Shown: positions 1-64,000 of the stretch, one piece after another | Numbering within the stretch: the stretch's first letter is position 1 | How the letters are laid out: every line of letters begins with the position of its first letter | From: Gemmatimonadota bacterium | GTDB lineage: Bacteria; Gemmatimonadota; Gemmatimonadetes; Gemmatimonadales; GWC2-71-9 | Direction: 5' to 3' | NCBI GenBank assembly: GCA_003221035.1 | Contig: QHUB01000030.1 | Location: 28,763-92,762, forward strand | Length of the DNA stretch: 64,000 nt | Program-made: the position numbers and the translations under genes | Notes under the pieces: generated by a model | The model's database searches: none | What the model saw: the letters and a program-made list of their open reading frames with translations, nothing else | Told to the model about the DNA's origin: nothing

Positions 1-270
1 GTCGGTGACGGTCTTCTGTCTGGTGTTGATCGCGGTTGCGCGGCGGCCCAGGCGCAGATCGATGCCGAGCGTGTCTGTACCGCGCCAGACTGTCTTGGCG
101 GGATCGTCTCCCTTCCAGAGTCCTTTGGACAGCGGAGGCCGATTGTACGGAGGATGGGTCTCGGCCGAGAGGACTCCGATGCTGCCCTTGGGATCCGATT
201 CGCGGATCGCACGCGCCGCCGCGTCCGCCGTCATACCGCCGCCGACGATCAGGTACTTGGACGACGTCAT
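1..270 (-). CDS. FAD/NAD(P)-dependent pyridine nucleotide-disulfide oxidoreductase, N-terminal part (gene runs off window start)
   Basis: Own translation of the minus strand from ATG 270-268 gives MTSSKYLIVGGGMTADAAARAIRESDPKGSIGVLSAETHPPYNRPPLSKGLW. It has a GxGxxA dinucleotide-binding fingerprint. ATGA overlap with the stop of the upstream regulator. Absent from the ORF track because there is no stop in the window. Confidence 0.7.
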   Translation of the reverse strand, partial: MTSSKYLIVGGGMTADAAARAIRESDPKGSIGVLSAETHPPYNRPPLSKGLWKGDDPAKTVWRGTDTLGIDLRLGRRATAINTRQKTVTD

Positions 271-917
271 GCGGCGCTATCGATCTCGAACGCGCACCGC
301 GGGTGGTCACCGCGCTGGCAGCATTCCTTTACCGGACCTCCGACGACTTCTTGCACGAGCGCCTTGCCCAGCTCGCACATCTCCGCGTGACCGGACGTGA
401 CGGCGGACAGCGGGCATCCGTATCCCTGCAAACGCCAGCCGGCCGGGGTCTGCTGGACCTCGACGTCAGCGCCGAGACTTTGGAAGACGGCTGCAGCCGA
501 TTCCATCTTCTGTTTCGCACTGGCGCCCTTGTGAGCGCCGGCAGCGGCCTGCGCGCCCACGGCGCGCAACAGCGCGATCGCGCGGTCCCGTCCTTCGGTG
601 TGCACGATTTCTCCCACGAGTTTGCTCAGGACGATCGCGTACGCCTTCGGAAACAGCTCTTCGCCTTCGCGAGTGAGGCCATAGACGCGCGCGGGCTTGC
701 CGCCGGTGTCTCGCTGGGTACCGACCTGGGCCACGATCCCGTCCCGGTGCAGGGCGGCGATGTGCATCCGGACGGCGTTGTCCGTCAGGCCGAGAGCTTC
801 CGCGAGCGTGGTGACGGTGTGGCGAGAGCGCCGCAGCAGGCTCAACAGGCGTAGTTGGGTTTCGCCGAGAAGGCGTTCGAGCCAGTTGGACATGGGACCA
901 GAATAGCTGGAAATCAT
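267..917 (-). CDS. ArsR-family winged-HTH transcriptional regulator with Cys-rich C-terminal domain
   Basis: The track ORF contains LRLLSLLRRSRHTVTTLAEALGLTDNAVRMHIAALHRDGIV, an ArsR-type HTH. The C-terminus has GCPLS, EMCE, ECCQRGDHPRC. Start could be 917 or the second Met at 893. Confidence 0.7.
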   Translation of the reverse strand: MISSYSGPMSNWLERLLGETQLRLLSLLRRSRHTVTTLAEALGLTDNAVRMHIAALHRDGIVAQVGTQRDTGGKPARVYGLTREGEELFPKAYAIVLSKLVGEIVHTEGRDRAIALLRAVGAQAAAGAHKGASAKQKMESAAAVFQSLGADVEVQQTPAGWRLQGYGCPLSAVTSGHAEMCELGKALVQEVVGGPVKECCQRGDHPRCAFEIDSAA

Positions 918-945
918 TGATTTGTCTAGTAATCACAGCAAATAC

Positions 946-974
946 TTGACAAAGTGGTATTACCTCGGCACTAT
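946..974 (+). promoter_or_regulatory. Candidate sigma70-type promoter for the DUF4142/cupredoxin pair
   Basis: TTGACA at 946-951, a 17-nt spacer, then CACTAT at 969-974, all inside an AT-richer divergent intergenic region (918-1016). AGGGAGGA RBS lies before GTG 1017. ATTTG..CAAAT and TTTGTC..GACAAA inverted motifs nearby could be the ArsR operator. Confidence 0.3.
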
Positions 975-1016
975 CCTGGTCCATTCCGATTTGGACCACT
1001 TTTTTAGGGAGGATTT

Positions 1017-1571
1017 GTGCCCCGTCCCACGCATCCGCTGCTCGTTGCCGTAAGCCTGGCGATCGCCAGCTCGTTACATGCTCAGAACGCCGCATCCCCG
1101 GACCTATCAGATCCTGAGGTCGCACATGTCGCCGTGACGGCGAATAGCATCGACATCGACATGGCGAAGTTCGCACAGACGCGGACGACGAACGGCGCGG
1201 TCAAGCAGTTCGCCGCTACGATGATTACGGACCATACCGCGGTGAACGAACAGGCCGCTGCGCTCGCGAAGAAGCTCGGCGTGACTCCCGCCGACAACGC
1301 CGTCAGCCAGTCGCTCGAAGACGGGGCCAAGCAGGCGCGCGCCGCCCTCGAGCCGCTGCACGGGAAAGCATTCGACCGTGCGTACATAGATCGCGAAGTC
1401 GCGTATCACCAGGCCGTACTCGACGCCATCGACAAGCTGCTGATCCCCACGACCGAGAACGCCGACCTCAGGCAGTTGTTGACCGCCGTGCGGCCGGCCG
1501 TCGCGACGCATCTCGAGCATGCCAAGCACCTCCGCATAGAGTTGGGCGGAACTCCGCGGGCCAGTAAATGA
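1017..1571 (+). CDS. DUF4142 domain-containing periplasmic protein
   Basis: Signal peptide (LLVAVSLAIASSLHA). Two-repeat pattern with ...DHTAVNEQ... and FDRAYIDREVAYHQAVLD, typical of DUF4142. GTG start with a good RBS. Confidence 0.75.
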   Translation: MPRPTHPLLVAVSLAIASSLHAQNAASPDLSDPEVAHVAVTANSIDIDMAKFAQTRTTNGAVKQFAATMITDHTAVNEQAAALAKKLGVTPADNAVSQSLEDGAKQARAALEPLHGKAFDRAYIDREVAYHQAVLDAIDKLLIPTTENADLRQLLTAVRPAVATHLEHAKHLRIELGGTPRASK

Positions 1572-1864
1572 TCGTTTGGTTGTTCTTGCTGCTCGGCTTT
1601 GGCAGAGTGCCGCAGACGCACACGGTAGAGATCCGCGGGATGGAGTTTCATCCCGCGGCGCTCACCGCGGCGGTCGGTGACACGGTCGTCTGGATCAATC
1701 GCGATATCGTGCCTCATACCGCGACCGCCAAGGGCTCGGCCGGCTGGGACACGGGCTCGTTGGTGGCCTCGCAGTCGGGACGGTACGTGGTCCGGCACAA
1801 TGGTGTGCTGCATTATGCCTGCACATTTCATCCGACCATGCACGGCACGTTGACCGTGCGATAA
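1568..1864 (+). CDS. Cupredoxin (amicyanin/plastocyanin-like type 1 copper protein)
   Basis: Ligand pattern His (IVPHTA) plus C-T-F-H-P-T-M (Cys-x2-His-x2-Met, amicyanin-like spacing). N-terminal hydrophobic segment. ATGA overlap with the upstream gene. Confidence 0.8.
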   Translation: MIVWLFLLLGFGRVPQTHTVEIRGMEFHPAALTAAVGDTVVWINRDIVPHTATAKGSAGWDTGSLVASQSGRYVVRHNGVLHYACTFHPTMHGTLTVR

Positions 1865-1971
1865 CCCCGTCGCAGCTGCCGTAGGCAGCCCCACATTCCG
1901 GCCCCCATGCAACATCCGAACCCAGGAGGCTTACACGGCGGGGCGGAGCGATTCTACCAGGGCGGCGGGTT

Positions 1972-2418
1972 TCATTTGTGACTCAACGAGTAAACGTACG
2001 CCGCAACGGCCTGAAGCTGGCGATCGGTGAGCGTGTGTTCGAATGGCGGCATGGGCAACGGGTGTTGCGCGGGGTGCTGGACACCCTGGATGACCGTGCC
2101 CTTGATGAAGCCAATGCTGCCGTCTCCATGGATCCAGCTTCGGTCGGCCAGCGAGGGCGCCGCTGCAGTCCCTGCGCCGTTCCGACCGTGGCAGGTCGCG
2201 CAGATGCCCTCGCCCGCGCGGCCGTTGAATACACTGTCTCCGAGCGCGATCTCCTTCGGCGTGATGATGCCCGAATCCATCGCTGCAGCGGTGTTGGGAC
2301 TGCCGGGTGGCGCGGGCGAGGGCGGCGGCACGACGCGTGTCGAGTCCGTCTGCCGTCCTAAGTGGCCCTGGCTGCACGCAATGAACAAGAGAGCCGCGCA
2401 GAGGGCGGCGCGTGTCAC
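1972..2418 (-). CDS. c-type cytochrome, lipoprotein
   Basis: CATCH haem-binding motif (CxxCH), distal Met (PMPPF), lipobox LFIAC. GTGA start/stop overlap with the upstream gene. Confidence 0.8.
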   Translation of the reverse strand: MTRAALCAALLFIACSQGHLGRQTDSTRVVPPPSPAPPGSPNTAAAMDSGIITPKEIALGDSVFNGRAGEGICATCHGRNGAGTAAAPSLADRSWIHGDGSIGFIKGTVIQGVQHPAQHPLPMPPFEHTLTDRQLQAVAAYVYSLSHK

Positions 2419-3203
2419 CGTTCGTCCTTCTTGCAGTCGCTCCAGCAGGGCGGGGTCGTCAGGTCCACGCGCCAGATGGGACCCGAGTAGAGAGGGCCTT
2501 CGAACCGCAGGAACGCGGGCGCCCCCTCGGTCATGATCCAGAGATGACTGTCGGGCGGTGTTTGATGCTTGATCGCCGCGCCGATGCGCTGCACAAAGTT
2601 GAGTTTGGGCTTCAGCGTAAACCGGGTGATGCCTGGTTCGGCGGCGGCCCCGCCCGGGACGAAGGCGAGTGGAACGACCAGCGGCTTTGGTGTGAACGCG
2701 ACGATGTGGACGGTCCGGCCGGCTTCCCGGTCGACGTTCTTTCCGATGATGGGAATCAGACCGTTGTAGGTATCGCTGGGAAGATCGAGCTTGCCGGTGT
2801 AGCGCTTCTCCTTCCCGTCGTCATGTGAGATCGTTGTGACGACGTACGCGCCGTCCTGCGAGAAACTCGCGTCGAGATCTTGCGCAAATGCCTTGCCGCG
2901 CTGCACGAGATGATACGATTCGAGCCGAAAGACCTGGTGCTGGCTGAATGTGACGGTTTCCTGGAAAAACGAGCTGTCCCCGAACCGGAACACGAGCTCG
3001 CTTTTTATATCGGAGTCGCGCGGTACCTGCAGCAGATCGCCGCGCGCGATCCGCTCACCCGACTGCGTGTGCAGCTCGAGAAAACCGTGGAGCGTTCCTT
3101 CCGCCCAGCGTACGCCGACGGCCGCCGGGCCGGGAGGGTCCGATCCAGCAAACAGCGCGGCCAGAGGGAGCAGCCAGTGGAGGCGCATACCACCGTCATA
3201 CAC
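2415..3203 (-). CDS. Secreted hypothetical protein
   Basis: The long ORF has coding-like composition and a signal-like MRLHWLLPLAALFAG (start probably at 3188). No motif recognised. Confidence 0.55.
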   Translation of the reverse strand: MYDGGMRLHWLLPLAALFAGSDPPGPAAVGVRWAEGTLHGFLELHTQSGERIARGDLLQVPRDSDIKSELVFRFGDSSFFQETVTFSQHQVFRLESYHLVQRGKAFAQDLDASFSQDGAYVVTTISHDDGKEKRYTGKLDLPSDTYNGLIPIIGKNVDREAGRTVHIVAFTPKPLVVPLAFVPGGAAAEPGITRFTLKPKLNFVQRIGAAIKHQTPPDSHLWIMTEGAPAFLRFEGPLYSGPIWRVDLTTPPCWSDCKKDER

Positions 3204-3227
3204 CGAGCCTTGAAGACCGGCGTGGAA

Positions 3228-4103
3228 TTAATCCGTCGCGCGGATTCGCCGGGCACGGTCCCACAGGGCGGCGACCCCGAGCTGCCGCGCGAGTTCCTCG
3301 AATTCCGGCGTGGGACCGTGCCACCGCAGGTCCTCGATGGTCGAGAAGACGGGTACGTCGGTTCGCAGCGTGGCGAGCGTGCGAAACAGCACCGCGAGCG
3401 CGCGATGCGCTTCGAGCGCGGCGGCGAGCCGCGCGGCGCCACGTACCGGCAGCTCCCATTGCTTGCAGTCGGCGGGGATTTTTTCGAGATGACGGTAGCG
3501 ACCGAGCAGGGCACCTGACGCCTTCTCGCCCCAACCTGGAACGCCGGGGAAGCCATCGGCCGAATCGCCGACGAGCGCGAGGTAATCGGGAATCGATTCC
3601 GGCCCCACACCGAAGCGTGCGACCACGCCGGGCTCGTCGCGCGTCTCCCGCTTGCGCCGGTCGAACTGCACGACGCGCTGCCCACGCACGCACTGACTGA
3701 GATCTTTGTCGGGCGTACAGATGATCACTTGCTCGACCGCAGACGACTCGGCGGCCTTCTGCGCGGCGGCCGCGAGCGCATCGTCGGCCTCGAATTCCAC
3801 CATCGCCCAGACCGTGACGCCCAGAGCGCGCAGCGCGTCCTCGAGCGGGTGAAACTGCGCCAGCAGCTCGGGCTCGATCCCGGCGCTCGTCTTGTAGCCC
3901 GCCCACAGGTCGTTGCGAAACGACTCGATGACATGATCCGTCGCGACGCCGAGGTGTGTCGTGCCGCCTTCCAGCATGCCGAGGACCGAGCCCAGCACGC
4001 CGATGATCGCGCCGACTTCGTTTCCCCGGCTGTCGCTCTGGCGGGGCACGGCAAAGAAATGCCGGAACAGCTCGTAGGTGCCGTCGAGGAGATGAACTTT
4101 CAA
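3228..4103 (-). CDS. 5'-3' exonuclease (FEN/Pol I N-terminal domain family)
   Basis: Only the C-terminal 291 aa of track ORF 3228..4991 is homologous. Motifs are KVHLLDGTYELFR, EFEADDALAA and the H3TH motif VGDSADGFPGVPGWGEKSA. TTG start at 4103 overlaps the TGA of the upstream gene (CTTGA). Confidence 0.8.
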   Translation of the reverse strand: MKVHLLDGTYELFRHFFAVPRQSDSRGNEVGAIIGVLGSVLGMLEGGTTHLGVATDHVIESFRNDLWAGYKTSAGIEPELLAQFHPLEDALRALGVTVWAMVEFEADDALAAAAQKAAESSAVEQVIICTPDKDLSQCVRGQRVVQFDRRKRETRDEPGVVARFGVGPESIPDYLALVGDSADGFPGVPGWGEKASGALLGRYRHLEKIPADCKQWELPVRGAARLAAALEAHRALAVLFRTLATLRTDVPVFSTIEDLRWHGPTPEFEELARQLGVAALWDRARRIRATD

Positions 4104-5092
4104 GCCTTGAGGTGTCCGAACAAATCCGCGCGCACAGCCGGGTCGCGGAGCTTCCACACGACGCCGTCGGTGAAGTAGTGGTGGATATTGAAGAAGGTGC
4201 TGATCGCGAATCCCACGACTTGCCCCGGCCGCGACCCCAGCCAGTCGGTCACCACGGCCATCGCGCCGAGCGGCAGCAGAATCGATGCGACGATCGAGCC
4301 GACCACGAGCAAGATCAGATAGAGCATGATCTGGAATGCGACGAGCTGACCGGCCCCGACCGTCCGGCGGGTACGATTGACCTCGACGCGGAACGGGAAG
4401 ATCAGATACTGCAGCGCGTGCGCGATCTGGACGATGAACAGGGCGGGCAGTCCCACGCGTGCCATGGCGGCATACCATACGAAGATCGCGATCCACGGAA
4501 TCCAGGCGCGCAGCGGCGCGATCCGGCCCGTGCGTGACTTGTGCATCGCAAACCCGGCGAGGCCCATCGCCAGTGCGATACTCGTGAGCACGCTGAGCCC
4601 GGTATACAGCGGCGTCAAATCGACAAAATGATGGTAGCCGAGATAAAAGAACCAGACGACATGCCACGCCGCGAGAATGTAGAGCGAGCTGCGCACAAGC
4701 CGCCGCTCGGTCGTGTTGAAGGGATTGCCGTCCAGATGCGTGAAGGTCGCCACCATTCCCCACGCCTGGCTCGTGTAATGCCAGGCGAGATACGAGCTCG
4801 AGATGGTGAGCAGGGCGGAAACGGGAATGTCGGTCCAGCGGCTCGCGATCACCGAGCCGACGCACGCCACGAGCAGCAGCGAGGGAACGTACAGCGCCGC
4901 CCACGGGTGCGCGCGAATGCTCGCGCGCGTGCGGTAGACCATGCGATACGACGCGAGAAAGTGCGGCATGTTCACCAGCGCACCGATCCACGCCTGCACG
5001 CCGGCGGTCAGCAGCAGGACGTCGGTGCGGCCGAGCACGAGGAGCGGCACGAGGACGAGCAGCGACAATCCGCCGGTCGCGAGCGCGTCCAC
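4100..5092 (-). CDS. Polytopic His-rich integral membrane protein, unknown function
   Basis: 330 aa with about 8-9 hydrophobic helices. Recurrent His motifs: NMPHFLASY, LAWHYTSQAWG, LGYHHFV, QIAHALQY, FNIHHYFTDGVVWK. Confidence 0.7.
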   Translation of the reverse strand: MDALATGGLSLLVLVPLLVLGRTDVLLLTAGVQAWIGALVNMPHFLASYRMVYRTRASIRAHPWAALYVPSLLLVACVGSVIASRWTDIPVSALLTISSSYLAWHYTSQAWGMVATFTHLDGNPFNTTERRLVRSSLYILAAWHVVWFFYLGYHHFVDLTPLYTGLSVLTSIALAMGLAGFAMHKSRTGRIAPLRAWIPWIAIFVWYAAMARVGLPALFIVQIAHALQYLIFPFRVEVNRTRRTVGAGQLVAFQIMLYLILLVVGSIVASILLPLGAMAVVTDWLGSRPGQVVGFAISTFFNIHHYFTDGVVWKLRDPAVRADLFGHLKA

Positions 5093-5173
5093 GAACGGCG
5101 AAATGATCGCGGGGACGGCGCGAGTCTGGGTGACAGGACGGGGACGGGCAGCGGCGACCAGATGCGTCTCCAG

Positions 5174-6610
5174 CTAGATCAGAGATTCAATGGGCAGATG
5201 CGAGAACAACTTGGCTCCGAGAGGGCGCCAAAAGCCAGCCCCCGGCTCGTCGGTATAGCCCCCCGTCCAATGCAGTCCTCCGTTGGGCCCGCGCGTCACC
5301 TCATACGAGGCTTGCGGGCTCGCCCAGCGGGTGAACAGCGCCGCCACCTCGGCCGCGAGCTCCGGGCTGTGGATGAGCACCCCGACCTCCGTATTCTGCG
5401 CAAGCGAGCGCGGATCGATGTTCGGGGATCCAATGAACACGGATGTCTGATCGAACACGAATGCCTTCCCGTGCAGACTCGCTCGAGACGACCCGACCAT
5501 CGCCTTCGACGCGCGCGGCCCCCTGGCTCCCACCGCCTCGGGCCGCAGCTCGAACAGCCGCACGCCGCGATCGAGCAGGGGCCGCCGGTACTTCATGTAG
5601 CCCGCGTGCGCCAGCCAGACGTCGGTCGCGGCGAGTGAATTGGTCAGAACGCGCACGCTGACCCCTTCTTGCCGGCGATCGCTGAAGAACTCGACTCCAA
5701 GCGATCCCGGCACGAAGTACGGCGACACCACGAGCAGATCGGAGCGTGTCGCACGGCCGTAGGGAGAGATCTGCGCGCCCAGATACGCGTCGCTTTCGGT
5801 TCCGACCGGCTGCGCCAGCTTTTCGGGAGGATCGGCGACGACACGGCCGGCGGCCCAATGCATGTGGAGGTCGTCGGTCCGCAGGTCGCGCGCGAGCTCC
5901 GATTCGACGAGCGACCGCGAGTACGGCGACTCGCTCAAGGCGTCGCAGCGGTCGCGCAAACGGGCGCGCGCGGTCGGGAAGAATGCGGGATCGGGTGCGA
6001 ACTTGCCGAGTTTCGAGATCGGCACTGCAAACGGGCTGTTCCAGTATGCCTCGAAGCTCGCGACCGCGTGACGTCCGATCGGACCCGCGCCGAGGACGTC
6101 GACGTCCTGGAAATCAAGCTCACCCATGCTGAAGTACTCATCGCCGATATTGCGGCCGCCCACGATCGTCGCGATCCCATCGGCGACGAACAGCTTGTTG
6201 TGCATGCGGCGGTTGACGCGCGTAAAATTCGTCAGCAGCTCGGCAACGCGCCGCAGTCCCGAACGATGCGTGTAGGGATTGAAGAGCCGCACGTCGATGT
6301 TGGGGTGGGCATCGAGTCCTGCGACTGACTCATCCTTCTTATCCAGCGTGCCCCAGTCGTCGAGCAATACCCGTACGCGCACACCGCGATCGGCCGCGGC
6401 GATGAGTCGCTCGACGAGGAGCGATCCGGCGTTATCGGGATGGAAGATGTAGTACTGCAGGTCGAGCGTACGCTCGGCCAGCTCGATCAGGACGGCTCGC
6501 GCGACGAAGGCGTCGATCCCGGTGGGCAGGAGCCGAAACGCCGAGCGCTCTTCTCCTGGTACCGCATTCGCTGCGACGCGCGGCGCGATCCACCGGTCGA
6601 GCCGCGCCAA
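5174..6610 (-). CDS. Phospholipase D / cardiolipin-synthase-like family protein
   Basis: Two HKD motifs: MHNKLFVADG...GGRN and LHGKAFVFD...GSPNID. Confidence 0.85.
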   Translation of the reverse strand: MARLDRWIAPRVAANAVPGEERSAFRLLPTGIDAFVARAVLIELAERTLDLQYYIFHPDNAGSLLVERLIAAADRGVRVRVLLDDWGTLDKKDESVAGLDAHPNIDVRLFNPYTHRSGLRRVAELLTNFTRVNRRMHNKLFVADGIATIVGGRNIGDEYFSMGELDFQDVDVLGAGPIGRHAVASFEAYWNSPFAVPISKLGKFAPDPAFFPTARARLRDRCDALSESPYSRSLVESELARDLRTDDLHMHWAAGRVVADPPEKLAQPVGTESDAYLGAQISPYGRATRSDLLVVSPYFVPGSLGVEFFSDRRQEGVSVRVLTNSLAATDVWLAHAGYMKYRRPLLDRGVRLFELRPEAVGARGPRASKAMVGSSRASLHGKAFVFDQTSVFIGSPNIDPRSLAQNTEVGVLIHSPELAAEVAALFTRWASPQASYEVTRGPNGGLHWTGGYTDEPGAGFWRPLGAKLFSHLPIESLI

Positions 6611-6611
6611 G

Positions 6612-8321
6612 CTACTTCAGGGCAACGGCGCTGAGAGTGCCTGTTGACTGGGCGATGTACAGGATGCCCTGGCTGCTGAGCGAGAGCCGGCCACCCGCCG
6701 GGTAGTTCCAGACGGCGGCGTGTCCCTGCAAATCGAGCGCATAGGTATGCGAGCTCGTACTCACGAACAGCAGGTTGTCGGTCAGGGCGAGCGCCGGCAC
6801 GACCTGGCCGGCTCCCGGGGGCAGGATCCAGCTCCAGAGCAGTGCGCCGTCGGTTACCGCGCGGGCTTCGATCATGTTGCCGTTCAGAACATACAGCGTG
6901 CTGCCGCTAACGGACACCATCCCTTGATACGAGGAGGAGAGCTGCCAGCGAACGTTGTGCGCGACGAGGTCGAACGTGATGAGACGGTTGTCGTGTGCGG
7001 CGATCAGATAGTCGGTGCCGCTCAAGACGGGCGCCGTATTCATCGTCCACCCGTTCCAGGAGAAGTTCGAATCGGGGATCTCGTACAACAACGCGCCGGT
7101 GCCGGCGCTATTCGCCGTGACCTTGGGCGAGTTCGAGCCGGTGTAGCTGTACACCACGGTGTCCCGCATCGCGGGCGTCCAGCCGTCGTAGAAGTTCGTT
7201 TGGAAGAACCAGTCACTCGCGCCGGTCGTCGCGTCGTAGCGGTACATCCCGCCGACGTCGCCGCCGGCGAAGTACACGGCATCAGCGGTCACGATCGGGG
7301 CGTAGTAGCGTTGCCATTGACACGCATACTGGTTCCGGAACACGCGCGTGCCGGCCGCGGCGTCGAATGCGTACAGAAACGCATCGGTGTGGCCGCTCGT
7401 GGTGACGTAGACGCGTCCGTTACCGACGGCGGGCTGATGCACGCCATGGATCGGACCGAAATCGACGGACCACAGTAGCTCGCCGGTGAGGCTGTTCAAG
7501 CCGGCGAGGATCTGCGTGCCGAAGTAACTCTCGGTTGCGGCGAACACGCGGCCGCCACTCGCTACAGCCGGGCTGAGCGCCGTTCCCGCGGCCACGACTT
7601 TCGTCCAGAGGGTATGGAACGTGCGAGGATCGGCAGTCGCGTTGATGTGTCCGGTCCGCTGAGGATCGGCCTGGAAGGTCGTCCAATCTGTCGCGCCCGT
7701 CCACGATCCCGTCGGTGCAGGAACCACGGTGAGATTCACGAAGCCATCCAGCCCCTCACGGCTGGCCGTGATCTTTACCGCGCCCGCACTCTGGCCGACG
7801 ACCACGCCGTCTGCCGTCACCGTCGCGACCGTTTCGTTCGAGCTGCTCCATGTTACCGGCCGGCGCGTGCGAGCGAGCGTGTCGCCATTGGCCGCCTTGA
7901 GCGTGAAACTCAGCGACAGGGAATCATCCGGTGCGTAGAGCGCGTCGAACCCGCCAGTGCTGACGGTGATCTGCGCGACCGCGCGCGGCATCACGCGCAG
8001 CGCCACGGAGTCCGATCGGTCTCCGCTCGTTGCCTTGATCCACGCCCTGCCGGTCCATACTCCCGTCACGACGCCGGCATTCGATACCGTCGCGACCGCT
8101 GCATCGGAGCTCGTCCAGGTGAAGGAGCGGCCGGACAGCGTGTCGCCCGCCGCAGTCAACGCGACAGCTCTCAGAACGCGAGTGGATCCGTCCTCGATGA
8201 CGGTGTCGCCCAGCACTTCGATCCTGACGGATGCGATGGTGGCCGGTCCGGCAGCGCTTTCGCCGCAGCTCGACGTCACCAACAGTACCCCGCAAAGAAC
8301 TAAGCCCCAGCGACGTGGCAT
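6612..8321 (-). CDS. Lipoprotein with two Big_2 Ig-like domains and a PQQ-like beta-propeller
   Basis: Start is set at MPRRWGLVLCGVLLVTSSCG (lipobox, ATG 8321). Big_2 signatures are ATVSNAGVVTGVWTGRAWIKA and ATVTADGVVVGQSAGAVKITA. The C-terminal half has repeated G.ly..d..tG..lW propeller blades. Confidence 0.75.
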   Translation of the reverse strand: MPRRWGLVLCGVLLVTSSCGESAAGPATIASVRIEVLGDTVIEDGSTRVLRAVALTAAGDTLSGRSFTWTSSDAAVATVSNAGVVTGVWTGRAWIKATSGDRSDSVALRVMPRAVAQITVSTGGFDALYAPDDSLSLSFTLKAANGDTLARTRRPVTWSSSNETVATVTADGVVVGQSAGAVKITASREGLDGFVNLTVVPAPTGSWTGATDWTTFQADPQRTGHINATADPRTFHTLWTKVVAAGTALSPAVASGGRVFAATESYFGTQILAGLNSLTGELLWSVDFGPIHGVHQPAVGNGRVYVTTSGHTDAFLYAFDAAAGTRVFRNQYACQWQRYYAPIVTADAVYFAGGDVGGMYRYDATTGASDWFFQTNFYDGWTPAMRDTVVYSYTGSNSPKVTANSAGTGALLYEIPDSNFSWNGWTMNTAPVLSGTDYLIAAHDNRLITFDLVAHNVRWQLSSSYQGMVSVSGSTLYVLNGNMIEARAVTDGALLWSWILPPGAGQVVPALALTDNLLFVSTSSHTYALDLQGHAAVWNYPAGGRLSLSSQGILYIAQSTGTLSAVALK

Positions 8322-8464
8322 AATGGGCGTTAAGCTAGTAAGCGGTCCCAGCGCAAGGAACCGAGGGGCGCCCAAAAGGTCATAATCAGACACAGCGGAG
8401 CCCCCCTGTTTCCTTTGGCGACATTGAGAGGTCTTGGGTAGACACATCCCTTTTGGAGGCAGCC

Positions 8465-8983
8465 ATGAAGACCGTTAGCCTGATGATCACAGCAATGTGC
8501 CTCGTCGCCGCGCCGCTCGCGGCGCAGCAAGACACGACCACCCACGCCCGACATCCGGGCCCCCGGGGCATGATGGGCCCGCGCGGGCAGGATATGATGG
8601 CGATGATGCGGGAGATGATGGAGCCCCTCATGGCCGTCATGGCCTACACCCCAGACGCGCTGCTGTACCGCCGCGATTCCTTGAAGCTCACCAGCGATCA
8701 AGTCACCAAGCTCACCGCCATCCGCGACGCCGCCAAGCCCGGGCACGATGCCGCGGTGGCCGATTTCAAGACGCACGCCGGCGCCGTTTCGAGCGCATTC
8801 CAGGGGGCCTCGCCCGACACGAGCGCGATCCGGCCGCACTTTGAAGAGGCGCACGCGGCGATGGGCAAGGCGCATTGGGCCGCGCTTTCAGCCGCGGCGC
8901 AGGCCAAAGCCGTCCTGACCGATGCCCAGCGCAAGAGGGTGGATGCAGCGGTCACGAAAATGATGAAGCGCGAACACATGTAG
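8465..8983 (+). CDS. Periplasmic Spy/CpxP-family (LTxxQ) protein with Met-rich N-terminal segment
   Basis: GGAGG sits 5 nt before ATG 8465. Signal peptide present. Met-rich stretch RGMMGPRGQDMMAMMREMMEPLMAVM. Two LTxxQ motifs (LTSDQ, LTDAQ). Confidence 0.7.
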   Translation: MKTVSLMITAMCLVAAPLAAQQDTTTHARHPGPRGMMGPRGQDMMAMMREMMEPLMAVMAYTPDALLYRRDSLKLTSDQVTKLTAIRDAAKPGHDAAVADFKTHAGAVSSAFQGASPDTSAIRPHFEEAHAAMGKAHWAALSAAAQAKAVLTDAQRKRVDAAVTKMMKREHM

Positions 8984-9022
8984 TATTCCCGGCCGCGACA
9001 ACCAGAGGTAAGATGAGCGCTC

Positions 9023-9829
9023 ATGCGAACGCCTCTGGTCGTCGCGGTGGGGTTCCTCGCCGCGAGCGCAACGGCTCTGCTCGCCCATGATCTCTTTCTA
9101 AAGCTCGAGTCATACTTTATCCCGCCGAACACCCCGGTCACGGTGGCGGTACTCAACGGAAGCTTCTCGGCCAGCGAAGGCGCGGTGACGCCGGATCGGT
9201 TGCGCGACTTGAGTCTGGCAGGTCCGGAACGGCGGGTGGCGCTGTCACGTGACGGCTGGCGCGTGCAAGGCGACACGACGTGGCTGACGCTCACCACCGG
9301 CGGGGCCGGCACCTATGTCGTCGGCGCGTCGCTGTTCCCGCGCGAGATCACTTTGACTGCGGCACAATTCAACGACTATCTGAAAGAGGACGGCATTCCG
9401 GATGTGCTGGACGCGCGAGCGCGGGACGGCGAGCTGAACAAGGACGCCCGCGAGCGCTACCAGAAACATGTCAAAGCCGTTTTCCAGGTTGGCACCGCGC
9501 GGAGCACCGCATACGGGACCGTGTTCGGATATCCGGCCGAGCTTGTGCCGGTCACCAATCCCTATGCGGCCGGCGTGGGAGACACGCTGGCGTTCCGCGC
9601 CCTCGTGGATGGCCGACCCGCGGTCGATCAGCTCGTCATCGCCGGCGGCGAGCAGGATGGCAAGGCGCGTGACGAAGTGCGCGCGCGAAGCGATTCCACG
9701 GGTGTCGCCCGATTCGCCATCACTGGGCCGGGGAAGTGGTACATCAAGTTTATCCGGATGGTGCCCGTGCGCGGCGACAGCGTGAACTACGAATCGAAGT
9801 GGGCGACGTTGACCTTCCAGGTACGGTGA
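9023..9829 (+). CDS. DUF4198 domain-containing periplasmic protein
   Basis: Signal peptide followed by the AHDLFL mature N-terminus typical of DUF4198. Ig-like C-terminal part. Confidence 0.7.
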   Translation: MRTPLVVAVGFLAASATALLAHDLFLKLESYFIPPNTPVTVAVLNGSFSASEGAVTPDRLRDLSLAGPERRVALSRDGWRVQGDTTWLTLTTGGAGTYVVGASLFPREITLTAAQFNDYLKEDGIPDVLDARARDGELNKDARERYQKHVKAVFQVGTARSTAYGTVFGYPAELVPVTNPYAAGVGDTLAFRALVDGRPAVDQLVIAGGEQDGKARDEVRARSDSTGVARFAITGPGKWYIKFIRMVPVRGDSVNYESKWATLTFQVR

Positions 9830-9830
9830 C

Positions 9831-10385
9831 ATGGAAACCTCCGCACACGCGCTGCTTTCACGCTGGGAGACGTTTTACTTCCTCGTCGGCTCATCGGGGG
9901 CGGCGCTCACCGGGCTCATGTTCATCGTGATCACCCTGGTGATGGACACACGACTGCCGCGCTCGCTGGACACGGTGAACGCGTTTGCGACGCCCAACGT
10001 CCTTCATTTCGCCGTGGTGTTCCTGTTGTCGGCCGTGCTCACTGCGCCGTGGCAGGGCGATCGCAGTCCGGCGCACGTACTCGGTGCGATCGCGCTCGCC
10101 GGCGTCGTGTATGTGCTGATCGTACTGCGACGCATGCGGCGCCAGGACGGCTACAAGCCAGTGCTGGAGGATTGGACCTGGCATCTGCTTCTTCCGATGG
10201 CCGCATATGCGATGCTGTTCGTGGGTGCCGCAGGGCTCTCGCATGACCAGGAATGGTCGTTGTTTCTGATCGGTGCCGTCGCCTTGCTGCTCTTGTTCAT
10301 CGGGATTCACAACGCGTGGGATACGGTCACCTACATGGTGCTGAATCGGAATGATGGGCTGCCGGACCAGGAGAAGCCGAAATGA
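9831..10385 (+). CDS. Integral membrane protein (about 4 TM), unknown function
   Basis: Four clear hydrophobic helices. Begins 2 nt after the DUF4198 stop. Confidence 0.6.
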   Translation: METSAHALLSRWETFYFLVGSSGAALTGLMFIVITLVMDTRLPRSLDTVNAFATPNVLHFAVVFLLSAVLTAPWQGDRSPAHVLGAIALAGVVYVLIVLRRMRRQDGYKPVLEDWTWHLLLPMAAYAMLFVGAAGLSHDQEWSLFLIGAVALLLLFIGIHNAWDTVTYMVLNRNDGLPDQEKPK

Positions 10386-10699
10386 TCCACCGCCGCGAGC
10401 TGCTCCGCCGTCAGGTCCCAGGCCGCATTGCAGAATTGAACGCCCCGTTCCGGGAGGGCGCGGCACGCGTCCCCGGTGTTACGTTGCACACGCCCCGCGA
10501 TCCGGCGTTGTCCGGCGGGATCTCCTGCTTCGAAGTGCGGGGCATGGCGCCGGGACAGGTGGTCGCCCGGCTTGCGGAAAAGAAGATCCGGACGACAACA
10601 TCTCCGTATAAGGTCACCTACGCCCGCGTGTCCGCGGGCATCATGAACAAACCGGAAGAAATCGATTTGGTCCTGCGGGAAATCAGAGCCCTGACTTAG
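10382..10699 (+). pseudogene. C-terminal remnant of a class V aminotransferase-fold PLP enzyme
   Basis: The 105-aa ORF reads like the last domain of class V enzymes (GVTLHTPRDPALSGGISCFEVRGMAPGQVVARLAEKKIRTTTSPY...ARVSAGIMNKPEEIDLVLREI). The roughly 300 aa with the PLP-Lys region that should precede it are absent. Confidence 0.5.
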
Positions 10700-10710
10700 A
10701 GGAGGGGAGT

Positions 10711-12390
10711 GTGCAGGCACAGAGCTACGATGCCATCGTGGTTGGCTCCGGCATCTCCGGCGGCTGGGCGGCGAAGGAATTGACGGAGAAGGGTCTTCGT
10801 GTCCTGCTGCTCGAGCGCGGCAAGAACATCGAGCACATCAAAGACTATGTGAACGCCACCAAGGGGCCGTGGCAGTATCCGCATCGGGGCGGGCGCACGA
10901 GAGCGATGGAAGACGCGTATCCGGTGCTCAAGCGCGACTATCCGCTGAACGAGAAGAACCTGGACTGGTGGGCCTCGGATCAGGAATCGCCGTACACCGA
11001 AGTGAAGCGGTTCGACTGGTATCGCGGCTATCACGTCGGCGGCCGGTCGCTGATGTGGGGCCGGGTCAGTCTGCGCTGGAGCGACTTCGACTTCGAGGCG
11101 AACGCGAAAGACGGCATCGCGATCGATTGGCCGATTCGCTACGCCGACATCGCGCCCTGGTACGACTACGTCGAACGCCATGCCGGCATCGCGGGCTCGC
11201 GCGAAGGCCTGGCGCAACTGCCGGACGGCCAGTTCCAGCCGCCCATGCCTCTCAACTGTGGTGAAGAGCTGATCGCCGGCCGACTGAAGGACAAGTTCGA
11301 CGGCAAGCGGCGGATCATTCCGGGCCGCACGGCGAATCTCACCCAGCCGCGGCCGGGTCGAGCGCCGTGCCAATACCGCAACGCCTGCTGGCTCGGCTGT
11401 CCGTTCGGCGGCTACTTCAGCACGCAGTCGTCCACGTTGCCGGCGGCGATGGCAACCGGTCGGCTGACCCTGCGGCCGTTCGCAATCGTCAGCGAAGTGC
11501 TCTACGACAAGAACACGAAGCGCGCGACGGGCGTGCGCGTGCTCGACGCGATGACGAATCAGTGGAACGACTATTCCGCAAAGATCATTTTCCTGTGCGC
11601 ATCCACGCTGAACTCGACGTGGCTGCTGATGCGCTCCGCAACCGATATGTGGCCGGGCGGCCTCGGCTCGAGCTCGGACGCGCTCGGCCGAAACCTGATG
11701 GACCATCATTTCCGCGTCGGCGCCTCGGGCACGATTGAAGGCCTGAACGACAAGTACTATCACGGTCGCCGGCCGACCGGATTTTACATTCCCCGCTACC
11801 GCAACCTCTTCGGCGAGAAGCGCGATTATCTGCGCGGGTTCGGCTACCAGGGCGGCGCGAGTCGCTCGGGCTGGTCGCGCGGCGTCGCTGAGCTCGGGGT
11901 GGGCGGCACGTTCAAAGACCTCATGGCGCAGCCGGGGGATTGGAGCATCGGCGGCACGGCATTCGGCGAGATGTTGCCGAATCCAGCCAACCGCGTGACG
12001 CTGGACCAGACCAAGAAGGACAAGTGGGGCATGCCGGTGCTGGCGATCGACTGCGCGACCGGCGAGAACGAGGCGCGGATGCGCAAGGACATGATGAACG
12101 ACATGGCCGAGATGCTCGAAGCGTCGGGCGTGAAGAGCGTGAACACGTACGACGGCGGCTACTGGCCGGGCATGGGCATCCACGAGATGGGTACGGCACG
12201 GATGGGAAAGGATCCCAAGACGTCTGTCCTCAACTCCCACAATCAGGTTTGGGATGCGCCGAACGTGTTCGTGACCGACGGGTCGCAAATGGTATCCACC
12301 AACTGCGTCAATCCATCACTCACCTACATGGCGATGACAGCGCGCGCGGCGGATTTTGCCGTGAGCGAGCTGAAGCGCCGGAACCTCTAG
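10711..12390 (+). CDS. GMC-family FAD oxidoreductase (gluconate 2-dehydrogenase flavoprotein-like)
   Basis: N-terminal YDAIVVGSGISGGWAAKELTEKGLRVLLLERG. C-terminal GTARMG...VVD motif region. 559 aa. Confidence 0.9.
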   Translation: MQAQSYDAIVVGSGISGGWAAKELTEKGLRVLLLERGKNIEHIKDYVNATKGPWQYPHRGGRTRAMEDAYPVLKRDYPLNEKNLDWWASDQESPYTEVKRFDWYRGYHVGGRSLMWGRVSLRWSDFDFEANAKDGIAIDWPIRYADIAPWYDYVERHAGIAGSREGLAQLPDGQFQPPMPLNCGEELIAGRLKDKFDGKRRIIPGRTANLTQPRPGRAPCQYRNACWLGCPFGGYFSTQSSTLPAAMATGRLTLRPFAIVSEVLYDKNTKRATGVRVLDAMTNQWNDYSAKIIFLCASTLNSTWLLMRSATDMWPGGLGSSSDALGRNLMDHHFRVGASGTIEGLNDKYYHGRRPTGFYIPRYRNLFGEKRDYLRGFGYQGGASRSGWSRGVAELGVGGTFKDLMAQPGDWSIGGTAFGEMLPNPANRVTLDQTKKDKWGMPVLAIDCATGENEARMRKDMMNDMAEMLEASGVKSVNTYDGGYWPGMGIHEMGTARMGKDPKTSVLNSHNQVWDAPNVFVTDGSQMVSTNCVNPSLTYMAMTARAADFAVSELKRRNL

Positions 12391-12420
12391 GATTCGGGAT
12401 CAAGGAGCCGGAAGCCAACC

Positions 12421-13104
12421 ATGGACATATCCAAACATGTTGATATGACGGCCTCACCCCCTGACTCCCACTCCCCTTCGCCTGCCGGCTCAGGGCAGGC
12501 TATTCCGGAAACGGGGAACACCGGGATCGACCGCCGCGAAGCGATAAAACGCGTGTCCATGCTTCTGGGCGGGCTCGCGTTCGCGGGGACTGGCCTTTTA
12601 AACGCGGTGGAAAACGCTCACGGCCGAGCCGCGCGGGTCACGGCGACTCGTGCACAGGTCGGGGCGTTCACGGCGCAGGACATCGCGCTGCTCGATGAGG
12701 TGGCAGATACGATTCTGCCCGATACTAAGACACCGGGCGCCAAGGCGGCACACACCGGTGCGTTCATGGCCCTGATGGTGACCGACACGTATGACGATCA
12801 GCAGCAGGCGACCTTCCGGGACGGGCTCCAGAAGGTGAATGCCGCGACTTTCATGACCAAGACGCCGGCCGAGCGGCTCGCGTTCCTCGAACAGCTGGAC
12901 AAGGACGCGAAGGCGTACATGGACACGCGGGCCCGCGGCGCGCCGTCGCATTATTTCCGGCAAATCAAGGAGCTGACGCTGCTCGGCTATTTCACGTCGG
13001 AGATCGGTTGCACGCAGGCGATGCGGTACGAGGAGACGCCGGGCCGGTTCGAGCCGTGCGTCCCGTATACGCCGGGTGAGACCGCGTGGGCAGGACACGC
13101 CTAA
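12421..13104 (+). CDS. Gluconate 2-dehydrogenase subunit 3-family protein (Tat-type signal)
   Basis: IDRREAIKRVSMLLGGLAFAG signal. LPDTKTPGAKAAHTGAF motif characteristic of the family. Lies directly downstream of the GMC flavoprotein. Confidence 0.75.
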   Translation: MDISKHVDMTASPPDSHSPSPAGSGQAIPETGNTGIDRREAIKRVSMLLGGLAFAGTGLLNAVENAHGRAARVTATRAQVGAFTAQDIALLDEVADTILPDTKTPGAKAAHTGAFMALMVTDTYDDQQQATFRDGLQKVNAATFMTKTPAERLAFLEQLDKDAKAYMDTRARGAPSHYFRQIKELTLLGYFTSEIGCTQAMRYEETPGRFEPCVPYTPGETAWAGHA

Positions 13105-13529
13105 AGATTTGGGCCGCCGGGCTCGCCGTGCTGGCCGCGTGCCAGTCCGAGCCCAGCGGTCCGGTTTCGTTGCCGCTCGCGGATGCGGCCTCGATTCATT
13201 TGTTCGCTACCAATGGCGATGATTGGACATCACATGTTCCGCTGACAACAGGTTACACCGCGCGGATCGCTGTAAAGCTCTACACGGCGTCCGGTCGCGA
13301 AATTACCCCGCCGCTGCATCCGCTCGATATGAGTTTCAGCTTTGCGCCCGCCACGCTGGCAGCCGCAACGGTCGCCGATAGCGCGCTGTTGTTGTTCGAT
13401 ATCACCCCACATGATCCACCGGGCGCCGACGGCGGTGTGACCGTCGAGCTCACGGAGCCGTTGAGCGGCACGACGAAGTCATTCGGGCAGTTCTATGTGC
13501 TGGTCCATCCTGCCACCGCCTCTCGGTGA
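13086..13529 (+). CDS. Lipoprotein, unknown function
   Basis: GTG start. MGRTRLKIWAAGLAVLAAC carries a lipobox. Overlaps both neighbours, which suggests translational coupling. Confidence 0.55.
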   Translation: MGRTRLKIWAAGLAVLAACQSEPSGPVSLPLADAASIHLFATNGDDWTSHVPLTTGYTARIAVKLYTASGREITPPLHPLDMSFSFAPATLAAATVADSALLLFDITPHDPPGADGGVTVELTEPLSGTTKSFGQFYVLVHPATASR

Positions 13530-14677
13530 TGCGAACTCCCGGTGTGGTCTGTCTTGCGATGCTCTTCGCACAAACCGTCCTCGCACAGCACCACGAGATG
13601 CATACGATGTCGAAATCGGGGTGGCAGGCAGCCTTTGCCGGAACGGCGTTCGTGCAGTACGTGCAGACATTCGACACGCGCGGTGCGTACCAGTTCGGCA
13701 GCGTCAATCGCGTAATGCTGCACGCGACCGGGCCGGGTGCAGGTGGGACCGTTGGCCTCCACGTGATGGGAAGCGCCGAGCTGCTGACGTTGGGTGCACG
13801 CGGCGCGCCGCAACTCCTGCAGGCTGCCTTCCACGCCAATGGCGAGATGGTGACCGATCACGTGCATCCGTCGCCGTGGCTGATGGAGCTCGCCGGATCC
13901 TACGACGCCGTATTATCGGAGGATCTCGCCGTCTCGTTCTACGCCGCGGCCATCGGCGAACCGGTGCTCGGCCCGCCAGTGTATTTGCACCGCGCGTCGG
14001 CCACAGCGAATCCCGTCGTGCCCCTCGGCCATCATTTGCAGGACGATACCCATTCGAGCTACGGGGTCCTGTCCTACGGCATGCGCTGGCCGGGCCTGCA
14101 GCTCGAGCTCTCCGCGTTCAACGATCGTCAGCCCGAAGAGGTGGGTCCGGTTTTCTACTATGACGGGGCCCGGCTCGATGCGTCCGCGGGTCGCGCGACG
14201 ATCAGCGCCGGGAAGGGATGGAGTCTCTTCGGGACATATGGCTACATGCCGGCGACGACCGGCGGCCACGCGCACGATGCGCAGCACCGGATCGGCGTCG
14301 GCGCTCTGCGCGATGCGAAACCTTGGTCACTCAGCATCGTGTACGCCGCGAACAACCCTGTTGGCGCCGCCGGCCCGCGTCACAGCCTGTTGGCGGAAGG
14401 TCAGTGGGAGGGGGCCGACCGATCAGCCCTTTACTTCCGGGTCGAGTACGTGCAGCGCACGGCGGAGGAGCTGGCGCTGGTCGGGTCGATCAGCGCGATT
14501 CAGGACATCGAGTCGATGCAGGTCGGATACAGCCGAGCCTTGGCGTCGCGCGGCACGGTCGTGGGCCGGCTCGGCGCTCACATAACGGTGGATCTCGTAG
14601 GCTTGCAGCTCGAGCCGTTTTATGGGATGGCCACGCCTTTCGGAATCGCCGTGTACGGCGAGCTTACGGCGCCTTGA
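13526..14677 (+). CDS. Secreted uncharacterised protein, putative outer-membrane beta-barrel (paralog 1)
   Basis: Signal peptide ending VLA|QHHEMH. No hydrophobic helices. Shares many motifs with ORF 17229..18599 (GEPxLGP, HRxSAxxNxxxPLxHHxQDxTHxSxGVL, FNxRxPxE, RLDxxxGR, VQxTAExLxL, LxPFYG). Confidence 0.6.
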   Translation: MMRTPGVVCLAMLFAQTVLAQHHEMHTMSKSGWQAAFAGTAFVQYVQTFDTRGAYQFGSVNRVMLHATGPGAGGTVGLHVMGSAELLTLGARGAPQLLQAAFHANGEMVTDHVHPSPWLMELAGSYDAVLSEDLAVSFYAAAIGEPVLGPPVYLHRASATANPVVPLGHHLQDDTHSSYGVLSYGMRWPGLQLELSAFNDRQPEEVGPVFYYDGARLDASAGRATISAGKGWSLFGTYGYMPATTGGHAHDAQHRIGVGALRDAKPWSLSIVYAANNPVGAAGPRHSLLAEGQWEGADRSALYFRVEYVQRTAEELALVGSISAIQDIESMQVGYSRALASRGTVVGRLGAHITVDLVGLQLEPFYGMATPFGIAVYGELTAP

Positions 14678-15386
14678 GAGAAGCCTCGCTGCGACGGCTG
14701 CGGACGTGAAGCATCGGCACGACAATTCCGCTTGCTGTGCCCATCACCGCTCCCACGATCACGTCGCTCGGAAAGTGTCGTCCATCCGCGACCCGCTCGA
14801 AGGCGACGCTGCTCCCCACGCCCAGCGCAACCAGCCAGGGCCAATACTTCTCACCGTGACGCAACCGCATCGTCATGGCCGCGGCCGAGAGGGCAGCGAA
14901 TGTCAGTGACGTGTGGCCGGAATAGAACGACCGGTACCCGCCGGGCTTGTTGATGAGATTCGGATCACCCGCGTACGTCCGAGGCAGCGGGCGCTGCACG
15001 ATGAACTTTGCGGCGGTTGCCAGTGCTCCGTTCACCAGCAATGTCTGCGCAAATATCGCCGCGTCCTCGCGGAAGACGTTTTGATCACGTACCGCAAATG
15101 CGTCGAAGGCCAGCGGCAGAATCGTCACCATGCCGGCGGTGAGATCGCTCAGCTGCCGGGCGAAATCGTTCTGGTTGCCGATCGCGCCGCGGTCGAAGCT
15201 GTTTACCTCGGCGGGATTGCAGGGGCATCTCGGCGTGATCAAGTGGTCCGCGAAGACATAGGGCAGGGTGACCGCGAGGGCGGCGGTAATCGTCACCGGG
15301 ATATCGATCTTCGGAGTCACCTGATAGATCGATCCTGGTCGCTGTGTTTGCACGAGCGACAGGAGCAATGGGAGCAGGATCGGCAT
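14664..15386 (-). CDS. PAP2-superfamily phosphatase (membrane)
   Basis: Motifs KxxxxxxRP-like, YSGHTS and ERVADGRHFPSDV. Start is set at MPILLPLLL (ATG 15386). Confidence 0.8.
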   Translation of the reverse strand: MPILLPLLLSLVQTQRPGSIYQVTPKIDIPVTITAALAVTLPYVFADHLITPRCPCNPAEVNSFDRGAIGNQNDFARQLSDLTAGMVTILPLAFDAFAVRDQNVFREDAAIFAQTLLVNGALATAAKFIVQRPLPRTYAGDPNLINKPGGYRSFYSGHTSLTFAALSAAAMTMRLRHGEKYWPWLVALGVGSSVAFERVADGRHFPSDVIVGAVMGTASGIVVPMLHVRSRRSEASLKAP

Positions 15387-15511
15387 TGCCCCAATACCCC
15401 GCTCAGCCGCTAACGGGCGCTGACCTGCACCGCTACGGTCGACGCATTGTTGCCTCAGCAGTGCTCCCACCTGGAGCAGTGGCCTGAGCCGGACTTTTGC
15501 GCGTAGGTGCC

Positions 15512-15528
15512 TTTACACTTTCTATACT
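15512..15528 (+). promoter_or_regulatory. AT-rich KdpE-box-like element upstream of kdpF
   Basis: TTTACAcTTTCTATACT: half-sites TTTACA and TATACT start 11 bp apart, inside an otherwise GC-rich spacer. This resembles the E. coli kdpFABC operator TTTATA-n5-TTTACA (recalled from memory). Confidence 0.3.
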
Positions 15529-15595
15529 CCGACGCGCCGATTCCAAACTCCACCTTGAGGTCCCGCCCCGCCAAAATAGGCGCGTGGACCTTGTC

Positions 15596-15679
15596 ATGGT
15601 TGGGATCGCATTCGCATTCTTTGTCCTGACTGTCGCGCTCATTCGGCTGTGCGACGGCCTCATGAGAGAACACCAGTGA
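15596..15679 (+). CDS. Candidate 27-aa hydrophobic peptide coupled to kdpF
   Basis: ATG 15596 encodes [27 protein letters not shown]. Its TGA overlaps the GTG of kdpF (GTGA). Confidence 0.3.
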   Translation: MVGIAFAFFVLTVALIRLCDGLMREHQ

Positions 15680-15768
15680 CCGCGACCTATTGGATCGCCG
15701 GACTGCTCGCGCTCGCGCTGCTGGCCTACCTGTTCTTTGCACTCCTCAAGCCAGAGCGCTGGTCATGA
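15676..15768 (+). CDS. kdpF: K+-transporting ATPase subunit F
   Basis: Own translation gives V(M)[29 protein letters not shown], a 30-aa single helix with the KdpF-typical ALLxPERx ending. ATGA overlap with the kdpA start. Confidence 0.8.
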
Positions 15769-16450
15769 CCGCCAACGGCTGGCTCCAAATCGCCATTTAC
15801 CTGGTGGCGCTCTGGCGTTGGCGGTGCCACTCGGTGCGTACATGGCTCGCATTTACGATGGCGAGCGAGTTTGGCTCTCGCGGATCTTTGGGCCACTCGA
15901 GCGGGCTCTCTACCGCCTAGCCGGCATCCGCGCCGAGCAGGAGATGTCGTGGCGCCCATACGCCGGGGCGCTGCTGCTCTTCAGCGCAGCGAGCTTCGTC
16001 GTGGTCTACGCGCTCCAGCGGCTGCAGGGGTTGCTGCCGCTGAATCCGGCGGCGCTCGGCAGCGTGACTAGCCACCTCGCCTTCAATACGGCGGTGAGCT
16101 TTGCGACGAACACGAACTGGCAATCGTACGGGGGCGAAACGACCCTGAGCTACCTGACCCAGATGGTCGGCTCACGGTACAGAACTTCGTTTCGGCGGCC
16201 GTGGGAATGGCGGTGCTGGCGGCTCTCGCGCGCGCCTTTGCACGGCGCGAGACGCGAACTATCGGGAATTTTTGGGTGGACCTGACCCGTAGCACGCTCT
16301 ACATCCTCCTGCAGCTGTCGTTCATCCTCGCGCTAGTGCTGGTGTCGCAGGGCGTCGTCCAGACGTTCGCCGGGCCGGCGCACGCGACACTTGTCGATCC
16401 TGCGAACTGCGAGCGATAGCGTGCTCACGGCGCAGACGATTGCCGTCGGT
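15765..16450 (+). pseudogene. kdpA: kdpA remnant: N-terminal ~230 codons with three frameshifts, then truncated
   Basis: A KdpA-like sequence is only maintained by switching frames. The switches are at ~15811-15813 ([16 protein letters not shown] | [18 protein letters not shown]), ~16170 (LSYLTQMVG | [19 protein letters not shown]) and ~16405 (LVDPA | [15 protein letters not shown]). It ends at ~16450. Confidence 0.85.
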
Positions 16451-16455
16451 TCAGA

Positions 16456-17010
16456 AATCCCGATGTCATCCTGCTGGATCTGGGCCTTCCCGATGCGGAC
16501 GGCATCGATCTCACCCGACGCATTCGCGAATGGTCGGCGACACCGATCATCGTGATTTCGGCGCGCGGTAAGGAGCAGGATAAGATCGCCGCGCTCGACG
16601 CCGGGGCTGATGACTATCTCACCAAGCCGTTTGACGTGGGTGAGCTGATGGCACGCCTGCGCGTGGCGCTGCGTCACGCAGCCCGGCCGGCCGGCGCCGC
16701 CCCGGACCCCGTCTTCGCCGTCGGCGATCTTCGCGTGGATCTCGTCAAAAGGCAGGTGTTCGTCGGCGCGCGAGAGGTTCACCTCACGCCAACGGAGTAT
16801 AAGCTGCTCACCCTGATGATTCGGCATGCGGGAAAGGTCCTCACGCATCGACAATTGCTGAAGGATGTGTGGGGCCCGAATGCCGTGGAGCATGCGCATT
16901 ACGTCCGCGTGTACATGACGCAGCTGCGACGAAAACTGGAAGCCGACGCTACCAGGCCGAAGTACTTGCTGACGGAACCGGGTGTTGGATATCGGCTGCG
17001 ACCGGAATGA
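16456..17010 (+). pseudogene. kdpE: kdpE-type OmpR-family response regulator lacking its first ~45 codons
   Basis: Reading starts mid-receiver at NPDVILLDLGLPDADGIDL...ISARGKEQDKIAALDAGADDYLTKPF, followed by the winged-helix part LTPTEYKLLTLMIRHAGKVLTHRQLL...GVGYRL. No start codon or N-terminal acidic pocket. Abuts the kdpA remnant directly. Confidence 0.8.
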
Positions 17011-17345
17011 ATCGACCACCGGCGGGTGTGATCGGTATCGCCGTCTTCTTTGCGTTCGGGGCAATCATGGCGTCGCTCGCCACGCTCACGCTGCTGATGC
17101 CCGCTTCGACCCTCCAGAACATCTGGCGTTTGAACCCGCAAGCGCGTGACGGGCTATTGAGGATGGGTCCTTGGGGAATCGGCCTGATGGGTGTGGAGCA
17201 TCGTGTCAGCAGCACATTGCGATTCCCGCTATTCATGGTTGTGCTCCCGCATGCCCAACATGGGCGTGATGTTGCCGGCCATGTCATGCCGAGCATGAAG
17301 TGGCCGCACACGTACGAATATCATTCCACCGATCGGCGTACGTGA
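17007..17345 (+). CDS. Small membrane protein, hypothetical (possibly truncated)
   Basis: ATGA overlap with the kdpE stop. MNRPPAGVIGIAVFFAFGAIMASLATLTLLMP has a TM helix. The last 117 nt overlap the convergent gene, so the 3' extent is doubtful. Confidence 0.3.
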   Translation: MNRPPAGVIGIAVFFAFGAIMASLATLTLLMPASTLQNIWRLNPQARDGLLRMGPWGIGLMGVEHRVSSTLRFPLFMVVLPHAQHGRDVAGHVMPSMKWPHTYEYHSTDRRT

Positions 17346-18578
17346 CCCATAGAACGGATCGAGCGGCGCGGGCACTGCGTTCAGCGATCCTTGAAACCCG
17401 ATACCGACTGTCGCCCACCGAGTGCGAGTGACTTCGCGAATGTATCCGACGGATAGTGCGGTGACCGTGAATGTCGACTCCGGTGCGAAGCCTCCGAGTC
17501 CCGTCGGCAGCACGAGATCTTCCGCGGTCTTCTGCACAACTTCGAGGCGCCCAAAGAATGTGTTGCGGGGATCCAGGACGGCCTCGGTTTCGGCTACAGC
17601 GGAATGCGTCGTCCTTCCAGAGCGCCGGTTGGCACCCCAGATCACCGCCGAAGCGATCTGTCCGTCCATCGCCAATTTCCGACCGTGCAAGACGGAGGCC
17701 GTCACACGATGCAGCGATTGCGAAGGATTCAGAGCCTCGGGACTCTTGAGGAAGCCATATCCCGCCGCTATCACCCAGCTCGAATCCAGGTGTGCGGTGA
17801 ATCGTCCCGAATAGGAATCCAATCGGAGGCGATCGAATCCCCACCGCTGTTCATCCGGTTCGCGACCGTTGAAAACCGAGCCTTCCAGCTTCCAGTGTTG
17901 ACCAAAGAGACCGGCGGTGAGCACGCCAAAACTGATGTGTGTGGCATCCTGCCAATGGTGAGACAACGGCGCCGCCAGATTGTCCATTGCCGAAGGGCGG
18001 TGCATGAAGGCCACGGGACCGAGCGCGGGCTCCCCTGAAGGGGCAGCATACACGGACACGCCGAGGCTGTGTGAGATGGCTCTTTCATACATCACGGCCA
18101 ACTCCATCCAGAAATCATGCGGATGCTGGCGATCGTGCACTGGTTGGCCGTTGTAGCTCTCGCCGGTTTGGAGCAGCAGCGGATAGCCTCGGTTCGAAAG
18201 GGTCGCGGGATCGAGGCTCAGCATCGTTCTTGCCTGAAACCGGCCGCCCCACATGTCACGGCTCGCCATCAGCATCGCCCAATTGAGCGAGCCGAACTGT
18301 TCATCTCCCCTTGGGCCACCCTGCTTGTCGTACTGCACGAACACAAATCCATGCAGCATGAGGAGCCACGAGCCGGACATGACGTGTCGGGCGGGCAGAG
18401 AAACGGCGTCAGGAATCCACGTGGTACCGGAGCCCATCCGTTCCATCGAAACGCCGAGTGGGTCGATCATCATCGCCATCATCGGCTTGTGGTGAGTCGG
18501 TTGTGGCTTCGCATGTTCTGGGTGTTGTGCAACGAGCAGGGATGGCAGAAGCAAGGTCGAAAGGATATAGCGAAACAT
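17229..18578 (-). CDS. Secreted uncharacterised protein, putative outer-membrane beta-barrel (paralog 2)
   Basis: Signal MFRYILSTLLLPSLLVA|QHPEHAKPQPTHHKPMMAMM (His/Met-rich). Motif-level similarity along its whole length to 13526..14677. Confidence 0.6.
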   Translation of the reverse strand: MFRYILSTLLLPSLLVAQHPEHAKPQPTHHKPMMAMMIDPLGVSMERMGSGTTWIPDAVSLPARHVMSGSWLLMLHGFVFVQYDKQGGPRGDEQFGSLNWAMLMASRDMWGGRFQARTMLSLDPATLSNRGYPLLLQTGESYNGQPVHDRQHPHDFWMELAVMYERAISHSLGVSVYAAPSGEPALGPVAFMHRPSAMDNLAAPLSHHWQDATHISFGVLTAGLFGQHWKLEGSVFNGREPDEQRWGFDRLRLDSYSGRFTAHLDSSWVIAAGYGFLKSPEALNPSQSLHRVTASVLHGRKLAMDGQIASAVIWGANRRSGRTTHSAVAETEAVLDPRNTFFGRLEVVQKTAEDLVLPTGLGGFAPESTFTVTALSVGYIREVTRTRWATVGIGFQGSLNAVPAPLDPFYGSRTPIGGMIFVRVRPLHARHDMAGNITPMLGMREHNHE

Positions 18579-18662
18579 GAAAGCCCCCAAGTAGAGCAAA
18601 GTCTCGAGCGTCGCATGCGAGTGGCCCGCTGCGATGTGTGAACGCCGACAGTTCTCGGGGAG

Positions 18663-19001
18663 CTAGGCTCTGGGAGGCGGTGCTTCTGGTGCGGTGCTAA
18701 CTGAGCAGTGTGCGAGGAGAGCGGTGAGAATTTGTCTGGGAGCGGACTGCACTCCCGCCAGAACCTGCGTGGGTCTGGTGAGCCCGATAGTGGCGGAGCA
18801 GGAGCTCAGCGCCTGGCAACAGACGGGAATCGCGGAAGTATGGGTGCGGTGATTAGTCGATTCTGAGCGAGCGTGCTGGCCGGCACCGTGGTGCTGGTGG
18901 CGTGACGTGGTCTCGATGCGGCATCTGGACTCGTTCGCGACAAAGCCGAGGTGCAGGACGAGAAAGGCGAGTGGCAAGCCGAAAAGACGGGAGGCCTTCA
19001 C
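18663..19001 (-). CDS. Small secreted His/Cys-containing hypothetical protein
   Basis: Signal-like MKASRLFGLPLAFLVLHLGFVA, then HQHHGAGQHARSESTNHRTH and a CC..C segment. Lies 63 nt upstream of paralog 2 on the same strand. Composition is less GC-rich than the surroundings. Confidence 0.35.
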   Translation of the reverse strand: MKASRLFGLPLAFLVLHLGFVANESRCRIETTSRHQHHGAGQHARSESTNHRTHTSAIPVCCQALSSCSATIGLTRPTQVLAGVQSAPRQILTALLAHCSVSTAPEAPPPRA

Positions 19002-19226
19002 GAAGGGATAGTTAACTGGTAGGCCCTGGAAAAGGAGCCCGCCTCAGAGCGCCTGCCTCAACTCGTCCGCTTCACGCTGCGATTGCCGTTTCGCCGGCGC
19101 GGGCACGGCGGCGGGAAAACTCTGCGGTCAACGGGAAGAGGCGCCTACTTCCTGGCGTTTGTGGTGCTCGCGCAGCGGAGCAGGAGTACCAAACCCGCAG
19201 GCCCGCCGCTAACTTAGGAGCCGGCC

Positions 19227-19298
19227 GCCACCGTAGCTCAGCGGTAGAGCTCTCGATTCGTAATCGAGTGGTCGTCGGTTCAATTCCGACCGGTGGCT
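19227..19298 (+). tRNA. tRNA-Thr (anticodon CGT)
   Basis: Hand-folded cloverleaf: acceptor GCCACCG/CGGTGGC, D arm GCTC/GAGC, anticodon arm CTCGA-TTCGTAA-TCGAG, T arm GTCGG-TTCAATT-CCGAC, discriminator T. No encoded CCA. Confidence 0.9.
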
Positions 19299-19313
19299 CT
19301 TTCGGCAGGCCTC

Positions 19314-19342
19314 TTGACACATCCGACCAGAAGTGGAGATTG
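19314..19342 (+). promoter_or_regulatory. Candidate promoter of the leu/ilv operon
   Basis: Perfect TTGACA at 19314-19319. Weak -10 candidates (GAGATT/AGATTG) lie 16-17 nt downstream and are preceded by TG. Confidence 0.3.
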
Positions 19343-19353
19343 ATGGCTCGCAC

Positions 19354-19446
19354 ATGAACGCTTTCGCGCTGCTCCTTAGCCTCGTCCTGCTGCTGGGCCT
19401 TACGCTCAGCAGGGGGGTCGCGGCGCGCGCGGAGGTAAGAAGCTAG
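19354..19446 (+). CDS. Leu-rich leader peptide (30 aa)
   Basis: MNAFALLLSLVLLLGLTLSRGVAARAEVRS has 9 Leu in codons 6-18, including CTG CTG CTG. A terminator follows, then leuA. The ATG overlaps the TGA of a 4-codon mini-ORF (ATG 19343) that has GGAG upstream. Confidence 0.55.
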   Translation: MNAFALLLSLVLLLGLTLSRGVAARAEVRS

Positions 19447-19476
19447 AAGTCGCTCGAAAGACGAAGCAGGACCGGC

Positions 19477-19513
19477 GCCGCGAACCCAATCAGGTTCGCG
19501 GCTTTTTTGTTTT
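19477..19513 (+). terminator. Intrinsic terminator (attenuator) upstream of leuA
   Basis: GCCGCGAACC-caatca-GGTTCGCGGC (perfect 10-bp stem) followed by TTTTTTGTTTT. It ends 24 nt before the leuA ATG. Confidence 0.75.
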
Positions 19514-19536
19514 CTCATCGCGAAGTCGGGGGAACC

Positions 19537-21090
<1,554 letters not shown>

Positions 21091-21092
21091 CC

Positions 21093-22784
21093 ATGAGCCT
21101 CGAGCTGCTGACAGGCGCACAGATCCTGTGTCGCACACTGGTCGACGCGGGCGTCGAGGTCATGTTCGGCTATCCCGGCGGCGCCATCATGCCGTTTTAC
21201 GACGCGCTCCACGGCCACGCCGGCCTGCGACACATCCTCGTACGGCACGAGCAGGCGGCGGCCCACGCCGCCGATGGCTACGCCCGCGCCGGACAGCGCG
21301 TGGGTGTGTGCGTCGCGACCTCCGGGCCGGGCGCGACGAACCTCGTGACCGGGCTCGCCACCGCGCACATGGACGGCTCACCCGTGGTCGCCATCACGGG
21401 CCAGGTCGGCCGGCCGATGCTCGGCCGCGATGCGTTTCAGGAGACCGACGTCGTCGGCGTGACGATGCCGGTGACCAAGCACAACGTGCTGGTGCGCGAC
21501 GTCGAAGATCTCGCTGACGATGTGCGCGAGGCGATGGCGATCGCGATCGAGGGACGGCCGGGGCCCGTGCTCGTGGACGTGCCGAAGGATGTCCAGAACC
21601 AGAAAGCTGAATACCGGGAGTCAGGAGCCGGGAGTCGGGGATCGATGAAACCCCAGACTCCTGACTTCCGGCTCCTCGACGACGCCCTGAAGCAAGTCGC
21701 AAGTCTCATCGCCACCGCAGAGCGTCCCCTGCTCATGATCGGCCGCGGCGTCATCGTGAGCGGCGCATACGCGGAAGTCCGGGCGCTCGCCGAACGCACG
21801 GGCATGCCGGTGATCACCACGCTGCTCGGCATCAGCGCGTTCCCGCAGTCGCACGAGCTGCACCTCGGGATGCCGGGCATGCACGGCGAAGTCCACATCA
21901 ACAAGGCGATTCAATCCGCCGACTTGCTCGTCGGCATCGGCATGCGCTTCGACGACCGCGTGACGGGCAATACGGCCACCTTTGCCCCGCGCGCGAAGAT
22001 CGTGCACATCGATATCGACGGCGCCGCCATCGGTCGCACGGTGCGCTGCGACGTCGCGCTGGTCGGTGACGCTCGCGCCATCGTTCAACAGCTGCTCGCC
22101 GCAATCGCGCCGCGGGATTGCGTGCCCTGGCGGCAAGAGATTGCCGCGCTCATGCACCAGCGCGAAGAGTCGTTCGCGGGCGGGTTGTCGCCCGAAGTGA
22201 TCCTGTCGGCGCTCGCCGAGGTCACCGAGGGTCGCTGCACCATCGTGTCCGACGTCGGGCAGCATCAGATGTGGGTCGCCCAGCGCTATCCGTTCCAGCG
22301 GCCCAACACGCACATCACGTCCGGTGGACTGGGCGCGATGGGATTCGCCGTGCCCGCCGCGATGGGCGTGCGCCTGGCGCGACCCGACGAGCCGGTCTGG
22401 GCGATCTCGGGCGACGGCGGCTTTCAGATGAACATGGCGGAGATCGCGACGATGGTGCAGGAAGGCATCGAAGTGAAGCTCGCGATCTTCAACAACGGGT
22501 ACCTCGGCATGGTGCGGCAGTGGCAGCAGTTCTTCCATGGCGGCCGCTACTCGAACACGCCGATCTGGAGCCCGGACTATGTAAAGCTGGCCGCGGCGTA
22601 CGGAATTCCCGGCTGGCGCGTGAAGCATGCCGGTGAAGTGACGGACGTGCTCCAGGAGGCGAACGCCACGCCCGGCCCCACGCTCGTCGAGCTGGTGATC
22701 GAGCAGGAAGCCAACGTCTTCCCGATGATCGTCCCGGGCGGATCACTCTCCGAGCCGCTCGAAGCGGCTCCGGCCCAAACATGA
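21093..22784 (+). CDS. ilvB: Acetolactate synthase (AHAS) large subunit
   Basis: Start at [35 protein letters not shown] motif [16 protein letters not shown]. The upstream part of track ORF 20214..22784 is an out-of-gene extension. Confidence 0.95.
21615..21678. repeat. Long imperfect palindrome inside ilvB (GGGAGTC-type element)
   Basis: CCGGGAGTCAGGAGCCGGGAGTCGGGG-atcgatgaaa-CCCCAGACTCCTGACTTCCGGCTCC. Shares the 11-mer CGGGAGTCGGG and the 9-mer CTCCTGACT with the hairpin at 50779-50832. Confidence 0.6.
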
Positions 22785-24151
22785 ACGCGTCGCGCCGCGT
22801 CACCGTCCTGCTCCGTGACGATCTGTTGACGCTGGGCCGCGCGTGCAGCGTCTTGCGCCGGCGCAACATGCCGATTCACGATTTCGCGGTCGCCTCGCCG
22901 TCACCCGGCATGTGGCGGATGACCTGCGCGATCGACGTCGATGATCCGACCGCCGAGAATCTCGCGCTGTTGATGCAGAATGTGGTTGGCGTGAAGCAGG
23001 CCACCATTGGTGTACCGGCGCCCGACCAATTGCCTCTGCCCCCAGAACCATCCTCACCTTCCGGAGATATCATGAGCGCACCCGTGCGCATCTATTACGA
23101 GAAAGACACCGATCCTGCCCGCCTCACGGATCGGACGTTCGCGATCATCGGGTACGGCAGCCAGGGACATGCCCATGCGCTGAACCTGCGCGACTCGGGC
23201 GCCCGCGTGATCGTCGGACTGCGGCCGAATGGCGCGTCGTGGAAACGCGCGGAGGCCGATGGCCTCGAGGTGCAGCCAGTGGCCGATGCCGCGGAAGCGG
23301 GCGACGTCATCATGCTCCTCGTGCCCGATCCGGAGCAGCGCGCGGTGTACGAAACCGCCGTGTTGCCGGCGCTGCGAGAGGGGAAGACGTTGATGTTCGC
23401 GCACGGCTTCAACATCCACTTCGGCGAGATCAAGCCGCCGCCCGGCGTCGATGTCTCGATGATCGCGCCCAAGTCTCCGGGTCATCTCGTGCGCAGCGAG
23501 TTCCAGGCGGGCCGCGGCGTGCCGGGTCTCGTGGCCATCCATCAGAACGCCAGCGGGAAGGCGCTCGAGAACGCGCTCGCGTACGGCACCGGTATCGGCT
23601 GTACGCGCGCCGGTGTGCTCGCCACCACGTTCGCCGAGGAAACCGAAACCGATCTGTTCGGGGAGCAGGCGGTGCTGTGCGGCGGCGTGACCGCGCTCAT
23701 CCAGGCCGGGTTCGAGACGCTGACCGAAGCGGGATACGCGCCGGAGATGGCGTACTTCGAATGTCTCCACGAGCTGAAGCTGATCGTGGATCTGATCTAC
23801 CGCGGTGGACTCGGCTTCATGCGCCACTCGATCAGCGATACGGCCGAGTACGGCGATCTGACCCGCGGCGAGCGCGTGATCAGCCCGGCGGTGCGTGAGG
23901 AAATGCGCCGCTTGTTGGCCGACATCCGCAGCGGCGTGTTTGCCAGGGAATGGATCGCCGAGTGTCGCAACGGCGCGCCCAAGTTCAACGAGCTGCGTCG
24001 CGCCGCGAAAGAGCATCAGATTGAGCAGGTCGGCGCGCGGCTGCGCGCGATGATGCCGTGGACCGAAGAGGGCAAGGGGGCGCAGGCTGGTCGCGCACGG
24101 CCGGTGGCAGGGGTGCAGCATGCTGCGCCCCTACAATCTTCGCGCGCGTGA
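22781..24151 (+). CDS. Single ORF: IlvN-like ACT domain, Pro/Ser linker, ketol-acid reductoisomerase (no intervening stop)
   Basis: ATGA overlap with the ilvB stop. Residues 1-76 resemble an AHAS small-subunit ACT domain ([33 protein letters not shown]...[11 protein letters not shown]...VVGVKQATI). Linker [21 protein letters not shown], then KARI in the same frame. Confidence 0.6.
23072..24151 (+). CDS. ilvC: Ketol-acid reductoisomerase (class I), independently initiable core
   Basis: GGAG at 23063-23066, 5 nt before ATG 23072. [12 protein letters not shown]...[19 protein letters not shown], and [17 protein letters not shown]. Confidence 0.9.
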
Positions 24152-25545
24152 CGAAGACGCTGTTCGAACGCGTCTGGGCGTCGCACGTCGTCAAGCAGCT
24201 CACGGACGACGTGGCGCTGCTGTATGTCGATCTGCATCTGATTCACGAAGTGACGTCGCCGCAGGCATTTGCAGGATTGAAGCGCGAGGGCCGCGCGGTA
24301 CGACGGCCCGAGCGCACGCTGGCGACGGTGGATCACAGCATCCCGACCGGTGATCGCTCGCTCCCGATCGCCGACGCCGTCGCGGCCCGTCAAGTCGACG
24401 TGCTCGGCGGCAACGCGCGGGAATTCGGGATCGAGCTGTTTGACCTCACGTCGCCGGGGCAGGGCATCGTCCACGTGATCGGTCCGGAGCTCGGCGCGAC
24501 GCAGCCCGGCATGGTGATCGTGTGCGGCGACTCGCACACGGCGACCCACGGCGCGTTCGGGGCGTTCGCGATCGGCATCGGCACGAGCGAGGTGGAGCAC
24601 GTGCTGGCGACGCAATGCATCGCGCTCTCCAAGCCACGCACCCTGGAAGCGCGCTTTACCGGGAGCCGGGGGCCGGGAGTGGGGGCTAAGGACTTGATCC
24701 TGGCGCTCATCGGGAAGATCGGCACGGCCGGCGCGACGGGACATGTCATCGAGTACACGGGCGAAGCGATCCGCGCGCTCTCGATGGAAGAGCGGATGAC
24801 GGTGTGCAACATGTCGATCGAGGCCGGCGCGCGCGCCGGGATGATCGCGCCCGATGATGTGACATTTGCGTATCTGAAGGGACGACCGCGGGTGCACACC
24901 GGTGAGGCGTGGACCAAAGACGTCGCGCGCTGGCGTAGACTCCGAAGCAATTCAGGAGCGCGCTACGACACGCAGGTCATGCTCGATGCATCGAGAATTG
25001 GACCGCAAGTCACGTGGGGGACGACTCCCGGCATGGTCGCTGACATCACGGCGCGCGTGCCGGATCCCGCGGCGCTGGGCACCGACGCCGAGCGCCACGC
25101 GGCCCAGCGCGCGCTGCAATACATGGGGCTCGAGCCTGGAACGCCGCTCGCCGGCATTCCGATCGATCGCGTGTTCCTCGGCTCCTGCACGAATGCCCGT
25201 ATCGAAGACCTGCGCGCCGCGGCCGGCGTGGTGCGCGGCCGCCACGTGGCGGCGCGCGTGCGCGCCATGGTGGTGCCCGGCTCGCAGCGCGTGAAAGCGC
25301 AAGCGGAAGCGGAGGGCCTCGATCAGGTATTCCGCGAAGCCGGGTTCGAGTGGCGCAACGCGGGCTGCTCGATGTGTCTCGGCATGAATGACGACATCCT
25401 GGGCGCCGGCGAGCGCTGCGCCGCGACGTCGAACCGCAATTTTGAAGGGCGCCAGGGACGCGGCGGCCGGACGCATCTCATGAGCCCGATGATGGCGGCA
25501 GCGGCGGCCATCGAAGGCCATCTCGTGGACGTGCGCGGATGGTGA
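24148..25545 (+). CDS. leuC: 3-isopropylmalate dehydratase large subunit
   Basis: GTG start (GTGA overlap with the ilvC stop). V(M)[14 protein letters not shown]...[15 protein letters not shown]. Cys ligand regions CNMSIE and [11 protein letters not shown]...GCSMCLGMN. Confidence 0.95.
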
Positions 25546-26126
25546 AGCCGTTCACCCAGCACCGGGGCCGCCTGGTCACGTTGCCGCGGCGCGACGTCGA
25601 TACCGATCAGATCATCCCCAAGCAGTTTCTGAAAGGCATCGAGCGGACCGGCTTCGGGCCCGCGCTGTTCTGCGATTGGCGCTACCGGCCCGACGGCTCG
25701 CCCGACCCCGGCTTCGAGCTCAACAGTCCGGCGGCGGAGGGCGCGACGATTCTGGTGACCGGTCCGAACTTCGGTTGCGGGTCTTCGCGCGAGCACGCCG
25801 TGTGGGCGCTCGCCGAATACGGATTCCGTGCCGTCATCGCGCCATCCTTCGCGGACATCTTCACCTCGAACTGTTATCGCAACGGTCTTCTGCCGGTACG
25901 CCTGCCGGCACCGGAGGTGGATGCGCTGATCCGGAGCACCGAAGGCGGAATCCATGAACTGACGATCGATCTCGAGAAACAGCTCATCACGGACGATCGC
26001 GGATTCAAGACGGGGTTCCGCGCTGATCCATACGGCCGCGAGCTGCTGCTGCGCGGTCTCGACGAAATCGGACGGACGCTGCTGGACGAGCCGAGTATCG
26101 CGGCGTATGAGCGGAGACACCCATGA
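25539..26126 (+). CDS. leuD: 3-isopropylmalate dehydratase small subunit
   Basis: [31 protein letters not shown]. Confidence 0.95.
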
Positions 26127-27208
26127 AGACATACCGCATCGCCGTGCTCTCCGGAGACGGCATCGGACCTGAAGTCATCGCGCAGGCGGTGCGCGTGTTG
26201 GAGGCGGTCGGCGAACGATTCGCGATTCGCTTTGCGCTCGACGCCCTTCCGGTCGGCGCGGCGGGTGTGCGCGCGGCGAACAATCCACTGCCGCCCGAGA
26301 CGCGCGTGGCAGTCACTCGAAGTGATGCGGTGTTGCTCGGTGCCGTGGGCGATCCGTCCTTGGACACCGCCCCCCGCGAGCTCAAGCCGGAGACCGGCCT
26401 GCTCGCGCTGCGCAAGCTGTTGAACGTCTACGCCAATCTGCGGCCCGTGGCGCTTCACCCGGCGCTCGCGGCGTGCTCGCCGCTCAAGCCCAATCGGCTC
26501 CGCGGCGTGGATCTGCTCGTCGTGCGCGAGCTGACGGGCGGGCTCTACTATGGAGAGCCGCGCGGCCGAAACGGCACCCGCGCCGTCAATACGCTTACCT
26601 ATACGACTGCCGAAATCGAACGTATCGCGCGCGTCGCATTCGAGGCGGCGCGTCCCCGCAGACGATTGGTCACGTCTGTGGACAAGGCGAACGTGCTCGA
26701 GGTGTCCCAGCTGTGGCGGGAGACGGTGACGGCGGTCGCGCGTGCCTTCCCGGATGTGCGCCTCGAGCACTCCTACGTCGATACCGCCGCCATGCGCCTC
26801 GTCAGCGATCCGGCGTCGCTCGACGTCGTGCTGACCGAGAACATGTTCGGCGACATCCTGAGCGACGAAGCCGCCGTACTGGCCGGATCGCTCGGCCTGC
26901 TGCCTTCTGCTTCGCTCGGCGACGGACCTGGACTGTTCGAGCCTGTGCACGGCTCGGCGCCGCCGCTGGCGGGCCGGGACGTCGCCAATCCCCTCGGCGC
27001 GATTGCGACCGTCGGTCTGTTGTTGCGGCACGGTCTGCACCTGCCCGAGGCCGCGGATGCGGTGGACCAGGCGGTCGCCGCGGCGCTCGAGGCCGGCGCG
27101 CGCACGGAGGACATCGCTCACGCCGGCGAGCAGATTATCGGCACGAAGGAGATGGGAGCGCGGATAGTGGAGCTGGTATTGGCCGAGGCACTCGAGGGAC
27201 TGTCATGA
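26123..27208 (+). CDS. leuB: 3-isopropylmalate dehydrogenase
   Basis: [42 protein letters not shown] overlaps on both sides. Confidence 0.95.
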
Positions 27209-28887
27209 CGGGGAAGGACAATTTCCGCAGCAAGGCGATCACCGAAGGATTGGAGCGCGCCCCGAACCGGGCGATGCTGCGCGCGGTGGGCTTTCGCGAC
27301 GGTGATTTCGGCAAGCCGATCGTCGGTGTCGCGAGCGCGCACAGCACCATCACGCCCTGCAATGCCGGGTTGGACCGATTGGCGAAGCGGGCGGAGCAGG
27401 CGCTGCGCGAAGCCGGCACGATGCCCCAGACATTCGGCACGATCACCGTCAGCGACGGCATCTCGATGGGGACCGAGGGCATGCGCTATTCGCTCGTGTC
27501 GCGCGAGGTGATCGCCGACTCGATCGAGACGGCGTGCGGCGCGCAGCGCATGGACGGACTGGTCGCGATCGGCGGGTGCGACAAGAATATGCCGGGCGCT
27601 TTGATCGCGATCGCGCGACTCGATATCCCCGCGGTCTTCGTCTACGGCGGCACGATCAAGCCCGGGCACTTCGGCGGCCGCGATCTCACGGTGGTCAGTG
27701 TGTTCGAGGCGGTCGGCGCGGCCGGGGCGGGGCGCATGCCCGAGAGCGAGCTGCTCGAGATCGAGCGCCGAGCCTGTCCCGGCGCCGGCTCCTGCGGCGG
27801 CATGTTCACCGCGAACACGATGTCGTCCGCAATCGAAGCGCTCGGCATGAGCCTCCCCGGCACCTCGACCATGGCGGCAGAGGATCAGGAAACGGCGGAC
27901 GCCGCTGAGCGCGCCGGGCAGGTTCTGGCGGCGGCGGTGCGGGCGCGGCGCACACCGCGCCAGATCCTCACGCGCAAGGCGTTCGAAAACGCGATCGCCG
28001 TCGTCATGGCGATCGGTGGCTCCACAAACGCGGTCCTGCATCTGCTCGCGATTGCCCGGGCCGCCGGCGTGCCACTCGTGATCGACGACTTCGAGACGAT
28101 TCGCGCGCGCGTGCCCGTACTGTGCGATCTGAAGCCCTCCGGGCGCTACGTCGCGACCGATCTGCATCGTGCGGGGGGAATTCCGCAGGTCATGAGCATC
28201 CTCCTGGCGAACGGCGTGCTCCACGGTGACGCGCTGACGATCGACGGCCGATCTGTTGCCGAGGTGTTGAAAGAAACCCCGTCGACGCCGTCGCCGAGCC
28301 AGGACGTGATTCATCCGTGGGCCACGCCGCTCGCGCCGACGGGGCACATCGTGATCTTGCGCGGCAACCTCGCGCCTGAAGGCGCCGTCGCCAAAGTCAG
28401 CGGCAACGGTTCGCACCGAATCACCGGACCCGCGCGGGTTTTCGACTCCGAGGAGGCATGCCTTGCCGCGATTCTCGCGGGCGGTGTGAAGCAGGGCGAC
28501 GTCGTCATCATCCGCTACGAAGGTCCGAAGGGCGGACCCGGGATGCGCGAGATGCTTGCACCCACGGCGGCGCTCATCGGCGCGGGATTGGGGGAGAGCG
28601 TCGGCCTCATCACCGACGGGCGGTTCTCCGGCGGCTCGCATGGACTCGTCGTCGGGCACGTCGCGCCGGAAGCGGCGCTGGGCGGTCCGCTCGCCCTGGT
28701 CCGGGAAGGCGACTCCGTCACGATCGACGCGGGCAAACGCCGGCTCGAGATCAACATTTCCGAGCAAGAGCTCGCCGTGCGCCGGACCCGGTGGCAGCCC
28801 CCGCCGCCGCGCTACACCGCCGGCGTGCTGGCGAAATACGCTCGCCTCGTCTCCAGCAGCAGTGAGGGCGCGGTCACCGATGGTTGA
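27205..28887 (+). CDS. ilvD: Dihydroxy-acid dehydratase
   Basis: Start at [30 protein letters not shown]. The track ORF 26473..28887 N-terminus is an artefactual extension over leuB. Confidence 0.95.
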
Positions 28888-29701
28888 TTGCGTCGCGATT
28901 CAGGGTGAAGCGGGGTCGTTCAGTCACGCGGCCGCGCTCGAGATGCACGGTCCCACCCTCGAGCTCGTCACCTGTCCCACGTTTGTGGAGCTGTTTCGGG
29001 CGGTCGAAACGGGAAGGGCCACGCGCGGCATGGTGCCGATCGAGAACACGCTCGCGGGCTCGGTCCACGAGAACTACGACTTGCTCAGCGCCCACGTCCT
29101 GCACGTCGTCTCCGAGACCGCGCTGCGCATTCGCCACTGCCTGATCGCTCCGCCGCGCACCACCCTGGCTGAGATCCGGCGCGTTGCCTCACACCCGGTC
29201 GCGCTGGCGCAGTGCCGCCAGTTCTTCCTGGCCCATCCGGGCGTCGAGGCAGTGCCGGCGTACGACACGGCCGGCAGCGTGCGCGATGTCATGTCCGGGA
29301 ATGTCGCGGCCGACGCGGCCATCGCGTCGAAGCTCGCGGCGGATCTGTACGGCGCCGATGTCGTCGTCGAGGGGCTGGAGGATCACGCCGAGAATTACAC
29401 GCGCTTTCTCGTGGTCGCGCGCGAACCCGCGGGGCGCGAGCCGGCGCGGCCCAACAAGACGTCGCTGATCGTGTCGCTTGGCAATACGCCCGGCTCGCTG
29501 TATCGGGCGCTGGGCGTCTTCGCCGACCGCGGATTGAACCTGACCAAGATCGAATCCCGGCCGCTCCCGGGGCGCCCGTGGCAGTACCTCTTCTACCTCG
29601 ATGTCGTCGATGGCGGCAACGGACTCGTGGAGGCGCTCGAAGCGCTGCGGCCCTTCACGTCCAGTATCCGCGTCCTCGGGACCTATCCCGCGCGCGACTA
29701 G
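28880..29701 (+). CDS. pheA: Prephenate dehydratase (with C-terminal ACT domain)
   Basis: [40 protein letters not shown] motif ([21 protein letters not shown]). 8-nt overlap with the ilvD end. Confidence 0.9.
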
Positions 29702-31401
29702 GCGCGGTTCGCCAGCACCGCCCGGAGCTGGTCGGGATCGACAGGCTTCAGGAGCCGCACGTCGATTCCCGCTGCCTCTGATTGCCGGTCATGCTCGCGG
29801 CCCCACCCGGTGATCGCGACGAGGAATGTCTTCTGCGCCCATGACTGCTGCCGGAGCCGCCGCGCCACCTCGTAGCCGTGCAGCGTCGGCAGACCCAGGT
29901 CCAACAGCACCACCTGTGGCCGGAAGTCCTCGGCGATCTGGAGCGCCGCGTTTCCGTCGTGCGCGACCCGCGTTTCCTGACCCCACTCCTGCAGCATGAG
30001 GTCCATCATCGAGGCGGTGTCGCGGTTGTCCTCGATAATCAGCACACGCTGGCTGGGGATGGGGACCGGCGCCGGCTTGGTCTCCGCGGCGATGCCCGTC
30101 TTCCCATGCTCTCCGGCCGGGCCCACGGTGTTGAGCTGGATGACGAACTCGGCACCGCGGCCTGGGCCGGCGCTGAAGGCGCTGAGCGTACCGCCGTGCA
30201 TCTCGGTCAGTCGCCGCGCCAGCGGCAAACCGATGCCGAGGCCGCCATGACCGGTGTGTGAGACCTCTCGCCCTTGCACGAACAGCTCGAAGATGCGTCC
30301 GAGCAGCTCCCGCTCGATGCCCGCGCCCTTGTCGATCACTTTGATCAACACGTGCGGTCCCGAAACCACGGCCGAGAGGTCGATGCGCGCGCCCTCCGCT
30401 GAGTAGCGGGAGGCGTTGTCGAGGAGGTTCCCGAGCACCTGCGCCAGCCGCGCCGGATCGCCGTCTACGTAGACCGGCTCGGCGGGGAGCAGCACGTTCA
30501 CCGTCTGGTCGCGCTTCTCGACGAGCGGCCGAACGGTCTCCAGCGCGCTCTCGACGATATCACGGATCGCGACGCGTGTCCGCTGGAGCGTCAGCTTGTC
30601 GCGCGTAATGCGGCTGACATCCAGCAAATCGCTGGTCAGACGGGTCAGTTGCCGAATCTGCCGCGCGAACACCCCGCTCAGCGATTGCAGGTCGGCATTG
30701 TCGCCCCCCTTGAGGCGCAACGCTTCGCTGGCGGTCCGGAGCGCGGACAAGGGGTTGCGGAGCTCGTGGGCGAGCATCGCGAGGAACTCGTCCTTGCGCC
30801 GCGCCGACTCCGCCAGTGCCACCGTGCGCTCGCTCACCCGCTGCTCGAGCTCGTCGTTGCCGCGCTTCAACGCTTCGGCCATGCGCTGCCGCTCGGCAAT
30901 CTGGCGCTGCAGCTCGAGATTCATGCGCGATAACGCGCGCCGTTTGCGATACAGCTCGACGAACACGGCGACTTTGGAGCGGAGAATCTGCGGATCGAGC
31001 GGCTTGGTGAGATAATCCACCGCGCCGACGCTGTAGCCGCGCAGCTCGTCCTGCTTGTCCAGCATGCGCGCCGTCAGGAACAGAATCGGCACCTGACGCG
31101 TGCGCTCCCGACGCTTGATCATCGTCGCCAGGTCGAAGCCGCTCATGCCGGGCATCATGACATCGAGCACGATCGCGGCGAAATCCTGGTCGAGGAGTGC
31201 GAGCAGCGCCTCGTCCGCGGTGCGCGCCAGCACGAACCGGCAGCCCGTGCTCGCGAGCGTCGCCTCGAGCGCATCGAGGTTCGCCGGCTGATCGTCCACG
31301 AGCAGAATGGGGACGGCCTCGTCGCTGCCCGGAAGAAGCGGCGGGATGCCGGGACCGCGATCGGACGTGGCCGGATGTGACGGCGTCTGGCTCATCTTCA
31401 T
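29698..31401 (-). CDS. Hybrid histidine kinase: REC-coiled coil-HisKA-HATPase-REC
   Basis: N-terminal receiver (ILLVDDQPANL...VLDVMMPGMSG). H-box FLAMLAHELRNPLSAL. G-boxes (DKGAGI, GGLGIGL). C-terminal receiver (VLIIEDNRD...LLDLGLPTLHG). ATGA overlap with the upstream kinase stop. Confidence 0.85.
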   Translation of the reverse strand: MKMSQTPSHPATSDRGPGIPPLLPGSDEAVPILLVDDQPANLDALEATLASTGCRFVLARTADEALLALLDQDFAAIVLDVMMPGMSGFDLATMIKRRERTRQVPILFLTARMLDKQDELRGYSVGAVDYLTKPLDPQILRSKVAVFVELYRKRRALSRMNLELQRQIAERQRMAEALKRGNDELEQRVSERTVALAESARRKDEFLAMLAHELRNPLSALRTASEALRLKGGDNADLQSLSGVFARQIRQLTRLTSDLLDVSRITRDKLTLQRTRVAIRDIVESALETVRPLVEKRDQTVNVLLPAEPVYVDGDPARLAQVLGNLLDNASRYSAEGARIDLSAVVSGPHVLIKVIDKGAGIERELLGRIFELFVQGREVSHTGHGGLGIGLPLARRLTEMHGGTLSAFSAGPGRGAEFVIQLNTVGPAGEHGKTGIAAETKPAPVPIPSQRVLIIEDNRDTASMMDLMLQEWGQETRVAHDGNAALQIAEDFRPQVVLLDLGLPTLHGYEVARRLRQQSWAQKTFLVAITGWGREHDRQSEAAGIDVRLLKPVDPDQLRAVLANRA

Positions 31402-34400
31402 CGGTGCAACCAGACGCGGAGCAGCGAGAGCAGCTGATGCGCGTCCACAGGTTTGGCGATGTAGTCCGACGCGCCCGCGTGCAGGCAGCGCTCGCGGTCA
31501 CCCTTCATGGCCTTCGCGGTCAGCGCGATGATCGGCAGGCTGCGAAACCGCCGATCCAGACGAATCTCGCGGATCGTCGTGTAGCCGTCCATGTCGGGCA
31601 TCATGATATCCATCAGCACCGCGCTGATCCCGGGCGTCTGCTCGATCAGCTCGATGGCGTGGCGTCCCGTCGTTGCGCTGGTCACCTCGATGCCCTCGTT
31701 TTCGAGCAGCGTCGTGAGCGCGAAGATGTTGCGTGCGTCATCGTCTACGACCAGCACGCGCTCGCCGCGCAGCAGCTCGGTGGACCCATACAGGCGATCG
31801 AGCAGCTGCTGCTTCTCCGGCGGCAGCTCCTTGATCACGCGATGCAGGAACAGCGCGGTCTCGTCGAACAACCGCTCGGGCGACTGTACATCCTTGAGCA
31901 CCACGCTCGTGGACAGCGTTTTGAGGCGCTCTTCCTCTTTCGTCGTCAGCGCCTTGCCGGTGAACACGACGATGGGGACGTCGCGCAACCGTTGGTCGGT
32001 CTGCACGCGCTCCAGCAGGTCGAGGCCGCTCATGTCGGGCAGCCGCAGATCCACGACGCAGCAGTCGAACGACGACTCGAACAGCATGTGCAGCGCCTCG
32101 CCGCCGGTGGGCACGGCCGTGATCTCGATATCGTCATGCGCCAGCAGCTCGACGATTCCCTGACGCTCGATCTCGTTGTCCTCCACCACGAGCAGGCGCT
32201 TGGTGTGCGGCTTCGCGTACGTCTTCAGCCGCTCGAGCGCGTTCTCGAGGTCGGTCGTCGTCGCGGGCTTCACGAGATAGGAGAAAGCGCCGTGCGACAG
32301 GCCGTGCTGGCGATCTTCCACGACCGAGATCATCTGCACGGGGATGTGCCGGGTCGCCGGGTCGAGCTTGAGGTTGCTCAACACCGACCAGCCGAGCGTA
32401 TCCGGCAGGAAGAGGTCGAGGGTGATGGCCGTGGGCTGATATTCGCGCGCCAGCGCCAGTGCCAGGTGGCCGCGGTTCGCGACGATACCCTTGAAGCCTT
32501 TGTCGCGCGCGAGTCCCAACAACACCCGCGCGTAGTGCGGATCGTCGTCCACAATCAACAGGATGTTCTCGTCGCTGCCCGGCGTGATCGCGTCGCGATC
32601 GTCCGGCACGACCTCGTCTGACCGCGTCGCGCTCAATATCGGGGTCGCCAGGAATGGTCCGCTGGTCGCCGGATCGCGCGACGGCGTGGGGACACGCGAA
32701 GGGCCGGCGTAGTCGAGCGGCAAGTACAGGGTGAACGTGCTGCCCTGTCCCGGCGAGCTGGTCAGCCGGATATCGCCACCGAGCAGGCTGGCGAGCTCGC
32801 GGCTGATCGCGAGGCCGAGCCCGGTGCCGCCGTACTTGCGGCTCGTGCCCGCGTCGGCCTGGTGGAACGCCTCGAAGATGAGCTTCTGCTTGTCCGCGGC
32901 AATGCCGATTCCGGTGTCGGTCACCGCAAACGCCACGACGCTTCCGGGCTGGGCGGTGCTCAGCACGGGATGCCCGGGCGACCAGCCTTCGGCTGCGCGG
33001 TGCACGGTCATCGAGACCTCGCCGCGCTCAGTGAACTTGAACGCATTCGACAGCAGGTTCTTGAGGATCTGCTGCAGCCGCTTGGCGTCGGTGCTGAAGG
33101 TTGCGGGCAGGTCCTCGTCCATCTCCAGCTTCAGCAGCACACCCTTCGACTCGGCCACGTGATGGAACGTGCGCTGCACGCTGTCGCGGATCGATGCGAA
33201 CGGAACCTCATCGATTTCGACCGTCACGGTGCCCGACTCGATCTTGGAGAGATCGAGAATGTCGGTGATCAGCGTCAGCAGATCCGTGCCGGCCGAGTGA
33301 ATGTTGCGCGCGAACTCGACCTGCTTCGAGGTCAGTGAGCCGCCGGGGTTGTCGGCGAGCTGCTGGCCCAGCAGCAGGATCGCGTTCAGCGGCGTCCGGA
33401 GCTCGTGCGACATGTTCGCGAGGAACTCGGATTTGTACTTCGACGTGAGCGCGAGCTCGGCGGCTTTCTCTTCCAGCGCCCGCCGCGCCTGTTCGACCTC
33501 CTGGTTCTTGCGCTCCACTTCGGCGTTCTGCTCCGCGAGCTGCTTCGCCTTGGTGGCCAGCTCCTCGTTGGTGTTCTGCAGCTCCGTCTGGCGCGTCTGC
33601 AGCTCCGTGGTGAGCTGCTGCGACTGCACCAGCAGGCTCTCCGTCCGCATCGTGGCTTCGATCGTGTTGAGGACGACGCCGATCGACTGCGTGAGCTGCT
33701 CGAGGAAGCTCAGGTGCGTCGGCGTGAAGGGATAGAGCGACGCCAGCTCGATGACGGCCTTGGTCTCGCCTTCGAACAGCACCGGCAGCACGACGATACT
33801 CGTCGGCAGCGCGTTGCCGAGTCCGGACCAGATCTTGGCGTAGGTCTTCGGCACGTCGTGCAGCACGATGCGCTGCTGCTCGATCGCGCACTGGCCCACG
33901 AGCCCTTCGCCGAGCGAAATGGGTCGCTGCTTGCTCGCGCGCGCGTACGTCGCGAGCGGAACCAGCTCGACCTTGCTCGTATCCGATTCGCCCAGGCGCA
34001 TCTGATAGATCGCGCCCTGCTGCGCCTTGACCAGCGGCACGAGCTCCGACAGCAGCGTCTTGCCGACGGTGACCAGGTCGCGCTGGCCCTGCAGCATGCG
34101 TGTGAACTTGGCCAGGTTCGTCTTGAGCCAGTCCTGCTCCTGGTTCGACTCCGTCGTCGCGCGCAGGTTGCGGATCATCGTGTTGATGTTGTCCTTCAGG
34201 TCCGACACCTCGCCGCGCGTGTCGACCTGAATCGAGCGCGACAGGTCACCCTGCGTCACCGCCGTCGCGACCTCCGCAATGGCGCGCACCTGCGTCGTGA
34301 GATTCGCCGCGAGCAGGTTCACGTTTCCGGTGAGATCCTTCCAGGTGCCGGCGGCGCCCGGCACGTTGGCCTGTCCGCCGAGCCGTCCTTCGACGCCCAC

Positions 34401-36308
34401 CTCGCGCGCGACGTTGGTCACCTGTTCCGCGAAAGTCGCCAGGGTGTCGGTCATGCTGTTGATCGTTTCGGCGAGCGCCGCGATTTCGCCCTTCGCCTCG
34501 ACGGTGAGCTTCTGCTGCAGATCTCCCGTCGCGACCGCGGTCACCACGCGCACGATGCCGCGCACCTGGTTCGTGAGGTTCGCGGCCATGACGTTCACCG
34601 AGTCGGTGAGGTCTTTCCACGTCCCCGCGACGCCCGGCACGTCGCCCTGGCCGCCGAGCTTGCCGTCGGTGCCCACCTCGCGCGCCACGCGCGTCACTTC
34701 CGCGGCGAACGCGTTCAGCTGGTCTACCATCGTGTTGATCGTGTTCTTGAGCTGGAGGATCTCGCCTTTCACGTCGACGGTGATCTTGCGCGACAGGTCG
34801 CCGCGCGCGATGGCGGTCGCGATGTCCGCGATGTTGCGGACCTGACCGGTGAGGTTCGACGCCATCGAGTTCACGTTGTCGGTCAGCGCTTTCCACGTCC
34901 CGGCGACGCCGGGCACTTCGGCCTGGCCGCCGAGCTTGCCTTCGGTGCCCACTTCGCGCGCCACGCGCGTCACTTCGGACGCGAACGCGTTGAGCTGGTC
35001 CACCATCGTGTTGATCGTGTTCTTCAGCTCGAGAATCTCGCCCTGCACGTCCACCGTGATCTTGCGCGACAGGTCACCCTTCGCGACGGCCGTCGTCACT
35101 TCGGCGATGTTGCGGACCTGCGCGGTGAGGTTCGAGGCCATCGAGTTCACGTTGTCGGTGAGCGCCTTCCACGTGCCGGCGACACCCGGCACTTCGGCCT
35201 GACCGCCGAGCTTGCCTTCCGTACCGACTTCGCGGGCCACGCGGCTCACCTCGGACGCGAAGGCGTTGAGCTGGTCCACCATCGTGTTGATCGTGTCCTT
35301 CAGCTCGAGAATCTCGCCCTTCACGTCGACGGTGATCTTGCGCGACAAGTCGCCGCGCGCCACGGCCGTCGTCACCGCCGCGATATTACGGACCTGCGCC
35401 GTGAGGTTCGACGCCATCGCGTTCACCGAGTCGGTCAGGTCCTTCCACGTGCCGGCGGCGCCGGGCACGACCGCCTGGCCGCCGAGCTTGCCGTCGGTGC
35501 CGACTTCGCGCGCCACGCGCGTCACTTCGGCGGCGAACGACCGCAGCTGGTCCACCATCGTGTTGATGGCTTCTTTCAGCTGGAGGATTTCGCCGCGGAC
35601 GTCCACGGTGATCTTCTTCGAGAGGTCGCCGCTCGCGACCGAAACGGTCACGTCGGCGATGTTGCGGACCTGCGCGGTGAGGTTGCCGGCCATCTGGTTG
35701 ACGGACTCGGTCAGGTCTTTCCACACGCCCGAGACGCCTTTGACTTTCGCCTGGCCGCCCAGCTTGCCCTCGGTGCCCACTTCGCGGGCCACGCGCGTCA
35801 CTTCGGCCGTGAACACCGACAGCTGGTCGATCATGGTGTTGACGAGCTTGGCCGACTGCAGGAACTCGCCTTCGAGCGGCCGCCCGTTCACGTCGAGACT
35901 CATCGCCTGGGTGAGGTCGCCTTTTGCAACGGCGCCCACTGCCCGCGTCACTTCTTTCGTCGGCCAGACGAGATCGTCGATCAGCGTGTTGACGTGACTG
36001 ACCTCCTCGGCGTGGCTCCCGACCATTCCGGACAGGTTCAGCCGCTCTCTCAGCAGCCCTTCCTTGCCGACCATCCGGGTGACGCGCGCCACTTCCCGCG
36101 CGCGCCGGTCGGCGTTCGATGCGATGTCGTTGAAGGTCTCGGCAAGCTTGCCGTCCAGACCGGAGAGCCCGGCGGGCAGTCGCGCGGCGAAGTTGCCGTC
36201 GCGGAACTCGAGCAATGCGGCCAGCAGCTGGCGCTGGAAGCCGGCAGGATCGAAATGCTCCGCGGCGTCGCGCGCGGTGCCGTGGAGCGGGCGTTGGGTC
36301 GACGTCAT
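31398..36308 (-). CDS. Cytoplasmic poly-HAMP hybrid histidine kinase: ~7 x 92-aa HAMP-pair repeats, GAF, HisKA, HATPase, three receivers (1636 aa)
   Basis: No TM helix at the N-terminus. Repeated [19 protein letters not shown].[71 protein letters not shown] units. H-box [14 protein letters not shown]. Three DD..D..K receiver modules. Confidence 0.9.
34149..36095 (-). repeat. In-frame tandem repeat, period 276 bp (92 codons), ~7 units
   Basis: Unit starts on the minus strand are at about 36095, 35804, 35528, 35252, 34976, 34700 and 34424. The two central units (35252-34977 and 34976-34701) are by eye about nine-tenths identical at DNA level. Confidence 0.85.
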
Positions 36309-36517
36309 CGCATCTCCTGTGGTACGGCTGCAACAGCGATAGCGCTAGGTAAGGCGGCTTTCAGAACTTGGGATCTATGGCGTACCCGACAATCACACCT
36401 TAGTTCGGACGGGCCTCGAACTGAAGGATTAGCTCCTCTGGAGGGAGTAGCTCCTCGACACCCTATCGGGCGCGGGTCATTATAGGCGCCTACCCTCGAA
36501 TCCAGGGAGCGCCTCCC

Positions 36518-37846
36518 ATGAAGAAGCCCACGTTGTCCCGTCGCGAGTTTCTGGAGGTCAGCACGATCGCGGGTGCCTCGCTTGCGGCACACCCGCTCAC
36601 ATTCCGCCGAGTCGCCCCCAGTGACACGGTGCGGTTCGGCATGATCGGTGTCGGGATGCAGGGCAATGGCTTGCTCGGCACGTCGATTTCGCTGCCGGGA
36701 GTCACTTGCGCCGCCGCCGCCGATCTCTACGACGGCCGCCACACACTGGCCAAGGAGATCGCCGGCGCGAACCTGCCGACCACGCGGGAGTATCGGCGCC
36801 TGCTCGACGACAAAACCATTGACTGCATCGTCGCGGCGGTGCCCGACCACTGGCACAAGCGCATGGTGGTCGAGGCGGTGAGCGCAGGGAAGGACATCTA
36901 CATCGAGAAACCGATGTCGCACACGCCGGCCGACGGCGAGGCGATGGTCGATGCCGTGAAGAAGAGCGGCAAGATCCTCCAGGTCGGCTCGCAGCGCGTG
37001 AGCTCGCAGATCTGCGCCAAGGCGAAAGACATGATCGCGCAGGGTATGCTCGGCGACCTGACGCTGGTCGAGGGCTGGCTCGGGCGCAACGATCCGTGCG
37101 GCGCGTGGGAGTATCCGCCGCCTCCGGATCTTTCCCTGAAGACGCTGGACTGGGACACCTGGCAGAACGACGTGCCGAAGCGTCCGCTCGATCCCAACAT
37201 CTTCGCGCGGTGGCGCTCCTGGAAGGAATACGGCACCGGCGTCGCGGGCGACCTGCTCGTTCACTTGATCAGCGGCATGCAGTTCATGCTCGGCATGAAC
37301 GAGGCGCCGAAACTGGCGATGTCGGTCGGCGGGATCCGGCGCTGGAAGGACGGCCGCAACATGCCCGACGTGCACGCCACCGTCTACTACTACAGCGGTG
37401 ATCTGCCCGTCTACATGCGGCTGAACCTCGGCACGGAGATGCCGGAGCAATACCGCATTCAGGGCTCCAAGGGCGTGCTCACCGTGGCCGGCAACACGCT
37501 CACCTTCTCGCCGCAGAGCGGCAAGGATCAGTATCCGTGCTATTACACGGGCAGCTATCCGGGCGCGATGCGTGCCGCATACGAACAGCAGTGGCACAAG
37601 GAACATGATCTGCAGCCCGGACAGGCGCCGCAGCTCGAAGAGAGCGTGACGTTCACGACGCCCGACTTCGACGACACGCGGCCGCACCTGTGGACTTTCT
37701 TCGAAGCCGTGCGGACGCGGAAACCGGTGGTCGAAGACGTCGTGTTCGGCCGCAACGCGGCGCTCGCCTGTCACATGGCGAACGAGGCCTACTTCCGGCG
37801 CGCCGCGGTGACGTGGGACGAGGCGTCGAAGACGATCAAGGTGTGA
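36518..37846 (+). CDS. Gfo/Idh/MocA-family oxidoreductase with Tat signal
   Basis: MKKPTLSRREFLEVSTIAGASLAA (twin-Arg). Rossmann segment VRFGMIGVGMQG. The EKP motif (IYIEKPM) is typical of the family. Confidence 0.85.
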   Translation: MKKPTLSRREFLEVSTIAGASLAAHPLTFRRVAPSDTVRFGMIGVGMQGNGLLGTSISLPGVTCAAAADLYDGRHTLAKEIAGANLPTTREYRRLLDDKTIDCIVAAVPDHWHKRMVVEAVSAGKDIYIEKPMSHTPADGEAMVDAVKKSGKILQVGSQRVSSQICAKAKDMIAQGMLGDLTLVEGWLGRNDPCGAWEYPPPPDLSLKTLDWDTWQNDVPKRPLDPNIFARWRSWKEYGTGVAGDLLVHLISGMQFMLGMNEAPKLAMSVGGIRRWKDGRNMPDVHATVYYYSGDLPVYMRLNLGTEMPEQYRIQGSKGVLTVAGNTLTFSPQSGKDQYPCYYTGSYPGAMRAAYEQQWHKEHDLQPGQAPQLEESVTFTTPDFDDTRPHLWTFFEAVRTRKPVVEDVVFGRNAALACHMANEAYFRRAAVTWDEASKTIKV

Positions 37847-39920
37847 GTCGCAGCAGTACGAGCGAGAAGGGCGTCAGCGTGTAGTGCTCGCCGGCAGGGT
37901 CGGGCCGGCCGTCGGTGTCGATGACCGTGGCCCACTTGCCGGCGGGCATTGTGAAGTCGACGTCCGCCTCGCTCGCATTGACGAGCAGGAGCATGGTGTC
38001 GCCCTTGATGGGCTGCTCTTTCTCGTCCGTTTCGTCTGTCGCGTCGCCGTTGATCATCATGCCCAGCGCGTGCGCGTCCGCGTTGTGCCAGTCTTCCTGC
38101 GCCATCTCCGCGCCATCAGCGCGCAGCCACGTCAGGTCCTTCACGTCGGCGTGCTCGACGATCTGTCCCCGAAAGAACGTCCGGCGTCGAAGCACCGGGT
38201 TTTCGGCGCGCACCTTGAACGCCATGCGGGTGAACTCGAGCAGCGCGCGCCGCCGGTCGTCCAGGGTCCAGTCGACCCAGGTGATTTCATTGTCCTGGCA
38301 GTAGCTGTTGTTGTTGCCCCGCTGGGAGCGCGCGATCTCGTCGCCGTGCGAGATCATGGGAATGCCCTGTGACAGCGCGAGCGTCGCGATGAAGTTGCGC
38401 ATCGCGCGATAGCGCGCGTCCAGGATCGTGCCGTCCTCGGTCGGTCCCTCGACGCCCCAGTTGCGGCTGAGATTGTCGTTCGAGCCATCCTGATTGTTCT
38501 CGCCGTTTGCTTCGTTGTGCTTTTCCTCGTAACTCACCAGGTCGTGCAACGGGAAGCCGTCGTGGCACGTCATGAAATTGACGCTCGCGTACGCCGCGCG
38601 CTGCGTCCATTGGTAAATGTCGGCCGAGCCCGACAGCCGGCTCGCGAGATCCGCGATCTGGCCTTCGTCCCCTTTCCAGAACCGCCGCATGGTATCCCGG
38701 TATTTGCCGTTCCACTCCGCCCACCCGACTGGAAACTTTCCGACCTGATATCCTCCCGGGCCGACGTCCCACGGCTCGGCGATGAGCTTCACCTGCGACA
38801 GCACCGGATCCTGGTGGATCACGTCGAAAAATGCGCTCAGCCGGTCGACCTCCCACAGCTCGCGCGCGAGCACCGGCGCCAGGTCGAATCGGAAGCCGTC
38901 GACGTGCATGTCGTTGACCCAGTAGCGCAGCGAATCCATGACGAGCTGCAGCGTGTTGGGGTGCCCCATGTTCAAGCTGTTGCCGGTCGCGGTGAAGTCC
39001 ATGTAGTGGCGTTGCTCGTCGGGCACGAGGTGGTAGTAGGCAGGGTTGTCGATGCCCTTGAATGCGAGCGTCGGGCCGAGGTGATTGCCTTCCGGCGTGT
39101 GGTTGTAAACGACGTCGAGGATCACCTCCAGTCCCGCGGCATGGAAGGCCCGCACCATCTGCTTGAATTCGCCGACTTGATCCTCGAGCGCGAAGCGTGA
39201 ATCGGGCGCGAGGAAGCCGATCGAGTCGTAGCCCCAGTAGTTCGCCAGCCCGCGCTCCACGAGGTGTCGGGCGCTGACACAGTGATGGATCGGCAACAGC
39301 TCGACGCTCGTGACGCCGAGCGCGCGGAGATGTTCGATGATCGGCGTTGTGCACAGGCCTAGATAGGTGCCACGCAGGCGATCCCGGACCTCGGGATGGC
39401 ACTTCGTCATCCCTTTCACGTGGCATTCATAGATCACGGTCCGGTTCCACGGAATTTTCGGCGGATGGTCGTCACCCCAGTCAAAGGCGGAATCGATCAC
39501 GACGCACTTGGGCATCGCATGCGCGGAGTTCCGGTCATCGCGCGAGCGGTCCTCATCCGGGCCGCCGATGGTGTAGCCGTAGACGGTATCGTCCCAGCGC
39601 ACCGGACCGGTGATGGCTTTGGCGTACGCATCTAGGACCAGCTTGGCGGGATTAAAGCGGAGTCCCTTATCCGGCTCGTACGGTCCGAGGACGCGGTACC
39701 CGTAGAGCTGTCCGGGACGCGCGTCCGGGAGGTAGCAGTGCCAGACCTGATTCGTGCGCTCCGTGAGTGCGATGAGCTGCGATTGGTCGGCCTGGTCGGC
39801 GGCGTCGAACAGACAGAGCTGGACGCCGGTCCCGTGTTCTGAGAACAGCGCAAAATTCACCCCCTGGCCGTCCCACGTGGCGCCCAGGGGGTAGGGTTCA
39901 CCTCGCCATACGCGCATCAT
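37836..39920 (-). CDS. glgX: Glycogen debranching enzyme
   Basis: GH13 motifs DVVYNHT, GFRFDLA, AEPWD, FMTCHDGF. N-terminal GATWDGQGVNFALFS. Confidence 0.9.
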   Translation of the reverse strand: MMRVWRGEPYPLGATWDGQGVNFALFSEHGTGVQLCLFDAADQADQSQLIALTERTNQVWHCYLPDARPGQLYGYRVLGPYEPDKGLRFNPAKLVLDAYAKAITGPVRWDDTVYGYTIGGPDEDRSRDDRNSAHAMPKCVVIDSAFDWGDDHPPKIPWNRTVIYECHVKGMTKCHPEVRDRLRGTYLGLCTTPIIEHLRALGVTSVELLPIHHCVSARHLVERGLANYWGYDSIGFLAPDSRFALEDQVGEFKQMVRAFHAAGLEVILDVVYNHTPEGNHLGPTLAFKGIDNPAYYHLVPDEQRHYMDFTATGNSLNMGHPNTLQLVMDSLRYWVNDMHVDGFRFDLAPVLARELWEVDRLSAFFDVIHQDPVLSQVKLIAEPWDVGPGGYQVGKFPVGWAEWNGKYRDTMRRFWKGDEGQIADLASRLSGSADIYQWTQRAAYASVNFMTCHDGFPLHDLVSYEEKHNEANGENNQDGSNDNLSRNWGVEGPTEDGTILDARYRAMRNFIATLALSQGIPMISHGDEIARSQRGNNNSYCQDNEITWVDWTLDDRRRALLEFTRMAFKVRAENPVLRRRTFFRGQIVEHADVKDLTWLRADGAEMAQEDWHNADAHALGMMINGDATDETDEKEQPIKGDTMLLLVNASEADVDFTMPAGKWATVIDTDGRPDPAGEHYTLTPFSLVLLRLTP

Positions 39921-39952
39921 TGTGCTACACCCGACATGACCGTCCGAAGAAA

Positions 39953-41542
39953 CTAAGCCTCCGGCGTGAGTGCGACCTTGAATCCTTTCGCCTTGAGACT
40001 GGCGCTGAGGCCCGCCTTTTCGACGGAGCGCAGGTAGGCCTCGTCGGGCTCGATCGCCTTTTTCTCGACGAGCTCGAGCAGGGCGTCGTTCAGTGTCAGC
40101 ATGCCGAGTTTCTTGCTGGTCTGAATGATCGACGGGATCTGGAACGTCTTACCCTCGCGGATCAGGTTCGAAATCGCCGGCGTGGTCAGCAGGATCTCGC
40201 GCGCGGCGACGCGGCCGCCCCCGATCTTCTTGCACAGCGTCTGCGAGATCACGCCCTTGAGCGACTCCGACAGCATCACGCGAATCTGCGCCTGCCGGTC
40301 GGCGGGGAACTGGTCGATCATGCGATCGACCGTGGACGCCGCGTTCGTCGTGTGCAGCGTGCCGAAGACCAGATGGCCGGTCTCCGCCGTCTCGATCGCG
40401 ATCGCAATCGTCTCGAGATCGCGCATCTCACCGACCAGCACGATATCGGGGTCCTCACGGAGCGCCGCGCGCAGCGCCGACTTGAAGCTCTCGGTGTGCA
40501 TATGGACCTGGCGCTGCGTGATCAGGCACTTCTTGTTTTCGTGCACGAATTCGATCGGATCTTCGATCGTGATGATGTGATCGGTGCGCGTGCGATTGAT
40601 GAGGTCGATCAGCGCGCAGAGCGTCGTGGACTTGCCCGACCCGGTCGGACCGGTGATCAGCACCAGGCCCTTCTTGAGATAGCAGAGCTTCTGCACCTCT
40701 TCAGAGAGGCCCATCTCCTCGACGGTCACGACCTTGGCCGGGATGACGCGGAAGACCGCGACCGGCCCTTTGCGGTCGCGCGCGGCGTTGACGCGGAAGC
40801 GCGCGACGCCGGAGATCTCGTAGGCAAAGTCGGTATCGCCGGACTCCTTCCATTCGCCGCGATTACGCTCGGGCATGATCGAGAGCACCAGGAGCTCGAG
40901 ATCGTTCACGCTGAGCCCGGAGCCCGATTGCCGCCGGATCTCGCCGTGGGTCCGAAACATCGCCGGCTCGCCGACCCGCAGGTGCAGATCGGAGCTGCTC
41001 GACTGGACCAGGGCGCGGAGCAGCTTGCCGAGTTTTTGTTCCGCGGCTTGATACTCGGAGTGCGCGAATTCGCCCGGCAAGGACGCGGTGGGGGCGGCCG
41101 AGTCGACCATCGGCGCCGCGGCGATCACCGACGCCCGGGGAGGCGGCGGCGCCGTCGCTGAACGCTTCGCTGTCACCTCCGCCGCGTCGGCAGTGGACGC
41201 CTGATCCACGACGGGAGCGGGCAGCTCATCCGAAGCGCGTCGAATCGCGGAGATGACCGCCGTGAGCCGACCTCCTTCGGGCACGATTCGCACCCGGACC
41301 AGCCCGTTCCCGGCGGCGTAATCGAATTCGGTCTCGGACTGGTGATCGATCTTGTCCGCCGCTTCCGGCGGCGCCACCTCGACCATCAGGGCGTAAATGT
41401 GCTTATCGGTGAGCGGCTGCTTGGAGACTCTGCGCGGTTTGCCGTCTTTCACGAGTGTGACGGGCTCGTCCGGCAGCAGGTAGAGCTGGTCGGCGCGCTC
41501 GCGCAGCATGACTTCGACAAACGGATCGAGCCGCGACGGCAT
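39953..41542 (-). CDS. PilT-family hexameric ATPase with ~190-aa N-terminal extension (degenerate duplicated N-domain plus Ala/Pro-rich linker)
   Basis: Core motifs: ASDLHLRVGEP, Walker A GPTGSGKST, Asp box IITIEDPIE, Walker B PDIVLVGEMRD, His box TGHLVFGTLHT. The extension ADQLYLLPDEPVTLVKDGKPRRV...GLVRVRI mirrors the PilT N-domain pattern. Confidence 0.85.
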   Translation of the reverse strand: MPSRLDPFVEVMLRERADQLYLLPDEPVTLVKDGKPRRVSKQPLTDKHIYALMVEVAPPEAADKIDHQSETEFDYAAGNGLVRVRIVPEGGRLTAVISAIRRASDELPAPVVDQASTADAAEVTAKRSATAPPPPRASVIAAAPMVDSAAPTASLPGEFAHSEYQAAEQKLGKLLRALVQSSSSDLHLRVGEPAMFRTHGEIRRQSGSGLSVNDLELLVLSIMPERNRGEWKESGDTDFAYEISGVARFRVNAARDRKGPVAVFRVIPAKVVTVEEMGLSEEVQKLCYLKKGLVLITGPTGSGKSTTLCALIDLINRTRTDHIITIEDPIEFVHENKKCLITQRQVHMHTESFKSALRAALREDPDIVLVGEMRDLETIAIAIETAETGHLVFGTLHTTNAASTVDRMIDQFPADRQAQIRVMLSESLKGVISQTLCKKIGGGRVAAREILLTTPAISNLIREGKTFQIPSIIQTSKKLGMLTLNDALLELVEKKAIEPDEAYLRSVEKAGLSASLKAKGFKVALTPEA

Positions 41543-41545
41543 GAA

Positions 41546-42016
41546 TCAGTCCTCGGGGCGCGCGAAGAGCACGTGCGCGCGATTGACGAGTTGCACCGCA
41601 TCCGCAGTGGTGAGCGCGAAGAACGGCTCAGCGGACGCGTTGAGATAATCGAGCAGCCGCGAGTGATATTCCGGCAGCTCCAGTGTCGCCCACCCACTCA
41701 GCGTGGAGCCGTCGGCCAGGGTCAACTCGAGACTGGCCTGCTTGGCGGCCGAGAGGCGTGCGCTATCCAGGGCGTCGGCGCGCGCCACGGTCAGCAAGAC
41801 GGTGCGGGCTTTCGCCACGAGGAGAACGCCTTCGCCGTCCTTGTGCGATCGAAACGGGAAAAACGCATCGGGCCGGTTCAACATGTCGAGCGGAGTCTCG
41901 GGCCCGGCATGCTGCGGGACGCGCTCCGACACGTACACGTCGCCCTCACGCTTGCCCCCGCCTGCCAGTAAGAGCGTCGCGGGAATCGCGACGCGCGGCA
42001 TGGAATAGTCCGGCAC
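41546..42016 (-). CDS. Hypothetical protein with an internal duplication, coupled to the PilT-like gene
   Basis: The two halves share a pattern: LDMLNRPDAFFPF...VLLVAKARTVLL versus LLDYLNASAEPFFAL...VQLVNRAHVLFA. Ends 3 nt before the ATPase start and starts immediately after the upstream stop. Confidence 0.55.
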   Translation of the reverse strand: MPDYSMPRVAIPATLLLAGGGKREGDVYVSERVPQHAGPETPLDMLNRPDAFFPFRSHKDGEGVLLVAKARTVLLTVARADALDSARLSAAKQASLELTLADGSTLSGWATLELPEYHSRLLDYLNASAEPFFALTTADAVQLVNRAHVLFARPED

Positions 42017-42292
42017 CTATCTCGCTCGGGGACGGCACTGCACCGACGTGGGTGCCGCGTTCCCGCAGGCAATCGTCTCGTTCATGCCCTTTACCACCGG
42101 CCCACAGGCGGTCTCTTGCCCCGTGCGCGTGGCTTCGGCGGCTGTGCTGCCGGCCGCCGCGGCGCAGTTGGACCGGCCGTTGAACTCCACGCAGACGTTG
42201 CATTCCTGGGTCGCGCCCGCCGTGGACATATAGAAGAACAGCGCAATGATGACGGCGATGACGGCGAGGGTGACTCCGGTCGAACGTTTCAT
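42017..42292 (-). CDS. Small membrane-anchored Cys-rich protein
   Basis: 91 aa. One N-terminal TM (VTLAVIAVIIALFFYM), then 6 Cys (ECNVCVEF..SNC...ACGP...IACG...VQC). Confidence 0.5.
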   Translation of the reverse strand: MKRSTGVTLAVIAVIIALFFYMSTAGATQECNVCVEFNGRSNCAAAAGSTAAEATRTGQETACGPVVKGMNETIACGNAAPTSVQCRPRAR

Positions 42293-42356
42293 GGTCCCGA
42301 AGGTGGCAAAGAGGACGAATTCGCGCCAGAGGCCGGCTCACGCTAACGTGTAGGGG

Positions 42357-43025
42357 ATGACTGGCCTGTTGCGATTGGTGATGATCGGTTTCGCAGTCGT
42401 GGCGGTTCTGCTCTTCTATGGCGCCGGATCAGCGTGGCGCCACCAGAACCGCGTGAGCTCGCTCTTCACGCTCCTGGCCGGAGCGCTGCTGCTCGCGCTG
42501 AGTATGCTCTGCGCGGCGATTTCGGTCGGGGTTCGCGGCTACCGCGTCTTCACGGCCGAGCAAGTGGCCGCGACGATCAAGACCGAGCCGATAGGGCCGC
42601 ATCGCTTCCGCGCGACGGTTACGCTCCCCGACAGCAGCCTGCACATGTTCGATCTCGCCGGCGATGCCGTGTATGTGGAAGCGCACGTGCTGAAGTGGCG
42701 GCCCATCGGAACGTTCCTGGGCTTGCAGACGGCCTATGAGCTCGACCGGATCGCGGGCCGCTATCAATCGCTCAGTGATGAACAGCAACGTGAGCGCACG
42801 GTGTACTCGCTCGCCCAGCATAAACCATTCAATGCCTACGATCTCGCCCATTATTGGGTGCTGCGACCGTTCGTTGACGCCGAGTACGGGTCGGCCACAT
42901 TTATCGGCGCAACGACATCGGGAAGCGGGGCCGGGGGCGCGGGCGGGGCCGGGGGCGGGGGCGCGACTTACGAGATCAGGGTCTCCACGACCGGACTCCT
43001 GGTACGGCCTGCCGTTACCAGGTAA
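42357..43025 (+). CDS. Membrane protein (2 TM) with soluble domain and Gly-rich tract, unknown function
   Basis: Two N-terminal helices. Lies divergent from the PilT-like operon. Contains the SGSGAGGAGGAGGGGA tract. Confidence 0.55.
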   Translation: MTGLLRLVMIGFAVVAVLLFYGAGSAWRHQNRVSSLFTLLAGALLLALSMLCAAISVGVRGYRVFTAEQVAATIKTEPIGPHRFRATVTLPDSSLHMFDLAGDAVYVEAHVLKWRPIGTFLGLQTAYELDRIAGRYQSLSDEQQRERTVYSLAQHKPFNAYDLAHYWVLRPFVDAEYGSATFIGATTSGSGAGGAGGAGGGGATYEIRVSTTGLLVRPAVTR

Positions 43026-43035
43026 GCTTCTCGCC

Positions 43036-44880
43036 GTGGCCGAGCAGAAACCCAAACCAAACTATTCCAACGCCTGGCGCGAAGCGCAGGGACTGATCTG
43101 GCAGCACCGCCGGCGCCTCGCGTTTGGGCTCGTGCTGATGCTCGTCAACCGCATCGCTGGGCTCGTGCTGCCGGGCTCCTCCCGCTACATCATCGACCAC
43201 GTCATCGGGCAGCGGCGGGCTGAGCTGTTGCCGGTCATCGCCGTCGCGGTCGGCGTCGCGGCGCTGATTCAGGCCGTGACCTCGTACGGGCTCTCCCAGA
43301 TCCTTGGCGTGGCGGCGCAGCGCGCGATCACCGACATGCGCAAGTCCATTCAGGCATTCGTGTTGCGGCTGCCAATCGGCTACTTCGATTCCACCAAGAC
43401 GGGCATCCTGATCTCCCGCATCATGACCGACGCCGAGGGCATTCGGAACCTGGTCGGCACCGGACTGGTGCAGCTGCTCGGCGGCCTCGTCACGGCCGGC
43501 ATCGCGCTCGGCGTGTTGTTCTGGCTGAACTGGAAACTGACGGCGCTCTCGATCTTCGTGCTCGCGCTGTTCGGCGGCGGGATGGCGTTCGCCTTTGCCA
43601 AGCTGCGCCCGCTGTTCCGCGAGCGCGGCAAGCTGAACGCCGACGTCACCGGCCGGCTGGCGGAGACGCTCGGCGGCATCCGGATCGTGAAGGCGTATCG
43701 CTCCGAGCGGAGCGAGCGGCTCGTTTTTGCGCGCGGCGCGCACAAGCTGTTCCGCAATGTCGCGACGACGATGACCGGCGTCTCCGGCGTCGGCGCATTC
43801 GCGCAGCTCGTGATCGGGGCCATCGGCGTGCTGATGATCGTCGTCGGCGGCCGCGCGATCCTGGGCGGCGCCATGACGCTCGGCCAATTCGTGCAGTACA
43901 TCTTTTTCGTCGGTCTCGTCGCGGCGCCGCTCATCGGCATCGCCGCGATCGGCACGCAGATCACCGAAGCGTTCGCGGGTCTCGATCGTATTCACGAGCT
44001 GCGCCGCATGACCACCGAGGATGCCGAGGACGCCAATCGCCAGGCGATCGACACGGTACGCGGCGATGTCGCATTCGATCATGTGACCTTTGCGTACAAG
44101 CCCGGCGTGCCGGTCTTGAAGGACGTCTCGTTCCGCGCGCCGGCGGGGTCCACCACCGCGCTGGTCGGTTCATCGGGATCGGGCAAGAGCACGCTGGTCA
44201 GCCTCGTGCTCGCGTTCAACCGTCCGGAGCAGGGGCGCGTGCTCGTGGATGGTCGCGACCTCAACGCCATCCGCCTCTCCGATTATCGCACGCAGCTCGG
44301 CGTGGTGCTGCAGGACAACTTCTTGTTCGACGGCACGATCGCCGAGAACATCGCGTTCGCCAAGCCGCACGCGCCGCGCGCGGAAATCGAAGCCGTGGCG
44401 CGGATCGCGCACTGCGACGAGTTCGTCGGTCAGTTCGACGACAAGTACGACACCGTGGTGGGCGAGCGCGGGGTCAAGCTGTCGGGCGGGCAGCGCCAGC
44501 GTATTTCGATCGCGCGCGCCATTCTCGCCGATCCGCGCATTCTCGTGCTCGACGAAGCCACATCCAGTCTCGATTCCGAGAGCGAAGCCAAGATTCAGGA
44601 CGGGCTGCGCGCGCTGCGGCGCGGGCGCACGACGTTCGTGATCGCGCACCGCCTCTCCACGATTCGGAGCGCGGATCAGATTCTCGTGCTCGAGGGTGGG
44701 CAGATCGTCGAGCGGGGAACGCACGAAGCATTGCTGGAGGCCAACGGGCGGTACCGGCAGCTGTACGACAAGCAGTACAATTTCGAGCGGGATCGCTTCA
44801 TCAATCCCGGAGAAGATTTCACGCCGGAGCCTGAAACCGGAGTTTCGATGCCACCACTTGCGCCGCCTGGTCGCCTCTAA
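43036..44880 (+). CDS. ABC exporter, fused permease/ATPase (MsbA-like)
   Basis: GTG start after the stop of the upstream gene. Six-helix TMD. Walker A GSSGSGKST, signature LSGGQRQR, Walker B ILVLDEATS. Confidence 0.9.
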   Translation: MAEQKPKPNYSNAWREAQGLIWQHRRRLAFGLVLMLVNRIAGLVLPGSSRYIIDHVIGQRRAELLPVIAVAVGVAALIQAVTSYGLSQILGVAAQRAITDMRKSIQAFVLRLPIGYFDSTKTGILISRIMTDAEGIRNLVGTGLVQLLGGLVTAGIALGVLFWLNWKLTALSIFVLALFGGGMAFAFAKLRPLFRERGKLNADVTGRLAETLGGIRIVKAYRSERSERLVFARGAHKLFRNVATTMTGVSGVGAFAQLVIGAIGVLMIVVGGRAILGGAMTLGQFVQYIFFVGLVAAPLIGIAAIGTQITEAFAGLDRIHELRRMTTEDAEDANRQAIDTVRGDVAFDHVTFAYKPGVPVLKDVSFRAPAGSTTALVGSSGSGKSTLVSLVLAFNRPEQGRVLVDGRDLNAIRLSDYRTQLGVVLQDNFLFDGTIAENIAFAKPHAPRAEIEAVARIAHCDEFVGQFDDKYDTVVGERGVKLSGGQRQRISIARAILADPRILVLDEATSSLDSESEAKIQDGLRALRRGRTTFVIAHRLSTIRSADQILVLEGGQIVERGTHEALLEANGRYRQLYDKQYNFERDRFINPGEDFTPEPETGVSMPPLAPPGRL

Positions 44881-44898
44881 GTCTCAAGGTTCAAGGTT

Positions 44899-44944
44899 CA
44901 AGAAAAGTACAAGACGCCAAGTTGTAAGTGGTTGCAAGTGGAAG
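44899..44944. repeat. Left arm of 46-nt inverted repeat flanking the four-helix-bundle gene
   Basis: CAAGAAAAGTACAAGACGCCAAGTTGTAAGTGGTTGCAAGTGGAAG matches the reverse complement of 45386-45431 at 40/46 positions (43/46 pairable as RNA counting G-U). Preceded by TCAAGGT x2.7 (44884-44902). Confidence 0.8.
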
Positions 44945-45019
44945 TGTAAGGTGCAAGAAAAGGCCCCGACGTGCAAAGATTTGATGCCGGTGGACGCCAT
45001 GTCCCCGGCATTGTTCGTT

Positions 45020-45385
45020 ATGAGCCACTTCAAAAGTCTCAAGGCATGGCAGCACGCGCGGGCGCTCGCGCTTCTTTCCAAACCGTTGATCGACCGTTTG
45101 CCGGTGTCCGAGCGAAGCGGCCTCGCCGATCAATGGCGACGCGCCGCATCGAGCGTAGTCCTGAATATCGCAGAGGGCGCGAGCCGGCGCGGAGCGAAGG
45201 AGTTTCGAAAACATCTCGACATCGCTCGCTCTTCGCTCGACGAGATCGAGGCGATTATCGATCTGGCTTTGGGGCTCGAGTACTTGTCTCGAGATGAAGT
45301 GGTAAAGGTCAGCGCGGTACGCGACGAATGCGGCCGGACCGTCTTTGGATTGATCCGAAAACTGGGTATTCCTGTAAACTCGTAG
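45020..45385 (+). CDS. Four-helix-bundle protein (23S rRNA intervening-sequence protein family)
   Basis: MSHFKSLKAWQHARALAL...QWRRAASSVVLNIAEGASRRGAKEFRKHLDIARSSLDEIEAII..A..L.Y is the canonical family pattern (NIAEG, F..A.GS..E). GC is lower than in the neighbours. Confidence 0.85.
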   Translation: MSHFKSLKAWQHARALALLSKPLIDRLPVSERSGLADQWRRAASSVVLNIAEGASRRGAKEFRKHLDIARSSLDEIEAIIDLALGLEYLSRDEVVKVSAVRDECGRTVFGLIRKLGIPVNS

Positions 45386-45431
45386 CTTGCACTTGTAGCC
45401 ACTCGCAACTTGGCGTCTTGCACTTTTCTTG
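45386..45431. repeat. Right arm of 46-nt inverted repeat
   Basis: CTTGCACTTGTAGCCACTCGCAACTTGGCGTCTTGCACTTTTCTTG. Begins at the base after the TAG of the four-helix-bundle gene. Confidence 0.8.
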
Positions 45432-45438
45432 CGGCTAG

Positions 45439-46749
45439 TTACTTGCGGCTGGGAACCCAAGATGCGGTGTGAAAGTGTTCCGACCGCGGCGCAAGCTTGC
45501 CTTTCCCCGCGACGTAATCCTTCCAACTTGTCGGTGAATAGTCGTTCGGAACCTGCCGCATCGTGATGCAGTCTTGAACGGGGCACACCGCCGCGCACAG
45601 ATTGCACCCGACGCACGCTTCCTCGATGATCTCGACGACGGGCCCGCCGTTGTTGCGCGGCAGCCGGCGAATCGCTTGATGCGCTCCATCTTCGCACGCC
45701 GTCCAGCACAGCTCGCACTTGATGCACTTGTCCTGGTCGATGTGCGCGAGCAGATGATAGTTGAGGTCCAGATCCTCCCACTTGGCGACGCGCGGCAGCG
45801 CTCGCCCCCGAATGTCGCTCAGCGCGCGATGGCCGCGCTCGTCCATCCAGTTCGAGAGGCCGTCGATCAGATCCTCCACGATCCGAAAGCCGTAATGCAT
45901 CACCGCGGTGCACACCTGCAGCGTCCCCGCGCCCAGCGCAATGAACTCGGCCGCGTCGCGCCAGGTGGAGATGCCGCCGATGCCCGAGATCGGAATCTGC
46001 ACCGACGGATCGCCCGCGACCGCGGAAACCAAATGCAGCGCGATCGGCTTGACCGCCGGCCCGCAGTAGCCGCCGTGACTCGACTTGCCCGCCACTGCCG
46101 GCTGAGGCTCGAACGTCGCGAGATCGACGCCGACGATCGAGTTGATCGTGTTGATCAGCGACAGCGCATCGGCGCCGCCCTTGACCGCCGCGCGCGCGAT
46201 GTAGGTGATATCGGTGACGTTGGGCGTGAGCTTCACGATCACCGGGATCGTGGCGACCTCCTTCACCCATTCGACGATCTGGCAGGTGTACTCGGGCACC
46301 TGGCCGACCGCACTTCCCATCCCGCGCTCGCTCATGCCGTGCGGGCAGCCGAAGTTCAGCTCGATCCCGTCGGCGCCCGTGTCTTCGGTCTGCTTCACCA
46401 TCGCGTGCCATGATTCGCGCTTCGATTCCACCATCAGCGAAGCGATCACCGCGTGTTTCGGATAGTTGCGCTTGACCTCGGCGATCTCTTTCAGATTCTC
46501 CGCGACCGGCCGGTCGCTGATCAGCTCGATGTTGTTGAATCCCATCATCCGGTTCTGGCCGAGGTCCACCGAGCCATAGCGCGAGAAGACATTGATGATG
46601 GGCTCGCCGATCGTCTTCCACACCGCGCCGCCCCAGCCGTGGTCGAACGCTTTGGCGACCTGGCCGTAGGTGTTCGTCGGCGGGCCGGAAGCGAGCCAAA
46701 AAGGGTTCGGGCTCGTAATGCCCGCGAAGTTTGTCGTGAGGTCAGGCAT
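45439..46749 (-). CDS. preA: NAD-dependent dihydropyrimidine dehydrogenase subunit PreA (DHOD-like domain plus 2x[4Fe-4S])
   Basis: GIELNFGCPHGM and GGISGPAVKP-like GGYCGPAVKPIAL. C-terminal CIKCELCWTAC and CVGCNLCAAVCP. Confidence 0.9.
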   Translation of the reverse strand: MPDLTTNFAGITSPNPFWLASGPPTNTYGQVAKAFDHGWGGAVWKTIGEPIINVFSRYGSVDLGQNRMMGFNNIELISDRPVAENLKEIAEVKRNYPKHAVIASLMVESKRESWHAMVKQTEDTGADGIELNFGCPHGMSERGMGSAVGQVPEYTCQIVEWVKEVATIPVIVKLTPNVTDITYIARAAVKGGADALSLINTINSIVGVDLATFEPQPAVAGKSSHGGYCGPAVKPIALHLVSAVAGDPSVQIPISGIGGISTWRDAAEFIALGAGTLQVCTAVMHYGFRIVEDLIDGLSNWMDERGHRALSDIRGRALPRVAKWEDLDLNYHLLAHIDQDKCIKCELCWTACEDGAHQAIRRLPRNNGGPVVEIIEEACVGCNLCAAVCPVQDCITMRQVPNDYSPTSWKDYVAGKGKLAPRSEHFHTASWVPSRK

Positions 46750-48006
46750 TTACCGTCCTTTACCGTCCTGTACCGTCGTTTTATCTACCGTCAGCATTTG
46801 GTCTATCCGTTTCGCAGCCGCGACACCCTCCGCCGCCGCATTCACGATTTCGGCGCCACCGTTCGCACAATCGCCGCCCTCGAACACCTTCGGATGAGCC
46901 TTGGGCCGGGCGAGCTCGGTTCGCACGTCCTGGCCGATTGCCACAATCACCATGTCGCACGGAATGGTTTCGGCGCCGGTCGCCGTTGTGATCTCGAGGC
47001 CGGCGACGGCGCCGTTGCCCGCGATGCGCTGCGGCGCCGCGTTGAACCGGAAGCCGCAGCCGTCGCGCTTCGCGAGCTCGTACTCGTAGTGATAACACGG
47101 CATGTCGGCCTCGCCGCGGCGATAGACGATGGTCGAGGACGCGGCGCCGAGGCGTTTGGCCTGCGTGACCGCGTCGATCGCGGTATTGCCCGCGCCGATG
47201 ACGACGACATGCCGTCCGACCGTCGTCTCCCGGTACGGATGGGTCTTCAGATGTTCGATGAAGGTGAGCGCATCGATGACGCCGCGCAGCTCTTCACCAG
47301 GAATACCGAGTCGCTTCGTGCGTCCCAGTCCCACGCCGACAAAAACGGCATCGTACTGGCGGAGCAGGTCCTCGACAGACGTCACGGTGACGCCGGTCTT
47401 CAGCTCGACGCCGAGGTCGAGAATGTCCTGCACCTCGGCCAGCGCGACATCGGCCTTGAGCTTGTACTCGGCGATGCCGTAGGTATTGAGCCCGCCAGGC
47501 TGCGATTTCGCCTCGAAGACGGTCACCGCATGGCCGCAGCGCCGCAGGTCGCGCGCGCACGCGAGACCCGCCGGTCCGGCGCCGATAATTGCGACGCGCT
47601 TGCCGGTGCTGGGGCCGGCCTCAAAGAGTTTGAGCTTGCGCTCGAGCACGTAATCCGTCGCATGACGCTGCAGGAGCGCGATCTTGATCGGCTCCTCGTC
47701 GCGGTCGTTCAGAACGCACGCGCCCTCGCACAACACCTCCACCGGGCAGGCCCGCGCGCACGAGTGGCCAAACGGATTGGCATCGAGGATCACACGCGCG
47801 GAGCCGCGCAGATTGCCGCTGGCGATCTTTTTGATGAATGCCGGGACGTCGATGTGGGTGGGACAGGCGATGGTGCAGGGCGCGTCATGGCAGTAGAGGC
47901 ACTTATTCGCCTCGAGCAGCGCCGCGTCGCTCGTGAGCGGCGGCGCGATGTCGGCAAAATTGCGCCGCAGCTCGTCGTCGGAAAGTACCGCAGCTCGGTC
48001 AGGCAC
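46750..48006 (-). CDS. preT: Dihydropyrimidine dehydrogenase subunit PreT (GltD-like)
   Basis: CLYCHDAPCTIACP, VAIIGAGPAGLACA, VVVIGAGNTAIDA. GTG start. Confidence 0.9.
   Translation of the reverse strand: MPDRAAVLSDDELRRNFADIAPPLTSDAALLEANKCLYCHDAPCTIACPTHIDVPAFIKKIASGNLRGSARVILDANPFGHSCARACPVEVLCEGACVLNDRDEEPIKIALLQRHATDYVLERKLKLFEAGPSTGKRVAIIGAGPAGLACARDLRRCGHAVTVFEAKSQPGGLNTYGIAEYKLKADVALAEVQDILDLGVELKTGVTVTSVEDLLRQYDAVFVGVGLGRTKRLGIPGEELRGVIDALTFIEHLKTHPYRETTVGRHVVVIGAGNTAIDAVTQAKRLGAASSTIVYRRGEADMPCYHYEYELAKRDGCGFRFNAAPQRIAGNGAVAGLEITTATGAETIPCDMVIVAIGQDVRTELARPKAHPKVFEGGDCANGGAEIVNAAAEGVAAAKRIDQMLTVDKTTVQDGKGR
46751..46792 (-). repeat. Four copies of GACGGTA (plus-strand TACCGTC) immediately 5' of the preA start
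   Basis: TACCGTC at 46751, 46761, 46771 and 46786. On the coding strand this reads GACGGTAgataaaacGACGGTAcagGACGGTAaagGACGGTAaATG. It lies in the last ~14 codons of preT. Confidence 0.7.
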
Positions 48007-49477
48007 CGACGCGTACCTCTCCCCTCTCCCTCCTCCACACAGAGACGCGCATGCCGGCAGTGTAGATCACGGCGGACAGTATGAAGCCCACAAACCAGGC
48101 CCAGTTGTAGAGCGTCCCGAACAGGCCGGTAGCGGGCGTGCCGCGCAATGCGGCGACGAAGCCCGGCAGGTTGGGCAGGACGCCGGTGACGAGCGCGAGA
48201 ATCGCGATCCAGTTGAAGCCGCGCGAGAATTCGTAGATGCCGTGCCGCTTGTAGAGATCGTTGAGCACGAGCTCACCGCGCCGTACGACGAAGTAGTCCG
48301 CGATCATGATTCCGGCGACGGGACCCAGCAGCGCGCCATAGCCGATCAGCCAGGTGAAGATGTAGGCCGCGGCGTTGTTGTAGAGCCGCCAGGGCATCAT
48401 CACAATTCCGATCACGGCGGTGATCATCGCGCCCTGCTTGAACGTGATCTTGTCGGGAGCGAGGTTCGAGAAGCCGTTCGCAGGGGCGACGATGTTGGCC
48501 GCGATGTTGGTCGTCAGCGTCGCGACCGACAACCCCACCATCGACAGAATGATCATGAGCGGTCCGCCGATCCGCGCCAGCAGTGCGATGGGGTCGGCGA
48601 TGCGCTGGTGGAAGATGATCACCGTCGCATTCGTGACCGCCGCGCCGATGAACGCGAACAGCGCCATGGTGCCGGGCAGGCCGACCGCTTGTCCCACGAT
48701 CTGGTCGCGCTGCGAGCGCGCGAAGCGCGAGAAGTCGGGAATCGACAGTGCCATCGTGCCCCAGAACGCGACCGCCGACGTCAGTCCCACCCCAAACGCG
48801 CCGGCGATGCCGCGGCCGTTCGCGAGTGTCTGCCCGCCGGTGTGCTGCAGCATCGGCCGGAAGCCGCCGACCCTGACGATCGCCCAGACGAGCAGCGCGG
48901 CCCCGACGACCAGCAGGAATGGCGACCCCCAGGTCTCGAGGAACTTGATCGAGTCCATCCCGCGCAGCACGATCCACACATTCAGCGCCCAGAACACCAT
49001 GAAGCAGAGGAACTCGCCGCTGTTCAAGCCGACGAAGGCAGGAAGGACTTGCGGCAGCGTCGCGATCCCTCCCCACATGGCCTCGATCAGCTTGTAGATC
49101 GCCCAGCCGCCGATCCACGTCTGAATGCCGAACCAGCCGCACGCCACGAAGCCGCGCAACAGGGCCGGGATGTTGGCGCCGAGGACGCCGAACGACGAGC
49201 GCGCGAGCACGGGAAAGGGAATCCCGTAGCGCGTGCCCGCGTGCGAATTCAGCGCGATCGGAATCAGGACGACAAAGTTGCCGAGGATCACCGCGCCGAC
49301 CGCGGCCTGCCAGGTCCATCCCTGGTCGATCAGGCCCGACGCCAGCGTGTAGGTCGGGATGCAGATCGCCATCCCGATCCACAACGACGCGATGTGCCAC
49401 CAATTCCAGGTCCGCCGATCCGGGGTGACCGGCAACAGATCCTCGTTGGCGAGCGCGGTCCGCGCGGGCAGCGTCAC
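47999..49477 (-). CDS. NCS1-family nucleobase:cation symporter
   Basis: 12-TM protein. DLLPV..ERTW N-terminal motif and NIAANIV-type helices typical of cytosine/uracil/allantoin permeases. Confidence 0.85.
   Translation of the reverse strand: MTLPARTALANEDLLPVTPDRRTWNWWHIASLWIGMAICIPTYTLASGLIDQGWTWQAAVGAVILGNFVVLIPIALNSHAGTRYGIPFPVLARSSFGVLGANIPALLRGFVACGWFGIQTWIGGWAIYKLIEAMWGGIATLPQVLPAFVGLNSGEFLCFMVFWALNVWIVLRGMDSIKFLETWGSPFLLVVGAALLVWAIVRVGGFRPMLQHTGGQTLANGRGIAGAFGVGLTSAVAFWGTMALSIPDFSRFARSQRDQIVGQAVGLPGTMALFAFIGAAVTNATVIIFHQRIADPIALLARIGGPLMIILSMVGLSVATLTTNIAANIVAPANGFSNLAPDKITFKQGAMITAVIGIVMMPWRLYNNAAAYIFTWLIGYGALLGPVAGIMIADYFVVRRGELVLNDLYKRHGIYEFSRGFNWIAILALVTGVLPNLPGFVAALRGTPATGLFGTLYNWAWFVGFILSAVIYTAGMRVSVWRRERGEVRVGA
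48016..48036 (-). promoter_or_regulatory. 21-nt pure-purine tract (GGAGGAGGGAGAGGGGAGAGG) 9 nt upstream of the preT GTG
   Basis: Seen directly in the sequence. Reads as stacked Shine-Dalgarno-like GGAGG motifs. Lies inside the last codons of the permease gene. Confidence 0.6.
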
Positions 49478-50760
49478 TGCAGCTCGGCCAGGGCGCGCTC
49501 CATGCGCTTCACGCCGTCGTCGATTTCCGACTTGGTGATGAGCAGCGATGGCGCGATGCGCACGACGTTGCCGTAGAGGCCGCCCTTGCCGATCAGCAGG
49601 CCCTGCTTCTTGCAGGCCTCGAGAAACGCGGTCGTCTTCTTGGCCGACGGCTCCTTGGTCTTGCGGTCCTCCACGAATTCAATGCCCTGCATCAGACCCA
49701 TGCCACGGACATCACCGATGAATGCGAATCGCTTCTTGAGCTCCTCGAGCGCGTCGCGCAGCTGCTTGCCGCGCTCGGCCGAGCGCTTGGGCGTATTCTC
49801 GCGCTCCATGACGTCCATCGTGACGTCGGCGGCCGCCATCGAAATGGGATTGCCGCCGAATGTCGAGAGCGACAAGCCGGTAAACGCATTGGCGACTTCC
49901 TCGGTCGCGATCGTCGCTCCCACGGGGAAGCCGTTGGCGATCGACTTGGCGAACGTCATGATCTCGGGCTCCACGCCCCAGTGCTCGATGCCGCACCATT
50001 TGTCACCCGTACGGCCCCAGCCGGTCTGCACTTCGTCGCAGATGAAGACCGCGCCGTACTTCCGAATGATCCCCACCGCGATCTCGAAGTATTCCCTGGG
50101 CGGCGTGATGAATCCGCCGGCGCCCTGGATCGGCTCGGCCATGAAGGCGGCGGGACGGCCGTTGGTCGTGGTCCGAATCAGATCTTCGATGTCCTGCGCG
50201 CAGCGGATCCCGCAGTCCGGATACTCGAGCCCCAGCGGGCAGCGATAGCAATAGGGCGACAGCGCGTGCTTGACGCCGGCGATCTGCGTCGGCAGCACGC
50301 GCCACGGCTGCTGGCCGGTGATCGCGATCGCGCCCTGGCTCCGGCCCGCATAGCTGTGCCGCAGCACGATGATCTCCTGCTGCCCCGTATAGATCTTCGC
50401 CAGCATGACGGCGGTTTCGTCCGCTTCGGTCCCGCTCGTCGTGAAGAAACTCTTCTTCAGCTTGCCGGGCGTGATTTTGGTCAATCGCTCGGCGACTTTG
50501 GTCTGCTCGACCGTCGGATAAACGCTCGACGTGTGCACGAGCCGTGCGACCTGATCCTGGATGCGCTTCACGAATTCGGGATGCGAATGGCCGATCCCGG
50601 CGGTGAGAATCCCGCCGAAGAAGTCGAGGTATTCGCGGCCGTCGAGATCCGTGACGCTCGCCCCGTGCGCCTCGGCGATGACGACAGGCTCGGCGTAATA
50701 GTTGGCGACGCAGGGGAATAAGAACTCTTTGTGTTTCGCTCGGACTGTTTGGGAATCCAT
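49474..50760 (-). CDS. Class III (omega) aminotransferase, beta-alanine/aminobutyrate type
   Basis: FTTSGTEADETA, ICDEVQTGWGRTG, TFAKSIANG (PLP-Lys). Confidence 0.9.
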   Translation of the reverse strand: MDSQTVRAKHKEFLFPCVANYYAEPVVIAEAHGASVTDLDGREYLDFFGGILTAGIGHSHPEFVKRIQDQVARLVHTSSVYPTVEQTKVAERLTKITPGKLKKSFFTTSGTEADETAVMLAKIYTGQQEIIVLRHSYAGRSQGAIAITGQQPWRVLPTQIAGVKHALSPYCYRCPLGLEYPDCGIRCAQDIEDLIRTTTNGRPAAFMAEPIQGAGGFITPPREYFEIAVGIIRKYGAVFICDEVQTGWGRTGDKWCGIEHWGVEPEIMTFAKSIANGFPVGATIATEEVANAFTGLSLSTFGGNPISMAAADVTMDVMERENTPKRSAERGKQLRDALEELKKRFAFIGDVRGMGLMQGIEFVEDRKTKEPSAKKTTAFLEACKKQGLLIGKGGLYGNVVRIAPSLLITKSEIDDGVKRMERALAELQ

Positions 50761-50778
50761 TTAATGCCCTCGGAATCA

Positions 50779-50832
50779 GGAGTCGGGAGTCGGGATTTTG
50801 GGATGCGGCTCAGGCTCCTGACTCCCGACTCC
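50779..50832. repeat. Intercistronic hairpin (GGAGTCGGGAGTC / GACTCCCGACTCC)
   Basis: 13 perfect bp (50779-50791 with 50820-50832), extendable to ~17 bp. It fills most of the 74-nt spacer between the dihydropyrimidinase stop and the aminotransferase start. Confidence 0.7.
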
Positions 50833-50834
50833 GC

Positions 50835-52223
50835 TCAGTGTGTCGGCTCTCTCTTCAGGAACGCACCGCGACCCAACGTACCAACGAATTCCCCATCCCG
50901 CGCCTGCACCTTGCCGCGGACCGTCACGACCGACGCTCGGCCCTTCTGCTCCCAGCCTTCGTACGCGCTGTAATCGACCTTCGAGTGGCTGCCTTCCTGC
51001 GAGAATTTGCCGCGATAGGTGGGATCGTACACCACCAGATCCGCATCGCTGCCGAGCTGGATCGCGCCTTTCCTGGGATACAGGCCGAACAGTTGGGCGG
51101 CCTGGGTCGAGCACGCATCCACCATGGCCTGGAGGCCGAGCCGCCCGGCGGCGACGCCGCAGGTGTGCACGAGATCCACGCGCTCCTGCACCGACGGGAT
51201 CCCGTTCGGGATTTTGGTGAACGCGTCGGTCCCCATCTTTTTCTGATCCGCGAACCGGAACGGCGCGTGGTCGGTGGCGATCGTGCTGATCTGCCGGGTC
51301 TTTATGCCGTTCCAGAGGACGTCTTGATTCGCCTTCGCGCGCAGCGGCGGCGACATGACGAACTTCGATCCCTCGAAACTGGCCCTCTCCGTGTACGTCT
51401 CGTCGAGCACGAAGTGCGGAATCACCGACTCGATCCAGACGTTCACGCCGCGGTGCCGCGCGGCGAGCGCCGCCTGCACGGCCGGTGCGCAGGAGGTGTG
51501 CACGATGTAGACGTGCGTGCCGACCAGCTCCGCGAATGTGCAGAGATGGTGCACGCCGTCGGCCTCCACCACCGGCGGCCGCGAGCGGCCATGCCATTCC
51601 GGGCCGGTCTTTCCCGCGGCGAGCAGCGACTTCTGCATCGCATCGATCGCGTCGGCATTCTCACAATGCGCCGTCACGATGACGCCGAGGTCCTTCGCGA
51701 GCTGCATCGCGGCGAAGAGATGCTCGTCCGAGAGGTTCAGGGCGCCCTTGTACGCGAGAAAGACTTTGAACGACGCGATGCCTGCCTTGACGATTTCGCG
51801 AAACTGCGCGCGGATGTGCTCCTCGAACCGCACGACCGACATGTGAAAGGTGTAATCGACCGCGGCCAGGCCCTCCGCCTTTGACTTCCACGTCTCGAAC
51901 GCGGTGATCGGGTCGTCGGCCGGCCCCGGGCAGATCATCTCGATGAGCGTCGTCGTGCCGCCCGCGAGCGCCGCCTTGCTGGCCGACTCATAGTCATCGG
52001 CGGCGTATGTGCCCATGAAGGGCAGGTAGATATGCACGTGCGGATCGATGAACCCGGGGAACACGTACTTCCCACGCGCATCGATGATGTCCGCGCCGGG
52101 GGCGACGAGCTTGTCGTCGATCCTCGGCTCGATGCGCGAGATCTTCTCAGCCTCGGCGTAGATGTCGGCGGTGTAGTCTTCGGTGGGCGTGATGATCCGC
52201 CCGCCGCGGATCAGCAGCGGCAC
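50835..52223 (-). CDS. Dihydropyrimidinase (D-hydantoinase)
   Basis: V(M)PLLIRGGRIITP..., PGFIDPHVHIYLP, ATDHAP. Start is set at GTG 52223 because the family N-terminus begins about there. The track start 52253 is also possible. Confidence 0.9.
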   Translation of the reverse strand: MPLLIRGGRIITPTEDYTADIYAEAEKISRIEPRIDDKLVAPGADIIDARGKYVFPGFIDPHVHIYLPFMGTYAADDYESASKAALAGGTTTLIEMICPGPADDPITAFETWKSKAEGLAAVDYTFHMSVVRFEEHIRAQFREIVKAGIASFKVFLAYKGALNLSDEHLFAAMQLAKDLGVIVTAHCENADAIDAMQKSLLAAGKTGPEWHGRSRPPVVEADGVHHLCTFAELVGTHVYIVHTSCAPAVQAALAARHRGVNVWIESVIPHFVLDETYTERASFEGSKFVMSPPLRAKANQDVLWNGIKTRQISTIATDHAPFRFADQKKMGTDAFTKIPNGIPSVQERVDLVHTCGVAAGRLGLQAMVDACSTQAAQLFGLYPRKGAIQLGSDADLVVYDPTYRGKFSQEGSHSKVDYSAYEGWEQKGRASVVTVRGKVQARDGEFVGTLGRGAFLKREPTH

Positions 52224-52231
52224 ACGGAACC

Positions 52232-52259
52232 CCACGCACGACGCACCACGCACGACGCA
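52232..52259. repeat. Perfect tandem 14-mer x2 (CCACGCACGACGCA) in the cistron junction
   Basis: 52232-52245 and 52246-52259 are identical. Located between the CN-hydrolase stop (52267) and the dihydropyrimidinase start. Confidence 0.8.
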
Positions 52260-52266
52260 CGGCAGT

Positions 52267-53142
52267 TCATGGAAGCTGCCTCACCATGTCGTCGTAGGTC
52301 TCGGGCCGGCGGTCGCGGAAGAACTGCCATGTGCGCCGGACGTCCTCGATGATGTCGAGGTTCATCTCCGCGACGACGAGCTCGTCCTTGTCCTCGCTGC
52401 CCTGCGCCAGGAAGTTGCCGCGCGGATCGACGAAGTAGCTCGAGCCGTAGAACTGCCCGACGTTCCACGGCGCTTCGACGCCGACGCGATTGATGCAGCC
52501 CATGAAGTAACCGTTGGCGACCGCGTGGGCCGGCTGTTCGAGCTTCCACAGATACTGCGAGAGCCCCTTCACCGTCGCCGAAGGATTGAACACGATCTCG
52601 GCGCCGTGCAGGCCGAGCAGTCGCGCTCCCTCGGGGAAGTGGCGGTCATAACAGATGTAGACGCCGATCGTGGCGTAGCGGGTCTTGAAGACGGGGTAGC
52701 CGAGGTTGCCGGGCTTGAAGAAGAACTTTTCCCAGAAGCCGGCCGTGTGCGGGATGTGGTTCTTGCGGTACTTGCCGAGGTAGCTGCCGTCGGCGTCGAT
52801 CACGGCGGCGGTGTTGTAGTACACCCCGGCCATCTCGCGCTCGTAGATCGGCACGATCATCACCATCGCGTGCTTCTTGGCGAGCTTCTGCATCCGCTCG
52901 ATCGTCGGTCCCGGAATCGGCTCGGCGAGGTCGCACCATTTGGCGTCCTGGCTGGGACAGAAATAGGGGCCGTTGAAGACCTCCTGCAGGCAGAGGATCT
53001 GGACGCCTTTCCTGCCTGCTTCCTCTATATAAGGAAGGTGCTTCTCCTCCATCGCCTTGCTGATCGTGGCGACCGAGGCGTTGGCGTCGTTAATCGGGTT
53101 CGACATTTGAATGAGGCCACCCACGACGTTTCTCATCACCAC
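52267..53142 (-). CDS. Nitrilase-superfamily beta-ureidopropionase (N-carbamoyl-beta-alanine amidohydrolase)-like
   Basis: Catalytic triad contexts CLQE, YRKNHIP, ICYDRHFPE. Confidence 0.85.
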   Translation of the reverse strand: MVMRNVVGGLIQMSNPINDANASVATISKAMEEKHLPYIEEAGRKGVQILCLQEVFNGPYFCPSQDAKWCDLAEPIPGPTIERMQKLAKKHAMVMIVPIYEREMAGVYYNTAAVIDADGSYLGKYRKNHIPHTAGFWEKFFFKPGNLGYPVFKTRYATIGVYICYDRHFPEGARLLGLHGAEIVFNPSATVKGLSQYLWKLEQPAHAVANGYFMGCINRVGVEAPWNVGQFYGSSYFVDPRGNFLAQGSEDKDELVVAEMNLDIIEDVRRTWQFFRDRRPETYDDMVRQLP

Positions 53143-54581
53143 CTCGAGATCACGACTTTTTTGTCGGTATAGAACTCGATGGCGTCGCCGCCGTGGGCTT
53201 TTAGATCTCCGAAGAAGGAGCCCTTGGTGCCGCCAAACGGGAACATGGCCATCGGCGCCGCCACGCCGATGTTCACGCCGATCATGCTGACGCCGACGCG
53301 GTAGCGAAACTCGCGCGCGGCCTTCCCGCTCTGCGTGAAGATCGAGGTCGCGTTGGCAAAGCCGGACGCTCGAACCATCTCGATCCCCTCATCGAGATTG
53401 CTGACGTGCGTCACCGACGCGACCGGCCCGAAAATCTCCTCCTTGCCGATCGTCATGTCGGGCTGCACGCCGTCGAACACCGTCGGGCCGATGAAATGAC
53501 CGCGCGGATGCTTCTCCACCCTGGACGCGCGACCGTCGAGCAGCATCGTCGCGCCTTCTTTGCGACCCGCCTCGACATACGACAGCACTTTCTCCTTGTG
53601 CTTTGCCGAGATCACGGGACCCATCGTCACGTCGGGGTCGAGTCCGTAGCCGAGCCGCAAACTCCTGGCGTTGTCCAGGAGTTTGTCGCGGAATGGCTCG
53701 TAGGCTTTGCCCGCGGCCACGACGACACTGCCCGCGAGACAGCGCTGGCCCGCGCAGCCGAACAGTGACTCGCTGATATTGCTGACGGCGCGGTCCATGT
53801 CCGCGTCGGGCATGACGATCACGTGGTTCTTCGCGCCGCCGAGCGCCTGCACGCGCTTGCCGTACTTGGCGGCTTCCTGATAGACGTACTTCGCGACGGG
53901 GGAGGATCCCACGAACGACACCCCGGCGATTCCCGGATGCTGGAGGATCGCAGTGACCGCCTCTTTCCCGCCATGCACGAGATTCAACACGCCTGCCGGG
54001 AGTCCGGCCTCTATCGCCAGCTCCACGATGCGCGTCGACGAGAATGGCACCTGCTCGCTCGGCTTCAGGATGAAAGTATTTCCGGTAGCGATCGCGTAGG
54101 GCCAGAACCAGCACGGCACCATGGCGGGGAAGTTGAACGGCGTGATTGCGGCGAACACGCCGAGCGGCTGGCGGACGTATTCGCAGTCGATGCCGCTGGC
54201 GACGTCCTCGAGCGTCTTGCCCATCATCAGGGCCGGGATTCCGCACGCGTGCTCGACGTTTTCGATGCCGCGGCGCACCGACCCCCTGGACTCGTCGAGT
54301 GTCTTGCCGTGCTCGCGGGTGACGGTCTGGGCGAGCTCTTCGAAGTGCTCTTCCATCAGGTACTTCAGCTTGAACAGGTAACGGGCGCGGACGACGGGTG
54401 GGACCTGGCGCCACTTCACGAAGGCGCCCTGCGCGGCGGCGACGGCTTCGTGGACCGCGCGGTTTCCGGAAAGCGGCACCTTGCCGAGAGGCTCTCCGGT
54501 GGCGGGGTTGGTCAGGTCGAGAAACTCGACCCCGCCGGGAGCGATCCACTCGCCCCCGATGTAGTTCCGCAGTGTTGTCAT
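53136..54581 (-). CDS. mmsA: CoA-acylating (methyl)malonate-semialdehyde dehydrogenase
   Basis: FNFPAMVPCWFWPYAIATGNTFILKPSE, GCAGQRC (catalytic Cys), GAKNH. Confidence 0.9.
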   Translation of the reverse strand: MTTLRNYIGGEWIAPGGVEFLDLTNPATGEPLGKVPLSGNRAVHEAVAAAQGAFVKWRQVPPVVRARYLFKLKYLMEEHFEELAQTVTREHGKTLDESRGSVRRGIENVEHACGIPALMMGKTLEDVASGIDCEYVRQPLGVFAAITPFNFPAMVPCWFWPYAIATGNTFILKPSEQVPFSSTRIVELAIEAGLPAGVLNLVHGGKEAVTAILQHPGIAGVSFVGSSPVAKYVYQEAAKYGKRVQALGGAKNHVIVMPDADMDRAVSNISESLFGCAGQRCLAGSVVVAAGKAYEPFRDKLLDNARSLRLGYGLDPDVTMGPVISAKHKEKVLSYVEAGRKEGATMLLDGRASRVEKHPRGHFIGPTVFDGVQPDMTIGKEEIFGPVASVTHVSNLDEGIEMVRASGFANATSIFTQSGKAAREFRYRVGVSMIGVNIGVAAPMAMFPFGGTKGSFFGDLKAHGGDAIEFYTDKKVVISRW

Positions 54582-54587
54582 ACCCGT

Positions 54588-54615
54588 AGCCTAGGCGCGG
54601 CTAGAGTGTTGTCAA
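54588..54615 (-). promoter_or_regulatory. Candidate promoter giving a leaderless or near-leaderless mmsA transcript
   Basis: On the minus strand: TTGACA (54615-54610), a 16-nt spacer, TAGGCT (54593-54588), then only 6 nt to ATG 54581. Confidence 0.25.
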
Positions 54616-54639
54616 CGGCTTGAGAATCTCTCGTACGTG

Positions 54640-55254
54640 CTAGGCCTGGCCAACTGTGCCAAGCAGAATATCGCCGGCTGGAACATAGGTGGACATCACA
54701 ACGCCGGTTTTCGCAACCCTCGAAGCCACGAGCCGCAGTGCACCTGGCCGTGCACCATTTTCAAACAGGCGCTTGCCACGGCCAAGAACGACGGGGTAGG
54801 TCCACGTATTGTATTCATCGATGAGCGATGCGGCTCGTAGCGTCTGAATGAGATTGCCGCTGCCAATGATCTGAAGATCCTGTCCGGGCTTTCGCTTGAG
54901 CGCGGTGATGGCAGAAACGACATCCCCGCCAAGTACCGACGAATTGTTCCATTGCAATGACTTCAACGTACGGGACGCCACATGCTTTTTCGTCGCGTTG
55001 AATGTCTTCGCAATCGGGTTATCGTCCGCTTGTTTGGGCCAGTATGACGCGAATATTTCGTAGGTTTTGCGACCGAGCACGAGCTCTCGATCTTTGCCGT
55101 CGAAACCTGCCGCCGAGAGATCCATGTCGTCGTTCCAGAACGCGAAGGTCCAACCGCCGAATGGGAAATCTCCGGTTGGATCTTCGTCCGGTCCTCCCGG
55201 CGCCTGCATGACACCGTCCAGTGAGGTAAATGTGGACGCAATCAGTCTTCTCAT
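54640..55254 (-). CDS. Dihydrofolate reductase-family (RibD C-terminal domain-like) protein
   Basis: MRRLIASTFTSLDGVMQAPGGP...GRKTYEIFASYWP...IIGSGNLIQTL...YPVVLGRGKRLF. GGAG lies 8 nt before ATG 55254. Codon usage is visibly AT-richer than in the neighbours. Confidence 0.8.
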   Translation of the reverse strand: MRRLIASTFTSLDGVMQAPGGPDEDPTGDFPFGGWTFAFWNDDMDLSAAGFDGKDRELVLGRKTYEIFASYWPKQADDNPIAKTFNATKKHVASRTLKSLQWNNSSVLGGDVVSAITALKRKPGQDLQIIGSGNLIQTLRAASLIDEYNTWTYPVVLGRGKRLFENGARPGALRLVASRVAKTGVVMSTYVPAGDILLGTVGQA

Positions 55255-55278
55255 AGTCGGCGCTCCTGTCGCCATGAG

Positions 55279-57777
55279 CTACACCGCCCGGGCGAAATGG
55301 CCCCGCGTATACTCCCGCCCCGTGACCGCCCGCACTGCGCCGGGATCGGGCGCTCGGGCCTCGGCCAGTGCATCGAGCGATGCGCGATACGCAGCCGTTA
55401 CCCGCGCGACGGGATCGCCCGGAACGTTGAACACCAGCCGATACGTGCGAAATCCGGCGCGCCACAGGTCCGGCAGGTACGCGGAGCCGTCCACCGGACG
55501 CGAATGCAGCAGACGGTTGCGGCAGGCATAATCGGTGGCCACCGGGAAGGCGTAACCCGCGGGATCGGTAAGCTCGACATTGGGATGTTTCTGCACGCAG
55601 AGGTCACGGCAGGTGGCGACCTCGCGGTCGAACGCCGCCGACAACACGCAGTGCTCGAGCGTCATTCCCTCGGGGCGACCGTACACGAACACCTCGAAGC
55701 CTCGGCCTTCCCATGGCCTCGCCACCTGCGCCATCTCAGCGCCGGTCAGCTCGACCGACAGCACGATGCGACGCGCGCCCAGCCGGAACACCTCGGCCGC
55801 GCTGTGCTGGTTGAAGACATTCACGGCGTAATCCGCGACCACGTCGCGGCCCTCCCCCTTGGCCGCCAGCTCGGCGACCATGCCGAGGTGACCACTGACG
55901 AGCGGTGTGCCAAGGGCCAGCCACTTCTCGACGAGCTTGCGGTCGGCGGGCCGGACGATGGTCGGCGTACGGAGTCGCAGCGTGACGCCCCGCTCGGACA
56001 GCTCGGCGGCGAGCTGCTTGACGCGTGCGACCGGCGGCATCGGATGCCGGAGAAACAGATCGAGCGAGATCTCCTCGGCACCTGCTTCTGCCGCGAGCAG
56101 CGCATCCTCGAGACGCCAGACTTCGGCGACGAGTCTCGGCGCGAGACCGTCGCGACGGTCCGTTTCCACACTGGCGATCGCGTCGTCGATCGCGCGAGCG
56201 CGGGTCTCGTGGCGGAGACGACTATCCCGTTCCAGATGCCCGCTCAGGATCTGCACGGCCTGCCGCCGCAGATCGTTGAGGACGCTGACCGGAACGAAGA
56301 GATCCTGCGCGAGGCCGGAAACATCGAGCTCGCCCAGGGTGAAGGAGGTCTCGCCGAGGCGGCCGAGCTGATCGCGGAGGCGCCGTTCGTCGAGCCCGTG
56401 GCGCGTAGCGGGCGCGAGTGCGGTCGTGCTCTTCACTGTCACCTCATCGGCGCCGGTGCGGCAGATGAGCGTGAGCGGCTCGCCGGGGGCACCCAGTGCC
56501 GTGACATCCATGCGAGTGCGCTCGGGCGTTCCCGTGGCAGGAACGGCGGCAAAGCTCTCGCGCGCGCGAGCGAGTAGCGCGGCTTCGGCGGAGCGCACCA
56601 CGGTCCAGCCGGCCGGAATATCCTCCGCCGGCTCGATCGCCTGACGGACTTTCCCGTGCTCGCGGCCCCCCCCGATCGTCCGGACGCTGCGGACGCCGAA
56701 GCCGCGGTTGCCTTTGTCCGGGCCCTCGGGATGCTCGAAGCCGAGTCCGTCGCCGCGCTGGATCGGCTGCGAGACCGACACGATCAGCTCGTCCTTTTCT
56801 CGACCGATCACGACGCCGAGTACCGCGCCGCGATTGTCCGGCTGGGTGCGGGTCACGTAGTCGCGCCCCGCGCGGCCGCCGTACATCCCGCCGGTGAAGC
56901 CGCGCGAGAAGATCTGCACCAGGGGCTGGACTTCGGCGGGTGTGGGCGGACGGGAGTCGCCCGCGGCAAGCCGGTCGAGAAACTCGCGGTAGCCGTGCGT
57001 CACGGTCGCCACGTATTCGGGTTTCTTCTTGCGACCCTCAACCTTGAGCGTATGGATCCCGGCGTCGGCGATGTCGGCGAGATGCTCCCACGCGCCGAGG
57101 TCTTTGGCGGAGATCAGGTAGCCGCGGTCCAGCTCCTCGCCGCTCGCGGTATCGGTGAGCACGTAGTCCTTGCGGCACGACTGGGCGCAGGATCCGCGGT
57201 TGGCGCTGCGCTCGGAAATCATGCCGGACATATAGCACTGTCCGGAGTACGCGATGCAGAGCGCGCCGTGGACGAAGCTCTCGAGCCCGAGCTCCGGCAC
57301 CGCGCGCCGGATGGTGCGGATGTCGTCCAGAGTATTCTCGCGCGCGAGCACCACGCGGTCACATCCCAGCTCGCGCAGCACGCGGGCGCCGTGCTCGTCG
57401 TGCACGGTCATCTGGGTCGAGCCATGAATTTCCAGGCCCGGGTAGACTTTGTTGATGAGCCGCACGGCGCCGAGGTCCTGCACGATGGCGGCGTCGATGC
57501 CGCGGTCGATGCACTCGCCGAGGTGATGCAGCGCGTCGTGCAGCTCGGCCGGCTTGAAGAGGATGTTGAACGTCAGATAGATCCTGGCCCCCCTCCCGGG
57601 CGCGTGCGCCAGGCGGCAGGCTTGCTCTAGTGTCTCCAGGGTGAGCTGCGCGCCCTCGTCCCGGGCATTGAATTTGTCCACGCCGAGGTAGATGGCATCG
57701 GCGCCGTTGCCGAGCGCGGCACGAACGGCGTCGAGGCTTCCGGCGGGGGCGAGGAGCTCAGGGACGGGGCGGTACAT
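55279..57777 (-). CDS. Double-module peptidase U32-family protein (832 aa)
   Basis: N-terminal U32 module with the Cys cluster CIAYSGQCYMSGMISERSANRGSCAQSC. The C-terminal second U32-like module has EHC...TCRDLC. Confidence 0.85.
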   Translation of the reverse strand: MYRPVPELLAPAGSLDAVRAALGNGADAIYLGVDKFNARDEGAQLTLETLEQACRLAHAPGRGARIYLTFNILFKPAELHDALHHLGECIDRGIDAAIVQDLGAVRLINKVYPGLEIHGSTQMTVHDEHGARVLRELGCDRVVLARENTLDDIRTIRRAVPELGLESFVHGALCIAYSGQCYMSGMISERSANRGSCAQSCRKDYVLTDTASGEELDRGYLISAKDLGAWEHLADIADAGIHTLKVEGRKKKPEYVATVTHGYREFLDRLAAGDSRPPTPAEVQPLVQIFSRGFTGGMYGGRAGRDYVTRTQPDNRGAVLGVVIGREKDELIVSVSQPIQRGDGLGFEHPEGPDKGNRGFGVRSVRTIGGGREHGKVRQAIEPAEDIPAGWTVVRSAEAALLARARESFAAVPATGTPERTRMDVTALGAPGEPLTLICRTGADEVTVKSTTALAPATRHGLDERRLRDQLGRLGETSFTLGELDVSGLAQDLFVPVSVLNDLRRQAVQILSGHLERDSRLRHETRARAIDDAIASVETDRRDGLAPRLVAEVWRLEDALLAAEAGAEEISLDLFLRHPMPPVARVKQLAAELSERGVTLRLRTPTIVRPADRKLVEKWLALGTPLVSGHLGMVAELAAKGEGRDVVADYAVNVFNQHSAAEVFRLGARRIVLSVELTGAEMAQVARPWEGRGFEVFVYGRPEGMTLEHCVLSAAFDREVATCRDLCVQKHPNVELTDPAGYAFPVATDYACRNRLLHSRPVDGSAYLPDLWRAGFRTYRLVFNVPGDPVARVTAAYRASLDALAEARAPDPGAVRAVTGREYTRGHFARAV

Positions 57778-57831
57778 GCGGGAAAGCTAGCCGCGGGGTG
57801 TGGTCCGCGCGCCGCCCGGTTCAAGCGCGTC

Positions 57832-59140
57832 TCAGCTCACGAACTGCGCTTTCTCGGTCGAGCCCTCCATGGCCACCGTCGAGCTGCGGCCGCCGTGCAC
57901 GATCTGCGTGATCTCGTCGAAATAGCCGACGCCCACGAACTCCTGATGTTTCACGGCCTCGTAGCCGTCCTGCTCCGCGGCGAATTCCTCGGATTGCAAG
58001 TCGGCGTACGCCGCCATCCCGCGCTCGCGGTACTCCTGGGCCAGCGTGAACATGCGATGGTTCAGCGCGTGGAAGCCGGACAGGGTGACGAACTGGAATC
58101 TGTATCCCATCGCCCCGAGCTCCCGCTGGAAGCTCGCGAGCTGTGATTCGCTGAGGTGACGCTTCCAGTTGAACGACGGCGAGCAGTTGTAGGCGAGCAG
58201 CTTGCCGGGATACTCCCGGTGGATGGCCTCGGCGAATTGGCGGGCCTCCGCGAGATCAGGCTTGGCGGTCTCGAACCAGAGCATGTCGGCGTAGGGCGCG
58301 TAGGCGCGCGCGCGCGCGATCGCCGCCTCGACGCCGTCCTTGATCACGTAGAAGCCTTCGGGCGAGCGCTCGCCGGTACACCAGCGGCGGTCGTACTCGT
58401 CGATGTCGCTGGTCAAGAGACCCGCGCTGTTCGCGTCGGTGCGCGCGATGAGGATCGTGTCCACCCCGCAGACGTCTGCTGCCAGCCGCGCAGCAACCAG
58501 CTTGCTGACGAATTCGCTCGTGGGCACGAGGACCTTGCCGCCGAGGTGGCCGCATTTCTTGACCGAGGAGAGCTGGTCCTCGAAGTGCACGCCGGCGGCG
58601 CCGGCCGCGATCATCAGCTTCATCAGCTCATACGCGTTGAGCACGCCGCCGAATCCCGCCTCGGCGTCGGCCACCAGCGGCACGAACCAGTCGACCGTGT
58701 GGTCGCCGTTCATGTGATGGACCTCGTCGGCACGGCGCAGCGCGTTCTGGATCCGGCAAATCAAATTGGGGACGCTGTCGGACGGATACAGGCTCTGATC
58801 GGGATACATCGTCAACGCGCAGTTCGCGTCGGCAGCCACCTGCCAGCCGCTGATGTAGATCGCCTTGAGCCCGGCCTTCACCTGCTGTACCGCCTGGTTG
58901 CCGGTGAGGGCCGAGAGCACCGCGACGTACGGCTCCTCGCGCATCAGCTTCCACAGACGCGCCGCACCGTGGCTGGCGAGCGTGTACTGGATCGGCAGCG
59001 TGCCGCGCAGCCGATACACATCTTCGGGTGTGTAGGCGCGCGTGATGCCTTGCCAGCGCCGGTCGCTGCGCCAGCGCACATCGAGCTCTGCGACAAATTC
59101 CCGTTGGGTGACGCCGCGGCCCTTGCCGTTGCTCTTGCCG

Positions 59141-59157
<17 letters not shown>
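57832..59157 (-). CDS. aceA: Isocitrate lyase
   Basis: KKCGHLGGK signature, and IARTDA. Confidence 0.95.
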
Positions 59158-60748
<1,591 letters not shown>

Positions 60749-60812
60749 CTTCGTGTCGTGATGTTTTGGCAAGTGTTGTGCCTCCGGGCGGCGTGCGTTC
60801 TTATTACCCACG

Positions 60813-62948
60813 ATGGTAACGACTTCCACGATCGGCCGGTCCGTTCCTAGGCGGGAAGGCGCCGCCAAGGTCACGGGGGCCGCGCTATATACCGACGACC
60901 TGGTCGTGGCGGACGCCTGGTACGGCCAGACGGTCAGGTCCACCATCCCCAGAGGACGGATCCGCTCCATCACCCTCGATCCTGAATTCGACTGGGAGCG
61001 CGTGGTGGTGGTCACGGCGGACGACATCCCGGGCGAGAACGTGGTGCACCTCATCCGGGACGATCAGCCCGTGCTGGCGCGCGTGGGGGGAGAGATCCGG
61101 CATCGGGAGGAGCCGATCCTGCTCCTGGCGGCCCCCGATCGGAACACGCTCGAGGAAGCGGTCCGGCACGTCCGGATCGACTACGACCCGGCCGAGCCGG
61201 TCTATGCGCTGGAGGAGGCGACCGAGGTCTACAGCACCATCAACATCCGGAAGGGCAAGGATTTCGAGGATGTCGAAGGTGTCGAACTCGTTGTCGAGCG
61301 CAGCTTTCGCGTCGGTCTGCAGGAACAGCTCTACATCGAGCCGCAGGGAGCGATCGCGATCCCCTGGAGAGAGCGGGGAGCCGGCAGCAGAGAGCCGGGG
61401 GTCACGATCATAGGGTCGTTGCAATGCCCCTACTACGTCCACCGAGCCCTGAAGCGCGCGCTCAAGCTGACCGATGAGCAGGCCGTCGTGGTTCAGGCCG
61501 AGACCGGCGGGGGATTTGGAGGGAAGGAGGAATACCCCTCCATGGTGGCGATTCACGCCGCGCTCCTCGCCCGCAAGGCCGGGCGCCCGGTCCGGCTGAT
61601 CTACGATCGCCACGAGGACCTCGCCGCCACGACCAAGCGTCATCCAGGGGTCATCCGCCACCGCACCGGCGTCAAGAAGGATGGCACCCTGCTCAGCCAG
61701 GATATCGAGATCGTGCTGGACGGGGGTGGCTACTGCACGCTGACGCCGGTCGTGCTCTCGCGGGCGGCGATTCATGCGACTGGACCCTACTCCTGTCCGA
61801 ACGTGCGGATCCACGCCCGGGCCGTGGCGACCAACACGCCGCCGAACGGTGCGTTCCGCGGCTTTGGCGCGCCGCAGTCGCTGTTCGCCGCCGAACTGAT
61901 GGTCGAGCACGTGGCGGAGCGGCTGGGGATGTCGAGTGTGGATCTGCGGCGCAAGTGGATGTTGCGGCTGGGCGACACAACTGCAACTGGCCAGACACTC
62001 ACCGAGAGTGTGGGGGCTGAGCTGGTACTGGATGCGGCTCTGAAAGCTGCCTCGGCGGTCGGGCGGTCTGGCGGTCGGGCGGTCAAGCGAGGCAGGGGAT
62101 TGTCACTCGTTTTTCATGGGTCGGGCTTCACTGGTAGCGGTGAGAAGAAGCTTCAGGGTACCCTCGCAATGGAAGCCTTAGCGGATGGCACGTTCCGGAT
62201 CCTCACAGCTTCGACTGAGATCGGGCAGGGGACGAAGACGATCTTTTGTCAGCTTGCCGCCGACGCATTGGGGGTCGGGTTGGACAAGGTAGACCTGGCT
62301 CCGCAGGACACCTCACTCGTTCCTGACTCGGGGCCGACGGTCGCCTCGCGCACCGCGATGATCGTCGGCCGGCTCGTCCAGGAAGCCGCGACGGAAATCA
62401 AGGATCGACTCCAGCGCGAGCGGGCGCCGATCAAGGTCCAGAAGTCGTACGTCCAGCCCGACTCGATTCATTGGGACGAAACGACCTACACGGGCGACGC
62501 CTATCCCATCTACGCCTGGGCGTGCACGATCGCCGACGTGGATGTGGACATGACGACCGGCGAGGTGCGGGTCACCGATCTCGTCACGGCCGTGGATTGT
62601 GGTAAGGCACTGCATCCGGTCATGGCCGAAGGACAGATCGAGGGCGGCACCCTGCAGGCGGTGGGATGGGCGACGATCGAAGAGATCAAGATGAAGGATG
62701 GCGGCTATCAAAACGATCGCCTGGCCACGTACCTGATTCCCACGGCGCTCGATGCGCCGCGGATCAAGACCATTCTCGTCGAAAATCCGTACTCGCGCGG
62801 CCCATTCGGAGCCAAAGGCATCGGTGAGCTGCCGATGGATGGTCCCGCTCCCGCCATCATCGCGGCCATTCACGACGCGACGGGCGTCTGGCTCGACGAG
62901 ATCCCGGCGACTCCAGAGAGAGTTTTAGCGGCATGCGCTTCACGCTGA
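60813..62948 (+). CDS. Xanthine dehydrogenase-family molybdopterin-binding subunit
   Basis: [22 protein letters not shown], and [14 protein letters not shown] at the C-terminus. Confidence 0.9.
62054..62084 (+). repeat. Tandem 8-mer (G/T)GGCGGTC x4 inside the XDH-family gene
   Basis: GGCGGTC GGGCGGTC TGGCGGTC GGGCGGTC encodes [10 protein letters not shown]. The period is not a multiple of 3. Confidence 0.8.
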
Positions 62949-63382
62949 ATGGCGCAGCGGTTTCGCTCGACGTCGTTGGTTCACGTCGTTTGCTTGACGT
63001 ATTGCGCGAAGATCTCGGGAAAACCGGCACCAAAGAGGGTTGCGGTGAAGGCGAATGCGGTGCCTGCTCCGTGCTGATCGATGGTGAGGTCGTCGACAGC
63101 TGCCTGGTCGCGGTGGGTCAGGTCGAAGGTCGCAATGTCATTACAGTGGAAGGACTGGCGGGACCTCGCGGCGAGCTGTCGCTGCTGCAGCAGGCATTCA
63201 TCGAGCACGGCGCCGCGCAGTGCGGGATCTGCACGCCGGGAATGCTGCTCGCGGCCCACGTCTTGCTAAAGAAGGAACAACGCCCGGACGCCGATGACGT
63301 GCGAGAGGCCCTCGCCGGCAATCTGTGCCGGTGTACCGGCTACACGAAAATCATCGAGGCGGTGCTGTCATGCGGGACGTGA
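62933..63382 (+). CDS. (2Fe-2S)-binding subunit of XDH-family enzyme
   Basis: CGEGECGACSV and CGICTPG...CRCTGY motifs. Confidence 0.9.
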   Translation: MRFTLNGAAVSLDVVGSRRLLDVLREDLGKTGTKEGCGEGECGACSVLIDGEVVDSCLVAVGQVEGRNVITVEGLAGPRGELSLLQQAFIEHGAAQCGICTPGMLLAAHVLLKKEQRPDADDVREALAGNLCRCTGYTKIIEAVLSCGT

Positions 63383-64000
63383 CATACCTCCGCCCCGGGA
63401 ACGTCAGGGACGCAGTGCAGTTATACCGAACGACCCCAGGGTGTCGCCCGCTCGCGGGCGGCACGGATCTCATGGTCATGCTTCACGCAGGAACGCTTCG
63501 GCCCGCGCCGCGCGCGGTGCTCGACCTGTGGTCGTTGCCGGAGCTCAAGGGTGTGCGTCGGGCGAATGACGTGCTCGAAATCGGTGCCGCGGAGCCGTAC
63601 ACCGGCATCATCGGCTCGCGCGATGCACAGGAATCGGTCCCGGCGCTGGTTGCCGCTGCGCGAACCATCGGTGCAGCGCAGATCCAGAATCGCGGCACCC
63701 TGGGGGGCAATCTCGCCAACGCCTCGCCCGCCGGGGATACGCTTCCCGTGCTGCTCGCGTACGACGCCGTCGTGGTGACAGATCGGCGCTCGATTCCGAT
63801 CGACGAATTCTTCGTCGGATATCGCAAGACGGCGCTCGCGGACGACGAGCTGATCACCGCCGTTCGGCTGCCTTTAGGGCGCGACGTCGTGTTTCGCAAA
63901 GTCGGCACGCGCGCCGCGCAGGCGATTTCGAAGGTCGTTCTTGCAGTGAGCCGCGAACCCGCGCGGATCGCGATCGGCTCGGTCGCCGAAATACCGCTGC
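63370..64000 (+). CDS. FAD-binding (CO dehydrogenase flavoprotein-like) subunit, partial (runs off window end)
   Basis: Own translation from ATG 63370 gives MRDVTYLRPGNVRDAVQLY...LAGGTDLMVM...IQNRGTLGGNLANASPAGD. Not in the track because there is no stop in the window. Confidence 0.85.
   Translation, partial: MRDVTYLRPGNVRDAVQLYRTTPGCRPLAGGTDLMVMLHAGTLRPAPRAVLDLWSLPELKGVRRANDVLEIGAAEPYTGIIGSRDAQESVPALVAAARTIGAAQIQNRGTLGGNLANASPAGDTLPVLLAYDAVVVTDRRSIPIDEFFVGYRKTALADDELITAVRLPLGRDVVFRKVGTRAAQAISKVVLAVSREPARIAIGSVAEIPL

What the first reader, a model, noticed from the sequence alone, without database searches (positions are those of the whole stretch)
19314..19536. Leucine-rich leader peptide with terminator/antiterminator: candidate translational attenuator in front of a merged leu/ilv/pheA operon
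Several elements sit between tRNA-Thr and leuA.
- A perfect TTGACA.
- A 4-codon mini-ORF (ATG 19343, GGAG upstream) whose TGA overlaps the ATG of a 30-codon ORF (19354-19446).
- That ORF has 9 Leu in codons 6-18, including three consecutive CTG.
- A perfect 10-bp GC stem plus TTTTTTGTTTT (19477-19513), ending 24 nt before the leuA ATG.

The segment GGGTCGCGGCGC (19415-19426, leader codons 21-25) can pair with the 5' arm region of the terminator (19475-19487) over 12 bp with one bulged A. This gives a mutually exclusive antiterminator.

Proposed model: a ribosome stalled on the Leu run leaves 19415-19426 free, so the antiterminator forms. A ribosome that reaches the stop codon masks it, so the terminator forms.

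Leader-peptide attenuation of leu operons is established in enterobacteria (leuL). I do not know of it being described for this kind of high-GC lineage, nor as the control point of a 10-kb leuA-ilvB-ilvN/C-leuCDB-ilvD-pheA unit.
Basis: partly seen in the sequence, partly recalled or inferred. Interest (0 to 1): 0.62.

Follow-up and report, generated by a model that had tools for sequence, protein, structure and literature searches.

The report
Leucine leader-peptide attenuator before leuA operon
A short leucine-rich reading frame followed by a switchable terminator sits before an eight-gene amino-acid biosynthesis operon of an uncultured soil Gemmatimonadales bacterium; this is the textbook ribosome-stalling attenuator, conserved across a phylum where I found no earlier description of it.

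Summary
The 30-codon ORF (19354-19446) holds the only 13-codon stretch with at least 9 Leu among 103,009 in the window. The hairpin at 19477-19502 plus T-tract is the only perfect GC-rich terminator in 64 kb.

The organism is an uncultured soil Gemmatimonadales. About 28 other Gemmatimonadota leuA loci carry the same layout: TTGACA promoter, a 26-35 codon Leu/Ile/Val-rich ORF, a conserved segment R2 in the ORF's 3' part, and a terminator (arms R3 and R4).

- Conserved run positions are codon positions 1 and 2 of CTN/NTN codons.
- The rare codon CTT is enriched about tenfold.
- One R3 base covaries with both its R4 and its R2 partner.
- Ribosome-masked folding gives R2:R3 pairing of 0.02 without a ribosome, 0.83-0.89 (0.58 at codon 16) with the A site on codons 6-17, and about 0 from codon 18 to the stop.

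The operon is eight tightly packed reading frames (leuA to pheA).

This is a new, Rfam-absent member of a known mechanism. All evidence is in silico.

The parts
19314..19319 (+). Probable -35 hexamer TTGACA of the operon promoter
   Evidence: Read. TTGACA or TTGACN is present upstream of the leader in nearly all related loci. Its function is inferred.
19336..19341 (+). Probable -10 hexamer GAGATT, inside the conserved block GTGGAGATT, 16 nt after the -35
   Evidence: The block and its 16-nt spacing are conserved in L002 and L081-L084, while the spacer sequence varies. More distant relatives have TTGACA-N17-TA(A/G/T)CCT. The consensus scan did not call it. It is an inference, and the alternative reading is a distant ribosome-binding site.
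19343..19357 (+). 4-codon mini-ORF (MART*), probably fortuitous
   Evidence: Present in the window. Among the six closest sequences only the window and L081 have a mini-ORF. It lies between the probable -10 and the predicted transcription start.
19354..19446 (+). Leader-peptide ORF, 30 codons plus TAG: MNAFALLLSLVLLLGLTLSRGVAARAEVRS
   Evidence: Gene callers list it as a 30-residue protein with no Pfam hit on identical soil-metagenome contigs. Equivalent 26-35 codon ORFs occur in about 28 related loci.
19369..19407 (+). Regulatory codon run: 9 Leu (4 CTG, 3 CTC, 2 CTT) plus 1 Val in codons 6-18
   Evidence: It is the only window of this kind in 64 kb. Invariant or near-invariant columns fall on codon positions 1 and 2 of codons 6, 7, 11-14 and 16. 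CTT makes up 2.3% of Leu codons in the operon genes against 2 of 9 here and 54 of 237 in relatives.
19389..19411 (+). Inner hairpin (9 bp, loop CUUAC) formed by the Leu codons and the following codons; possible pause and anti-antiterminator element
   Evidence: -15.6 kcal/mol. RNAalifold predicts it independently, with compensatory changes in 3-4 pairs.
19414..19428 (+). R2, the 5' strand of the antiterminator (leader codons 21-25)
   Evidence: Pairs with 19474-19487. 86% of alignment cells are paired against 34-51% when the partner is slid. An 8-nt block is conserved at all three codon positions.
19474..19487 (+). R3, shared strand: 3' strand of the antiterminator and 5' arm of the terminator
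   Evidence: The base at 19483 covaries with both partners: R4 pairs GC 12, AU 8, GU 4; R2 pairs CG 14, UA 7, UG 2.
19477..19502 (+). Intrinsic terminator hairpin (10 bp, loop CAATCA)
   Evidence: -20.7 kcal/mol for 19475-19504. 92% of alignment cells are paired against about 41% when slid.
19503..19513 (+). T-tract TTTTTTGTTTT of the terminator
   Evidence: Conserved in relatives.
19528..19533 (+). Shine-Dalgarno-like GGGGGA of leuA, outside the switch
   Evidence: Read. Relatives have GGAGGAG or GGGGGA at the same place.
19537..29701 (+). Controlled operon: leuA 19537-21090, ilvB 21093-22784, ilvN-like-ilvC 22781-24151, leuC 24148-25545, leuD 25539-26126, leuB 26123-27208, ilvD 27205-28887, pheA 28880-29701
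   Evidence: NCBIfam hits reach the curated cut-off of at least one model for every protein. Junctions are 4-8 nt overlaps or a 2-nt gap. The same order is found in L081, L082, L084 and L097. The next gene is convergent.

Best explanation
This is a classical ribosome-mediated (leader-peptide) transcription attenuator. It sets how many transcripts started at the TTGACA promoter continue into the leuA-ilvB-ilvN/C-leuCDB-ilvD-pheA operon.

Proposed sequence of events:
1. RNA polymerase transcribes the leader while a ribosome translates the 30-codon ORF.
2. When charged tRNA-Leu (and, in relatives, tRNA-Val and tRNA-Ile) is scarce, the ribosome stalls on the Leu run (codons 6-17). This holds the upstream strand and leaves R2 (19414-19428) free.
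3. R2 pairs with R3 (19474-19487) as soon as R3 emerges. The terminator 19477-19502 then cannot form, and polymerase reads through into leuA.
4. When leucine is plentiful, the ribosome runs through codons 18-30. It covers R2 and, after release, lets R2 be recaptured by upstream sequence. R3 then pairs with R4 and transcription stops at the T-tract.
5. Without translation, in this genome, the -47 kcal/mol hairpin 19360-19436 sequesters R2 and the terminator forms.

Shown here: the sequence elements, their conservation and covariation, and the in silico positional logic. Inferred: that the ORF is translated, that the terminator works, that the response is to leucine, and that the choice is kinetic.
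For: - **Uniqueness.** The Leu run and the terminator are each unique in 64 kb. They lie 70 nt apart, directly before leuA.
- **Conservation.** The layout is kept in about 28 other Gemmatimonadota loci whose LeuA identity runs from 90% down to 55%. The ORF stop lies 79-128 nt before leuA.
- **Coding signature.** Conserved positions in the run are T at codon position 2 and C at position 1, while third positions vary. Lineages that use CTT/CTC instead of CTG still encode Leu.
- **Rare codons.** CTT is 2.3% of Leu codons in the operon genes but 22-23% in the leaders, and 50-80% in some lineages.
- **Terminator.** 92% of cells are paired against about 41% when slid.
- **Antiterminator.** 86% of cells are paired against 34-51% when slid.
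- **Covariation.** The R3 base at 19483 covaries with both partners. A distant clade (L008-L010, L098) has a different terminator arm, GCCCTCTC, and a matching R2, GAGAGGGC.
- **R2:R3 strength.** -29.4 kcal/mol, top 0.18% of control windows.
- **Positional logic.** On the transcript ending at 19492, P(R2:R3) is 0.02 with no ribosome. It is 0.83-0.89 (0.58 at codon 16) with the A site on codons 6-17, 0.00 on codons 18-30 and 0.03 at the stop. The same drop right after the hydrophobic run is seen in most of the 29 loci; it is weak or absent in a few such as L002, L009 and L012.
- **Conformer energies.** The gap favouring the terminator shrinks from 15.2 kcal/mol with no ribosome to 0.5-5.7 with a ribosome on codons 8-13.
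- **Operon.** Reading frames are tightly packed and no other terminator is found, so one control point is plausible.
- **Match to operon content.** Relatives with a pure leuABCD operon have Leu-only leaders. Relatives with the merged operon mix Leu, Val and Ile.
Against: - There are no experimental data of any kind: translation, termination and leucine response are all untested.
- The leader ORF has no convincing Shine-Dalgarno sequence. Translation would need leaderless or short-leader initiation, or a GGAG 15 nt upstream.
- At equilibrium on the full transcript, the terminator conformer is always at least as stable as the antiterminator conformer. The model therefore relies on co-transcriptional kinetics that I could not simulate.
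- The outer R1:R2 helix that silences R2 without translation is poorly conserved, at 35-57% of cells paired. In about half of the relatives the untranslated leader is predicted to favour R2:R3.
- Most stem positions are invariant, so they say nothing for or against pairing.
- The sequences are related, so shuffle-based covariation numbers overstate significance.
Confidence: 0.85

Rival explanations
1. The 30-codon ORF encodes a functional small hydrophobic (membrane) peptide. The hairpin is simply the terminator of that small gene, and leuA is transcribed from elsewhere.
For: - The peptide is hydrophobic and looks like a transmembrane segment or signal peptide.
- Gene callers list it as a protein.
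- ORFs of similar length and composition recur in relatives.
Against: - The amino-acid sequence is not conserved beyond 'Leu/Ile/Val-rich'.
- The conserved C-terminal part is conserved at nucleotide level in all three codon positions, and it matches the terminator arm.
- No promoter-like site lies between the terminator and leuA, which are 23 nt apart.
- Rare-codon enrichment is the opposite of what an expressed protein would show.
- The element always accompanies leuA.
- No Pfam hit.
Confidence: 0.04
2. The switch is independent of translation. The Leu-codon-like CUG repeats are only one strand of an RNA helix, and the terminator/antiterminator choice is set by a protein, a tRNA or a small molecule. 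Alternatively, the hairpin is a constitutive terminator for tRNA-Thr or upstream transcripts.
For: - CUGCUGCUG pairs with CAGCAG in the conserved inner hairpin.
- The ORF lacks a clear ribosome-binding site.
- In Actinobacteria the leuA 'LEU element' has a Leu uORF whose mutational behaviour did not fit classical attenuation (PMC1262725).
- tRNA-Thr lies 15 nt upstream of the promoter.
Against: - Lineages whose run is CTT/CTC rather than CTG still encode Leu in the same frame, with a start codon and a stop at a conserved distance.
- Conservation has a period of three, on codon positions 1 and 2.
- No T-box or any other Rfam family matches.
- The tRNA is absent, or 110-770 nt away, in relatives that keep the leader and terminator.
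Confidence: 0.07
3. It is a leader-peptide attenuator that reports general translation capacity, or several amino acids (Leu, Val, Ile and perhaps Phe), rather than leucine specifically.
For: - Relatives mix Leu, Val and Ile in the run. L006 has 5 Leu, 5 Ile and 5 Val.
- The operon makes all three branched-chain amino acids and carries pheA.
- A Phe codon precedes the run in many leaders. Stalling at codon 4 gives P(R2:R3) of 0.56.
Against: - In this window 9 of the 13 codons 6-18 are Leu. There is only one Val and one Phe in the sensitive zone.
- Single codons give weak sensitivity in known attenuators (general knowledge; modelling in PMC1183508).
Confidence: 0.2

Closest known systems
Enterobacterial leu operon leader (leuL; Rfam Leu_leader RF00512)
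   Same: - A short ORF (28 codons in E. coli, from my own knowledge) has a run of Leu codons that includes rare ones.
- A mutually exclusive antiterminator and terminator lie directly before leuA.
- The ribosome-stalling logic is the same.
   Different: - There is no detectable sequence or structure homology: the Rfam scan lists no Leu_leader match at E up to 10.
- Here there are 9 dispersed Leu codons rather than 4 consecutive ones.
- The stop codon lies downstream of R2 rather than before it.
- The operon also carries ilv genes and pheA.
- The probable 5' UTR is very short and has no Shine-Dalgarno sequence.
S. aureus ilv-leu attenuator peptide (PMC5794164), with the Lactococcus leu leader it cites
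   Same: A Leu/Ile-rich leader peptide plus terminator controls a long merged ilv-leu operon. The codons and the terminator are conserved across a genus.
   Different: - The phylum (Firmicutes) and the sequences are different.
- The proposed S. aureus antiterminator captures the poly-U tail rather than the 5' arm of the terminator.
- That system has a clear ribosome-binding site and an added CodY layer.
- It has experimental support, which is lacking here.
Actinobacterial ilvB leader peptides and the leuA 'LEU element' (PMC1262725)
   Same: These are high-GC genomes with Leu/Val/Ile-rich upstream ORFs before ilvB and leuA. The ilvB leaders have GC-rich terminators with U-tracts.
   Different: - The actinobacterial leuA element is a pseudoknot in which the Leu run pairs with the leuA Shine-Dalgarno sequence, and it has no terminator.
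- Here a canonical terminator and antiterminator are present, and the leuA Shine-Dalgarno sequence (19528-19533) lies outside the structure.
E. coli trp attenuator (the textbook 1:2 / 2:3 / 3:4 model; general knowledge)
   Same: There is a four-segment logic. In this window an upstream hairpin sequesters R2 when there is no translation, which mirrors 'superattenuation'. The choice is kinetic, as the terminator is thermodynamically favoured.
   Different: - A different amino acid is sensed.
- Many dispersed regulatory codons replace two tandem ones.
- The 1:2 element is only partly conserved among relatives.

Membership tests
Ribosome-mediated (leader-peptide) transcription attenuators (mechanistic class) | Short ORF in the 5' leader, enriched in codons for the pathway's end product | tested here: met
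   9 Leu in 13 codons, unique in 64 kb. The ORF is conserved in about 28 loci with period-3 conservation, and rare CTT is enriched.
Ribosome-mediated (leader-peptide) transcription attenuators (mechanistic class) | Intrinsic terminator between the leader ORF and the first structural gene | tested here: met
   A 10-bp GC stem plus T-tract at 19477-19513, ending 23 nt before leuA. 92% of cells are paired across 24 sequences.
Ribosome-mediated (leader-peptide) transcription attenuators (mechanistic class) | Alternative antiterminator helix that uses the 5' arm of the terminator | tested here: met
   R2 19414-19428 pairs with R3 19474-19487 at -29.4 kcal/mol, top 0.18% of controls. 86% of cells are paired against 34-51% when slid, and there is three-way covariation at 19483.
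Ribosome-mediated (leader-peptide) transcription attenuators (mechanistic class) | Regulatory codons placed so that a stalled ribosome frees the antiterminator strand and a ribosome that runs on prevents it | tested here: met
   In silico only. P(R2:R3) is 0.02 with no ribosome, 0.83-0.89 (0.58 at codon 16) on codons 6-17, and 0.00-0.03 from codon 18 to the stop. The same pattern appears in most relatives.
Ribosome-mediated (leader-peptide) transcription attenuators (mechanistic class) | The leader ORF is translated | not testable with these tools
   The start codon and reading frame are conserved, but there is no clear Shine-Dalgarno sequence. Ribosome profiling or reporter fusions are needed.
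Ribosome-mediated (leader-peptide) transcription attenuators (mechanistic class) | Read-through rises when the cognate amino acid is limiting | not testable with these tools
   This needs Term-seq, Northern blots or reporters under leucine limitation.
Rfam Leu_leader RF00512 (enterobacterial leuL) | Match to the family covariance model at its gathering score | tested here: not met
   The family is not listed at E up to 10 in the window. No family reaches its gathering score in the leaders of 11 relatives.
Rfam Leu/phe leader of Lactococcus (accession recalled from memory as RF01743) | Match to the family covariance model | tested here: not met
   Not listed among the matches. The scan covers all 4227 Rfam 15 families.
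T-box leader (as on the B. subtilis ilv-leu operon) | T-box covariance model match (specifier loop, T-box sequence) | tested here: not met
   No T-box hit.
Actinobacterial LEU element (PMC1262725) | The Leu-codon run pairs with the leuA Shine-Dalgarno sequence within a pseudoknot, and no terminator is present | tested here: not met
   A canonical terminator is present here, and the leuA Shine-Dalgarno sequence (19528-19533) lies 15 nt beyond the T-tract, outside every predicted helix.

The most novel reading that the evidence does not exclude
Gemmatimonadota carry a phylum-wide, so far undescribed and Rfam-absent family of branched-chain amino-acid attenuators with two unusual properties.
1. 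The leader peptide would be translated from a leaderless or 3-6 nt 5' UTR transcript. The ATG lies 6-12 nt after the -10 in the window's clade and in L007 and L096, and there is no Shine-Dalgarno sequence. Attenuation would then depend on leaderless initiation.
2. The mixed Leu/Val/Ile run, plus a recurrent Phe codon, would let a single switch integrate several amino acids for an operon that joins the leu and ilv genes with pheA.
Probability: 0.25. Interest if true: 0.5.

Novelty: new member of a known kind. Interest (0 to 1): 0.33.

Why it matters
It extends classical leader-peptide attenuation to Gemmatimonadota, a widespread but barely studied soil phylum.

- As of 2010 such systems were said to be known only in Proteobacteria and Actinobacteria, with Firmicutes newly added (PMC2965389). 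The paper library holds nothing on them for Gemmatimonadetes.
- It gives annotators a reason to stop calling the 30-residue ORF a hypothetical protein.
- It provides a covariance model (R1) for finding the element.
- It offers a clean natural example of three-way covariation between alternative helices.
- It indicates that intrinsic termination works in a genome where canonical terminators otherwise seem very rare.

The mechanism itself is textbook, so the conceptual gain is modest.

Tried and rejected
- **Rfam.** I scanned the window region at E up to 10 and 11 relatives at gathering score. Only the tRNA matched.
- **Consensus promoter scan.** It found no sigma-70 site. The promoter call rests on comparative conservation only.
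- **Equilibrium folding of the full leader with a ribosome mask.** The terminator wins except at codons 8-10. I rejected this as the right model and used transcripts truncated before R4 instead.
- **Outer R1:R2 helix as a conserved anti-antiterminator.** Only 35-57% of cells are paired, so I do not claim it for the family.
- **Mini-ORF as a functional coupling device.** It is not conserved.
- **Terminator as the tRNA-Thr terminator.** The tRNA is absent or distant in relatives.
- **Pfam.** No hits on the leader peptide or on the 97-residue N-terminal extension of IlvC.
- **Covariance model R1 over the window and 160 loci (1.6 Mb).** It found no second copy away from leuA.
- **Literature.** Searches for Gemmatimonadetes or Gemmatimonas with attenuation or leuA returned no papers.
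- **Not attempted.** I did not look for the element in cultured Gemmatimonadota.

Full report
**What is in the sequence.**
- tRNA-Thr(CGT) lies at 19227-19299 and TTGACA at 19314-19319.
- A 4-codon mini-ORF starts at 19343, and its TGA overlaps the ATG at 19354.
- A 30-codon ORF at 19354-19446 encodes MNAFALLLSLVLLLGLTLSRGVAARAEVRS, with 9 Leu in codons 6-18.
- A 10-bp G+C-rich hairpin at 19477-19502 is followed by TTTTTTGTTTT.
- The leuA ATG is at 19537, one base earlier than I first assumed.

These features are not background noise of a GC-rich genome.
- Among 103,009 stop-free 13-codon windows in six frames, the leader holds the only one with at least 9 Leu.
- The hairpin is the only perfect 8-bp-or-longer GC-rich stem with a T-rich tail on either strand of the 64 kb.
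- The proposed antiterminator pairs R2 (19414-19428) with R3 (19474-19487) over 12-13 bp. It has a 1x1 G/A mismatch or, equally, a bulged A.
- Its duplex energy of -29.4 kcal/mol falls in the top 0.18% of 11,619 control windows of the same sequence.

**Organism and operon.** LeuA is 87-90% identical to proteins of soil Gemmatimonadales metagenome-assembled genomes. The identical protein occurs on 13 soil-metagenome contigs, where gene callers already list the 30-residue ORF as a protein with no Pfam hit.

Downstream lie leuA, ilvB, an ilvN-like domain joined to ilvC, leuC, leuD, leuB, ilvD and pheA. Each protein reaches the curated cut-off of at least one NCBIfam model. The frames are joined by 4-8 nt overlaps or a 2-nt gap. 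They end at 29701 against a convergent gene. No other terminator-like site was found in the operon. The same order occurs in L081, L082, L084 and L097.

**Comparative evidence.** I fetched leuA loci from species genomes and metagenomes. In about 28 further Gemmatimonadota loci, with LeuA identity from 90% down to 55%, the region before leuA has the same layout:
- a TTGACA-type promoter;
- a 26-35 codon ORF with 7-12 Leu/Ile/Val in 13 codons in the Gemmatimonadales loci (5-7 in the distant clade);
- a stop 79-128 nt before leuA;
- a GC-rich terminator with a T-tract.

In the 24-sequence alignment A1, the conserved positions inside the run are T at codon position 2 (codons 6, 7, 11-14, 16) and C at codon position 1 (codons 12-14). 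Third positions vary. That is the signature of selection on Leu and other NTN codons. It is not the signature of a particular RNA sequence, because lineages that write the run with CTT/CTC rather than CTG still encode Leu.

CTT is rare in the operon genes (7 of 310 Leu codons, 2.3%). It makes up 2 of 9 Leu codons in this leader, 54 of 237 in the relatives, and 50-80% in several lineages. Rare regulatory codons are a known feature of attenuator leaders.

R2, by contrast, is conserved as a contiguous nucleotide block over all three codon positions. This is expected for an RNA pairing strand.

**Helices.**
- The terminator is paired in 92% of alignment cells, against about 41% when the partner column is slid.
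- The antiterminator is paired in 86%, against 34-51% when slid.
- Most stem columns are invariant and therefore uninformative.
- The R3 base equivalent to 19483 varies A/G. It covaries with its R4 partner (GC 12, AU 8, GU 4) and with its R2 partner (CG 14, UA 7, UG 2).
- A distant clade (L008-L010, L098) has a different terminator arm, GCCCTCTC, and a matching R2, GAGAGGGC.
- RNAalifold independently recovers the terminator and an inner hairpin (window 19389-19411) with compensatory changes.
- The longer helix that buries R2 in this window (19360-19436, -47 kcal/mol) is poorly conserved.

**Positional logic.** I masked a 28-nt ribosome footprint at each codon in turn. I folded the transcript up to 19492, so that R3 has emerged but R4 has not.

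| Ribosome position | P(R2:R3) |
|---|---|
| No ribosome | 0.02 |
| A site on codons 6-17 | 0.83-0.89 (0.58 at codon 16) |
| A site on codons 18-30 | 0.00 |
| At the stop codon | 0.03 |

A looser version of the same scan shows the drop directly after the hydrophobic run in most of the 29 loci. It is weak or absent in a few, such as L002, L009 and L012.

On the full transcript the terminator conformer is always at least as stable as the antiterminator conformer. The gap is 15.2 kcal/mol without a ribosome and 0.5-5.7 with a ribosome on codons 8-13. Antitermination must therefore be kinetic, as in the classical systems. I could not simulate this step.

- The mini-ORF is present in only two of the six closest sequences.
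- Its 'GGAG' lies in a conserved GTGGAGATT block at a fixed 16 nt from TTGACA. More distant relatives have TTGACA-N17-TA(A/G/T)CCT at that place. I read it as the -10 element.
- That puts the transcription start only a few bases before the leader ATG, and the leader ORF has no clear Shine-Dalgarno sequence. This is an inference, and the main weakness of the translation claim.
- A ribosome sitting exactly on the stop codon hardly covers R2. Masking happens while codons 18-30 are read, and upstream sequence recaptures R2 afterwards.
- The tRNA is not part of the device. It is absent, or 110-770 nt away, in relatives that keep the leader.

**Comparison with known systems.**
- No Rfam family matches, in the window or in 11 relatives. 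That includes the enterobacterial Leu leader, the Lactococcus leader and T-boxes.
- A covariance model built here (R1) finds the element only before leuA, in the training loci plus L098 and L154.
- Leader peptides are documented in Proteobacteria, Actinobacteria and Firmicutes (PMC2965389, PMC1262725).
- A Leu-rich leader controlling a merged ilv-leu operon is experimentally supported in S. aureus (PMC5794164).
- The actinobacterial leuA element works differently: it is a pseudoknot over the Shine-Dalgarno sequence with no terminator (PMC1262725).
- I found no paper linking Gemmatimonadetes with attenuation.

**Verdict.** This is a well-supported but purely in silico new member of a textbook mechanism, conserved across a little-studied phylum. 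The unusual points worth testing are the probable near-leaderless translation of the leader, the mixed Leu/Val/Ile content (with a recurrent Phe codon) in relatives, and the inclusion of pheA in the controlled operon.

Noticed in passing
window 22781-24151: A 97-residue ilvN-like N-terminal part is fused in frame to ilvC, with no stop codon between them. It resembles the ACT regulatory domain of the acetolactate synthase small subunit by eye, but has no Pfam hit. An internal ATG at 23072 is preceded by GGAG. The fusion is shared by L002, L081, L082, L084 and L097. L093 has a separate short ilvN and L089 a full-length one.
   Followed up: partly
window 1-64000: The attenuator terminator is the only perfect 8-bp-or-longer GC-rich hairpin with a T-rich tail on either strand of the 64 kb. 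Canonical intrinsic terminators therefore seem rare at gene ends in this genome.
   Followed up: no
window 19227-19299; L002, L081-L084: tRNA-Thr(CGT) is syntenic upstream of the leader in the window's clade. The gap from the tRNA to the leader ORF or its promoter ranges from 15 nt (window, to the -35) through about 110 nt (L083) to 400-770 nt (L002, L081, L082, L084). This suggests insertions or deletions next to the tRNA gene.
   Followed up: partly
L082 about 1140-1195; L084 about 3225-3275; L083 about 9745-9785: Tandem copies of a motif of about 11 nt, like AACCTC(G/C)ACC, lie directly upstream of the -35 in three close relatives but not in the window, where the tRNA sits instead. This could be a protein-binding array or an UP-like element.
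   Followed up: no
window 19363-19365 and the equivalent position in relatives: A single Phe codon just before the Leu run recurs in many leaders of the merged-operon clade (AFAL, TFAL, PFAL, MFAAL), and that operon ends with pheA. Masking a ribosome at this codon gives P(R2:R3) of 0.56. A link to phenylalanine sensing is speculative.
   Followed up: partly
L009, L010, L098: Distant Gemmatimonadota (Longimicrobiales-like) have a pure leu operon after the attenuator: leuA-leuB-leuC-leuD in L009 and L010, leuA-leuC-leuD in L098. The leaders of L009 and L010 have Leu as the only recurring regulatory codon, mostly the rare CTT. The merged leu/ilv clade mixes Leu, Val and Ile.
   Followed up: partly
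L041, L118, L119, L141, L154 (upstream of leuA): Candidate Leu/Ile-rich small ORFs followed by terminator-like hairpins also occur before leuA in a few loci that are not assigned to Gemmatimonadota (L041 is an Acidobacteriota genome; the others are unassigned metagenome contigs). An example is ...ARILLGIIILILALI in L118 and L119. L154 scores 29.6 bits with model R1.
   Followed up: partly
L164 (strain variant of the window), window positions 19386 and 19405: A near-identical soil contig differs in the leader at two positions. GTC to GTT is synonymous. CTC to TTC changes Leu18 to Phe and turns a G-C pair of the inner hairpin into G-U.
   Followed up: no
window 19455-19516: In the full-length fold, the A-rich stretch before the terminator stem pairs with the T-tract and extends the hairpin. 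I did not test whether this matters, for example for bidirectional termination.
   Followed up: no

What the first reader, a model, noticed from the sequence alone, without database searches (positions are those of the whole stretch)
22781..24151. No stop codon between an IlvN-like ACT domain and ketol-acid reductoisomerase
The regulatory AHAS small subunit is expected directly after ilvB. An ORF starts there with an ATGA overlap and encodes a short ACT-like domain of about 76 aa and a Pro/Ser-rich linker. It then continues in the same frame into a complete KARI (ilvC) without a stop.

GGAG lies 5 nt upstream of the internal ATG 23072, so free KARI could also be made. The locus may therefore yield two products, ACT-KARI and KARI alone. 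Alternatively it may tether the valine-sensing domain of AHAS to the next pathway enzyme.

The ACT part is also much shorter than IlvH-type small subunits. I am not aware of a described ACT::KARI fusion.
Basis: partly seen in the sequence, partly recalled or inferred. Interest (0 to 1): 0.6.

Follow-up and report, generated by a model that had tools for sequence, protein, structure and literature searches.

The report
Conserved AHAS-regulatory-domain::KARI fusion gene
In a clade of uncultured soil Gemmatimonadales, the small regulatory domain of the first branched-chain amino-acid enzyme (AHAS) is genuinely fused in frame to the next enzyme (KARI). The old KARI ribosome-binding site and start codon are kept inside the gene, so a tethered and a free KARI are probably both made.

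Summary
ORF 22781-24151 (456 aa) has no in-frame stop. Residues 1-77 form a single ACT domain homologous to AHAS small subunits. Residues 78-97 are a disordered linker, and residues 98-456 are a complete class I KARI.

It is not an error:
- The identical protein occurs in three further assemblies.
- In an ACT-based metagenome scan, 31 of 33 distinct linker sequences put the ACT domain in frame with KARI.
- The in-frame linkers have 15 nucleotide lengths, all multiples of three, and no stop in 631 codons. The other two frames have 29 stops in 1200 codons.
- More than 120 database protein clusters of 438-489 aa share the architecture. All are named only "ketol-acid reductoisomerase".

The ACT part is under purifying selection (dN/dS 0.09-0.35). 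GGAG at -9..-6 and the KARI ATG are nearly invariant inside an otherwise hypervariable linker, which argues for internal initiation of free KARI.

The fusion is evolutionarily labile. Two relatives and part of a sister clade have a separate ~89-99 aa ACT gene ending in an ATGA overlap. In the sister clade one C in a C-run separates the two states.

No paper describing this fusion was found. Function (tethering KARI to AHAS) is inferred. Verdict: a new variant of a known kind, of moderate interest.

The parts
21093..22784 (+). ilvB, AHAS catalytic subunit (563 aa). Its stop TGA 22782-22784 overlaps the start of the fusion ORF.
   Evidence: Pfam TPP_enzyme_N/M/C. Start located at ATG 21093, 'MSLELLTG'. 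Same gene upstream in relatives.
22781..24151 (+). Whole fusion ORF, 456 aa: ACT domain, linker, class I KARI.
   Evidence: Exact protein P0056 found in three further assemblies.
22781..22784 (+). ATGA stop/start overlap between ilvB and the ACT domain (termination-reinitiation coupling). No obvious SD upstream in the window.
   Evidence: ATGA present in all loci that have the intact start. Upstream context.
22781..23011 (+). Single ACT domain (aa 1-77) homologous to the N-terminal ACT domain of AHAS small subunits. Conserved motif DLLTLxRA...LRRRNxPI.
   Evidence: A PDB profile search hits only AHAS regulatory subunits (6u9h 2.5e-11, 2f1f 7.8e-7). A canonical small-subunit HMM scores E=1.6e-21 over HMM positions 3-76. 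AF2 pLDDT 89.9 with beta-alpha-beta-beta-alpha-beta topology. Foldseek finds ACT folds. GC3 0.87. dN/dS 0.09-0.35.
23012..23071 (+). Pro/Ser-rich linker (aa 78-97), predicted disordered and hypervariable in length and sequence among relatives.
   Evidence: pLDDT <50 for aa 82-109. GC3 0.455 for aa 76-97. Linker lengths of 10-52 aa in 111 relatives. 30-156 nt, all multiples of 3, no stops. No significant RNA structure, z=+0.67.
23063..23066 (+). GGAG Shine-Dalgarno-like motif 5 nt upstream of the KARI ATG, inside the fusion ORF.
   Evidence: G/G/A/G are each present in 30-31 of the 32 unique upstream sequences at -9..-6, with TC at -12/-11, in an otherwise variable linker.
23072..23074 (+). Internal ATG, the ancestral KARI start codon (M98).
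   Evidence: Invariant in 32/32 unique DNA contexts and 70/70 aligned proteins. It is the start used in NCBI protein PYO93619.1.
23072..24151 (+). Class I ketol-acid reductoisomerase (ilvC) part, 359 aa including a ~30-aa C-terminal tail.
   Evidence: KARI_N and KARI_C. NF004017 535 bits, TIGR00465 444 bits.
24110..24131 (.). 22-nt near-perfect palindrome GGGGTGCAGCATGCTGCGCCCC inside the C-terminal tail of KARI (translated ...GVQHAAPL...). The same element is inserted in the ACT-KARI linker of relatives.
   Evidence: 24-nt insertion allele in L047.
24148..24151 (+). GTGA overlap between the KARI stop and the leuC start.

Best explanation
ORF 22781-24151 is a real, selectively maintained gene fusion found in uncultured soil Gemmatimonadales. 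The AHAS small (regulatory) subunit has been reduced to its single N-terminal ACT domain. That domain is joined through a disordered, freely evolving linker to the N-terminus of class I KARI, the next enzyme of the pathway.

Shown:
- the fused architecture;
- homology and fold of the ACT part, and purifying selection on it;
- maintenance of the reading frame across many linker-length changes;
- conservation of an SD plus ATG at the old KARI start.

Inferred:
1. Ribosomes that finish ilvB re-initiate at the ATGA overlap and make ACT-linker-KARI in step with IlvB.
2. The conserved internal GGAG/ATG additionally gives free 359-aa KARI, so the locus yields two isoforms.
3. The ACT domain still pairs with IlvB as its activating subunit. 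The long isoform would then physically tether KARI (itself an oligomer that could mix long and short chains) to AHAS. This couples the amounts and the proximity of the two consecutive enzymes that make and consume labile acetolactate.

The fusion arose from, and can revert to, a separate ~89-99 aa ACT gene with an ATGA overlap, by small indels at the junction.
For: Architecture.

Not an artefact:
- The identical junction occurs in three further assemblies; two differ from the window by 3-4 bases over the ORF yet encode the identical protein.
- A 438-aa in-frame ORF is present in a Gemmatimonadales MAG at 59% ACT identity.
- In the ACT-based metagenome scan, 31 of 33 distinct linker sequences are in frame.
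- The top 120 protein clusters are all 438-489 aa with >=94% coverage.

Frame selection:
- 15 in-frame nucleotide lengths, all multiples of 3.
- 0 of 631 frame-0 codons are stops, against 29 of 1200 off-frame codons.

ACT domain is an AHAS small-subunit homologue:
- The profile reaches canonical 160-175 aa small subunits that carry ALS_ss_C.
- PDB hits are exclusively AHAS regulatory subunits.
- ACT fold.
- dN/dS is 0.09-0.35.
- It sits directly after ilvB with an ATGA overlap in every locus that has the intact start.
- No other small subunit is found in the 64-kb window.

Internal initiation:
- TCYGGAG and the ATG are nearly invariant, including the wobble A of the GGA codon, while the rest of the linker varies.
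- M98 and G95 are invariant in 70 proteins.

Origin:
- A separate 89-99 aa ACT gene with the same SD occurs in L001, L023 and L044-L046.
- A single C in a C-run distinguishes the fused from the separate state in the sister clade.
Against: - No protein-level evidence exists. Whether the long form accumulates, is cleaved in the linker, or binds IlvB is untested.
- The fused state is not obligatory. L001 and L023 in this clade, and many members of the sister clade, have separate genes, so tethering cannot be essential.
- The linker behaves like tolerated spacer: GC3 0.455, palindrome and tandem-repeat insertions.
- Many length changes come from 24- and 36-nt units that are multiples of three by construction. 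This weakens the frame-selection statistics.
- The loci are phylogenetically non-independent.
- Canonical valine-site residues are only partly conserved: N29->P31 and G14->L16.
- A second small-subunit gene elsewhere in the genome cannot be excluded.
- The full-length AF2 model gives no information on domain docking (pTM 0.42).
Confidence: 0.68

Rival explanations
1. Tolerated read-through without a function of its own. The ACT small subunit works equally well free or attached, and the fused state is one of two near-neutral outcomes of indels at an overlapping ATGA junction. Tethering would bring no benefit, and the linker might even be clipped by proteases.
For: - Both states exist in the sister clade and differ by one C in a C-run.
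- L001 and L023 are separate within the window's own clade.
- The linker is hypervariable and low in GC3, and it accepts palindrome and tandem-repeat insertions.
Against: - In the window's clade 31 of 33 distinct linkers are in frame, over at least 14 length changes that are all multiples of 3.
- No frame-0 stop occurs in 631 codons.
- Rough P values are 5e-5 to 2e-3.
- One-nucleotide indels, the commonest kind, would flip the state often if it were neutral.
Confidence: 0.2
2. The ACT domain has been recruited as a cis-regulatory domain of KARI itself, giving allosteric control of KARI by an amino acid as in SerA, IlvA or PheA. It would no longer serve AHAS.
For: - ACT domains commonly regulate the enzyme they are fused to; the structural neighbours include the ACT domain of 3-phosphoglycerate dehydrogenase.
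- Canonical valine-site polar residues are changed and a distinctive invariant LRRRNxPI motif has evolved.
Against: - The same domain occurs as a free-standing 89-aa gene between ilvB and ilvC in close relatives.
- It is always ATGA-coupled to ilvB.
- Linkers of 10-52 disordered residues with no conserved sequence are an unlikely allosteric connection.
- The conserved internal start would make unregulated KARI.
- No other small subunit for IlvB is seen in the window.
Confidence: 0.08
3. Only KARI starting at ATG 23072 is made, as in NCBI protein PYO93619.1. The 291 nt upstream would be an untranslated spacer that happens to be open in a GC-rich genome.
For: - NCBI lists a 359-aa product identical to aa 98-456.
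- Pfam finds no domain in aa 1-97.
- A strong SD precedes ATG 23072.
Against: - GC3 is 0.87 and dN/dS is 0.09-0.35.
- The AF2 ACT fold has pLDDT 90.
- E=1.6e-21 to a canonical small-subunit HMM, and PDB profile hits are only to AHAS regulatory subunits.
- The same sequence is a called stand-alone gene in relatives.
Confidence: 0.03
4. Sequencing or assembly error, or a pseudogene, has removed the stop of a separate ilvN.
For: The closest single relative first found (L001, 77% ACT identity) has a separate 99-aa gene and a net 2-nt length difference in the tail.
Against: - The junction is identical in further assemblies, two of which differ from the window at 3-4 other positions of the ORF.
- The state is conserved in >120 protein clusters and in 31 distinct linker sequences.
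- Both halves are under purifying selection.
Confidence: 0.01

Closest known systems
Short single-ACT AHAS small subunits (E. coli IlvN, 96 aa, and IlvM, 87 aa; PDB 5ypp for IlvN)
   Same: One ACT domain of ~75-90 aa with no ALS_ss_C domain. The gene lies immediately after the catalytic-subunit gene. Foldseek matches IlvN 5ypp (TM 0.77). Free-standing 89-aa versions exist in sister Gemmatimonadales.
   Different: Here the domain is covalently joined to KARI. Sequence identity to IlvN is only ~10%; it is closer to the ACT1 domain of IlvH-type subunits (24-25%). It carries its own invariant DLLTLxRA / LRRRNxPI motifs.
IlvH-type two-domain AHAS regulatory subunits (E. coli IlvH 2f1f, A. thaliana 6u9h/6vz8, yeast Ilv6 6u9d)
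   Same: These are the best and only sequence-profile hits in the PDB, aligned over the N-terminal valine-binding ACT domain. The hydrophobic valine-site residues L9/L16/V35 are conserved as L11/L18/V37. Canonical 175-aa versions exist in other Gemmatimonadales.
   Different: The C-terminal ALS_ss_C domain is absent. N29 is replaced by Pro and G14 by Leu in the gap-free alignment. The domain is fused to KARI.
Class I ketol-acid reductoisomerase (IlvC)
   Same: Full KARI_N plus a single KARI_C, with equivalog-level scores. The ancestral start codon and SD are retained.
   Different: It carries a 97-aa N-terminal extension (ACT plus linker). It also has a variable C-terminal tail that contains a palindromic insertion.
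Enzymes with a covalently attached ACT regulatory domain (SerA 3-phosphoglycerate dehydrogenase, IlvA, PheA)
   Same: An ACT domain and a metabolic enzyme on one chain. The SerA ACT domain is among the top structural matches.
   Different: In those enzymes the ACT domain regulates its own catalytic domain and is rigidly packed. Here the ACT domain descends from the regulator of the preceding enzyme, and it is joined by a disordered, non-conserved linker.
Bacterial genes with in-frame internal translation starts that give two isoforms (for example infB, clpB, cheA; named from general knowledge, not tested here)
   Same: A conserved SD plus ATG lies inside a longer ORF in the same frame.
   Different: Here the internal start is the relic start of a formerly separate gene. 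Production of two isoforms has not been demonstrated.

Membership tests
AHAS regulatory (small) subunit, ACT domain | Beta-alpha-beta-beta-alpha-beta ACT fold | tested here: met
   AF2 N-domain model has pLDDT 89.9 with E3-12 H15-27 E32-41 E44-53 H55-66 E71-77. Foldseek matches ACT domains at TM 0.8.
AHAS regulatory (small) subunit, ACT domain | Sequence homology to known AHAS small subunits | tested here: met
   A profile of 31 N-domains hits only AHAS regulatory subunits in the PDB (E 2.5e-11 to 5e-3). The canonical small-subunit HMM scores E=1.6e-21. The profile reaches ALS_ss_C-bearing proteins. As a single sequence it is below the curated cut-offs: TIGR00119 gives 16 bits against 56.9, and there is no Pfam hit.
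AHAS regulatory (small) subunit, ACT domain | Gene immediately downstream of, and coupled to, the catalytic-subunit gene | tested here: met
   ATGA overlap with ilvB in the window and in all loci that have the intact start.
AHAS regulatory (small) subunit, IlvH type | C-terminal ALS_ss_C domain | tested here: not met
   No Pfam ALS_ss_C. Only positions 3-76 of the 171-position HMM are matched. It therefore resembles the short IlvN/IlvM type, not the IlvH type.
AHAS regulatory (small) subunit, ACT domain | Valine-binding residues (E. coli IlvH N11, N29, L9, L16, V35 per Kaplun 2006 as cited in PMC11893703; loop Gly14 from own knowledge) | tested here: inconclusive
   In the gap-free HMM alignment, L9/L16/V35 are kept as L11/L18/V37. 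N11 becomes D13 (S in most relatives; C. glutamicum also has D here). N29 becomes P31 and G14 becomes L16. An invariant N29 two residues upstream might substitute.
AHAS regulatory (small) subunit, ACT domain | Binds and activates the catalytic subunit | not testable with these tools
   Needs biochemistry or multimer modelling.
Class I ketol-acid reductoisomerase | KARI_N Rossmann domain plus one KARI_C knotted domain, above equivalog cut-offs | tested here: met
   PF07991 238 bits and PF01450 218 bits. NF004017 535 bits against a 336 cut-off, and TIGR00465 444 bits against 226.
Two-isoform genes with an internal in-frame start | Conserved SD and start codon inside the ORF | tested here: met
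   G/G/A/G are each present in 30-31 of the 32 unique contexts at -9..-6, and the ATG in 32/32. M98 is invariant in 70 proteins.
Two-isoform genes with an internal in-frame start | Both protein products detected | not testable with these tools
   Needs proteomics, N-terminomics or ribosome profiling.
Conserved (non-accidental) gene fusion | Reading frame maintained across relatives despite indels | tested here: met
   31 distinct in-frame linkers with 15 nucleotide lengths, all multiples of 3. There are 0 stops in 631 frame-0 codons against 29 in 1200 off-frame codons. 22 linker lengths occur in 111 proteins. Exceptions are L001 and L023 (separate genes) and L033.

The most novel reading that the evidence does not exclude
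The ACT-KARI long isoform acts as an adaptor. Its ACT domain dimerises and docks onto IlvB like a normal small subunit, so KARI oligomers (mixed from long and internally initiated short chains) are held on AHAS. The resulting two-enzyme assembly would channel chemically labile 2-acetolactate and 2-aceto-2-hydroxybutyrate. The ratio of tethered to free KARI would be set by ilvB-coupled versus SD-driven initiation. This would be a natural AHAS-KARI metabolon, possibly with altered or lost valine feedback.
Probability: 0.3. Interest if true: 0.7.

Novelty: new variant of a known kind. Interest (0 to 1): 0.5.

Why it matters
**Why it matters for the pathway**
- AHAS and KARI catalyse consecutive steps of valine, leucine and isoleucine synthesis.
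- Their shared intermediate, acetolactate, decarboxylates spontaneously.
- Whether the two enzymes associate in vivo is not established.
- A natural, conserved fusion of the AHAS regulatory domain to KARI is a "Rosetta-stone" hint that they do.
- It gives a ready-made construct for testing tethering or channeling, which is relevant to engineering of isobutanol and branched-chain amino-acid production.

**Why it matters for annotation and evolution**
- The locus shows how overlapping ATGA junctions let genes fuse and split by single-base indels.
- Current annotation hides the architecture. The proteins are named only "ketol-acid reductoisomerase", or are started at the internal ATG, which leaves these genomes without an annotated AHAS small subunit.

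Tried and rejected
- Pfam on aa 1-97 found nothing, and NCBIfam gave only sub-threshold hits. Homology had to be shown with profiles.
- The first word-indexed search with the 97-aa N-terminus returned a single, unfused hit. That briefly suggested an artefact, but broader scans overturned it.
- An exact look-up of the 359-aa internal product found no record.
- The 359-aa cluster member P0186 turned out to be cut by a contig end 38 nt upstream of the ATG. It is therefore not evidence for a separate gene.
- RNA structure in the window's linker that might sequester the SD was not found (z=+0.67).
- Rfam found only a tRNA in the window.
- The 'type B' hairpin pattern has no copy in the window.
- The 22-nt palindrome has one copy in 64 kb, so in this genome stretch it is not an abundant REP.
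- The full-length AF2 model was poor in the KARI C-domain (pLDDT <50; shallow alignment, monomer). It says nothing about ACT-KARI contacts.
- Literature searches found no report of an ACT::KARI or ilvN/H::ilvC fusion, or of AHAS-KARI channeling. The library lacks most subscription journals.
- The ratio of fused to unfused genes in the sister clade could not be measured from protein lengths alone. Gene callers sometimes start KARI at the internal ATG.
Full report
**1. Observation**

The window carries a tightly packed branched-chain amino-acid operon on the + strand:

| Gene | Coordinates |
|---|---|
| leuA | 19537-21090 |
| ilvB | 21093-22784 |
| ORF in question | 22781-24151 |
| leuC (GTG start) | 24148-25545 |
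| leuD | 25539-26126 |
| leuB | 26123-27208 |
| ilvD | 27205-28887 |

- The ORF is 456 aa with no in-frame stop.
- It starts in an ATGA overlap with the ilvB stop and ends in a GTGA overlap with leuC.
- GGAG lies at 23063-23066, 5 nt before the ATG at 23072.
- Residues 98-456 are a complete class I KARI. Pfam KARI_N covers 115-278 and KARI_C covers 284-427. NCBIfam NF004017 scores 535 bits against a cut-off of 336.

**2. What the N-terminal 97 residues are**

Single-sequence searches are weak. There is no Pfam hit, and TIGR00119 acolac_sm gives E=0.009 over aa 6-71. Profiles are decisive:

- A two-sequence profile searched against 1.84 billion representatives reaches canonical 160-175 aa small subunits, for example P0009 at E=7e-11. 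These carry Pfam ALS_ss_C downstream of the matched ACT domain. One such cluster is named 'acetolactate synthase small subunit [Gemmatimonadales bacterium]'.
- A 31-sequence profile of the N-domain hits six PDB sequences, and all six are AHAS regulatory subunits: A. thaliana 6u9h (2.5e-11), E. coli IlvH 2f1f (7.8e-7), 2pc6, 2fgc, and fungal (yeast/Candida) 6u9d and 6wo1. All align over the N-terminal ACT domain.
- An HMM of canonical small subunits finds only this ORF in a six-frame translation of the whole window (E=1.6e-21). It matches only HMM positions 3-76 of 171. The ALS_ss_C half is therefore missing, and no second small subunit lies within the 64 kb.
- AlphaFold2 predicts a beta-alpha-beta-beta-alpha-beta fold at pLDDT 89.9. 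Foldseek returns ACT domains. The highest identities (24-25%) and lowest rmsd (1.3-1.6 Å) are to AHAS small subunits 6vz8 and 2f1f.
- The region is coding and constrained. GC3 is 0.87, like ilvB and KARI. dN/dS is 0.09-0.35, against ~0.1 for KARI.

In contrast, residues ~78-97 have GC3 0.455 and pLDDT below 50.

**3. Real or artefact?**

The first relative found was L001 (77% ACT identity). It has a separate 99-aa gene ending in an ATGA overlap with KARI, and a net 2-nt difference in a diverged tail. That finding alone would have suggested an error. Broader sampling reverses this.

- A Gemmatimonadales MAG (L002, 59% ACT identity) has a 438-aa in-frame ORF.
- A metagenome scan keyed on the ACT domain, and so blind to fusion state, returned 41 loci.
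- These loci, with L001, L002 and the window, give 33 distinct linker sequences. In 31 of them KARI is in frame 0.
- The exceptions:
  - L001 and L023 are separate genes terminating at ATGA.
  - L033 has a deletion that removes the SD.
  - L041 and L042 are error-ridden contigs from one sample.
  - L043 is truncated.
- Searching with the full protein gave 120 listed clusters. All are 438-489 aa with at least 94% coverage. All are named only 'ketol-acid reductoisomerase', several from NCBI 'MAG TPA: Gemmatimonadales bacterium'.
- The exact window protein (P0056) occurs in three further assemblies. Two differ from the window by 3-4 bases over the ORF while encoding the identical protein. The junction is identical in all three.
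- NCBI protein PYO93619.1 ('Gemmatimonadetes bacterium' MAG, 99.9-kb contig) equals aa 98-456. The depositor or pipeline therefore started KARI at the internal ATG.

**4. Evidence that the frame is selected**

- The in-frame linkers have 15 distinct nucleotide lengths (30-156 nt), all multiples of three.
- Frame 0 has 0 stops in 631 codons. The other frames have 16/600 and 13/600.
- Among 111 fused proteins there are 22 distinct linker lengths, from 10 to 52 aa.
- Treating distinct lengths as a lower bound on events gives at least 14 frame-preserving against 3 frame-changing. This gives P≈5e-5 if one third of indels were multiples of three. It gives P≈2e-3 if only the in-frame and ATGA frames are viable.
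- Caveats: the loci share ancestry, and part of the length variation comes from 24-nt and 36-nt units (section 7).

**5. Internal start**

- In 32 unique upstream contexts the linker is variable, with 0.2-0.9 bit per position.
- The exceptions are TC at -12/-11 and GGAG at -9..-6, at 1.4-1.8 bit. Each GGAG base is present in 30-31 of the 32 contexts.
- The ATG is invariant.
- The A at the wobble position of the GGA glycine codon is kept in a genome with GC3 of about 0.85. The constraint therefore acts on the nucleotides (a Shine-Dalgarno sequence), not on the peptide.
- G95 and M98 are invariant in 70 aligned proteins.
- The separate-gene loci have the same SD.
- The ACT start has no obvious SD and is always an ATGA overlap.
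- Inference: the long form is made by ribosomes coupled from ilvB, and free KARI is made from the internal SD/ATG.
- No RNA structure stands out in the window's linker (z=+0.67).

**6. Evolutionary context**

- Other Gemmatimonadales keep a canonical 175-aa small subunit.
- A sister clade, with ACT domains 30-48% identical to the window's, contains about 30 fused clusters of 434-458 aa. Their precomputed Pfam annotation does show ACT_AHAS_ss/ACT_5 plus the KARI domains.
- The same clade also has loci with a free-standing 89-aa ACT gene overlapping both neighbours by 4 nt (L044-L046).
- Fused L054 and separate L044/L045 differ by a single C in a C-run just before the ATG.
- Likely history: a two-domain IlvH lost its C-terminal domain to give a short single-ACT subunit. 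That subunit then fused and split repeatedly by small indels at the overlapping junction.
- In the window's clade the fused state is nearly fixed.

**7. Linker insertions (side observation)**

- A near-identical allele (L047/P0187, 464 aa) differs from the window by a 24-nt insertion. The insertion is a perfect 22-nt palindrome, GGGGCGCAGCATGCTGCGCCCC, plus a duplicated TA.
- The same palindrome, translated ...GAQHAAPL..., sits in the linkers of many relatives.
- In the window it sits in the C-terminal tail of KARI at 24110-24131.
- Other linkers carry one to three copies of a 36-nt unit (translated ...PPDPLSVPERG...) that contains a hairpin and an SD-like TTCCGGAGAG.
- Both unit sizes are multiples of three.

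**8. Valine site**

E. coli IlvH residues implicated in valine binding are N11, N29, L9, L16 and V35 (Kaplun 2006, as cited in PMC11893703). Valine binds the N-terminal ACT domain (PMC13381585). The gap-free alignment gives the following mapping:

| E. coli IlvH | Window | Status |
|---|---|---|
| L9 | L11 | conserved |
| L16 | L18 | conserved |
| V35 | V37 | conserved |
| N11 | D13 | replaced (S in most relatives; D also in C. glutamicum) |
| N29 | P31 | replaced |
| G14 (loop) | L16 | replaced; Leu is invariant here |

Valine sensitivity is therefore uncertain.

**9. Mechanism**

Shown: a conserved ACT(AHAS small subunit)-linker-KARI gene with a retained internal SD/ATG.

Inferred:
- Two isoforms are produced.
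- The ACT domain still serves IlvB.
- The long isoform tethers KARI to AHAS.

Rivals:
- a near-neutral, tolerated fusion (0.2);
- ACT recruited to regulate KARI (0.08);
- only KARI translated (0.03);
- artefact (0.01).

**10. Novelty**

Literature searches found no description of this fusion or of an AHAS-KARI complex. NCBIfam has no model that covers both halves. The architecture is abundant in databases but is annotated only as KARI. I rate it a new variant of a known kind: a domain fusion of known parts with a probable dual-start arrangement. Interest is moderate (0.5).

Noticed in passing
window 24110-24131; L047 ~945-968; linkers of L005, L007, L014-L016, L018-L021, L025, L036, L038-L040: A 22-nt GC-rich perfect palindrome, GGGGCGCAGCATGCTGCGCCCC, behaves like a tiny insertion element. 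In L047 it is inserted with a duplicated TA, 24 nt in total and therefore frame-preserving, into an otherwise near-identical copy of the window's linker. The window has one copy inside the translated C-terminal tail of KARI. In ~240 kb of fetched loci it was seen only in the ACT-KARI linker or the ilvC 3' tail, which are the only insertion-tolerant spots of this overlapping operon.
   Followed up: partly
L006 2743-2851: A 36-nt tandem repeat in three copies (91% matches) lies inside the ACT-KARI linker. Each unit holds a hairpin (CCCCCTCTCCG-TT-CCGGAGAGG) and an SD-like TTCCGGAGAG that resembles the segment just upstream of the KARI ATG. Single copies (translated ...PPDPLSVPERG...) occur in many other linkers, including the separate-gene locus L001.
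   Followed up: partly
L054 ~2760-2770 vs L044/L045 ~2995-3003: In the sister clade the fused and separate states differ by one C in a short C-run directly before the KARI ATG (GAGCAGCCCATGAGC vs GAGCAG-CCATGAGC). This is a potentially slippage-prone toggle between one gene and two.
   Followed up: partly
window 19537-28887: From ilvB to ilvD the genes are chained by 4-nt (ATGA/GTGA) or 7-nt (leuC/leuD, 25539-25545) overlaps; leuA and ilvB are 2 nt apart. Some starts have no recognisable SD (ACT domain, leuC) and others do (KARI, leuB, ilvD).
   Followed up: partly
window 19227-19299: tRNA-Thr (anticodon CGU) lies immediately upstream of leuA. It is the only Rfam or ARAGORN hit in the 64-kb window.
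   Followed up: no
window 22781-23071 (database annotation): NCBI protein PYO93619.1 (359 aa) starts at the internal ATG, so the ACT-coding 291 nt are probably unannotated in that MAG. Other pipelines call the 456-aa ORF but name it only 'ketol-acid reductoisomerase'. In either case the genome appears to lack an AHAS small subunit.
   Followed up: partly
L048, L049, L050 position 1 (= window 23034): Three deposited contigs (NCBI, ENA, JGI; ~6.05-6.08 kb) all end at the same base inside the linker, 38 nt before the KARI ATG. They are possibly the same assembly deposited three times. Alternatively the break may be caused by strain heterogeneity in the linker, such as the 24-nt palindrome polymorphism.
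   Followed up: no
L033 ~2725-2745: One relative (WNFK01047767.1) has a deletion that removes most of the linker and the SD. This puts the ACT ORF out of frame into KARI. It may be a pseudogene or an assembly error.
   Followed up: no
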